Origin: Podarcis filfolensis
Lineage: Eukaryota
DNA: 64,000 nucleotides
Strand: one strand, 5' to 3'
NCBI GenBank assembly: GCA_964270895.1
Contig: OZ185435.1
Part shown: one piece after another, positions 1 to 64,000 of the stretch
Numbering within the stretch: the first letter of the stretch is position 1
Layout of the letters: the number at the start of each line of letters is the position of its first letter
Notes under the pieces: generated by a model
What the model was told of the DNA's origin: nothing
What the model saw: the letters and a program-made list of their open reading frames with translations, nothing else
The model's database searches: none
Position numbers and translations under genes: made by a program

Positions 1-30
1 TGCATTAAAAAAAATGCATTTTGATTTTAG

Positions 31-162
31 GCACAGAAGGAACAGAAAAAGGATCGTGTTATTGTGCGCCGCAAGTCCGAACTGCCTCAGGATATCTATA
101 CCATGAAAGCCTTGGAGTCCCATTGCCGAGCTGATGATCTAATAACGCATGATGGGCATTAG
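31..162 (+). CDS. PPP2R5C: Last coding exon of PP2A regulatory subunit B56-gamma
   Basis: ttttag acceptor at 25-30, then [46 protein letters not shown]. Matches the B56 C-terminal RRKSELPQD motif; PPP2R5C lies directly upstream of DYNC1H1 in human. Confidence 0.93.
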
Positions 163-3085
163 ACTATTCAAGTGAAATCTTATTTGGAGGAAAACCCTTT
201 TTTCTGGACTCTGTTCCACAGTAGAGAACTTACTTTTTTTGTGCCATACTGATCAGTTACACACAAGTCAAAGCTTTTTCCCCAGTCCCATTTCTTTAGG
301 CAATAACTTTGATACAGTATGCGCAGCTCAAGATTAGTTGTTCAAACAATGGTAAATTATCTGATTCTATATGCAGAACCTTGGGTTGACAAGTATTAAA
401 AGAAGACACTTCCTTGAGGATGTTGGCATAGTACTAGCCAGTCGGAAGCATGCACTTTCCCCCCTCCATATTATTACTGAGAAAAGAACAGCCTTGGCAC
501 AAATCATCAAACACTGTTGCCACACAACCTCCCTAAACCTTTTTGGCTGCTCCACCTTCCCTCTTTTGTGCGGGGCGTGGAAAGCAGTTCTGTATATGGA
601 AAACCATGAAACCATAACGTTGATCATATTGTTTGCAGTATGTACACCTGTTGGACTACAGTCGGCTGCAGCTTGTGGCTCATGTACATCATATAGGTGC
701 AGGCACACAAGAAAATGCGTGTGTGACTGCACATTCCTTTTTTTTTTTCTTTATATGGAACTCCTTTCTGTGTGTGCAAAGTGGCCTTGCATAGGTTTTC
801 CTAATTAGAAGCTGCAGTACAGGAGTGCCTGGTAGGCTGAGGCCATTTTCTTTCTATTCTTCCTGTCCCCAAAGTTGGTACTGTGGCAATAGCTGAGTTT
901 TTAAATTCACCGAAAACCTATTAGGCATTTTTATAACACTGAAAAAAACTTCCAGGGCGGGGGGGAAACAAACCTGCATTACTGTCTTGACAAATTCCTG
1001 GCAGCTTGGAAACACACACACAGTTAAATTGTTCTCAGTTCAGCTTACAGAATGGCAATTTTCATGACAATCTTCGATCACGGCTAATTTCTGGGAGCTC
1101 TGAAAATTATTTCAGAGAGGGGCACCCTCAAAGTACTTTATATGGATTGAAGCCATATTTTCCAATCTTTTAGCATGTAATAGAAGCTGAGTATTTTGGA
1201 ACTGACCTGCTAGAAAAAGAATTTGTGTTCCTAAAACTGAAATCCTGTCTGCCTTGATTAGAAATAAATTGCATTTAAAAAAAAAGTCATTGCATAACTC
1301 TTATTTTGGTTTCCCCCAAAAAACTATTATTTCATTTACCAGAATGACTTCAGTGTTTTTCTCCCTTACCTGAGTTTTTACTGCATGGCATATTTTGAGC
1401 TCTAAGAGTTCTTTTTGTAGACATCATGAGACCAGCTAGCTGGATACATTTCTCTGGATGATATAATTTGATAAGAGTGCAGCATTAGTACCTTTTCAGA
1501 TTATATTTAATAAGACAACAGATCCTCATTGCATTATGCATTTTTCAGATGCCTGTCTTAAAAGCTGAGAAATGAGTTACAGAAGTTCTGCTGTCATATT
1601 GTTTTCTGTGGTGAAAAGCACATGTAAAACATACACACCTCACAAGGAAAAAAACCTCATCCCAGTTACTGTTGATCTTCAAATGCTGCTATATATTCCA
1701 CAAGATTACGTGCATGTTGTGAGCTCTTTTTTATTGTTGTGGATGGGAAAGCACGAAGAAATTTTATATATATATATAGTGCTTTGTCTTCGATATTTGA
1801 TTTCTCTCAGGGTGGCCAGTATTTTTAGACTTTTGTATCCTGCTTAAGAGCTGGGTTTCAGTTGTGTTTTATTTAGAACAAGCAACTAATTTCTTTTGTC
1901 TCTGGCAGTAGCAAACAGTGTTTTAATGTCTTGATGCAGAAAAAGTTAAAACATGTGGCTTCTTTAAAATAAGTTTTTAAGGAAATGAGGTATCGTGAAT
2001 CCATTAAAATTACTGTGCGAAACAGGCAGTTATAGTAACCTTGTGCAGATGTAGTGCCTGCTGTCTGGTCTCACTTAAAACAAAATGTCCAATATTTATT
2101 GCAAAAGCTATGGGGAGAAATCATATGTGGTGTGAGGGGAATTAGTGGTAAGGCAGAACTAAATTAATATAAAGACCACTCCAAGCTTCAAATAAAATAC
2201 CCATTCTGTGTAAAAACAATTCCTGTTAAACTTGAAAATAAATATGGTTTACCATGAAAAAACAAGTAATTTAAAGCAGATTAAAGATGTCTTCCCTTTT
2301 TGAGGTGGTGGGAAAGGGTGCTTTTTTAATTGCAAACGGCAACGTCTATATGTATTTTGATATACCATTGTTTGAACTTCCATCTTTAGCTGGTAACCTG
2401 TCAAATACCTTTTTTATAATTAGGCTGTTCAGTAGGTTCATGAAAGAGGTTTCTGGAAAGAAGCATTCAAACTAATGTTATCCTCTGGGGGGAGTGGGAA
2501 AATATTGTATATCAATGTTTGGTTGACTGTGTAACGCTCAACGTATAAGATCTTTCACTGTCTAGATTTTATTTTTTCTCTTTACTGAAGATAAACATTC
2601 ACCAAAAAGCTAACGTTCTGGGATAGGTAGGAAAATTATGCCATGAAAACTTGCTCTTGAGATTTTGGGCCAGTTGACAAACTTGCCTAAGCAATATTCT
2701 AAAATTTAGCAGCACTAATTGTTTGGCTTGTTTGTTATCACCATTTTTATGCTCTGTATAAGTTCTGTATTAAATTATTCTAAAAACTAATACATCCAAA
2801 ATAAAAACGTGCAAATAAAATATAGTTTTGGTGACTGTTGTTCTTCATAAAGTTCAGTGTTAGCCATCTTCCCATGTTCTCCAAAATTTTATGCCTGTAC
2901 ATCAGGAATGTCAAAAAGAATATTACCAAGTGTCTTTTTTTGTGTGTGGCTTTAGTATGGCTTCATTTTAATATTGTACATACATTGTACTTTGTTTTAT
3001 TGTAATGAGTAATAAAAATGTAGACTTCATATTTTGTACAGAATGGTCCTATGTACAGAATAAAAAGTTCCTAGAAACAGCAAAA
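163..3085 (+). other. PPP2R5C: Probable PPP2R5C 3'UTR (end approximate)
   Basis: AT-rich, repeat-poor sequence after the stop codon, ending in an AATAAA cluster (2191, 2800, 2814, 3011, 3059). Confidence 0.6.
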
Positions 3086-3140
3086 AAAAAATTATAGGTA
3101 AGTGGCACAATTTTTCTTTATACTATATCTGTATCTTTAT
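3001..3140 (+). terminator. Likely distal polyadenylation site of PPP2R5C
   Basis: AATAAA at 3011-3016 and 3059-3064, upstream TGTA elements (3001, 3019, 3035, 3052), T-rich downstream element from ~3111. Confidence 0.6.
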
Positions 3141-6006
3141 GCTTTAGTTGAATGCTATGTTCAAATGTACCAACCTATTTTTTAATATTTTATAATTCAG
3201 GTTTTTTTGTTCAGACATTGTTTTATGAAGAAAAACTTCATACACCTGCCATTTAATATGCTCTTTTATCTAGTTTTTAAATTCTAAAACTGGTGTATTA
3301 TATGGATTAAATAAAGAAGAAATGGAATTTTACCTGCTCATCATAAAACTACGTTTAACTTAAGGAAAGGATCTTCCAGCAAGAGTGCAGATTATGTAGG
3401 TATCCAATAAAAAAACCCATACAAAACAAAGTTTCAACAAGGCCTTTTAAGGGGGGCTACATCATCTACAGAAGACTCAAACCATCCAATTGACCATACG
3501 TAGAATGATGAAGCAGTCTATATATAGGTGGTGGCCAGGAGAAATCGATGATTCCATTTCTGTCCCCTTGACAAGTCAGACCTGTGTGTTCACTCTGCCC
3601 GTAATTACAAAAGTTGCAAAAACTGTTGTGTGAAAAATATGGTTTTTGACAATTGGGTTTTCTTAGTGCAAAACATGGAGGTTTTAGCACTCTAGTGTCT
3701 TGTTGCTCCATGCAAAAAAATGACTGCTACTCTTAAAGTTAAAACCATAGATAATAATCTCATTACCTAAAATTGAGAAGGATTTTAGGATTTTGTCTCA
3801 ATCTGTGCTTACTGAAAGACAAATCCATTTTCCTGCAGTTGTTAAAACTACTAAATGTTGCATACAAGCCAGATGAGATCCCTCACCTTTTGATGGTGGC
3901 AGACATTCTACTTGGTCGTGTGCCCCCCCCAAAAAAATCTTCCAAGTTTACTCTCAAAGTAGAGAACTTTCTTTATAGGAATTTCACTGAGCCATGAACA
4001 GAGTGGCCAATTTGACAGTACTGTATAGTGTCAAATTGACCCATTTAATATCTTAAATAACCCAAAGTTTGTCCACTAATATGTGACTCTTGACACAACA
4101 CACATCATGTAACCATGCCATGGGGTGGAATTTCCTTCCTTTAGAAGCTGGACATAGTCCAAGCCCCAGCATCTCCCAGGGCAGCCAAAAGAGCTTCCTT
4201 GGCTTTGAGCAGAGGGGGCTAATCCGTTTTGGCTGGTGGGCTGCATTCACTCCTGACCAACCCTTTGAAGATAGTGTGTCAATAGTAGGTGCGGCCACCC
4301 CCGAGTCTTGCATCAACACAAAAAGGCTGACAGTCCCCGCTCCTCAGCTGGTCCACGTCTCTTGTGCTTTTCTCGGTTTAATGCAGAACCTCAGCAAATC
4401 CTGAAGGTCGGAGCACCCTCAGCAACTCTGGATTTTGCATTGAGGGTCATGCAGTACTGAAGTCTATGAAAATTGGGGGCCTTGCCTTACACAAATGGAA
4501 AGCAATTTCTTCCGGCATAAAACCACCACTGTATGCAGCTCTGCGCTCCGAATGATCATGATTCAGCTTGACAGTATGTCAGTACACTGTGCTCTTCAGG
4601 ACTACAGTCCATTGTGTGTGGTTGCATCACTACTTGGTGCTACAATTCTGTAGTTAAATGCTGAGACAGAAGAACTAAATCATTCGAAATAGTTACACCT
4701 GAAGCCAAGGGTAGCAGCAGGGTGGGCCAGCATCCCACAAACTGACCAATGAACCAAGGTGAAGTATGTGAGCCAATTTGGGGGGGGGGGGAGTCAAAAT
4801 CCTAGCTTGCTTTCTTCCTGAACTAATGAAGAGTCAATTCTTTCGTGGTACTCTGAATCAAGGCCAGCACCTAGTAATTGGTCCTATAGACCTGAGGGGA
4901 TTTATACTTTGAACAGCAGCCACCTATGCTGCATGGTGTACAGCAGGGAGTTTCAGAAGTAGTTAATGACACCTTATGAGGGTCAGTTCTTCAAGCAACA
5001 GTAAATAATGCCACTGTAATACCAAGCCCGTAACATTTGTTCATGCATCTCTTGGATTGTCCTAGTGAGGTAGAAGACCAGGACATGAAGACTTGAAAGC
5101 AATACATGAACTTTACAGTAGGGTTTTCTGTATCTAGTAGAAACTACATTTTCTCTATACACTTGGTTTGAAATTTGATTAAACCGATCAGCTTTTGTAA
5201 CAAAAAGCCAGTTTTCATGTTGCAGGGCATGACCACAGCTATGCATCCTTTTAGTTGGCTGTTGCATACCTGCATTAAAACTTTAGTGCAGCAATCCTCA
5301 AATATTTTTGATGTTGCTATATAGATGAGGACCAAATTAGGTGTAACAGCAAAGATGCAAACCGATTTACTGGGTGAGGGAAGCAGAGAGCATGTTGCCA
5401 AGGGGTAAAGGTCTATTATCCAGAGAGAAAGCTGGCATTAATCATGAAAAAATAATGGCGCTTTGGGATGTGGTCTCCTTAAATAATACATTTCTCTTGC
5501 TACATTATGCCTAACCTCATGCAACTGTCACTCATAAAAAATTAAAGAGAAAAATGTTGCTATGTAGCTAAGTTTATTTTCTGTGTTTGATAACCCTCGA
5601 GGCAGTAACATATATCAGATCGCTCTCTCTAGGCATAATGGTTAGCTGCAAGCGGGAAAGAAATCGAGGCTGCAGTCCATGGCACTTTTACTAGGGAAGA
5701 TTGAACTCAGGTTTACTTCTAAGTCTTAAACATGCTTAGAATTCCACAGCATATATTAGAATGCTACAACATTGCAAGGGACCACAAGGCTATCCTAGCC
5801 AACCCCTTTCCCTAGACATATTCTACTATGGAGCAAACTCGACACAAATTAAATTCTGCAGTCCAAGCTGCACTCGGTTGCATGCAGAAAACAGTCTTAT
5901 TCAATTTTTGAAATAAAAAAGGGAAAGCCACCCCTACCCCCATTGTCTCTTATTAATGGAATGGCATGTCTGCATTGTTTTGGGGATATCTACCCTTTAT
6001 ACCAAC

Positions 6007-6385
6007 GGGACACAGGTGGTGCTGTGGTCTAAACCACTGGGTCTCTTGGGCTTGCTGATTGGAAGGTTGGCCGTTCGAATCCATGCAAAGGGGTGAGCTC
6101 CCGTTGCTCTGCCCCAGCTCCTGCCAACCAAGCACACCAGTGCAAGTAGATAAATAGGTACCGCTGTGGCGGGAAGGTAAATGGCATTTCCGTGCGCTCT
6201 GGCACTCATCCCAGTGTCCTGTTGCACCAGAAGCGGTTTATGCTGGCCGCATGACCCGGAAAGCTAGCTGTGGACAAACGCCGGCTCCCTTGGCCTGAAA
6301 AACGATATGAGCGCCACACTCCATAGTCGCCTTTGACTGCACTTAACCGTCCAGGGTCCTTTACCTTTCTACCTTACCCTTTCTA
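6007..6385 (+). mobile_element. Sauria SINE, full length
   Basis: tRNA-like head GGGACACAGGTGGTGCTGTGGTCTAAACC...GTTCGAATCC, body GCAAGTAGATAAATAGGTACC, (ACCTTT)-like tail; homologous to the copy at 56629. Confidence 0.88.
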
Positions 6386-7829
6386 CCACCTTTTAAAAAA
6401 AAATAAGGAAGTTTATCCCCTTCGGTACATTTTTCCCCTGTAACAAAGTCATGCAGAGATGTTCAAAGAAGGTAAGGTTCTTTTAATAAGTGGAAGATTG
6501 GTGCACTGATCTCTCATGCTAAACTAATTAGGGAGCAGTCCTCTGGCCGTGGCGCTGAGACAAGAATCAGAAAGCAGAGCAAATTAAGGGCAAAAGTTCC
6601 TTATCTTGTATTTCTTTCCACTTCAGTAAGGTCAAGAGTGCTTCCTCCCTGCCTGTTCTCATTGAAGATTTTGTAGTCAAAACAAAAGGGGCCATCAGTG
6701 TGGACCTTTGAGTTCAGGCAATAGTTAAGTTCTAGAAAAAGAGATGACAGCACTCATGACCTTGAAATAACACCCTTTGCCCCTTCCCTCTTTTCAGCAG
6801 TGCATGAGCTGCTTCTGTGGTTACTCAGTAGTGATGGAGGCCCACTCTGCACCTGCTTAAGGACAGGTTCAACTGCTGCTCTGGGTGTATCAATCTTGAA
6901 CCCTGCCATTGAAATCACATACTAGTTAGGACTGACCATTGGGGAAGACCCAGTAGAGTTTTAACCATGGTCTCAAGGAATCCATGCTCACCTCTTCCAC
7001 CCTGGTACACTTAACTATGTAGCCTCTAAAAGAAGCCAACCATCCCGCAGAAATGGCTGCCATTATCACAGAACCAGAACCACCATTTGTTGCAACAAGT
7101 TAGTAGCTTGGGTTCAAGGGCCCCCAGCACGTTGAGGTTGTCTTCAGCACAATCTTGGCATGCTGGAAAGCATTGTTCATTCACAAGCTTTTATTATTTC
7201 TGCTCAAGCTGCTCTTTGGGAAGTGGTGTGCAGTTATGTTGAGGTAGGTGCCACCACAGAGACTCCCAACATGTCCAGGTCCCAGGCTTAATCTACTGCA
7301 ATAATTTGCATGGGGAGGGCTGGGCAAGGCTTGGACGCTTAGGCTATTCTCTCTATATTCTCTCCAGCACTCCAGAAAATCCACTAGCACCGTGTGCTGA
7401 GGAATGACCCTTTCCCTATTTTGGAGTACCGCTATCCCGGATGAGAGACGAGCCTTGAGCATTCCTTAGCCATAATTGCAACCCAAGACCATCTTCCCAT
7501 CCATAGCTGAGCATGTTCCAACGAGAAGGAATACCTTGTGCATGCATGTTGGAGTTACAGTGTTGTAGGGGGCCTTGTGCTCTGACGCACCCCCTTTGAT
7601 GCAAGAGATCCAGTTTCAACATTCCCTAACAAATTGCTTTGTTACGCAGCACAAAGTTAAAACATGGGCTCACACAAGATGTAGCAATGGCCATTGACTT
7701 GGGACAGCTCTCAAAGAGGATTGGGCATGTGATGAAGGCTATCAATGGCTGGTAGCCAAAATGGCTATGTTCTGTTTGCTGTCGGAGGCAATATTCCCCT
7801 GAATACCCGTTGCTGAGACTCCCAGGTTG

Positions 7830-7945
7830 GAGAGAGTGCTGTTGCTCTCCTGTGCTGCTTGCGGGCTCCCCATATGTTGTCCGCTGCAGGAAGAGGATAC
7901 TGGGATATGGGTCACTGGCCTCATCCAGCAGGCTCTTGTGATGTG
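7830..7945 (+). mobile_element. Degraded CR1/L2-type LINE 3' end
   Basis: GGATACTGGGATATGGGTCACTGGCCTCATCCAGCAGGCTCTT resembles the ...GGACTAGATGGACCATTGGCCTGA 3' motif also seen at 32.5 kb. Confidence 0.4.
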
Positions 7946-8191
7946 GCTGCCCAGCTTCTGCTTGAAGACCTCCAGCAGGGGAGAGTCCGCTATCTCTGTA
8001 TGGGCCAGGATGGGAACTAGTGGCCCTGCAGATATTGCTGGACTATAACTCCCATCATCCCTATCCACTGACCACACTGGCAGGGGCTAAATAGGGTCCA
8101 TTAACATCCAATCCAACCCATCTGCTCATCCTCCAGAATGGTAACTCCTTTAGATCAGTTTCCCAAACTTGGTTCTCGGGGGTGGGGGGGT

Positions 8192-8211
8192 GGTGTGTGT
8201 GTGTGTGTGTG
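8192..8211. repeat. (TG)n microsatellite
   Basis: Direct reading of the TG run. Confidence 0.9.
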
Positions 8212-8817
8212 TCTGCTTTAATCTCTGTCCCTCTGGCCTCTTACTCATAAGTAAGCCCCTTGTTACCCGTGCTTAAAGCCTACAGCAAGCGGGCTGCCTC
8301 ATCCTACACGTGTTTACCCAGAAAGAATTCCCATATTGTTTCCTAGGCGTCTTTACCAGCCCTAGTCTGCTGCGAAGTCCACTCCTTGTGTCTAAGCCCC
8401 ATGTGAGAAGTGTGGCTAAGATTGCAGTCGTTTTGCCTACTCAGTTCAAGTGGGGCTTGGTGCAGAAGGCCGCAGCGTTAACTCCTTATCCGTAGCCGAA
8501 AATATCAGAAATGCATCACACTCGGCGCGCTGCAATCCGGGGCAGAGCTCTGCAGCGCAACTCTCTGGCAGCAAAGAGGCAAGAGGCTGCGTAGTGACAG
8601 CCTCAAAACCGCTTCTTCATTGCTCCGGCGGAAACAGTCGCAGTGCAATCTGGAACAAGTAGTTTTTCTCCTGCAGCTTTTGGCTTCGAAAAAAAGATTT
8701 CCTGAGAATAAGCGGGAAGGCGGGGTCACAAATCTGACATTTGTGCCCTATTGAGTTCTGCTTCCTGGAGAAAGAAACAGCCTGGGCGTTGCGTTTGCTT
8801 TACATTATCTCTAGAAA

Positions 8818-8852
8818 ACACACACACACTCTCAAACACACACACACACACA
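8818..8852. repeat. Interrupted (CA)n microsatellite
   Basis: acacacacacactctcaaacacacacacacacac. Confidence 0.85.
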
Positions 8853-9299
8853 CCCTTTAATTTTAACTGTGTAATTAATTTTATTCTGTCCTGTGTTTTT
8901 CATCTCTTGTACTGTAATGGCTTTGGCTAGACAATTTTTTTAAAAAATAGCCCCATGTCTAAAGGATGCTTACATTTACATTTAAAACATCATCGTATTT
9001 GCTAGCTTACGAGTGGCAGAATTTAACAGCGCAATCCTGCAGATACCTACTCAAAAGCAAACCCCACTGAGCTCCTTTTGCAGAAAACCGGGACCTGAGG
9101 ATTTCACTCTCATAAGTAGCTTTCTAATCAGGAACACGCGCATCGCATACTAGCGTGCTTCCTTCGGTTGTGCCAAAAACTACATATGAAAATCCAAAAG
9201 AGACAAGTACTTTTAAAATATTGTTAATGCTCTTCCTCCCAAAGGAGCCCAGGAATGCAAGTAATGCTCAGGATTGAAACCTGAGGGTTTTCTCATATT

Positions 9300-9376
9300 A
9301 TTACTATTATCATAATTGTATATTTATTTATTTATACCCCACTTTTCCCCCTGACAGGGACTCCAAATGGCTTACG
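9300..9376 (-). mobile_element. L2-type LINE/SINE 3' tail fragment
   Basis: Reverse complement reads GTAAGCCATTTGGAGTCCC...GGGGAAAAGTGGGGTATAAATAAATAAAT. Confidence 0.5.
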
Positions 9377-9599
9377 GGGGGGGGGTAGAATAAGAGCAGC
9401 TTAAAAACACTGGGGAAAACCCAATAATTAAAAAAAATTAACATGGATAAGTTCAAACATATTTAATATATATGCTGATCATCACAATACTGTAAATCCA
9501 ACTTGCATTCTAAGCAAATCAGAGCCCCACCGCCGGAAACGTGAACTACATTGCCCGCGTGATCCTCTGGAGGGGGGGAGCGGGTGTCCCCTTTCAGAT

Positions 9600-10470
<871 letters not shown>

Positions 10471-11333
10471 CCCCCCCCCCACTTCGCCAGCACCAGGAAT
10501 AAATCTCTTTTCCCGCACATCTGCCCTCTCCGTGGCCTGATCCGGCAGTCTCCTCATCAACGCATCTTCCTCTTCAACCAGGCCTTGGGCTGATGAACCA
10601 TCACTTTCAATGTGGGAGGGGAGCAGGGGTTGGTTGTTGGTTGGGTTTGTTACTGTTTTCGTTGTGGGTTGTATTTTATGGTCTTGTTCTGTATTTTTTA
10701 TTTTTTTATGCTCCTTATGATCTTCGGGTGACAGGCAATAGGTGGATCTAATAAAGAATAATGATATATCTTATCTAGATCTGCATGAGTAAAGCCTTTT
10801 TTGCAAGTCAATACAGTGACGCTCAATGCCGCAAATAAAATAGTTCAAGTCAGGCCATACCTGCCTGTGTGGAGCTTGCACAGATAGGAAGCTGCCTCAC
10901 ACCATTTCAAATTATTTCTGTTTAACGTGGGTGCACTGGCGTTATCTTTCCTCGTTCTTCTCAACACACACACACACACCTGCCAACTGAAGTGGAGGTT
11001 TCGTGCATCTGGGCTCTAATCCATGCTATCACCTCGCGCCATAAAAGAATGAAATATTTAGGATGCAGCGAGGCTTGTTTTTGCTGCAACATGCTGGACA
11101 AAGCCACCGCTCTGGAAATTGTCACATGCCTCTTTGTTGTCCAGACAGGCAGAGGATCTTTGGGGATTCAGGCAGAGTGAGGCCTTTCCACATGTAAAAT
11201 GAGCATGATCGCTGGCTGGGTTAATAGTCCAAGGTACAGCACACAGTAATGCTCTGCTTGCGTGAGAGGAACTTCCAGTGTGGGATTGACTTCTTCTGAG
11301 CACTGTGATGCAGAGTATGCTGAAGGTGGATAG

Positions 11334-11491
11334 TAGGGTTGCCAAGTCGCCAGGAAGACAAACCGCCATCTGGTTGGCTTCTATGCCTTTGACAACAGCT
11401 TGGTGTGCCAGAATCAGTAGGTGAAGCTTTTCCTGGCATGGAGATAAACAGGGTTGCTGTTTCTTGCCTGATGTTAAAATTGACAACCCTG
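11334..11491. mobile_element. hAT-like MITE, older copy
   Basis: Terminal inverted repeats TAGGGTTGCCAA / TTGACAACCCTG; no clean TSD. Confidence 0.5.
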
Positions 11492-11922
11492 AGTTCAAGG
11501 GCAAAATGACAAGTGTTCCACTTTCACAGGGTTGTTAGGTTATCTATATTGGCACAGTACAGTATTTTATAATCCAGTTTCACCTCATCAGGAACTAGAT
11601 TCCATGCATTGCTTGGGGTTGGGCTTCCTTCCTACCAGTCTTAGAAACTCAGATATATAAGCCAAATTGCACCTTAAACCTAGGTTCTGGTCTCCAGAAC
11701 GGAATGTGTATGTGCCTTTTCATTTCTATACTGCTTTATATTTTAAAGAAAAAATCTGAGTGGTTTACAGCACATTAAAACATCAAATAAAACAATCCAG
11801 AATAAAACACATTCCAAGTTTGAAGGATAATATTTCAGATCCTTCTCTTAAGTGACATTTTGTTTTTCCCATATTTATTTACCTACTTATTTTATATAGC
11901 TGCCCCATAGCAGAAGAACTCT

Positions 11923-12113
11923 GGGAAGCCAGTGTGGTGTATGTTCAGAGTGTCTGACTAGGACCTGGGAATAAGGGTTCATGAAGCTCATTTGTTGACC
12001 TTGGACCTGTCACAGCTTCTTAACCTACGTCACAGGGTCATTGTAGGGATTAACTGAGGAGGGGATAAATCATGTACTCCTTGGATAAAAAGGTGGCCTG
12101 TAAATATAATAAA
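11923..12113 (+). mobile_element. Degraded tRNA-derived SINE with L2-like tail (Squam3/MIR-like)
   Basis: GGGAAGCCAGTGTGGTGTA...GGGTTCA...TGACCTTGG...TAAATATAATAAA; similar to the copy at 33657. Confidence 0.6.
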
Positions 12114-12689
12114 CTCTTATTGCATGCTTAAGAAAGCTGCAGCATCCAGCCAGATGAAGATGTCAGTTGCCAACCTGGCATCCAGAGATATCTATGTGGT
12201 CAAAATTGGACCCACTAGCAAAACGCGCCTGGCACATGGGGAATTTCTAACACTGCTTCCAACTCTACAGTTCTATGTAGAACTGCACTAAGAATGACAA
12301 ATGGTGACATTCTGGTTCACCTCGTCTTATCTCCAATTGTCCTTTGGCAGAACTGGACAACATGGATACCATACTCTTTTGGCTTATAGGTTGTCAACTA
12401 GAAGGGCAGACCAGTACCTGGGGATTGTTGGCCGTTAATTGTAGATCCCATGCTTCCATGTATGGGGGGATTAGCCTATTTGCTTCCACTCACATCTTCC
12501 CTAGTTCCATACAGATTGGGCAAGTAGTAAGCACAGGATCATTCTAGTCTTCAACCCCTTCCTCTCTTGGTCAGCAAACACCATAAGGCTCATTGTAGAG
12601 AAAAATATGTGTTGCATGCCAGATCTTCTATGTATGTCTTTGTAGGAACTTGAGGTATAATGCCATAAGGAAGTACCGGTATATCTGTT

Positions 12690-12855
12690 CTTGCATGCAG
12701 TTTCCACTTATATGGGGGCCATGTATTTCTAAATTCATTTGTTGAAGGCATTTTTAGGACATGGAAGAAGGGCCTCAGAGGATGATCTCGGGGTCTAGGT
12801 AGGTTCATATGGAGAGAGGTGGTCCTTGAGGTGCTGCAGTCCTGAGTTGTTTATA
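12690..12855 (-). mobile_element. L2 LINE fragment
   Basis: GAAGGGCCTCAGAGGATGATCTC...GGTTCATATGGAGAGAGGTGGTCCTTGAGGT resembles the reverse complement of the L2 ORF2 3' region. Confidence 0.4.
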
Positions 12856-14005
12856 TAGCAAGGGAAGCATGGTACTTTCTGGGTAAGCCATCATTCTAGA
12901 CAGTTGGTGGACTTTTTATATCAGTCATGCTATCAGTCATAGCCTGCCAATGGTCAGGATCTGCAATGATGGCAGTTGTGGTCCAACAACATCTGAAAGG
13001 CCACAGGTTTGTTATGTACACAGTGGTTCTCAAGATGCAATGTCAGTAATCCCAGCACTCCAGCTACTGTAATTGCATCTCCTCTGCCATTCTCCAAGCT
13101 GGCTGGGGTATATGAATGTGTGTGGGTTGTTGTTGTTTTTGAGGCATGCTGATAAGATTACAGATGGCTCTCAGTTTATATTGGGATTACATTCCAGGGA
13201 TAGTGCCTAACACCAAAATTGCATATAGCTGGGTTCAATGGCAGGTGGGATTGTTAGTCTTTTTTCCTCTGACGTCCGCCCCCTTTTTATTTTCTAATTT
13301 TACCAAGTGCATAAAGTTAAATGTGCGTAAGTTGCAAGTTACCTGTACTGTAGTCAGCAGTATATCACAGTCCAAAAGGAAAAAGTCTCTACATATGTTA
13401 CAGTGGTAACGTGTTGATTGGCTACTAGTGTAAGTTTGGCCTTTGGAAAGCTTTTAGTGAATTATTGAGATTTTGCATCAGCTTAAGTTTGGCCTTTTTG
13501 GAAAGCTTTTACTATCAGCTACTGTAGATGGAGGTTTTCTAAGTATTATTTGTAACTATAATCTTCTGCAAGAATTTGCTGTTGGTAAGCACCCTGCCCC
13601 CACTTTCGAGCATTGTTAATCCCTCCCCAGGAGGTGCTTCCCATTTTCCAAACATTAACTCTGTTGGCAGGATTTCTCTGTGCCCAGGTGTCACCTCAGA
13701 AAGACAGCCTGGCCTGCTTGCTGAGTTCTGCTGGCTGTTTAGATAAACAAGAGAACTTTCATAGAGGACTGAGCTATGTAAATTTAAACATAATAAAGTA
13801 TAATATTTGTTTTAGATAGCCTAGAACTAGAGAGCTTATTGGGATAGCTAACATTGTGCCTTCCAGATGTTTGAGACTGAAGCTCCTATCAGCCCTAGTC
13901 AGCATGGCCCATGATAGATGATGGGAATTGGAGTCTGAAAGTGCACCATGTTGGCTACCCCTGGCATAGATGTTTTATTAAAATCCCTGAACAATAATTC
14001 TAGGC

Positions 14006-14173
14006 TAGGGTTGCCATATTTCAAAAAGTAAAAACCTGGCCACCCTGCAAATTTTCGATTGACTTGCCTAAGATCCAGGACAAAGCGCCACCTTCGGAAA
14101 TTCCCCCCGGATGTCAGTTGCCCCTTTGAAATCTCGGTAATGTCTGAGAAAATCCATACTTATGGCAGCCATA
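14006..14173. mobile_element. hAT-family MITE with 8-bp TSD
   Basis: TIRs TAGGGTTGCCATA / TATGGCAGCCATA, flanked by perfect TTCTAGGC at 13998-14005 and 14174-14181. Confidence 0.85.
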
Positions 14174-16054
14174 TTCTAGGCCCTAGCATAACTTTCTCTG
14201 TGGTTCATGAGCAGCTTTAATGAGTGTAAACAGACCAATTGTAATTCCATGACTAAATCATAGTCCTGGAATAGTTCTAATGATCCCCCTTTGTGAACTA
14301 TTAAAGTTTTTTGTGGGTGATTGCCTACTAAGTCATATTCATACAAATTTAATAATAAATAAATAGATCATTAAGTTTATTGATTTCAATGGGTCTACTC
14401 TAAGCATGAATTAATTGGCTGTCTCCCTATATCTTTTTGATAGGCAATGTGCCTGAAGAGTTTGGCTTGTAGTGCAGATAGTGTAGCAGTTGCTAATGCA
14501 ATGTTAAATATAAACCAAAGAGAACTCTACGAGTCTTACTGGAGCCCTGCTCAATATATAGTGCATCCTAGTTGTTAATGTTGATTCATTACATCATTGC
14601 CATTTGCTTCTGAAAAACTTGCAGGCTTAAACAGTGGCTTATTATTGAGATAAATGCTTCCAGCTTCTCGAGATCCGAACTGTAAGGTCATTTGAATGTT
14701 GCGCTCATGTGTATGAGTGCACATAGATCTGTACACATAAAATGTAACTCTTCCTTGACACAATTTTTGTATGAGCTTTTCACTTCTGTTGCGGGAGGCA
14801 CTACACTGTTGTTGCAGAACTTTTAAATGTTGCGTGTGGGTGACTTTTTGAAAGAACAGTAGTATTTGTACAACGTGAAGGAGGTAGATACTCCCACATA
14901 TTCCTGCATATTCTTTCTCTCTCATCTGAAGAAGTCTTTGAAATAGTATAGTTTTGAGGCTAAAAACAAATGACGTGTCTGTTGGAGAAATCTATAATGT
15001 GTGTCCTAAAGACACTCTTCTGGAATCAGTGTTGTACAGTTTAAGCCACATATTGATGTCTTGATTGATTCAAACCTATTCATCAAATTGAATGGCAGCT
15101 ATGGTGAAATGTATCTCTATTAAACCTTTTACTTTTTATATTAATTGCAAAGCAAACCCTGATGCCTTTGCATAAGATTTGGAGAAAAGGACACATGCTT
15201 GCAGAATCTTACATTTTGGTAGCATTTGCTACAGTATAGTTTCTCCTGGAAAAGGGCTATGACTTGAGAAGTACCAAGGTTGCTGCTGTTTATAATTAAG
15301 CTTTGTGGAAATTGATGCTTATTGAAAGTACACAGTGCAAAGGTTTCACAGTTCTTGACAGCAACTTTATAATGAAAAAATAGTGCTTTTTTTTTGGCTG
15401 ATATTATAAGGAATGCATACAATTCTCTTTATTACAGGGTTCTTTCCTGAAAAGATCTATTCTTTGTCCAGTACACTTTCTCTTTCTGTTCTCCTGTTTG
15501 GGTGTGCCTCTTAGATGGAAGAATTGCTGTGCTGCATTGCAGTGGTTTCATTGCTGTAGTGTTGGCTGCTAAAGCAATGACATCATCCTCTGAATTGTCA
15601 GTTATTAACCGGGCTCTTCCCTTTTTATCTTAGTTCTTCTGCTATTTTTATATATAATATATATCTTAAATTCAAACTGTTTGAGGAAGCTGACTGCTTT
15701 TAAATAAATCTGATTTCCTCTCAATTTGAGAAGACCTGGATTTTGTTGAGAAGCCGGAGTAGGCTAACATAGAATAAAGGGAAAGAGAGAGGTTTTTGTG
15801 CAATAAAGTTAATGCTAATGAATTCCTCTAGCTTCAGAGTCATGCATTTTGAGGGATACAAGGCTGCAGCCCTGTACCTGGAAGCAAGCCTCAAACCAAG
15901 ACTTAATTTGAGTAGATATGTTTAAGATTAAGTTGTGTTGTGTGTCTAAATATTTAGGCATTCTAACTTGAATGTAAAGTTCTGAACATGTGGCTCATAA
16001 AGGAAATGAGGGGAGAGGACATAAAAATAATAAAAGTTTCCTAATTCTTTACAG

Positions 16055-16142
16055 AGGATGTTGGTGATGAAGGAGAGGAAGAGAAGGAATTTATTTCCTA
16101 TGGCATAAGTACTGACATTCATTATGGGATGAAGTCAAACAG
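16055..16142 (+). CDS. DYNC1H1: DYNC1H1 exon 2
   Basis: ag|[13 protein letters not shown]...MKSN|gtgagt, 88 nt. Confidence 0.97.
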
Positions 16143-16599
16143 GTGAGTCAAATCTGTGTCTCTTCTGACAATAAACAAACAAGCTGTTCACTTGATGCAG
16201 TTGCGGGGCTGAAGAGGAATTCTGAGATTTAGGAAAAAGCTCTGTCGGTAGGAAATTCTCACCTGGGCCAATGTTAGTTGGGCAGGAAGAGATGAATGAG
16301 AGCCATGCCCACTGACTGATAGAGGCCTTTCGTATGACTGCAGAATGTCTCTGCCATCTTCTCCTGCTGTTCCTGCCAGCTCCACCAATTTTCTATGCTC
16401 ACATAATGTAGAAATGTTGTTCCTTCTTTCTAACTGGGAAGTGCAAAATGAAGGAGAGAGCGAGAGCTATGCTTTTTGCCTGAGTGCCTCTTTCTCCCTC
16501 GTGATCCCAATTGTGACAAAAAAAAACCACCAAAAAAACCAAGGCAGATATTTAAAAGGGGGTGGGATCCATAACAACAACAAAGAAAAAACAAAAAGA

Positions 16600-16712
16600 A
16601 TTTTATTATTTATAAGCCACCCATCTGACTGGGTTGCCCCAGCCACTCTGGTCAGTTCCCAACAAAATATTAAAAACACAGTAAAACATCAAACATTATA
16701 AACTTCCCTATA
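16600..16712 (-). mobile_element. L2 LINE 3' end
   Basis: Reverse complement (TAGGGAAGTTT...GGCAACCCAGTCAGATGGGTGG...TAAATAAT) matches the L2 end at 20000-20095. Confidence 0.65.
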
Positions 16713-17467
16713 AGCTTCTAAAGAGAAGAGGTTAGTAATTTCCATGAGTGTGCATACAATATTTTTTCCTGAATTCCCCATCCCACCCCGCAAATTTGGT
16801 TCACACCAAATCCTGGACCAAGCCACTGGTTGGCATTTCTCTTCTGAGCATAAACCCATGGTCTTGAGTCTGGAAAGACAACCTGGGGACATCTGATTTT
16901 CTGCCTGGGGAGTGCCTTCTGACAGCAGATGCAGTCATGAGCAAGGCTTACTCATGAGTAGAACTACAAACAGGAAGAACCTTAGCTAGCTGTTTACTGT
17001 AGAGCCCAAGCAGATGATCTTGCAGATTGATCTGTGAACTGCATATCTGCAAACAGAAGAAAGCAAGTACATGGCGAAGGGGGAACAGAAAGGAGAAGCT
17101 TCTTTCCTCCTTTTCTTAGAAAAGAACTTCCACCTGCAAATATAGTTGATGCTACAAGACAGAATTAAACCATGTCCCTGACTCCTCACTCCCTTAGCCC
17201 CTGTGAGACCCCATTCACATTGCATCCTCATTCTGCATACAAGGGCATAGAGTCTGGGTAGGCGAGATTTTACCCACGCAAAATACCATATTACTTCAAT
17301 CCTAATCATTGAAACTTTTCTTTCTTTTAAAATGTTAGGAAAGCTTTAAATGTCTAGAACTTCTTTAAGTCTAGAAATAAGACTCCCCCTAAAGAGATGA
17401 GTGTACATTAAACTACAGTTACCTTGTGAACCCCAAAATACATATGTTCTCAGGTTAAATTGAATAG

Positions 17468-17671
<204 letters not shown>

Positions 17672-18081
17672 TAACTACTTTCGTTTGTGTAATTTCTAGC
17701 CGTTGTGTACGTGAAGGAATAAAAGATGTGCAGGGGAAGGAAGATATAACTGGAAAGTAGATGGTGGTCAAGATCCTAAGAGCTTTGTGTGTATGTTGAA
17801 GCACATGTTTGTGTGGATTAGAGCTTCCCCAAGCTTTTCTTCTGACTGCAGCTTCTCTGCATTAGAGGCCTGCTCCCAAAGATCCCCAGAGATTAGAGAG
17901 CAGCTTGCCAAACAACATGGGTAATATTGAACTATGTTAAATTGAACCTCATTGGCTAGCCATTTGACATCTTAGCCTCACGTGCTAGCTTAAGAAATTT
18001 GAAAAATGGAAATATATGTTGTCTTTATAGGGTGGGGAGGGCAGCTGCATGCACATTAATTGTACGTGACTCTGTGATTGA

Positions 18082-18420
<339 letters not shown>

Positions 18421-18997
18421 TAGTTCGTTGTTGGATACCTTCCCAGTTGCGTATTGTTAAAGTGAGGATGAAATCTTCAGTGTGTAATCTGGAGCATATT
18501 TGGAATTGCATGTTCTTAATTTAAAAATAAGAACCAGTTACACATTTTACTTTCCTATATCTTCCCATTAACTATTTTATGTGTAGCAATGTGAACACAC
18601 TCGGGTACATTATTTAGCAGTTTTATTTTTTTAAATAAACCCTTCCATCTACTTTGAGATAATCTCTCTGAAGCTGATGAATGTAAGTAATCCATAGATT
18701 AATATTTTGGAGATGGGAGATAATGCCTATATAACCAAATGGTCTTATAGTTTACATTGAAACTCCTTAATATTTAGGATTGCAGCTGTAGTGTTGGAAT
18801 CAGGTTTTCATTTGCAGCTAAGTCCTTTTCTGTACATAGGTAGGACTATGCTCAGTTCCAGTCAGGCAACATCTTTTTTTGCTCTGCCCTCTGTTTACAT
18901 AGCCAAGTAGTTAGAACAAAGCAGGATGGAAATGTGGTTCAGCAGGCAGTATGATCATAGGTTATGCCTTCAGTTGCTTTGACTCCACCATTTTTGA

Positions 18998-19270
<273 letters not shown>

Positions 19271-19332
19271 TAGCTGTTGTAGCACATTTACATTAACACG
19301 AGCCAAGTGATTAAATGCTTTTAAATGTTTGA

Positions 19333-19686
<354 letters not shown>

Positions 19687-19789
19687 TGAGCTAAACTTTT
19701 GGAAAGAATTACAGCCACATTGAACTCCTCCTTGCTAACTGAAGCCTTAGCATTGGAATAAGTAATAAAAGGTAGAGATGTGTGGTGAC

Positions 19790-20098
19790 ACAACCTTTGG
19801 CCCTGTATACCTGAAGGAGTGTCTCCACCATCATCATTTAGCCTGGACACTGAGATTGAGCGCTGAGGGCCTTCTGGTGGTTATTTCACTGTGAGAAGTG
19901 ATGTTACTCAGTGGTAGCGCATGCCCTGTGGAATGCCCTCCCATCAGATGTCAAGGAAATAAACATTTGACTTATAAAATACATTTGAAGACAGCCCTGT
20001 TTAGGGAAGTATTTAATGTTTGGTGTTTTATCACGTTTTAATAATCTGTTGGGAGCAGCCCACAGTGGTTGCGGCAACCCAGTCAGATGGGCGGATGT
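19790..20098 (+). mobile_element. L2 LINE 3' fragment
   Basis: GGCCCTGTATACCTGAAGGAGTGTCTCC...GAGGGCCTTCTGG...CCCTGTGGAATGCCCTCCCATCAGATGTCAAGG...CAACCCAGTCAGATGGGCGG. Confidence 0.7.
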
Positions 20099-20260
20099 TG
20101 TTGGTCATAATACCAAAGTCATTGTTTGGTGCAATATAGCTTTTTCTACTCTTTCATAATCTACCAGTCCATCCCCCCTGCAAATAAAGATCTATCATCA
20201 CATCCTTAGTGAATGCATACAATATGCAGAATTTGTGTGATGGAGAATGGTGTTCAGTGA

Positions 20261-20536
<276 letters not shown>

Positions 20537-20953
20537 TAGAGACTTGGGTTGTGATTTGTTAGAATGGAACTAGTCCATTCGAAGTAAGAACTTACTCTTG
20601 TCTTGACCCAGACTATTTTCACCTAGAACAATTTCTACGAAGCAAGCTGCCCCTCATTTGCAATGAACGGTTTAAATCCATTTCCAAAGGAATTGCTTCA
20701 GTGCAAGAGAGCTCCCCCTACTGGTTCTTAGGATAAATGCTAAAACGAAAAGCTTGATAGTCATTGAATTATGATTATCAAGAAACACATTAAAAGAGGC
20801 CCTGAAAATCTGGCTAACAAGTGAGCTAGTGAGTGAAATAACCACGGCTGCTGGTTGTTGAACATTTGTTAGGGGAAGAGGCCATGTTGCTGTGTGTTCT
20901 TGGTAGTGTGATTACTACTGCTGTTGCTTAATGGTATCTTTTTATCTTTTTAG

Positions 20954-22042
<1,089 letters not shown>

Positions 22043-22595
22043 TGAAGTTTATTATTGGGATTTGGGGTTTTTGCAGTGCATGATTTATCAATAATGTATT
22101 GCTTCAGTAAAGAAACCTTGGAGAAATTGCCATTCAGCTGTTCAGTAGCCATAATGCCAACACTCTAAAACTGGCCTGGCAGGAAAGCCTCATGCAACAA
22201 TGGATTTTGATACAGCCTTTTTATAAAATATTTCAGTCAACTAGAAGTAAGGCAATACTGACTCTATAAAACAGGTTATAGTATTTTTTGTCAAAACTTA
22301 GTACAGTATTACATACCAGACAGGCTGTCAGTCTAGTTAGTGGAATCAATACTTCAAAATGCAGGGTTTTTTTTAAATTGTATTCAAATGCAGTGATCCT
22401 GAGAGAAGCAACTTAACACTGGTAATAAGCATGTACTTGTTTGTCTAAATTATGAATCCACTGTGAGTAAGGATATATTAGACTTACATGTTGGAAAGGC
22501 AACTTAGACATTCGTTAATAGCTGGCTTTATGGAGAACAATCATTTTGCATACTGAAACTGAGCTTTAAAGACTGTTTTCATTTCTGCCTTTTAG

Positions 22596-22901
<306 letters not shown>

Positions 22902-23906
22902 TGATATATCCCATCACGGGCTGCAGAGTCCAACTGCAAGGCTACAAATGTATGTGATACTAAAACAATAGGCTCAGCAGTAATGCCCAGCATTCTTCTG
23001 CATTATTGTGGCCATTAATTAAATTTGTATACCACTCTTTATCCAAATATCTCCAGGCAGTTCACAGCCTTTCATGAAAGTATGTCGTCAGCTGGTGCCT
23101 AAAAGGTATAAGAGCCAATGACAGCTGTACAGGCAACTCCCCATTTACTTGTGTTCCAAGGCATACATGACCATCCACACACGCATCGCCGCAATCCCAG
23201 AAGTGGCAAAAAAGAGGGGGGAAACGGCCCTAAAATCATGAAAATGTTATCTAGCAATCCCACGAGCCTTTGCACTGACCTTTCAGGCCTGTGGAGAGTT
23301 GGGAGTTTGAGCAAGGAGGTTTGGAGGCAGCAGTTGTGGAGTTTGGTGCATTTTTGGTTTTAAAAAGGTTTCCAGAGGTTTAAAGGATGTTTGCAGGCTT
23401 GTTCCCAATATACACAATTTCAATTAAATGCATGGTACCTTGGAACGTAACCCCCCACATAAATTGGGAGTTGCCTATATTTCAGAGGAGAGGGAGTTCC
23501 ATAACTGGGGTGCTGCCACTGAGAAAGCCCTGCTTTGCAGCACCACATAATTAACTGCTGACAGCTGAGGTACCACAGGGAGTACCTCCTCTCCCACCCA
23601 CCACAGATCTCAGTACATAGGTGGGGCTGTGTGGGAGGAGTCACTTGCAGGTACAAAGGTCCCAAGCTGTATAGTCAGTCACACACTGCTCCAGTTAACC
23701 TAATTCAGCCAAGAAGGACAAGTGTCTAGAGGACATGTTGTCAGGGGGCTCTAATTACCAGTCCATATCCTCGGGTCTCAAAGGGGATAATAAGAAAGGA
23801 TGCTGATAAGAAAAATCTTTCCGTGGATGTTTAGTAGCATGTGCTAACTTCAGGTCTGCTGCGTTTCTTGCAGTACTTCAGTTTTGTTAATGCAATTGCT
23901 TCCTAG

Positions 23907-24080
<174 letters not shown>

Positions 24081-24933
24081 TGAATCCATGGAGTCTTGCA
24101 AGCTGGAAGTAATGCATGCAAAATCTCTAACTAGAAAAAAATGTGTATTGAAATGATGCAGTATAACTTAAGTCTTGTCCTGTGTTTGCCCAATTCTGGT
24201 AAATCTGATGATCTTCCACAAAATTTGGCATCCAGAGAATCCATAATTTTGCTGAATGAAGTTCCCAGCTCTTATGATCACAGAAAGAATGCTTATATTA
24301 TGAGCATTTATTTAAAGGCTTGGAGTTGCAGGGAACTGGGATGTCTTGAGCTCTTTCATCTAATCATTGGCCAGCCTCCGCCATCCTTTTCCATCCTTTT
24401 TAGTCCTGTTCAATTCCCTGCATCTTGTGGGGAGTAGTTATTTGTTCTATTGTTACAGGATGTATTGCGTTCATCAACCTTTACAATAACTGTTACTGAA
24501 TCAAATGACAAATATATGTACTGCTGAAGACACCATGCTTGGAAATAAATAAAAACATTTTTAAAAAAGAATTTCAGAGACAAAGGGTACAGCTCTGTGT
24601 CAGGGAGCTTTCATTCTAAAATTTGACAAGTTTAAGAGATCATGGAGGAGAGGATATAGATTGCATATATGTGCTTAGCCTTGATGGTGAAGATTAAGGC
24701 TTAAGCTAAAGGCTTTACAGGGGAGGTGGTTTTTTGGAAACTCTGAACAGAAAACATAACTTTGCCTACTGCAGTTTATATTTGTGCTATAATGCACAGA
24801 TATAAAGATAACTTTCCAACTTAATACCACCGTCAAATTTTGGGTAATCCTACCAGACTAATGATAATTTAATGCATTTTGTTATTATTTCCTCCAGTAA
24901 ACCAAAACTGAACATGGCTTTATATTCCTGCAG

Positions 24934-25080
24934 AATGTTGTGCATGAACTGCGGATAACCAACCAGGTAATCTACCTGAATCCACCCATTGAAGACTGCA
25001 GATACAAACTGTTCCAAGAACTGTTTGCTTGGAAGATGGTAATACTGTCGCTACCTAGAATCCAAAGTCAGAGATATCAG
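24934..25080 (+). CDS. DYNC1H1: DYNC1H1 exon 11
   Basis: ag|[11 protein letters not shown]...QSQRYQ|gtaaga, 147 nt. Confidence 0.96.
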
Positions 25081-25213
25081 GTAAGAATAAAGAAATACTA
25101 CTTTTGAATCTCAAGAATCTTGATTTATCCTAAAACTTTTTTTAAAAAAATATGTTATCAAAGCTCTCATTGCTTTTAAATCAAAATGTGGTACATCTTC
25201 TGTGTTTTGTTAG

Positions 25214-25438
<225 letters not shown>

Positions 25439-25589
25439 TGATGAGTTATTTAACATTTGTTTAAAGTACAGTGTTTACAGTTTTGGTTACCAGTTCATAA
25501 ACCCAAGAATTGGATATATCTAATAGCTTACAAATCCTTAAAATGAAAAATTCAGGTATTTCTTTTGTGTGTGCACAATCGATCTGTAG

Positions 25590-25766
25590 GTTTGGCTCCA
25601 GTATCAATGTTTATGGGATATGCAAGCTGAGAATATCTACAACCGCCTTGGAGAAGACTTAAATAAGTGGCAAGCACTCTTGGTTCAGATAAGAAAAGCC
25701 AGAGGAACCTTTGACAATGCTGAAACCAGGAAGGAATTTGGGCCTGTTATCATCGACTATGGAAAG
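25590..25766 (+). CDS. DYNC1H1: DYNC1H1 exon 13
   Basis: ag|[12 protein letters not shown]...IDYGK|gtaaac, 177 nt. Confidence 0.97.
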
Positions 25767-26068
25767 GTAAACACCCTGAAGGAAAATAGATCTGATAGTA
25801 GAGATATAGAATCATAGAATTGTGGAGTTGGAAGGAAGCCCATGCAGGAATAATGTAGTAGATATCTCCTGCATTAATTTTCATTAAACAGTATCAAATA
25901 ACAGACCACAAGTAGAAGGGGTGGGGGAATGAGTAAATAAACTTAGTTGGTCTCTAAGGTGCTACTGGACAATTTTTTAATTTATTTCTACAGTATGTAA
26001 GAAACACAAGTTTGCAAATTATAAGATAGATGGCATAGAGTAAAATTACCACTGTTTTAATTGTATAG

Positions 26069-26242
<174 letters not shown>

Positions 26243-26526
26243 TAACCATAGATAGCAACACTTGCTTCTCTTCTCTCAATATGGGATGAAAGAGATTGTT
26301 CCATGTCAAAGCTTTCTTACTTTGGGACTCTTAGAGGGGAAAAAACCATGCGTAATAGTGGGATGTCTGAAGAACTGTGAGTGCCTGTATATGCCTGTAT
26401 TAAACTAATTGGGTGTGATTGGCACCTCCATAGAGGCTTTCCTTGTCTTTTGAACAGGGCATCTAAAACTTACTCCCTTTCCTTTATGAGAGCATTTTTT
26501 AAAATTTCCTTTTTCCCATTTCTTAG

Positions 26527-26724
<198 letters not shown>

Positions 26725-26912
26725 TGATCGAAGCCTGTTCCAAATAAAACATTGCTGTACATATCTCCTATTCAGGTTATGTGTCAAAATAAAATACCCT
26801 TTAAATTTAACAAAATAAAAACCCCCTACATAGTGACAAGTCTCAGTGCAATGGTAGCATCTGAACTTGGCACTTTTTGTTATAATAGTAACTTATTTTT
26901 TGGTGCCTATAG

Positions 26913-27203
<291 letters not shown>

Positions 27204-27594
27204 TGACACCTATGATCTCCTTCAGCCAAAACATACATCTAGTGGTGCACTTAACAGCTTGAGCACCATACAAATACTATCTTGCCTTAAGTCAGGCTGA
27301 GACCCACCAATTGAAGACCAGTGATCTAAATTATGTGTCCATTATGAATGCTTGTAATTGTGCTTAGCTGTCTCATTCACTAACAAACCCCAATGATACT
27401 TGGGACTAACCGGCTCAGCACGACTTGGAGAACTGGAGAATTTGGTGCTTTTATATTCCTTGACATCCAACTTAATGGGAAGTCTGAAAACGGAGTGCTT
27501 GTACCTCTCATCTGCAAAACTGGGATATGCTATATTTCAAAATAGCTTAAAGTAGTCATACACCATCTATAAAAGTGAAATTTGGTACACGTAG

Positions 27595-27828
<234 letters not shown>

Positions 27829-27987
27829 TGAAAATCTAGTAGCCGGGCGTATAAATTTCAGCTGCTGTATTCCGCAGAAAGACCTTTCCAGCTACGCTGA
27901 TCAAAACCTACTAGAATTATTTGTCATATCCTGCTTTCTACCCCCCTCTACAATTACTGATGTTTCGAACCATCTCTTGCCTCGTAG

Positions 27988-28218
<231 letters not shown>

Positions 28219-28964
28219 TGACATGGTTTGGCACATATTTGATAGCGCTGATTAAACCTATGGCCCAGGGACCTCAATCCTGTCCCAGAGCACCCTGACC
28301 ATCTCTGCACATCTCTGAACTAACTTGGGCATAGGAAGCTAACCTGTCAGTAAGGCAGAGGGACCACCCTACCAGTGGCTACCACTGCAGGCTTCAACAT
28401 TGGCTTCTTTACCTTTCTGTTTAAATTAGCAGTGCAGCTCGTCGGCATTTGTAATCAAGGGGGAAGAATTTGGGATGCAGAGAAGGATGGTGAGGATATT
28501 GGATGACAGGGAGATTTAGGTTTGTAAGATGGGTGGAGGCATCTGCTATGACATTTGGAAGACTTTGGAGAGCTGCAGAGGGATACTCAGCAAAGGAGAA
28601 GCTGAAATTATGTTGTGAAACACCCTAACATCTATGGATAAAGGGTGGTATACAAATTTGATAAATAATAATAAAATTGGGTGGCATGGTGGTACTGGTA
28701 TGGAATTTGGGCAGGGAGGATGCAGATAAGTAGCACATTGGCACCATTTTAGAAGAACACGTAGAATGAGTTTGTGAGGCTAGTCTTTTTTAGGGAGTCT
28801 TTGGGTGACTTGATAAAGAGCATAAAGAACAACTTATGGGTAGGCATGCAGATGGGCTCTTGCCTTATCAGAAAGGAGAACAAGATAATAACTTGGTCAG
28901 TGTTCCTGGCAAACAGGACTGCTTGGGTGAGCTGTCGGTTAATAAAGATGACAGATGGGTAATA

Positions 28965-29218
28965 CAGTCATACCTCGGGTTGAATACGCTTCGAGTTGAG
29001 CGCGTTTGAGTTGTGCTCCGCGGCAACCCGGAAGTAATGGAGCACGTTACTTGTGGGTTTCGCCGCTTGCGCATGCGCAGACGCTCAAAATGACGTCATG
29101 CGCAGAAGCGGCGAAAAGTGACGCGCACGTGCGGAGACGTGCCGTCGCTAGTTAAGTTTACCTCTAGATGCGAACGGGGCTCCGGAACGGATCCGATTTG
29201 TATCTAGAGGTACCACTG
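28965..29218. mobile_element. Tc1/mariner-type MITE (TA TSD)
   Basis: TA|CAGTCATACCTC ... GAGGTACCACTG|TA; CpG-rich interior; related to the copy at 53408. Confidence 0.85.
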
Positions 29219-29278
29219 TACTCAGCAATTTGCGCAGTCTGTTAACTTGTTAAAAGTTGCTCCCTATCTTCCTTATAG

Positions 29279-29389
29279 CTTCGACAAAGTCTAGATGGCT
29301 TACTCAACCAGCTGAAAAATTTCCCTGCTCGCTTACGGCAATATGCATCCTATGAATACGTGCAGAGGCTCCTGAAAGGTTACATGAAG
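29279..29389 (+). CDS. DYNC1H1: DYNC1H1 exon 19
   Basis: ag|[11 protein letters not shown]...KGYMK|gtaagc, 111 nt. Confidence 0.96.
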
Positions 29390-29440
29390 GTAAGCTTGCT
29401 TGTGAAAGACCTCTGGATAGAACATCGTGCTGATGCCTAA

Positions 29441-29707
<267 letters not shown>

Positions 29708-30382
29708 TAATAAATCCTTTTGCTCGTTCAAAAACTTTAAATCTATATTTACAGCGAAGTTCCCTTAACTCAAACAAAACCATTGTCACTGAAGGAAGAC
29801 AAGTCCGGATGCAATGGTTGCTACTTATTTCTGACCCTGCATAGTGAGAGAGTAAAGGGAAAGTGGCAGGAAGGCTTGCTGGAAAAGGCTAAGAGGCTTC
29901 CTTCAAGGAACACAGCCTTCTGCACTCAGGAGTGCTGGGGAGTTTTCTTCCTGAAGAGGAAGCAACAACTTGCTGGCAATATTCTGTTCTTCCCAAGGAA
30001 GTCCAGTTTTTTAGAGGACAGTTGGTTAAACCTATGTCAGGCTTCAGGGTGTATTTCAAAAAGTTCTGTTCTTAGAAGCTGCTGTTGATTTTAATCATCT
30101 ACGTATTGAATATTTTTGATCGATAGTGTTAACGTTTTATATTCTTGTAAACTTCTTGTCTCTATCAAGCAGTATATACATTTTATTAGATAAAGAAACA
30201 GCTAATTACTCTAGAGTGAAATAATGATAGAATCAAAAGTGGAACCATTTGAACATCTGGCCACATTTATAAGACAAAGGTCTTATAACCACTTCCTGAT
30301 GATCACTTGTTACATAGATGTACTCTGGCTCTTCATCATTTGTTGGGCTATTTTTAAAGAAAAGCAGCCTTGGCCTGCCTGA

Positions 30383-30646
<264 letters not shown>

Positions 30647-30784
30647 TGAATATGCTTCAGTTTGCACCCTTTTGTATAGCTATGACTAACTAGCAAGCAC
30701 TGAACACAATTATATGAGCTCCCCTACAATCCAGCCTGCTTTCTGAGATCATCTTGGTCCTAATTTCCCTGGAATTGCATTTAG

Positions 30785-31070
30785 TTGGCACTGGGCAGAG
30801 GGTGTTTTCGGTGTCTCATGCCCAGGCTTTTGAACCCTCTCCCAAGAGAGGCTCATCTCAGCCCTTCTTAAATGCCCTTATGCTGGGTTGTTTAAAAACC
30901 TTCCATTTTAGGAAGGCTTTTGAGTCATAAGTGTTTTTTGAGCTTTTGCTGATCAGTTTGTTGTTCTGGTTTTTTATTCTTAGTGTACTTTTTTGATTAT
31001 GCAATTTTTACATTCATTGTTAGACACGTTAAGCCCTTATTGAGGAAAAGGTGGCTATAACACAGCTTAA
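30785..31070 (+). mobile_element. Degraded L2 LINE 3' fragment
   Basis: GGCAGAGGGTGTTTTCGGTG...GGAAGGCTTTTG, T-rich 3'UTR, ...GAGGAAAAGGTGGCTATAA tail. Confidence 0.45.
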
Positions 31071-31147
31071 ATATAGTTGCAGTGTGCTTTATTTACAATA
31101 AATGTGTAACTTGGTTACATAAATTAAAGCCGTTTATTGATCTGTAG

Positions 31148-31315
<168 letters not shown>

Positions 31316-31464
31316 TAATGTTTTGTTCTTGAAGATAAATGTGAATGCAGGAATCTCTGTAACTTCTTATTTCACCCAGGAGGCTTTCATGTATAAGTGT
31401 GTCCCTCCTTTGGGACAATGACTGGTGGTGGGTTCTGTTTTGATTCAATGCTCTCTCTTCTTGA

Positions 31465-31647
<183 letters not shown>

Positions 31648-32384
31648 TAAAGAATTGATATTTCACTGCATTAGTTTTGTTCTATAAGCAGACTCTGGCA
31701 TTAATACATTGTCCCCCAGGCTTTATGTTACCTTATCATCCCCATGTTCTAATCTTGTGTTTGACCAAAAAAATTAAACCACCTGTGCAGATTTTGGCTT
31801 GGAAATATTTGGATTGGGGACAAGCTTTTAAAAGAGAGTGAACGTTGCATTAAGATATAGCTAGAGTTACGTAAAGGCCTTCAGTGTATTATAATGCAAT
31901 GAAGAGCTATACTTTATTAAATTTCTGTACCACCTTTCATCTGAAGATCGCAGGGCAGTTTACGTTTTAAAAACAAAAAAATATATACCGTAATAACTAA
32001 CAAAAACAATACCCTCCTAGTATTATTTATTAAATTTCATTTGGGAGCCTTGGATTGAAAAGTTTTGTGACTTGACACAATACTGTATGGTAACTGGATT
32101 CAGTAATTTGCGGTCTGGGCTTCCCTTGTTGTCTTAGACCGAAACTAATTACCTACCTACTAACGGTGAATGTGAATATGTAAATACAATAAACAATGCT
32201 GTCAGCTTTATTATTTTATGTTCGAATGACTTCAACCCAGAAAAGCGGCTTACAAACACCAGTAGTAAGATGGGGCCCTGGCCTTAGGCCTACAACCTAA
32301 ATATGTGACCCCCCCAAAAAAATACTGGGAGGGAGGCAGGAAAAAAGTAAACTCAGGCCCTAGCTCTCCACAGTCAGAGGCAGT

Positions 32385-32535
32385 GATGCTTCAGAATGCC
32401 AGTCGCTGGAAACCACAGGAGGGAAGAGTGCTCTTGTGCTCAGGCTCTGCTTGAAGGTTTCCCATAGACAGCTGGGTGGCCACTGAGAGCAGGATGCTGG
32501 ACTAGATGGACCATTGGCCTGAACCTCTTCTGTTA
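32385..32535 (+). mobile_element. CR1/L2-type LINE 3' end fragment
   Basis: ...GGCCACTGAGAGCAGGATGCTGGACTAGATGGACCATTGGCCTGA, a common reptile LINE 3' motif. Confidence 0.55.
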
Positions 32536-32912
32536 GCCAACAAAGGTGTTTGATCAACTGGAATGGAAAGAGTTGAAGGGGTTGGAGGAGCAAAAGGTTG
32601 CTGGTTTCAGCTGAGCTGGTGAAGTGGCCCCTTCTCCCTTCCTCTGCTGCATCCCAGTGGAGTGGGAGCTCCCAGGTAACACTTGTGGGAGGGAGAAGCC
32701 TGATAGAACTGGCTTCTCAGCATAGCTGATGGCTGCCCTGTTTCCCTTCCCTCCCTCTACTGCAGCCTAATGGAACAGCTCCTGTCAGCTGACAAATGTA
32801 GTCTTCTGTTGCTTCACTTGACAGTCCACATAGAAAAATCCTGGGTTTATTGAGGGTACTAGATGCTTGTCACTTTGCATTTCGCCGTATCCCTTTTTGT
32901 CCATTAAAATGA

Positions 32913-33104
<192 letters not shown>

Positions 33105-33656
33105 TGAAGGGATAACTCACTCTTTAAAACAGGTGGGGAACCTTCAAACAACCAAGCCATCAGGAGCAAGCTACGCCCACCTGCCCTACACCTGACAACA
33201 GGTGAAGGGCATGTAAAGGCAGGGCTTGGCAGGATCCACCAATTGGCTTACCAAGAGCCTAAGCATCAGCTGGTTGTCAGGTACTTGGAAAGTGCTCTTC
33301 AAGGGGCTTCCTTTGGAAAGAACAAAAGGCTCTGTTCTTACAAGTACTTATTTTCTCCAAAGGTCAGCAGGTTTGGAGTTACTGTATATCAGCTGATAGG
33401 TGGTAACTCCAAACCATTTGAATCAGCTCTGTGTTCAAGTGTCCCGTAGGAAGCTTGGTCACACCACCAATCCCTGCAGAAAGAAGGTTTAAAACAAGTT
33501 ACTTCTTGTCAGCTGAATTCCAAGTCTCTGGTGCTTCAAAGCACCACACAGGGCTATTTGCAAGCTCTGCACGTCGCTGTGAAGTCCTCACATGTGGCAG
33601 ATCTTCTCTCTCCCTGTGATGAATTTGACAAATGTGCAGACTGTTGCATCTGGCTT

Positions 33657-34187
<531 letters not shown>

Positions 34188-34291
34188 TAGGTTTGTTCTC
34201 TTCAGCCTTCAGAAAATACATTGTGCTTTTTGGGGAAGGGAAGGGAGACATCTGGCAAAAGCCAATGCCTATTTTTGTTTTAATGCTCTAG

Positions 34292-34486
34292 GCCCAGCTT
34301 GTTGTCCTGTCAGCCCAGATTGCCTGGTCAGAAAACGTGGAGTCTGCTTTGAGTGGCATGGGCGGGGGCGGTGACAGCAGCCCTCTGCAGTCTGTGCTGA
34401 CCAATGTTGAGGTCACCCTGAATGTGCTTGCAGACTCTGTGCTGATGGAGCAGCCACCTCTCCGCAGAAGGAAGTTGGAACACCTG
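34292..34486 (+). CDS. DYNC1H1: DYNC1H1 exon 26
   Basis: ag|[12 protein letters not shown]...KLEHL|gtaagc, 195 nt. Confidence 0.96.
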
Positions 34487-34560
34487 GTAAGCCGCAGCCT
34501 TCGTTATGCTCTCTAGACGCCCCATCTCCAATTGCTTTTAAACATGATGGTGTTTCATGA

Positions 34561-34986
<426 letters not shown>

Positions 34987-35295
34987 TAATAGCTGCACAG
35001 ATAATTTAGTCTTATCTAAAAGGATCTCGGGGTTTGCTTTGAGACATATAATACAGCAGTCTTGCTGAAACTAAACACATCTACTTAATTACGGGATAGA
35101 AGATCCCCTGCGAGTCCTTTGTACAATGCCTTAGGGTTCTAGTTTGGTATCGAACTGGAATTCGAATTGCATCCTCCAAAGACTGAGGGTTATAAGAAAA
35201 TTGTATGGCTATAAAGTGGTAACAATTGTTGGGCATGGCTATTATTTGGAAGTGATGGTTAAGGTGACATGAAACATGTCTCTTTTTTTATTTAA

Positions 35296-35586
<291 letters not shown>

Positions 35587-35715
35587 TAGGATGCCCTGCC
35601 CAATAATAGCAATTTCTGCCTCTCTAAAACTTAAGGGAAAATCCAACCCCGTTTTACAACTGTTCAGTCTACTATTCTGCCATATAATACTCCACAGCTT
35701 CTCAGTGTTCATTAA

Positions 35716-35961
<246 letters not shown>

Positions 35962-36554
35962 TGAAACAAACTCTGGGGGCCCCCCGACCAATTAACATCT
36001 CTCTTAAAATTGGACATTATAAACACGGGTTCTATCACTGTGCTATATTTTTGCTAGTCCACTGTCACAGTGGCAACAGCCTCACATGCTCAGGGTGAGA
36101 CAAGCACTAGAGTCAGGCAGGCAAGTGGGTGGGGATGGGGCAGAGGAGTGAGCAAAGCAATAGGGGTGGTGGGCCAGTGAGCTGGGCTTAGGGAAGTGGG
36201 GCAGGTCAGCTGAGAGAGGTGGGGTGGTGGGTTGAGTGAGAGGGGTGGCACAGGTGAGCTGCAAAGGTTTGATGAGTAAGGGGATGGGCTATGGGGAGCA
36301 GGTGCTTGGACAAAGAGTAGGGGGAAAGGAGGGGACTTTGGAGAGGAGGGAGCTTGGAGACCTAAGCAAGCAAGAGTCATCAGCCCCTAGTATTTCAATA
36401 TAAGTGGCTTTTATTGGGAGAAGGTATGGAATCCACAAAGAACAGAAGTCTGAGTAATTCATGCTTCCCTGTCTTTCCCTAAAGACTAGGGTGGTTTATG
36501 TTTCTGTGTCGCTTCTCTGAGAATTCTTTACCTCTTTGGGCTTTGGAAGTCTAA

Positions 36555-36893
<339 letters not shown>

Positions 36894-37069
36894 TAAGAAA
36901 CACTGCTGGTAGTAGAAGCACATAGCATGATTTGTTCTTAGAGCTGTGTGAATTCAGCATTAACTGGCCCAACCTGCTGCCAGCACTGTTATATTTCTGA
37001 AACTTAATCGTCAATTATTTTGATGCGTCTGACTGTGCTTAGATCATTTCTCAGGCAACCGTAGTATAA

Positions 37070-37321
<252 letters not shown>

Positions 37322-37639
37322 TAGCCTGGGTTTACATGTGACAGAACGAATGTATAGTTACATACACAGATGCTTGGAGACTATGGACGCACAAAAGGAG
37401 TATGGTGTTAAATTGATTGTTTTCTTGCACCCTGTATTCAAGCCTATCCTGCCTCTTGCTGCTGTAGATGTTGCTTTAGCTGGCTACCATGTTGCTTTAG
37501 CTGCTGTTCATCATGAAGGTGAACAAACTTCATGTCCTCTCCATAGTATAGAATCTAAAAATCTAAAGGAAAATTCAGTAATTGACATTGCATCATTCAC
37601 AAAGCTTTTATTTCTGTACATTTTATCTAGCATGTAGAT

Positions 37640-37742
37640 CTTATTTGTGCTTCTATTTTGCATTTTTAACTTGCGAACCACCCTGAGATTTTTGGATGAA
37701 GGGTGGTATATAAAGTTAGTAAATAACAATAATAATAATAAT
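37640..37742 (+). mobile_element. L2 3' tail with (AAT)n
   Basis: TTGCGAACCACCCTGAGATT...GATGAAGGGTGGTATATAAA...AATAATAATAAT. Confidence 0.55.
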
Positions 37743-37866
37743 TAAAAAGTATTTCTGATGTAGGATCTCAATTTTGATATTGTACCCAGAAGTATCACTT
37801 GAGTATTTTCATGATGCTTCTCACACAAGTTAATAAGCAAGTTGGTTTTTTTGTTCTTCTGTGTAG

Positions 37867-38298
<432 letters not shown>

Positions 38299-38399
38299 TG
38301 ATGGCCTTCCTTGTTTTTGGACCATGACAGTTGGACCCACCCAAAGCATTCTACATTAAGATGTTCCTCATTCAACACTTTGATTTTTCTCCTCCATAG

Positions 38400-38639
<240 letters not shown>

Positions 38640-38691
38640 TGAGTGTGTGCTATAAGTAAAGGTGTGAGCTAGAAATTTCTCCCTGGTGTAG

Positions 38692-38934
<243 letters not shown>

Positions 38935-39330
38935 TAAGAAAATAAATCTGCTTGGACAATATAGCCGGATTGGCAAAATTTCTGGTAATTTTGAGATGCT
39001 TGTGTCAGCCAGGAAATTCATTTTAAGGTGTTTCCAGCAGACACAGTTTGTTACTCCCTGGTTTTGTCATGTTGGGCTTTGCCAGTTAGATAATCCCATT
39101 AGATTATGAGGAACTGCCTTACTTAAAGGGCTGGCTATAAAATATTACTTGAGGTTTAACTTGTACCATTCTGATTGCAATGCTGTCTTAATGCTCCCAG
39201 TGGCCTCTTAACAGGGCATGGGCCAAGGTTAGTCGAAGGAGAAAACTCTTAGAAGTTAGACACAGCTGTGTCCTCAGATAATTTTGAGGCCGGCACTGGT
39301 TTCTAAGCCATCTTTCTGCTTTTTCCATAG

Positions 39331-39561
<231 letters not shown>

Positions 39562-39584
39562 TAGTTCAAGAGTATATAACATGA

Positions 39585-39932
<348 letters not shown>

Positions 39933-40043
39933 TAAATAAAAAAGAGGAAACTGTCAAGCTGCCAGCCTTGTTAATTAATCTTGCTGTTAGTTTTCATGTG
40001 GCTCTCTTGTGTGGGATTCCCTTTTTTTCTGCACTTTTACTGA

Positions 40044-40259
<216 letters not shown>

Positions 40260-40891
40260 TGATGCTATTTGCACAAAACTTAATTAATACAACAAAATAG
40301 ATGATTTGATAGCCTTCTTCCAAAGACTTAGCAGCAGCATATTTATTCAGTGCACTTACATTTTGGACGTGCGCTTAACTAAACAAATTTCTTGGTGATT
40401 AGAATCTAAGGCTGTCATCAGATTTAAAGACTGATCCTTGAGCCTTGTTGATCTGGTTGGTTTTTAATTCATACACTTGTATATCAGAATAAATAAGTTC
40501 AAAAGAAAAGCATACTTTGCTTTTAGATGGTATACTCAGGTATTTTAGAGTCATTTTCCACCACTCACTCAGAAGTGTATTAGCTGCTGTCTGTAATGAG
40601 TTTCTTTGTTAAAATCTTTTATAAAGTGTTCTTAATTTGCTGTCAGCTTAGTGGAGACACTTCAGGTTTTTTTTAATTCCAGCGAACAAAAGCAGAGCCA
40701 ACATAAATATATAGAAGCCAGTAGTACCAACAATATATACACAAACTTATTTTAAATGCTTTTGATCAGCTTAATTTTGCAATTAATGTTAAACCTTGAA
40801 GTAGCTGCTTTAAACAACACCAAGTTGTTGCTTTGGCAGCAATAGAAGCAGATAATACCGGATACTTAATTTTCTTTCTCTCCCTCCATAG

Positions 40892-41173
<282 letters not shown>

Positions 41174-41617
41174 TGAGTAACCACATTTGCAGGCTTTAAA
41201 ATGCCACTGAGCTGCAGAAGATCAGAATAATTTATTCATCTTCCACGGTTAATTAAATCTCTCTGCACAACAATGCAATAAGCAGAACGAGCGAGGAGGC
41301 ACTCATTCCTCTCTATTTTTGCCAAGCCGTTGTGTAGATAGTTCATTACTGCCTCTGAGCCAGAATGGTTTGTTAGTTTAAGAACTTTAGATACCACTTT
41401 TCAAGTTTACAAAAAGCAGTTAAAACAAATTCAGCTAACCTGGCATGCTAGCAGAAGAGCACGATGTTGACTTCCTCCCATAGAAACATTAGCAGCATTC
41501 ATAAAGAACAAAGGAAGGCGAGCAACAAAACTTTAAAAGCTGTCACCAGTCGGCAGTGTTTATGCCTCTTGGATCTTGCCGCATATTCCTTTTCTGATCA
41601 CATCCTTGCATTTTTAG

Positions 41618-42027
<410 letters not shown>

Positions 42028-42337
42028 TAATGTGTCCACATTGCTGTTGATAAGTTGCTGGAGCTTTAAGGATCAAACCTGCAGTCCACATTCATATTAA
42101 TGTGCTTTACTAAGAAGTAGGATTCAGCCTTTCAAATGCTCTATTAATGCTTTGGCTGCTGGAATGTAGAACTTCAGAGTCTTTTTGTTGTTGCAGTAGG
42201 CTTTGCACGCTAGTTCTGACACCTTGAACGTGGCCTGGCATCTCAATAGCAGCCAGTGCTGTGCTTTCAGGAGCAGTGAAAGCTTTCAGGATCTGTTTTT
42301 ACCATATCTAGACCCATGTATTTAGCCTAATAGCTGA

Positions 42338-42586
<249 letters not shown>

Positions 42587-42589
42587 TAG

Positions 42590-42817
<228 letters not shown>

Positions 42818-42827
42818 TAAAGTGTGA

Positions 42828-42970
42828 AATCATAGAATTGCAGAGTTGAAGGGACACTGAGGGTCATTTAGTTCAACCCCCTGCAATGCAGGATTGCACA
42901 GCTGTCCCATAGGGGGATCGAACCTGCAAACTTGACATTATCTGCACCATGCTGTCTCCAACTGAGATCA
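42828..42970 (-). mobile_element. tRNA-derived SINE with CR1-type 3' tail
   Basis: Reverse complement: CTCAGTTGG...GGTTCGATCCCC...TCCTGCATTGCAGGGGGTTGAACTA...CCCTTCAACTCTGCAATTCTATGATT; same body as the copy at 50756. Confidence 0.75.
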
Positions 42971-43019
42971 CAGTATACTTTTTAAAACTCCTTTTTGGTA
43001 GGAGGCAGGGTACACAGTC

Positions 43020-43176
43020 TCTTTCCCAACCCCAATTTTATGCTCTCAACAACCCATGAGCGAGGCTGAAACACAGTGGCTGCTCCGTGGTCACCCAGTG
43101 AGCTTCATGGCTGATTAGGGATTTCAATTCTGGCCTCCCAGTTCCTAGTCCAACACTAGGCACTGCACCTCACTGG
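43020..43176 (-). mobile_element. Degraded Squam3/MIR-like SINE
   Basis: Reverse complement: CCAGTGAGGTGCAGTG...TGTTGGACTAGGAACTGGGAG...GCCATGAAGCTCACTGGGTGACC. Confidence 0.6.
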
Positions 43177-44014
43177 AATAAAGTGTGACTGCACACTTGG
43201 TAGTATAATACCGTAGTCCACAAGCATTCAGGCTGCAAAGAATTCCTCTTGTGTGTTCAGACTGGAGCAAGTCGTTCCAATATGTTTTTCTTAATTAACA
43301 CAACACAGTTTACTGTACTGTAAATAAGCCCTTTCTAGTAAATGCACATGTTTTTGATGAAATAGAAGGATGCACATTACCATAAATTCAGTTTGCCATT
43401 TGTTCACCAGTAGCTGGCATCTCTAGGTAGGGTAGGAAAGACTGAGAGATGTACCAGTTGTCTAACTTAGTATAAGGTAGCTTCTTAGATCCCTGGGGTT
43501 TGGCTTTTTTGGCTTTTTGTTGGGGGTGGAAAGTTAGTGGAAGTATTTATTGGTCCTGTTTCAGTATCACTGCTATGGGCCATTTTTCCACCCAAATCTT
43601 AGTGCAGGAAAAAATGGACAGCTAACTGGGGGGAAAGTGTATTTAAAACATGTTTAGATACCTCTTGAGATTTGTGAGCAAATTTCAAGTTAACTGAGCA
43701 CTACTTTTCACACCTCATAATTTGAACTCTGGGCATATGATGTAAATGCCAGTGTCAAGGTTCAAAAGATGAGACAAACTCAGAGGGAAATTGCTTAGTT
43801 ATAGGAATATTCAGAACATGAATTACTTGCCAGTGATGTCCCTGAATCTTAGACCGTTGCAAGTGATATGCAACCATTACGTTTCACTAGTAGTTGGGAG
43901 AAGTGCATTTCACACTTTTGAAACAGTATTAACGCCAAAGCTTATCTATCATGAAGTCTTAACTTCAAGCTGTTAATGTGCTTTCTAATACTAATGGTTG
44001 CTCCTTTTATCTAG

Positions 44015-44144
44015 GCTTGTGGAAGATGAGGAGAGACGGTGGACTGATGAAAACATTGACATGGTAGCTCTGAAGCACTTCCCCAACATAGACAAAGAGA
44101 AAGCAATGGCCAGGCCCATTCTGTACAGCAATTGGCTATCCAAG
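44015..44144 (+). CDS. DYNC1H1: DYNC1H1 exon 43
   Basis: ag|[11 protein letters not shown]...NWLSK|gtataa, 130 nt. Confidence 0.96.
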
Positions 44145-45126
44145 GTATAAGCTCTGCTGGTTACTTAAACTTTAATACATTGATACATTGCTTTAGTTCG
44201 TGGTTATATGGAAGTGTGCTGCATTTAATTTTTTCTGCTTTTTCGGTTGATGGAGAAAGCCTATGACATTAAAACTTCTCCTTTAATCAGTTGCAAGTTG
44301 TATTATCATGACTTAATCATTGGTAGCAGATGTTGACTTGGTTTGAATAATATTTCTTCTAATAATTTAGAGCATAATTACATTTGGTGTGTTTACATCG
44401 GAAGTTACAGTCTTGACCTCGCTTTAAAAACTTCCTTGGTTATCAGGGCACAGCTATCCTTTTGAGGATGAGCACCTCTCAATTTCCCCCCGGTGTAACG
44501 AACCGTAGCTACTATCTGTTTTAGTGTGAGATTCATGCAAGAATTGAGCTACCTGGGATTTTGAGTGTCTCTTAAAATGTAATTAGGTGCACATTTTATC
44601 CATATTTCCTTCAGGCAGAATGTTTGCCTGTATGGGAATTGAGTTGTCCCCTTGTCCAACTCACATACATTTCGCCTCTTCTGCTTCCCTTCTTGTAAAA
44701 ATGAGTCTACGACTGCTGGCTACTTGGCCAGCAGCTGATGAAAAGTATGATCAGGGTTGGCACTAAGCACATTGCAGCAAACTGGGCACCTGGAGGCTGC
44801 ATGTTGCATCCAGCCTATGTGCAAAATTCTCCCACGTGGCTGTCTTGATTCTTGCCCTTCAGCTGATGTTCTGCAAACTTCACTAGATTTTTTCAGGGAT
44901 TACTTCTCATTCCCCATCTTGGGAAGACTCATTTGCCTGTTGCCCACCAGTTTCCTACTTGGGAAAAGCTTGGGGATTATTGTTAGTCAACTAATTGAGG
45001 TGGGTGGATAAGCTTCATGAATAGGCAATACTTTGTGCATCTTCAGATACTGTCATAAGCAAGGACAGCTCTAATGCTGATGCTTTATGGTTTGCAAGTA
45101 TATAAGTTGTTTGCACTGTCTTTTAG

Positions 45127-45279
<153 letters not shown>

Positions 45280-45338
45280 TAAACTTTTTTCCAGTTGCAG
45301 CACCTTGGCAAATACATTTCTAAACTAGTCTAGTATGT

Positions 45339-45392
45339 ATTTAGAAAGGGGATACAGTTTTTTTATTTAGAAAGGGGATACAGTTTTTTTTT
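45339..45392. repeat. Short tandem duplication (two ~27-nt units)
   Basis: ATTTAGAAAGGGGATACAGTTTTTTT repeated twice. Confidence 0.85.
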
Positions 45393-45554
45393 ATCACATT
45401 GAGTGCTAAAGCAGGAACACAAAGAATACTGCCTACTATGTACCAGTAATGCATATGTATTTTTGTAGGCGATGGTTGTTTACCAGTTACTTCTACAACA
45501 TTGAAAACAATATAATTTAACCCCTGAGTAAGCATGCATGGGATTGTCTGCTAG

Positions 45555-45731
<177 letters not shown>

Positions 45732-45787
45732 TGAAGGTCCAGCTTCTGTTTCTTGCAGCATTAAATCAAGCTTGGCAGGCTAGATAA

Positions 45788-46135
<348 letters not shown>

Positions 46136-46238
46136 TAGAGGCTCTTATTTCAGATTGTCATTGGATCCTCATCAATATTTGTCTCAACGCAAAATTCAGA
46201 GACCTGTCTGTAAATTAACGAGTCTCTCTTCCATTTAG

Positions 46239-46502
<264 letters not shown>

Positions 46503-46546
46503 TAATTCAGATGAGCAGGATTATAAACTACGGTTAGTCTTCATAG

Positions 46547-46843
<297 letters not shown>

Positions 46844-46867
46844 TAAAATACGTACATCAGTTTTTAA

Positions 46868-47068
<201 letters not shown>

Positions 47069-47177
47069 TGAGTCTTAAGGAAAGAGCATTGGAAGAAGGA
47101 AGAAACCATTCATGACAATCCTTGGAAGTTGTCTTGAAAAGAGTTCACTGTAATTGAGAATTTGCTGTCGGTTCTAG

Positions 47178-47351
<174 letters not shown>

Positions 47352-47368
47352 TAACTCAGAGCAGATAG

Positions 47369-47539
<171 letters not shown>

Positions 47540-48076
47540 TGAAAGTCATCTGTTGGGCAGCTTTTCAGTGCATTCCAATATGCTGCGTGCAACAGGCACA
47601 TTTTGCTCCATGCTTTCGAATATGCCCTTTACGGCTCCCCAAAAAAATCAGTGCATTTTGGCTTGTCAGCTTAATTCTTCTGGGTAATACTTTGATCAAT
47701 AATCAGGTTCGGGCTCTGATTGATTAGAAGCACAAGTAGTGCAGCTTTCCAGAATGCCAGATCATGTTGCTAGATAATCCACATTGTATATGGATGTTGC
47801 TGTCTTTAAATAAAAGGCTTTGAGTACAAAAGCATTCTTTTAAAAACAAAACCAAGAAGTTCATCTGCCATGATAAAAAGTACCCAGTCTGGCTATGCCT
47901 TTGACAAAGGCTTTGCAGTTGCTTATCATAGTTTTGTGTGTTTTGAAATGGTGTTTCTGAAGGCTGAGAATCTGGGAAACATCCAGGTCCTTTTCCCTTG
48001 GCTTTAAAAAAACAGTGGGAGGTGTGCCTGGTAAATTGTGCCTTTCGTTTTTTAAATCAAGGTTGATTTTTGCTGA

Positions 48077-48388
<312 letters not shown>

Positions 48389-48693
48389 TGAATAATTGGC
48401 AGGTTTACAGTGGCTGCTGCAGGGAACAGAAATAAATGGTTCACGAAGACTCCTGCAACACTTATTGCATGTTGCAGATAAAAGGCATAAATTTTTAGGG
48501 CTCAATTTCTGCTTCAAATTATCAAATCTCATCTTGATTCAAGGAGAACATTCTCAGAAAGAAACTCTCCATTCAGTGGATTCCATTGTGGCCAAATCTC
48601 AGTCTTGGAACCAAATTTCTTTCTCCTATTCCCAGCAGCAGCCTTCAGTGTTTGTTTTTGCATGCTGAACCCTTTTTTCCCTCCCCTTAATAG

Positions 48694-48889
48694 CTGTGAG
48701 CTCTATAAAGAAGCAGCACCTTATTGAAGTAAGAGCTATGGGCAACCCACCTGCGGCAGTAAAACTGGCTTTAGAATCCATCTGTCTCCTGTTGGGTGAG
48801 GAGACGAATGACTGGAAAAAGATCAGGCCAGTTATTCTGAAAGATAATTTCATCACCAGCATTGTCAACTTTAATATTGAAGACATGAG
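48694..48889 (+). CDS. DYNC1H1: DYNC1H1 exon 52b, tandem paralogous MTBD exon (putative mutually exclusive alternative)
   Basis: ccttttttccctccccttaatag|(A)[64 protein letters not shown](S)|gtattt, 196 nt, same phases as 52a, no stops or indels. Usage itself is inferred. Confidence 0.85.
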
Positions 48890-48966
48890 GTATTTGTGTT
48901 CTATAGCTTTGCTTACCAAGGTGATGGGATAACTTGCAGGCTTGGCAATTGCATGCTGGATGGTAA

Positions 48967-49215
<249 letters not shown>

Positions 49216-49334
49216 TGAAGGTGGTTTCCTGCCTCTTGCTGTTTAGCTCAGCGGGTCACTGACAATCCCACAGTGGCTTTAAAAATAACAAAGCTTTAAA
49301 ACCAGAACTGTTTAAGCGTCCCAGAACTGAGTGA

Positions 49335-49586
<252 letters not shown>

Positions 49587-50251
49587 TAGCCATGAGTTTA
49601 TCCTTGTTGCGCTTCCTTAGAAATGTGTCTGTGGTTTCCCACTTTTATCACGTCTCCTTAAGGGCTTACATTATAGCTGCAACCTTGAGTGGTCTAGCTG
49701 AGGGAAGCAAAAAGATAATAGAATGTGTGCTTCTAAGCATTCTACACAATTTCCTTGTTAGTGCTCTTTGTTCAGGCATGAATTTAAAATCCAAAGTTCA
49801 TTTGTATATTGAAGAGAGTTTACTTATTTTGCTTCTATATTTAATACCAATAGCATAGTTAGGTAATCTATAAATTTGTCCACGTTAATAAATGCAGTAT
49901 AATTTATATAGTTTTAGAAGCTTAATTTAAAAATGTGTGTATCACTACTTCTGTGTCTTCTGTAATAATTCCTACAGCTGCCTAGTGCTGCATATATTCT
50001 AGGTTTTAAGGCTGCCTTTTAAGCCAAACTTGATAAGCAGACAATTTTGCTATGCTTCTTTGTTGATGCTAGCTGCATTTTCTAATAAAAAATAAAGTTG
50101 TGGTTATGCTCCCCTTTCCTCAGCCTCCTAGGTATTTGAAATGTGTGTTTCGTAATAGGATGCTGAAAACCTGGCCCTGTATCTGGTGCAATTACAAATT
50201 TCTCCGTGTTTTCAAAGGCAGGTAGTAATCTTCAATCCAGTTTTGGTTTAA

Positions 50252-50503
<252 letters not shown>

Positions 50504-50755
50504 TAGGTCATAAAGACAGCTGCTATTTACTTGAAATAATTGGAGCATTTCACTTTATGGTACACCTTCCTCTTCCGTGAAGCTCAGAACAGCTTCTGCA
50601 TGTTTCACACGTGGTCTCCCACCTGAGCAGCTTACAAAACCAGATACGCTCTGCAGAACCATCATGTCCCTTCAGGCCATTTTATTTTGTTCCCAGATGT
50701 CTGATGATTTTATAAGGTGGCCGATAATAAAGGGTGATGCAACATGGGTATTTTA

Positions 50756-50903
50756 GGATGGGATAGTTCAGTTGGTAGAGCATAAGACTTTTACCGTCAG
50801 GGTCGTGGGTTCAAGCCCCGGGTTAGACGAAAGATTCCTGCATTGCAGGTATTTGGACTAGGTGATCCTCAGGGTCCCTTCCAACTCTACAATTCTACGA
50901 TTC
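50756..50903 (+). mobile_element. tRNA(Lys)-derived SINE with CR1-type 3' tail
   Basis: Head TAGTTCAGTTGGTAGAGCATAAGACT...AGGGTCGTGGGTTCAAGCCCC, then TCCTGCATTGCAGG...GGTCCCTTCCAACTCTACAATTCTACGATTC. Confidence 0.8.
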
Positions 50904-51090
50904 GTCAACACTATTGCCATCACCTCCTTTGACTTCAAGCTCTGCCCCCACTTTGCCATAAATGGCAGTGAGTGAATATGGTCTGCAGCCAAGAGAATGC
51001 CAATGTTTGTGGGAGCCCAAAGCCATAAGTAGCACAAAGACAACTGATTGCTTCACCTAGTCACAAAAGTTTGTCAGTTCTTGGCTATGA

Positions 51091-51264
<174 letters not shown>

Positions 51265-51940
51265 TAATTTTGTGCATACCAATGGCTTCTTCAGGCCAGA
51301 AAAGCTTTCCAGTGGAAGTACCATTTCAACCTTTCTGATGTGATCATTTCTGTCCAGGCTTTCTTTAGTGATTATGAGTGTTTTGGAATTGCCTGGGCTC
51401 TCGGCATTTAGATAAGAAGCCTTGTTAAAAGACAGGTGAAACCTGCTCATTCAACACATTGTGAGCACAGAGTTATTTGCCAGAGGATATTGTGAATGGC
51501 CGCTGGCACAGACAGCATGTGCTAGGAAAATTTTGTGGAGAAGTCTAGCATAGTCTTAAAATGAAAATTTCAAGTGGCGTCTGGCAAAACCACTGTTCGA
51601 AGAATTGCCATGCTAGATCAGAGCACTCTATAGTCAGAATGGAAATTTAGAAGCTCAAAAAGGTAATGTAACTTTGAGCCCAACTATTTCAATAGTAAAG
51701 ACTGGACGATATACACATACATTACGTGCAACACTCACAATTTCTGAAGTAAAAATTATTCCAGGCCCCTATTTGGTATCTGCAGCATATCAAAATACAA
51801 ACTAAAGGCTTTTCAAAATACTTGAAGGACACCTAGTATAGCCAATTGTAAACTTTTTATCTGTTCCATGAATCCATAAATTGAAAGTGCTTCTTCCGTT
51901 AATATATGTTGAACAAATCTCTTCCTCCTGGGCTCTCTGA

Positions 51941-52162
<222 letters not shown>

Positions 52163-52550
52163 TGAGTTGTTGAAACAAATATTGTGTAACTTGAATAAAA
52201 GGGCTTCAGAAAAGCTGAAAGATGAGTACTCCACATAATATCAGAAAGACCACGATCAAGATCCAAGGAACTGTAACATTAGTTCCATGAGCCCAAGGGG
52301 ATTTGGACTTAGCACTGTGTGGAAAACAGCTTTGGAAACTTGGGGAGAGACTCTTCAAAAGGCAGCTTGTAATACAGCATGGGAATTTGCGGTTCTAATT
52401 AAAACGAGAGATCTCAATGGGTTTAAACTCTTGGGTGTGCCTAAAAGCAACTTTTGGAGTCCCAGCCTATATCTGGATTGCTTTTTAGAACCAACTCCAG
52501 AGTTGAAGGGAAGTACAATTCTTAATACTTAAATTATTTCCCCTATCTGA

Positions 52551-52775
<225 letters not shown>

Positions 52776-52803
52776 TAAAAGGTGACTATGCTCTGTTCGG
52801 TAG

Positions 52804-53010
<207 letters not shown>

Positions 53011-53095
53011 TAAAACAAACTAGAGATACTTGCAGAATCTCCCTCTGCTGCATTCTGACCCAGATTGTATAGTTCTGCACACACACAGGTATGTT

Positions 53096-53245
53096 CAGTG
53101 CTTTTTTTTCTGGGGGTATGCAGGGGTATGCATACCCCTAAACATTTTGTGAATCTTAAGTTTTGCCTCATTGAGGGGCGGTATTTCAATACGAGTAGGA
53201 AAATAAGAGTACCCCTAAACCTTTTTTTATAGAAAAAAAGCACTG
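53096..53245. mobile_element. hAT-family MITE with 8-bp TSD
   Basis: TIRs CAGTGCTTTTTTTTCT / AGAAAAAAAGCACTG; perfect TSD GGTATGTT at 53088-53095 and 53246-53253. Confidence 0.88.
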
Positions 53246-53407
53246 GGTATGTTCACTAGAATGTCAGAATCCCATTCTTTCACGGGTGCATTTTCCAGCA
53301 TCTTTCAAATTGAGGGAGATTTCTGTTACTTTATTTTTAATGTTTTCAAGCCAATGACACAAAGGACTCTGCTATACAGTTGCAAACAGAACGTTTTAAG
53401 TGCATTA

Positions 53408-53612
53408 CAGTCATACCATGGGTTACGAACGCTGCGGGTTGCGCATTTTCGGGTTGCGGACCGCGCCAAACCCAGAAGTACTGGAATGGGTTACTTCCGG
53501 GTTTCGGTGCATGCGCAAAATGACGCAAAATCACACGCGTGCGCAGACGCAGCGCTGTGGCTTGAGAACATGCCTCCTGCAAGGATCACATTCCCAACCC
53601 AAGGTATGACTG
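53408..53612. mobile_element. Tc1/mariner-type MITE (TA TSD)
   Basis: TA|CAGTCATACCATGGGTT ... AACCCAAGGTATGACTG|TA, 16/17 TIR match; same family as 28965. Confidence 0.88.
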
Positions 53613-54343
53613 TATACAAATGTGACACTAGATGGTGAGTTTATGGCAAATTCAATATAAAACGTTTTATTAAAAAAGCATTTCCACAGCGTTTTTTATG
53701 TGTCTAGAGTCCACCCAATGAGTTGAATTAGAAAATGAAGTGCCTCATCACTGGCATATATTAAACGTTTATTTGTAATTGTACAAATATTTGAATAAAA
53801 ACATGGCTTTTATAATCTTAAAAACCTAGAATTGCAGGATGTGGGGGTTACTCTGCAACCTCTTCAATTTCATTCAAGGGCCCAAGAGTGAGGGACTTTA
53901 CATTTTTAAATAGTCTTGTGAGGGCAATCTGTTACCAACCTTCTGAAATCTGATTGATTGGAACCCAAGGGATATCGGCTTGGATCCAGTGGTGGCCGCT
54001 GAATTCTTCAGGCTTCCCCATTCCACTCTGGCCTGCCTCATGCTATTCCAGGGGGTTCCTCAACCTTCAAAACAACTTGCCAGGGGCACAGGGAGCTGCA
54101 GTGAGTGGAAGGAGCCAGGAAAACCCCCATTTTGCAGGTGACTCTGGGTCTGACCTGTCATTTTCATAACAACTGTGGAAGTGAAACTGATGGATTCTGT
54201 TCACCCTTAAGCCTAATTAAATTAAGGACTGTGCTGATGTTGCTCTGTGGCTGAAAACAATTTCCGGGGGACGTTGCAGAGTTCTTGGATTCTCGTGGTG
54301 TATAGCTCGAACTGTCCTCAAGGCTTTTTTCCTCTACCCAAAG

Positions 54344-54597
54344 GTGAATTCCAGCTGCGTCTGCGGCAGTTAGAGAAGTCGCTTCTCCAAGCCCTCAATG
54401 AAGTGAAGGGTCGGATCTTGGATGACGACACCATCATTACCACACTGGAGAACCTCAAGAAAGAGGCGGCTGAGGTCACCAGGAAAGTTGAAGAAACCGA
54501 TATTGTCATGCAGGAGGTGGAGACTGTGTCTCAGCAGTATCTCCCACTTTCTACTGCCTGTAGCAGCATCTATTTCACAATGGAGTCACTAAAACAG
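54344..54597 (+). CDS. DYNC1H1: DYNC1H1 exon 60 (buttress)
   Basis: ag|[12 protein letters not shown]...ESLKQ|gtacaa, 254 nt. Confidence 0.96.
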
Positions 54598-54729
54598 GTA
54601 CAAAAGCACGACTGCCTTGCCTTGCCGCCTTCTACCTGTTAGCCATGTTTGTTGCACAACATGATAAGATGCACAGGTACAGAAGCGGCTTGTTTTTGCT
54701 GCTGTGTGACTGTGTTATTCCCTCTTTAG

Positions 54730-54915
<186 letters not shown>

Positions 54916-54947
54916 TGAAACTAACCTTTCTCGTTTTGCACTGATAG

Positions 54948-55043
<96 letters not shown>

Positions 55044-55559
55044 TAAGCATACAATTCTCGCTTTTTCAATAGGTGGCCCAATCTTCAGTCTCTTACAAAT
55101 GTAGGCTGTGTAGTGGCAGTTCTTTAAAAGTAAGGCATACCCTGAACTTTTGCAAAGGTGGCATTTGTAAAATCAATACAGCCTAATAAACCACAAAGAA
55201 AGTTTTCAAAAAGGTAAGTCAATAAAATCAAGAAAAATTCATAACCCTACTTTAAAACATACAAAAATTAAAATACTAAAACAGATTAAAATTACCTCCA
55301 CTTTCTGGGTAGGCCTGGAATGTTTTTAGCAGGTGCTGAAAATATCAATAGTCAGGGAGTTCCAAAGTCCAGGTGCCGCTGCATTAAACTATCAAGTTCT
55401 TACAAATGTGGAATGAGTATTAAGTGGCAGTTCTAGTAGTGCCGAGCCGCCGATCATAGCGGTCAAATGGGCCCATGTGGGGTAAGGTGATCTTGTGGGT
55501 AAACAGTTTCCACGTTGTTGTTCTTTGTATATATATAAAAAATTGTTTTTCATTTTGAC

Positions 55560-55562
55560 AAA

Positions 55563-55597
<35 letters not shown>

Positions 55598-56260
55598 CAC
55601 CCCACCCTGAGACCATTCCATTGTAACTATCCAACTTTCCAAAATTTCAACACCTCTTGCGATGGTTTGACCCTTTTCTGTTTTAACAGTACAAATTCTA
55701 CAAACACCCTTCCATATCTCCTCCAAATCATTTCTTCTGCATATTCCCCATCTTACCTTAATAGCACATGTCAATTTATCATTAACAGCTATATCCCACA
55801 CCTCTTTGTACCATTCTTCATTTTATATTCTGCTTGCCCCTTCCACTTCCTAGCTATAACAACTTGTGCAGCTGTCAATAAATTTGTGAGCAAGTCCTTC
55901 ATAGCCTGTGTACCTTCCACCTCATCGTAAATTGATAATAATGCTACCTCTGGACTTTCGGTCAGCTTTACCCCAGTGATTTCTGTTAAACACCCTTTGC
56001 CAAAAAAATTGTACATATTTATACCTACACCACATGTGAACATAATTCTCCATTTCCTGGCATCCCCTCCAACAGAACACTGAATATTCCTTGTTTATTT
56101 GATTTAATCTGACTGGTGTTAAATACCATCTCCAAATTAATTTATAATAATTAATTTTTATCCTTATAGATAACATTTTCAAAGTGCGTCTCTCCCATAT
56201 TTTTCCCCAACTTTGACTATTTACCTGCTCCCATGGTCTTGAAGGCTGAAAATACTACTG
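55560..56260 (-). mobile_element. 5'-truncated L1-clade LINE, ORF2 C-terminus with frameshifts
   Basis: Minus-strand peptides YKLIWRWYLTPVRL...CWRGCQEMENYVHMW, PEVALLS...LLTAAQVVIARKWK and WDIAVNDKLT resemble the L1 ORF2 cysteine-rich C-terminus. Confidence 0.75.
55564..55593. repeat. (AAT)n microsatellite, probably the tail of the antisense L1
   Basis: TAATAATAAT run at the 3' end of the minus-strand L1 fragment. Confidence 0.85.
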
Positions 56261-56326
56261 CTTTTGTCCATGAGCACAAATAGTGAATTGTTCTCTAACG
56301 AGCTCTTCCTTTGTTGCCAATTGCAG

Positions 56327-56501
56327 GGAGCCTACCTATGATGCAGAATTCCAGCATTTCTTGAGAGGGAAGGAAATAGTTCTCAGCAGCACACCTCTCC
56401 CCAAGATCAGTGGCCTGACTGTGGAGCAACTGGAAGCCATGATGAGGTTGAGTTGCCTTCCTGCCTTTAAGGATCTGGTTTCCAAAGTCAAAGCTGATGA
56501 T
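56327..56501 (+). CDS. DYNC1H1: DYNC1H1 exon 63
   Basis: ag|[10 protein letters not shown]...VKADD|gtgagt, 175 nt. Confidence 0.96.
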
Positions 56502-56628
56502 GTGAGTACTGTCGTCAAACAAAGCTGCCAAACTGAAATTAAAAATGAATTGCTGGTGCAATGGGAGAGGGCCTTATTGATACCGAAGCCTTGACATTAT
56601 CTTTATTGGGAACCCTTAACACGTGGCA

Positions 56629-56981
56629 GGGATGCGGGTGGCGCTGTGGTCTAAACCACAGAGCCTAGGGCTTGCCGATCGGAAGGTCGGCGGTTCGAAT
56701 CCCCGCGACGGGGTGAGCTCCCGTTGCTCAGTCCCTGCTCCTGCCAACCTAGCAGTTCAAAAGCACGTCAAAATGCAAGTAGATAAATAGGTACCACTCC
56801 AGCAGGAAGGTAAACGGCATTTCCATGCGCTGCTCTGGTTCGCCAGAAGCGGCTTAGTCATGCTGGCCACATGACCCGGAAGCTGTACGCCGGCTCCCTC
56901 GGCCAATAAAGCGAGATGAGTGCTGCAACCCCAGAGTCAGCCACGACTGGACCTAACGGTCAGGGGTCCCTTTACCTTTAC
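56629..56981 (+). mobile_element. Sauria SINE, full length, 12-bp TSD
   Basis: GGGATGCGGGTGGCGCTGTGGTCTAAACC...GGTTCGAATCC...CCCTTTACCTTTAC; TSD TAACACGTGGCA (56617-56628) / TAACACGCGGCA (56982-56993). Confidence 0.92.
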
Positions 56982-57260
56982 TAACACGCGGCACTTGTTC
57001 CTTGCGCTGAGAATTTGTAGAGGGGAGGACAAATGTGTTTCACTTCCATACTTACTGCTTCCAGTACATGGACTGGGTAGCTAAAGCTGCCTGATCGATG
57101 TATTGTACAACATCAACTTTAATATGTAGTAGTGATGTAGGTGCTGTTTCTCCATGTCAGTCTCCCACCCCACCCCACTGCCACACACACTCTTAGTATC
57201 TTCATTGTGGTCTTTGGTCTAACACAAGGTTCCTGTTCTTTATCTCTACCTGATTCACAG

Positions 57261-57336
57261 CAATTCTGCATTTGGCTGGACAGCAGCTCACCAGAGCAGA
57301 CTGTGCCATATATTTGGACAGAAGACAAACCTGCAA
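57261..57336 (+). CDS. DYNC1H1: DYNC1H1 exon 64
   Basis: ag|[10 protein letters not shown]...EDKPA|gtaagt, 76 nt. Confidence 0.95.
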
Positions 57337-57547
57337 GTAAGTGGAGAACTCCATTTCTGGATCAGTTTAAGTATATTTGGAGAAAAGGCAATGCAGGTGC
57401 GTGTGGAGATTTATTCTACGGCTCTGGGGAAAGATGCTTCAGTATTACGTGCACAAGGCATCTATTGGAGTTGGCCATTTGTCTGCCTTTGGTGGTGGCA
57501 AGTAGCAAATGTCCCCCGGCAACACCTACAACTGAAATACTGTGTGA

Positions 57548-58072
<525 letters not shown>

Positions 58073-58983
58073 TAATACAAAAAACATATCTATGTGATGT
58101 ACAGGAAGCTAAAGCAGCAACAGCAGACAGCTTAAATGGCACAGATTTTAGAAAAATGCACAATATTACACTAATACAAATTACTAATAAATATAGGCCA
58201 GTGTCAATTCCTTCTCCTTCTGAAATACGTCCTGACCTCTCACTCAGGGCCCAGAGAAACTCACAAAGAAGAACCTGCTGACATCACCCTACTCTAGACT
58301 TGTTTTTATGGGCAGGCACCAAGGCAGATGGAGTTTCCTCAGGCTGCCAGCCGCTGTGTCCCAGTCGGCTGCAGTTCTTGCAGCCCTGCTTCTTCCTCTT
58401 GTAATTTCCAGGGTGGTTTTATGTGGCATTACAACATGCCTTTTTCTACAAGGTTGACTCTAGTTCTGCATGCCTGTGGGGAGTTCAGCCTTCTGAATCT
58501 TAAAACAGCAGTGCCCAGCGCCACGTAGCATAAACACTGTTGAAACTTTGCAGACTTTTCAGGAGCAGTGTGTGATACGGCTCAGGTTTTGCTGCTCAAA
58601 CAAAGCCCCACTTTCTAAGACGCCCAGCACACCTCAAGTAGACCTTTGGATCTCAGCCTATATTGGAAAACGGGGGTTTGATTTGAACCTCGACCTAGAT
58701 CCGGAACCTACCTTAAATGCCCATAAGTCAGCAGGAATGTAAAGAAAGAGAGGTCTGTTTGGAACTGTGCAAGGCATTCCACTCCTTTTATTACTGAGTG
58801 CTGTTAACAATCCCGTTCACTTAGGCGACTGTTCCCCTCAAGTCCTCCCTGTGCTACCGAAACATGAGAAAAGTAATGATCAGCTCCTGTGGGTGTTGAA
58901 AAAAGCAAACCTGCTTTGTCCTGTAACTACTCTAATTCCTTTACCTTTTTCCTTTCCCCCGCCCCACCCTTCTTGGATTTTAG

Positions 58984-59139
<156 letters not shown>

Positions 59140-59183
59140 TAGCTTTAAACTCCGCCTCTAAACTGTAAACTTTGTGTTGGCAG

Positions 59184-59484
<301 letters not shown>

Positions 59485-60066
59485 TAGTCATGACCTGGAT
59501 CTTTGCAAGCCTTTTCTTTCTGCACTGTTGTTTCTGGGAGAAGGGTGCCACCTTAAAACAGACACACAGAGATAGTATCCCGCCCCCCGCATTAGTTCTC
59601 TGTCCAGCCTTTTTAAAAATCCATTAACCTTTTCCTCACTAAAGTCAGCTTAATGGCAATGAATAGAAAATAATAAATTAACTTTTATGCAGATTTTTAA
59701 AAAAGTTTTATTTAAATAAAACCTCAATGTGTTTTTTTGAATGTCTCAATACATTGCCTCGGTAAATGGGGACAAAAGCAAATACAAAATGAAAAATGTC
59801 TAGACGTTCTTTACCCTCCCCTCCGTTCTCTTCTGTTGGAATGAGGCTCTGGCATTCGTTCTGTACCAGCTGCCGGTGGGTGACTTCTGTTCATCATCAT
59901 TATTATTATTATTATTATTAACAACATGAAGATACTTCTTGACACTAGAACGTGACTCTTTTTAAGATTCAGCATGAATTTGAGCTGGCGTAGTCATTTT
60001 GCAGAGGTCTGGGAAAGAGGGGGTCATCTTTTAGTGCATAATTGTGGGGCTTATTCTGTGTTTTAG

Positions 60067-60213
<147 letters not shown>

Positions 60214-60873
60214 TAGTTAGCCAACGCATTAGTGGGACAGCATATGGTGGTTCCCAAAAGTTCTAGTGGGGGGGATCCATCAGAGTTTAGTTTAGAGCCC
60301 ACCTATTCCCACCTAAAAGGGAGTGTCAGTTACTCATTAATTCTTGCATTGGAAAGATCATCCTCCTGGCCTTTTGACCATTCACTGATTTAAATGAAAT
60401 AAGTTGAAGCTCCTCCCAGGCTATGTTTCCTTAACGCCAACCTTGCAGAGAGAATGGTGCTGGTCCTCTGCTTGCTGCTGACACTCAGGTAGAGCGCAAA
60501 GCATCTGAGGAAGGATGGGAGAAGACAGTGCAGAGCTTTAGTAAGCCCCTCTAGCCTGCACAAAGCAGACAAATATTCAGGCATTCTCTCTGAGGCAACC
60601 TAAACGTGTAATATCCACAACGACCAGGCCATCTGTTCTGACTCGATGTCCAAATGCAATACCTTGTGTTCACTAGCACAGTCCTAAGGCTGCACTGTGC
60701 CTGTTTCCTTTGGCAAACTTGCTCCAGGAGGTTTTCCTGTAACTCCGTAAGATTTTTAAAAAAGTACAAAGTAAGGACAAGGGTTTATTCCTCGTAATCT
60801 CAAGCATGCAGTTCTTCTCTTGAATGCAATGTAAGAAGAAGAAGAAACATTTTTTCCCCTCTCTCCTCCCTAG

Positions 60874-61044
60874 TCACCAAATGAGCGCGCTCGTCTCTAT
60901 TTCCTTCTTGCTTGGTTCCATGCCATCATTCAAGAGCGTCTCCGATATGCTCCTCTCGGCTGGTCAAAAAAATACGAGTTTGGTGAATCTGATCTAAGAT
61001 CTGCATGTGATACAGTGGATACATGGCTGGATGACACGGCAAAG
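60874..61044 (+). CDS. DYNC1H1: DYNC1H1 exon 70 (GC donor)
   Basis: ag|[10 protein letters not shown]...DDTAK|gcaagt, 171 nt. Confidence 0.94.
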
Positions 61045-61403
61045 GCAAGTGAAGTTGCAGGCGTTCCACTTTACCGCTCTGTCTTAAAGGGAACGTGGCT
61101 GGACTGCTTTCATGAAGGACAAGTAATTTGTAACAAGTAGGCAAAGCACATTCATAAAACTTATTCATATCCTGCCTTTCCTCAATGGGAGCTCAAGGCA
61201 GCATGCATGGTAAGTAAAGCTAAATACTGAATAACTTGTCCAAGATCAGCAAATGGCTACGCTAAGCAGGATTTTGAAACCTGGGTCTTCCAACATGGTG
61301 ACCAGCCTACCACACTGGTTCTTAATTTGTAATAATGTTGGCTTTGTAGACTTTTACTGGCCTTAAGCTACCTCCATTACAACAAAACTGTCTACCCCTC
61401 CAG

Positions 61404-61621
61404 GGCCGCCAGAATATCTCTCCTGACAAGATCCCCTGGTCTGCACTGAAGACCCTGATGGCTCAGTCAATTTACGGAGGACGCATTGATAACGAATTTG
61501 ACCAGCGTTTATTGAACAGTTTCCTGGAGCGCCTCTTCACCACTTTAAGTTTTGACAGTGAATTCAAATTGGCCTGCAAGGTTGACGGTCATAAAGACAT
61601 CCAGATGCCAGATGGAATCAG
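61404..61621 (+). CDS. DYNC1H1: DYNC1H1 exon 71
   Basis: ag|[11 protein letters not shown]...MPDGI|gtactt, 218 nt. Confidence 0.96.
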
Positions 61622-61648
61622 GTACTTAAGTTCAGCCTTTAGTAGTAA

Positions 61649-61951
<303 letters not shown>

Positions 61952-62256
61952 TAAAAAAATTAACGGCTTAGTGCAACATGAATCTCATGAACCAAATTTA
62001 GCCAGATAGGGATGTTGAAGTGTTGCAGCAGGAATGAATCCTGAAAGCCGGGACTTTACTCACAACCTAGTCAGCTGAAGTTGTCAAGACCACACTTTGA
62101 GGATATGTGGCTGAATGTTATTTGTGAACCGACTAATAGCACACGATCAAATTCCGAAACTATATGCAGGGCTTTCAAAGCTCAAGTTTGGATTAAAGTT
62201 AGCCTTCTTACAGCTAGCACACGTATGTTAATCTTTAACCTTTTTAAAATGGTTAA

Positions 62257-62577
<321 letters not shown>

Positions 62578-62872
62578 TAGCCTTTGCCACGCTGGCTGGA
62601 GCTGATGAGAGGTAGAATCCAACCATATATGGAAGGCCACAGGTTCCCCAGCCCTGATGTAGGGCGAAGGTTTGCAAAATCATATTAATACTGTCTTAGA
62701 TGATGGCGGTGATACTTAATTGACAAAATTGTCTTGGTTTCAAAAATCAAAATGTGTAAAGTTACTGATGGTGCTTCTAGGAAGGATAGTGCTGGGATAT
62801 TCCTGCTCTCACAATTCAGTTGCCAGGATTTTCTCCACTTACTAACACTTTGCTCTTCCTTTGGAAAACAAG

Positions 62873-63026
62873 GATCCTTTGTTCAGATTCTTTGAGAGAG
62901 AAGTGAAGATGGGAGCCAAACTCCTTCAGGACGTTCGCCAAGATCTTGCAGATGTGGTCCAAGTGTGCGAGGGGAAGAAGAAGCAGACCAACTATCTGCG
63001 GACACTTATTAATGAACTAGTGAAAG
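62873..63026 (+). CDS. DYNC1H1: DYNC1H1 exon 74
   Basis: ag|[10 protein letters not shown]...NELVK|gtgagc, 154 nt. Confidence 0.96.
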
Positions 63027-63484
63027 GTGAGCTATTCTAAACGATTGTTTAAAACGCGCACACACACAGCTTCCTGAATTAAGATGCTGCTGAAAGAAAG
63101 AAAACGGAAGGTCTAAGGGGGTCTCTTTCTTAGCTGTGGTGTTGTGCCTATGGGATGGGGTTAAACCAAGTACCTACGTTCAACTAAACCTGCTGCCAAA
63201 TCATAAATCCGGCTTGGTGGTTGGTTGTTTTTTCACATTACAGAATCCCATCCATAGATTCTGCAGTCGCCGGTGCTTAATTTAGTATCTTTCCATTTTA
63301 CACACAAGAGTTTTCAGTGTAAATGTTGAGTGTTTGGAAGTTAACATAAATGCCATGATAAAGTAATTTAATTGCTGTAATTACCTTCTGGTGGTTTTTG
63401 TGTGTGTGTGTGTTTTCTTTTAATGTGTTCAGTGTTTGCTTATAGGGAAACTATCAATGAAGGAGAGAGACCACCCAGTTGTGA

Positions 63485-63703
<219 letters not shown>

Positions 63704-64000
63704 TGAATTCAGTACCGGTGATGTGAGAATACACATGAGATGAGTTTCAACTCCTCTGGCTTTTATGTGAAATATGAAGACTACATCAGGGGTGGAAAAG
63801 CTTGTTCCTTGGAGAAGATAGAGGATAATAAATACACTCAGCTGATTGCTAGGGAAGCAGTGAAGCCCTGGTTCTGTAACCCCTCTACTGATGGCCATGG
63901 TTTCTCAAGCACCGCTTTTTTAGTTATGTACAATGCTGTCACTGTATGGATCACATCTCACCATAACATATATATATATTCTTATATATATTAGTTCTTG

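Follow-up and report, generated by a model that had tools for sequence, protein, structure and literature searches.

Cytoplasmic dynein-1 is usually described as having one heavy chain for all minus-end transport, with its diversity coming from accessory chains and adaptors. In arthropod myosin, the classical case, tandem homologous exons swap an element of the motor domain and tune mechanochemistry, and the resulting isoforms are abundant, are expressed in a tissue-specific manner and show measured kinetic differences. The pair of DYNC1H1 exons that we describe here, 52a and 52b, shares with arthropod muscle myosin heavy chain the arrangement of tandem homologous exons in a motor protein, and is known here from sequence. 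The mutually exclusive exons of arthropod muscle myosin are cited in work on the dynein-1 heavy chain of Schistosoma mansoni, SmDHC1 (Pillmann et al. 2011, PMC3228551), which likewise has equal-length homologous tandem exons with split codons and for which mutual exclusivity was inferred from sequence. Schistosoma mansoni belongs to a different phylum from that of 52b, and the duplication there is presumably independent. Apart from this mutually exclusive exon of Schistosoma DHC1, we found no description in the literature of an alternative or duplicated exon for the microtubule-binding domain (MTBD) in vertebrate DYNC1H1; annotation pipelines do run into 52b, as a gene model from Coryphaenoides rupestris (below) makes clear, and isoform records may exist.

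At the protein level, the closest described system is the canonical dynein-1 MTBD (mouse/human DYNC1H1; PDB 3ERR, 6RZB, 7Z8F, 9DGQ), with which 52b shares residues 3296-3359, helices H1-H4 and the tubulin-contact residues K3300, K3301, R3308, K3336 and R3339, and from which it differs in the loss of K3297 and P3349, the gain of E3331 and K3337, and the lineage-local Pro3340 and Lys3344. Cryo-EM of the mouse MTBD identified tubulin contacts at K3299 and R3337 in mouse numbering, equivalent to human K3301 and R3339 (PMC6629372), which upholds the premise of the original prediction that basic residues in H1 and H3 contact tubulin. Its second premise, that K3336 and R3344 are mutated in human disease, is borne out as well: K3336N and R3344Q, together with R3384Q, map to the surface that faces the microtubule and compromise processivity (10.1101/092791). 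In molecular dynamics simulations, mouse R3342 (human R3344) is the main contact of the neighbouring tubulin E-hook (PMC6125590), and a 2025 study proposed that the charge of H3 sets the tubulin-tail preference of dynein-2 (PMC12706001).

The + strand of the window, that is, of the whole 64-kb stretch of DNA analysed here, carries the vertebrate cytoplasmic dynein-1 heavy-chain gene DYNC1H1, as read from open frames and RNA junctions. The features relevant to the exon pair are as follows.

47414 to 47534, + strand: exon 51, the end of stalk CC1, with RNA junctions 47297 to 47414 and 47534 to 48192 in four RNA runs and a frame that ends ...EPAVIEAQN.
48192 to 48387, + strand: exon 52a, 196 nt, the canonical MTBD exon, encoding H1-H4 and the start of H5, with AG and GT flanks.
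48388 to 48693, + strand: the 306-nt intron between 52a and 52b, with RNA cover at pre-mRNA level only, in RNA contigs.
48694 to 48889, + strand: exon 52b, likewise 196 nt, a paralogue of 52a and the alternative MTBD exon, with codons at 48696-48887.
49035 to 49152, + strand: exon 53, which completes H5 and adds H6 of the MTBD and is shared by both forms, with junctions 48387 to 49035 and 49152 to 49365.

The two copies align without gaps within the exons, and their flanking introns are unrelated. Each has its own acceptor, a pyrimidine tract with AG, and each is followed by GT, the donor of 52b in the window being GAG followed by gtat; 52a and 52b are thus tandem homologous exons of equal length and phase, with their own splice sites, 306 nt apart. 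Since 196 leaves a remainder of 1 on division by 3, inclusion of both exons or of neither breaks the reading frame, and therefore only one copy is usable if the frame is to be maintained. Whichever copy precedes exon 53, the split codon AG/T at that junction encodes Ser.

For the comparison of the peptides, 48194-48385 (52a) and 48696-48887 (52b) were translated, giving 64 residues each. The 52a peptide is 100% identical to human DYNC1H1 3296-3359 (4646-residue chains such as 5nug_A and 7z8f) and also to mouse MTBD constructs, and this mismatch-free alignment makes the human-equivalent numbering exact. The 52b peptide aligns to the same human residues with 72% identity, 28% of residues being different; a phmmer comparison with human DYNC1H1 chains gave E=2.5e-25 over 3297-3358, and 52b is homologous to the dynein heavy chain MTBD of cytoplasmic dynein-1 type (Pfam PF12777 region). 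A column-by-column comparison reproduced exactly the 18 changes from 52a to 52b that had been listed earlier: four before residue 3330 (K3297S, V3305I, S3309A and A3311G) and 14 after it (S3331E, T3333N, Q3337K, S3340P, I3341V, M3343L, R3344K, E3345D, P3349T, T3350S, S3355N, A3356I, E3358D and I3359M). The excess after residue 3330 is likewise confirmed, at 14/29 columns compared with 4/35 before it (Fisher p=0.0018), and so, by translation, is the presence of K3300, K3301, R3308, K3336 and R3339 in both exons. H2 and its flanks (3312-3330) do not differ between 52a and 52b.

Is 52b a coding exon under selection? Many short genomic ORFs matched 52b in a word search, and they sorted cleanly into 52a, 52b and single-copy types. 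The same tandem is found in six other divergent genomes (L001, L003, L006, L009, L010 and L011), with 52b lying 150-400 nt downstream of 52a, and in 7/7 genomes, the window and these six, both copies are 196 nt with AG and GT flanks; a further contig with both copies, L012, comes from the teleost Coryphaenoides rupestris (GCA_002895965.2, PIJE02022797.1). These orthologues were detected through open reading frames, a route by which broken copies would escape, and 52a-type contigs 100% identical to human were left out. Nei-Gojobori dN/dS is 0.03-0.17 among 52b orthologues, at dS values ranging from 0.25 to saturation, and 0-0.06 among 52a. For three phylogenetically independent pairs of 52b, neutral evolution would make 78% of the changes nonsynonymous, and the observed figure is 16/50 (p=8e-12). 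Maximum-likelihood analysis places the seven a-exons in a clade of their own (100/97) and the seven b-exons in a second (98/96). It follows that the exon was duplicated before teleosts and the lineage of the window diverged, and that no homogenisation between the copies is taking place. With synonymous sites saturated and the protein conserved, selection on a translated product is the favoured reading, and taken together these comparisons support the view that 52b is a genuine, selected coding exon.

Several individual copies deserve mention in their own right. The 52a of the closest of the recovered relatives (L001:1333-1524 and L002:1231-1422) carries T3350I, N3353T and E3357G, and its 52b is intact; the same changed 52a sequence occurs in two runs (L001 and L002), while the other recovered 52a copies are identical or nearly identical to human. 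A 52b-type copy at L013:1001-1399 (P0127) has one extra codon, with three Glu rather than two before T3332, as well as C3325S; its upstream intron resembles that of the window, and its length still fits the reading phase. P0253, a contig protein, is a 298-aa genomic ORF that contains two diverged tandem copies of the MTBD exon of a non-vertebrate-type dynein-1, which points to this exon having been duplicated independently in a further lineage.

We next turn to what the 18 substitutions mean, for which we compiled a column table from 11 distinct 52a-type, 23 distinct 52b-type and 42 distinct single-copy sequences, the last taken as non-vertebrate and being more varied than the other two types. 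One alternative to altered binding holds that 52b is used, while its substitutions reflect drift at tolerant positions under lower expression, in which case the two MTBDs would not differ in function, and splicing or expression would be what has preserved the pair; we regard this as possible, if unlikely. Several observations fit it. First of all, the 18 differing columns are more variable among single-copy dynein-1 sequences than the others (1.24 vs 0.44 bits of entropy; Mann-Whitney p=2.8e-5), and the excess of changes after residue 3330 therefore largely mirrors the tolerance map of the domain. Second, 15 of the 18 changes have BLOSUM62 scores of 0 or more, and all contact residues are retained: across 52b-type sequences, K3300 is found in 13/13, K or R at 3301 in 13/13, R or K at 3308 in 13/13, K or R at 3336 in 23/23 and R3339 in 23/23. 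Third, when the species pairs are matched, dN is 5-10 times as high in 52b as in 52a. Finally, two of the most conspicuous changes are not conserved among 52b copies: Pro3340 is present in 3/23, most copies having Q (teleosts) and another group T, and Lys3344 in 2/23, with R in the remaining copies; V3305I and A3311G are likewise lineage-specific.

Drift at tolerant positions, on the other hand, accounts poorly for the changes that have been held. Around 12 of them define the 52b type across lineages, at saturated synonymous divergence: K3297S, S3309A, S3331E, Q3337K, S3340Q/P/T, I3341V, M3343I/L/V, E3345D, P3349S/T, T3350S/N, A3356S/I/P and I3359M/L. Residue 3337 is K in 22/23 52b copies and R in the remaining one (1/23), and K3337 occurs in 0/42 single-copy sequences. 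The fixed set also reaches near-invariant columns, since S3350 and S3297 of 52b replace a T found in 41/42 single-copy sequences and a near-invariant K, respectively. Furthermore, when the comparison is confined to variable columns, differences remain overrepresented in the C-terminal half (12/17 vs 4/14, p=0.03), a weaker excess. At 3345, 3349, 3355 and 3358 the direction of change is a different one: the 52b state there is the commonest single-copy state (D3345, S/T3349, N3355 and D3358), and it is therefore 52a that is derived at these positions.

How these changes are placed in the structure bears on the claim that they cluster in the tubulin-facing H3. By element, H3 carries three (Q3337K, S3340P and I3341V), loops eight, H1 two, H4 two, H5 three and H2 none. 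The excess after residue 3330 thus stands, while only 3/18 changes lie in H3 itself and the rest in loops, H1, H4 and H5; to speak of a cluster in H3 overstates the pattern, which is mostly background variability. Of the three features that had been highlighted, Q3337K is universal in 52b, with Pro3340 and Lys3344 local to this lineage.

AlphaFold models were made of the 64-residue fragment of each exon rather than of the whole MTBD, and reached pLDDT values of 79.7 (52b) and 82.5 (52a) with near-identical helices. By Foldseek, the 52b model superposes on the microtubule-bound mouse/human MTBD (6rzb_C, 7z8f, 9dgq) with a TM score of 0.79 and an rmsd of 1.9 A. Helices in the 52b model are H1 at 3301-3309, H2 at 3315-3327, H3 at 3335-3342, H4 at 3347-3352 and H5 from 3356; H1 in the 52a model ends at 3308, one residue shorter. 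AlphaFold responds poorly to point changes, and the finding of the same fold is therefore weak evidence about the proline in H3. Placed on a helical wheel, a geometry that does not use coordinates, 3337, 3340, 3343 and 3344 share an exposed face with K3336 and R3339, and 3335, 3338, 3341 and 3342 face the core. The net charge of segment 3331-3345 is +1 in 52a and in 52b, because E3331 offsets K3337, and a more positive H3 in 52b is thereby ruled out; the whole 52b exon is one unit less positive than 52a because K3297 is lost. Dynein-2 offers a comparison (PMC12706001). The two cases share the idea that preference for microtubules and tubulin tails shifts according to whether a basic residue of H3 is present or absent beside K3336. 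Dynein-2, however, is encoded by a gene of its own and its MTBD surface is neutral, whereas 52b keeps K3336 and adds K3337 and E3331, leaving the net local charge unchanged.

To assess how 52b is spliced, RNA was mapped on 47150-49650, using two bulk RNA-seq runs and two contig sets from organism B, a near relative with which 73% of sampled words are shared. The labelling of the contig sets X2 and X7 as RNA is a guess, junctions were listed from a threshold of 3 reads, and the tissues are unspecified. In the two bulk runs, the 51-52a junction has 19 and 26 reads and the 52a-53 junction 15 and 13, and no 51-52b or 52b-53 junction is present in either at 3 reads or more. Run X23 has two reads on 52b with its flanking introns uncovered, roughly 7% of the depth of 52a at n=2; in run X24, cover of 52b is no higher than that of its introns. 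The X2/X7 contigs contain one unspliced piece, 48358-48994, that begins at the end of 52a, takes in 52b and stops shortly before exon 53, at a depth 2-6% of that of spliced mRNA, so that the 52a-53 interval is detectably retained or slowly spliced. In the RNA of organism B, 52a is thus dominant and 52b is at most a few percent, a rare isoform there.

Protein searches agree with this picture in kind. The run index has no RNA holder of 52b on record, and no spliced 52b protein fragment was found in word searches (the second of which reached 118-376 aa) or in an exhaustive representative search, the scope of these being fragments, as clustering at 90% or 50% would merge full-length isoforms. Every 52b-type protein match is either a genomic ORF that continues into intron sequence (...MRY...) or comes from a gene model built on genomic DNA. 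One candidate for a transcript joining 52a and 52b, P0121 (215 aa), is ruled out as evidence of expression: it is a gene model from NCBI, placed on a genomic contig of 2.5 kb from Coryphaenoides rupestris, and its 52b part starts at an internal acceptor. On the contig L012 of that species, the NCBI model CRUP_030649 (gene 71-1633) strings together exons 50, 51, 52a and a 52b shortened at an internal acceptor, giving a duplicated half-MTBD, an annotation artefact that the exon pair has caused.

The splice signals themselves differ between the copies. The 52a donor is CAG followed by gtga in 7/7 genomes (window 48388-48395), and the 52b donor is GAG or AAG followed by gtat or gtac, again in 7/7 (window 48890-48897); the latter fits the consensus less well, which is what a regulated exon would be expected to show. 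In 4/7 genomes (the window, L006, L009 and L011) the RBFOX-type motif TGCATG is found 35-86 nt ahead of 52b; it is absent in L001, L003 and L010. In the window, it occurs at 48466-48471 (79 nt after 52a), at 48659-48664 (35 nt before 52b) and at 48950-48955 (61 nt after 52b).

The scarcity of 52b in RNA raises the question of whether it is translated at all. It might instead act as a frame-shifting 'poison' exon that, spliced together with 52a, would lower heavy-chain output via nonsense-mediated decay, or as a conserved intronic splicing element; we consider this improbable. Inclusion of both copies would indeed shift the frame, 196 nt not being a multiple of 3, a near absence from steady-state mRNA is expected of targets of nonsense-mediated decay, and the 52b donor is the weaker of the two in all 7 genomes. 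Poison exons and RNA elements, however, are conserved at the nucleotide level. In 52b it is the protein that has been conserved, across saturated synonymous divergence (dN/dS 0.03-0.17), and exact length, phase and MTBD-compatible residues have been kept. That 52b is a decaying duplicate (a pseudo-exon) or an assembly artefact without function is very improbable, since, although 52a alone explains essentially all junction reads and an ORF-based orthologue search is blind to broken copies, its frame and splice sites are intact in independent assemblies of at least 7 genomes, it is under strong purifying selection, and the separate a and b clades exclude recent duplication or ongoing gene conversion. 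We reject both the poison-exon and the pseudo-exon readings on dN/dS.

The reading that we favour, and consider reasonably probable, is that 52b is an anciently diverged paralogue of the DYNC1H1 exon for MTBD helices H1-H4, kept as an alternative coding exon with a competent binding surface, used as a minor isoform, and carrying changes on the H3 face that are candidates for a modest shift in binding. According to this proposal, the exon was duplicated anciently and the second copy would encode a fully competent predicted microtubule-binding surface, with H2 and the known tubulin-contact residues unchanged and the fold the same. Q3337K and the change at 3340 would sit on the exposed face of H3 beside K3336, R3339 and R3344, and would be the strongest candidates for modestly altering the interaction with microtubules or tubulin tails; the other changes are, on the comparisons above, mostly conservative and at tolerant positions. 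The simulation and dynein-2 results (PMC6125590, PMC12706001) make a shift in tubulin-tail interaction a reasonable hypothesis. Given its several-fold higher rate of evolution compared with 52a and its rare splicing in the sampled tissues, we read 52b as a minor or cell-type-restricted isoform; its translation in one cell type or another, and whatever effect it may have on affinity, are things that we infer. Overall, the earlier interpretation of the substitutions is partly supported, and a retuned affinity in 52b is a plausible hypothesis.

What would such an exon mean for the motor? An alternative MTBD exon kept by selection since before teleosts and the lineage of the window diverged would let the heavy-chain gene itself vary the motor-track interface, in the same MTBD region that carries human cortical-malformation mutations. 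The conserved signature of 52b, consisting of K3297S, S3331E, Q3337K, residue 3340, P3349S/T and T3350S, points to the residues of interest; the lineage-specific Pro3340 and Lys3344 are not the starting place, and 52b is rare in ordinary tissue RNA. More speculatively, and we hold this as a tentative possibility, teleosts, the lineage of the window and perhaps more vertebrates may have a second dynein-1 motor in particular cell types, in which the H3 and H3-H4 face of the MTBD is reshaped (K3337, 3340, loss of K3297 and P3349) and tubulin C-terminal tails or their modifications are read differently. If true, such a second motor would overturn the picture of a single invariant dynein-1 heavy chain that is diversified only through its adaptors.

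Follow-up and report, generated by a model that had tools for sequence, protein, structure and literature searches.

Nearly all transport towards the minus end is the work of cytoplasmic dynein-1, and the locus described here raises the question of whether the heavy chain gene of this motor holds, in the microtubule-binding domain (MTBD), a second exon that can take the place of the first. The DNA analysed, referred to below as the window, is one strand of 64,000 nucleotides from Podarcis filfolensis (GenBank assembly GCA_964270895.1, contig OZ185435.1), on whose + strand lies a portion of a vertebrate gene for the heavy chain of cytoplasmic dynein-1 (DYNC1H1). The favoured reading, which we hold with good but not complete confidence, is that the tandem exons 52a and 52b encode the same piece of the MTBD, that they go back to a duplication before the teleost-tetrapod split, that both are constrained, and that 52b would be a restricted alternative. 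Under this reading, 52a would be the default exon, and use of 52b would be limited to certain cell types or stages. The number 52 is the label given to the exon in a preliminary description of this DNA and was taken over as is. The coordinates of the exons and of the intronic elements discussed below are collected in Table 1.

Table 1. Exons and intronic elements of the DYNC1H1 region, numbered from the first nucleotide of the window
Feature	Position	Strand	Evidence or remark
Exon 51 (upstream constitutive)	47414..47534	+	RNA joints 47534 to 48192 in four runs; conceptual translation
Exon 52a (canonical, 196 nt)	48192..48387	+	Used by all spliced reads and contigs
Duplex 5' arm	48395..48452	+	Predicted to pair with 48600-48669; starts 8 nt past the 52a donor; core helix 48412-48429
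Duplex 3' arm	48600..48669	+	25-94 nt before the 52b acceptor; core helix 48626-48643
TGCATG, within the 3' arm	48659-48664	+	Inside an intron block conserved from frog to lizard
Exon 52b (alternative, 196 nt)	48694..48889	+	Open frame, phases as in 52a; orthologues, omega, clade
TGCATG	48950..48955	+	62 nt past the 52b donor; similar in L012 (71 nt), other loci without it: weak conservation
Exon 53 (downstream constitutive)	49035..49152	+	RNA joints 48387 to 49035; conceptual translation

On direct reading, 52a and 52b are each preceded by a pyrimidine tract and AG and followed by GT. Each contains 64 whole codons free of stops, and the 3' end of exon 51 contributes one base of a split codon. 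The two exons are adjacent, equal in length, identical in phase and bounded by intact splice sites, which is the make-up of a tandem mutually exclusive pair. Their alignment has an E value of 1e-30, so chance is ruled out as the cause of their likeness, and a tblastn search of the whole 64-kb window gave no third copy of the exon. A script was used to compare the two copies codon by codon. The same residue is encoded at 46 of the 64 codons (18 residues differ), 44 of these 46 codons are degenerate, and 29 of the 44 carry a synonymous difference. The counts that the preliminary description had obtained by hand were reproduced exactly, as was its statement that synonymous sites are near saturation: by the method of Nei and Gojobori, pS is 0.80 and pN 0.17, the saturation limit being 0.75. 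Identity between the copies is 39% at third positions, 69% over all nucleotides and 72% over residues. The 19-residue core (columns 17-35), described earlier as fully conserved, is identical in 52a and 52b, and the unchanged length and intact splice sites were likewise borne out by reading of the sequence.

The protein encoded by 52a is 100% identical over 64 residues to positions 3296-3359 of solved mammalian DYNC1H1 chains. That of 52b scores 90-95 bits against the mammalian chains and aligns to the same residues, 3296-3359, and the domain PF12777 (MT) is recorded (precomputed) on P0121, a fish gene model that holds both exons. Sequence match and conserved core together assign 52b to the MTBD of a dynein-1 heavy chain and, judged from these alignments, each exon encodes the same 65-residue piece of that domain from helix H1 onward. 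The stretch after H1, up to residue 3359, is taken here to be H2-H4, and exon 53 presumably encodes the remainder of the MTBD, including helix H6. The placement of alignment columns on helices and loops, including that of H3 within the exon, is assumed on the basis of the published structures. The MTBD is built of six short helices at the tubulin intradimer interface, of which H1, H3 and H6 are needed for high affinity (PMC6629372). Helix H1 carries K3298/K3299 in mouse numbering (PMC4987762, PMC6629372), and run length and speed scale with changes of charge in the domain (PMC4987762).

Net charge over the exon is 0 in all 16 full-length 52b sequences and +1 for 52a. Fixed differences separate the two: 52b has S in place of K just ahead of H1, E in place of S in the H2-H3 loop, and K in place of Q in H3. 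Inclusion of 52b would provide the dynein foot with one unit less of net positive charge in addition to these fixed changes, and a foot so altered would be expected to differ in microtubule affinity, run length or speed. As a natural pair of MTBD variants, 52a and 52b could be used to probe how charge and residues of H1 and H3 bear on these three properties. MTBD-like sequence was also seen in three proteins of 746-937 residues (P0132, P0161 and P0189), which contain five tandem MTBD-like repeats and lack a dynein motor. In their repeat unit, a hydrophobic helix and an 'LG' turn come after a conserved NPP motif, an unusual architecture.

The distribution of the pair was examined by a word search with the 52b peptide, which gave many short genomic ORFs, and the contigs were then fetched. 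The ORFs fall in three classes, namely 52b, 52a (often 64/64 identical) and non-vertebrate dyneins. Beyond the lizard, 52b orthologues are present in eight other genomic sequences. A tandem arrangement of 52a followed by 52b, with AG/GT sites and open frames, was found in L001/L002, L003, L004, L007, L008, L009 and L012, and the short contigs L010 and L011 contain 52b alone. Of these sources, L004-L006 come from sequencing of the frog Litoria verreauxii alpina (PMC12171712), and L008 (GenBank contig PIJE02022797.1) has a gene model labelled Coryphaenoides rupestris, a teleost. Divergence and tree position suggest that L001, L003, L007, L009, L010 and L012 are teleost or reptile sequences. At every locus examined the AG, the GT and the frame of 52b are kept, the 52b exon of L012 being 199 nt long through one extra codon. 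All 34 distinct 52b-type ORFs keep the frame and read into an AG|GTA donor with no stop or frameshift.

That the pair is common to lizard, frog and teleost indicates that the 52a/52b duplication is older than the teleost-tetrapod split, which dates to about 430 million years ago, and the vertebrate stem would most simply be the place of its origin. The ancient duplication proposed in the preliminary description is upheld by 52b orthologues, intact in frame and splice sites, which occur in at least six sequences besides those of the frog and the teleost. In species range, 52b extends beyond a single species, since frog and teleost carry it. A separate animal lineage was observed to have its own tandem pair of 196-nt MTBD exons (L013:3083-3278 and L013:3656-3851; also L014-L017), with AG/GT sites and the same phases, the copies being 78% and 62% identical to 52a. 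Neither L013 copy groups with the vertebrate 52b clade, from which it follows that duplication of this exon may be recurrent. Two further 52a ORFs, P0214 and P0301, continue into a GC-rich intron without 52b-like sequence and may be mammalian, possibly human.

Pairwise dN/dS was 0.03-0.26 among nine 52b orthologues and 0-0.05 among eight 52a orthologues. Under a Goldman-Yang codon model in IQ-TREE, omega for 52b over nine orthologues was 0.119 (2dlnL 153, p 4e-35 against omega 1), and omega for 52a was 0.014. Between the lizard and L001, its nearest relative in the set, 52b is 92%, 52a 91% and the flanking introns about 60% identical. These estimates indicate that 52b is under strong purifying selection at the protein level, in agreement with the preliminary description, and dN/dS across the 52b orthologues lies far below 1. 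By the same estimates, 52a has been almost frozen since the duplication, and 52b has evolved about eight times faster while still being strongly constrained.

We reject the proposal that 52b is a dead copy, whether recent or in decay, or that its likeness to 52a has been maintained by gene conversion. Little speaks for it beyond the missing spliced 52b reads in the RNA data described below, the lower pS between 52a and 52b in L008, at 0.44, and the extra substitutions and added codon of the L012 exon. It is opposed by the saturation of synonymous divergence between the copies in most species. Decay is further contradicted by the orthologues in frog, teleost and lizard, by an omega far below 1 and by the count of stops and frameshifts, which is zero in 34 sequences. 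The 52a and 52b clades are reciprocally monophyletic, and these separate clades, together with within-species pS values of 0.44-0.80 (lowest in L008), imply that gene conversion is not behind the likeness. Assignment of 52b to the class of pseudoexons was also considered and was rejected, since the 34 sequences are without stops, frameshifts or lost splice sites and omega is 0.119.

Some loci depart from the common pattern. In the nearest relative of the lizard in the set, two separate runs (L001:1333-1524 and L002:1231-1422) show three residue changes near the end of the otherwise invariant 52a, with 52b intact; constraint may have begun to move from one copy to the other. The 52b orthologue at L012:1166-1360 has its extra codon in the H2-H3 loop, shows a Cys-to-Ser change in the core and gives the highest dN/dS against the lizard, 0.26. 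The extra codon presumably sits where the flap of axonemal dyneins is located. Data on polymorphism from ten fish contigs were set aside because retrieval by exact protein identity biases the sample.

Phylogenetic trees were computed from 133 rows, and the AU test was performed on 56 rows. The 52b sequences form one clade with support 99/97, and the 52a sequences form another with support 98/93. Within the 52b clade the frog, lizard and teleost sequences lie in separate groups, as vertical descent predicts. Both clades are placed in an unresolved animal polytomy in the tree of 64 columns. A tree in which 52a and 52b were held together was better than the free search by 5.07 log-likelihood units (p-AU 0.605), and because this constrained tree is the better one, a single duplication in the vertebrate lineage would be the best reading of the tree, short of proof.

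To avoid bias, the outgroups were taken irrespective of their likeness to 52a, and the sequences were split into an animal-type and a fungal-type set, both labels being putative. At the 17 diagnostic columns, those at which the consensus of 52a and that of 52b disagree, the majority state of the animal-type outgroup is that of 52a at 11, that of 52b at 3 and neither at 3, and 76 of the 86 animal-type outgroup sequences are closer to 52a. A clade of full-length fungal-type dyneins is about equally far from 52a and 52b. Scores against Dictyostelium chains in the PDB were 55.4 and 59.1 bits for 52b and 54.2 and 58.4 bits for 52a, and yeast chains in the PDB gave slightly lower scores for 52b than for 52a. 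We conclude from these comparisons that 52a is the more conservative of the two copies and that 52b is derived.

The opposite polarity, in which 52b is pre-vertebrate and keeps a Dictyostelium- or fungal-type ancestral state and 52a is derived, is improbable on this evidence. It can draw on four states that 52b shares with the fungal-type full-length dyneins (S at column 2, D at 50, S at 55 and E at 62) and on the free tree, which places 52b apart from 52a. The better likelihood of the tree that holds the two together argues against it, as do the proximity of most animal-type outgroups to 52a, the majority states that favour 52a over 52b, and PDB bit scores that reveal no Dictyostelium affinity; in addition, 64 columns give low resolution. 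The suggestion in the preliminary description that 52b preserves ancestral states resembling those of Dictyostelium is therefore not supported, given nearly equal Dictyostelium scores, lower yeast scores and outgroup states that, of the 17 columns, favour 52a at 11 but 52b at 3. Nor does the tree of both exons with outgroups lend it support, since the best tree found keeps 52a and 52b together. The four shared fungal-type states were probably the source of that suggestion.

The reading frame restricts which messages can be productive. The remainder of 196 on division by three is 1, and so only messages that contain exactly one of the pair are productive. Replacement of 52a by 52b keeps the frame, inclusion of both exons leads to a stop at codon 11 of 52b, and inclusion of neither leads to a stop at codon 7 of exon 53. 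Both stops are located upstream of later junctions, and wrong combinations would for that reason be degraded by the usual rule.

RNA evidence over positions 47400-49200 consisted of two raw RNA-seq runs from a close relative and two contig sets, all of unstated tissue. Joints from 51 to 52a and from 52a to 53 are abundant in all four data sets. No joint from 51 to 52b or from 52b to 53 appeared at the listing threshold of at least three reads in these four sets, the tissues of which are unstated. About two reads in X23 lie inside 52b, with zero in the introns, and in X24 and X7 coverage extends over the entire interval between 52a and 53, at about 2-10% of the depth on exons, through intron retention. 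In the latter two sets, positions 48388-49034 are retained at low depth and the intron before 52a is uncovered (X24) or covered in traces (X7), and it may follow that removal of the region holding 52b is slow or regulated. A 246-nt contig in X1 terminates exactly at the last base of 52b. This end at the 52b donor, read as a branch between spliced and unspliced paths in the assembly graph, is a hint of 52b splicing and the sole sign of it. The frog RNA-type contigs L005 and L006 open on precisely the last 30 nt of 52a and cross the 52b donor unbroken; the 30-nt start is the signature of a branch at the 52a donor.

Among the collected 52b-type ORFs there was no spliced 52b protein fragment. A search of representatives of all proteins did not return a full-length vertebrate heavy chain, and clustering at 90% would hide 52b isoforms within 52a clusters. 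In these four data sets 52b is at most a minor form. A 171-residue DYNC1H1-like protein of Mus pahari (P0302), in which 52a is joined directly to the next exons and several substitutions are present, looks like a retrocopy fragment of a 52a message.

These observations also bear on the idea that 52b is never translated into a working motor and is conserved as a regulatory RNA element, or as a poison exon through which nonsense-mediated decay adjusts the output of DYNC1H1. It is favoured by the exclusive use of 52a joints with low-level retention of the intron between 52a and 53, by the early stop that follows double inclusion, and by a flanking intron that is unusually conserved and structured. 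We regard it as unlikely nevertheless, since selection acts on the protein (synonymous sites saturated, omega 0.119), since frame, length and phases are kept in 34 sequences with a whole codon (L012) as the sole change in length, and since conservation of 46 residues out of 64 in a folded domain would serve no purpose in a poison exon. In the strict sense of an exon that brings a stop by its own inclusion, 52b is not a poison exon, as the stop arises with double inclusion only. The favoured reading, that of a translated alternative to 52a, would account for the constraint on the protein, and restriction to particular cell types or stages is part of it.

For the intron between 52a and 52b, an inverted-repeat scan, RNAalifold and duplex folding concur in predicting a long, imperfect duplex, in which the segment from +8 to +65 past the 52a donor pairs with that from -94 to -25 ahead of the 52b acceptor. 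RNAalifold gives 27 pairs, 3 of which are compensatory. The stability of the duplex was matched by none of 300 shuffles in each of four tetrapod loci, and folding gave no comparable duplex in four fish loci. All five tetrapod loci have a GCATG motif 34-43 nt ahead of the 52b acceptor, and the three teleost-type loci lack it there. In tetrapods, the predicted duplex would join both ends of the intron and cover the likely branch-point region of 52b. On the basis of four sequences, it may in this way keep 52b silent by default and hinder the joining of 52a to 52b.

Mutually exclusive choice between exons is brought about elsewhere by intronic RNA pairing, as with the docking and selector sites of Dscam, or by steric hindrance, as with exons 2/3 of alpha-tropomyosin. 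The dynein pair resembles these systems in having a conserved base-paired intronic element between the competing exons and in that the frame rule and decay would purge wrong combinations. It differs from Dscam, in which one docking site serves several selectors, because both arms of the dynein duplex lie in the 52a-52b intron and pair with each other, and because the duplex is absent from the fish loci. Among dyneins, one mutually exclusive exon was described in the cytoplasmic dynein heavy chain of Schistosoma mansoni (Pillmann et al. 2011, PMC3228551), and Kollmar 2016 (PMC5100056), who cites the Schistosoma DHC1 exon, mentions splice forms within the motor domains of dyneins. That case is also a tandem pair of homologous exons of equal length with split codons in the motor region, judged mutually exclusive. 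It concerns a flatworm, however, and the part of the motor affected is unstated in the paper, whereas the lizard pair is a vertebrate one, lies in the MTBD and is common to fish, frog and lizard.

In the muscle myosin heavy chain of arthropods (PMC3228551), a swap of homologous exons in the motor domain similarly yields kinetically different motors. Myosin belongs to another motor family, with many exon clusters and well-documented tissue use, whereas dynein has here a single cluster of two exons that is known from sequence. Mouse and human DYNC1H1 have, according to reviews, a single isoform and 78 exons, and the variety of dynein-1 is attributed in these species to accessory chains and adaptors rather than to the heavy chain (PMC3824068). 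The mammalian protein is 100% identical to that of 52a over residues 3296-3359, with the same domain and function, but the reviews describe no heavy-chain splice variants, whereas the lizard locus has a second MTBD exon that could be selected.

Many vertebrates are probably able to build a second version of the dynein-1 motor. A conserved alternative exon for the helices that contact the microtubule would mean that track binding is regulated in many vertebrates. A further-reaching reading is that a single gene supplies fish, amphibians and reptiles with two dynein-1 motors that differ mechanically, by means of a pair more than 400 million years old, that the choice is made in tetrapods by the duplex and GCATG, and that mammals have lost the second foot; taken as a whole, this is less likely than not, and we put it forward as a tentative proposal. 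If the two-motor part of it is true, work on dynein in non-mammals that carry the pair covers a mixture of motors absent from mouse and human cells. If mammals are truly without 52b, the date of its loss would show when this regulation became dispensable.

Full-text searches of the literature yielded no description of an MTBD exon pair in vertebrates, and automatic gene models may well contain the pair already. In one of them, the L008 fish model P0121, 52a and 52b are read in series through a shifted acceptor and the model then continues into the intron, which is an annotation error produced by the exon pair.
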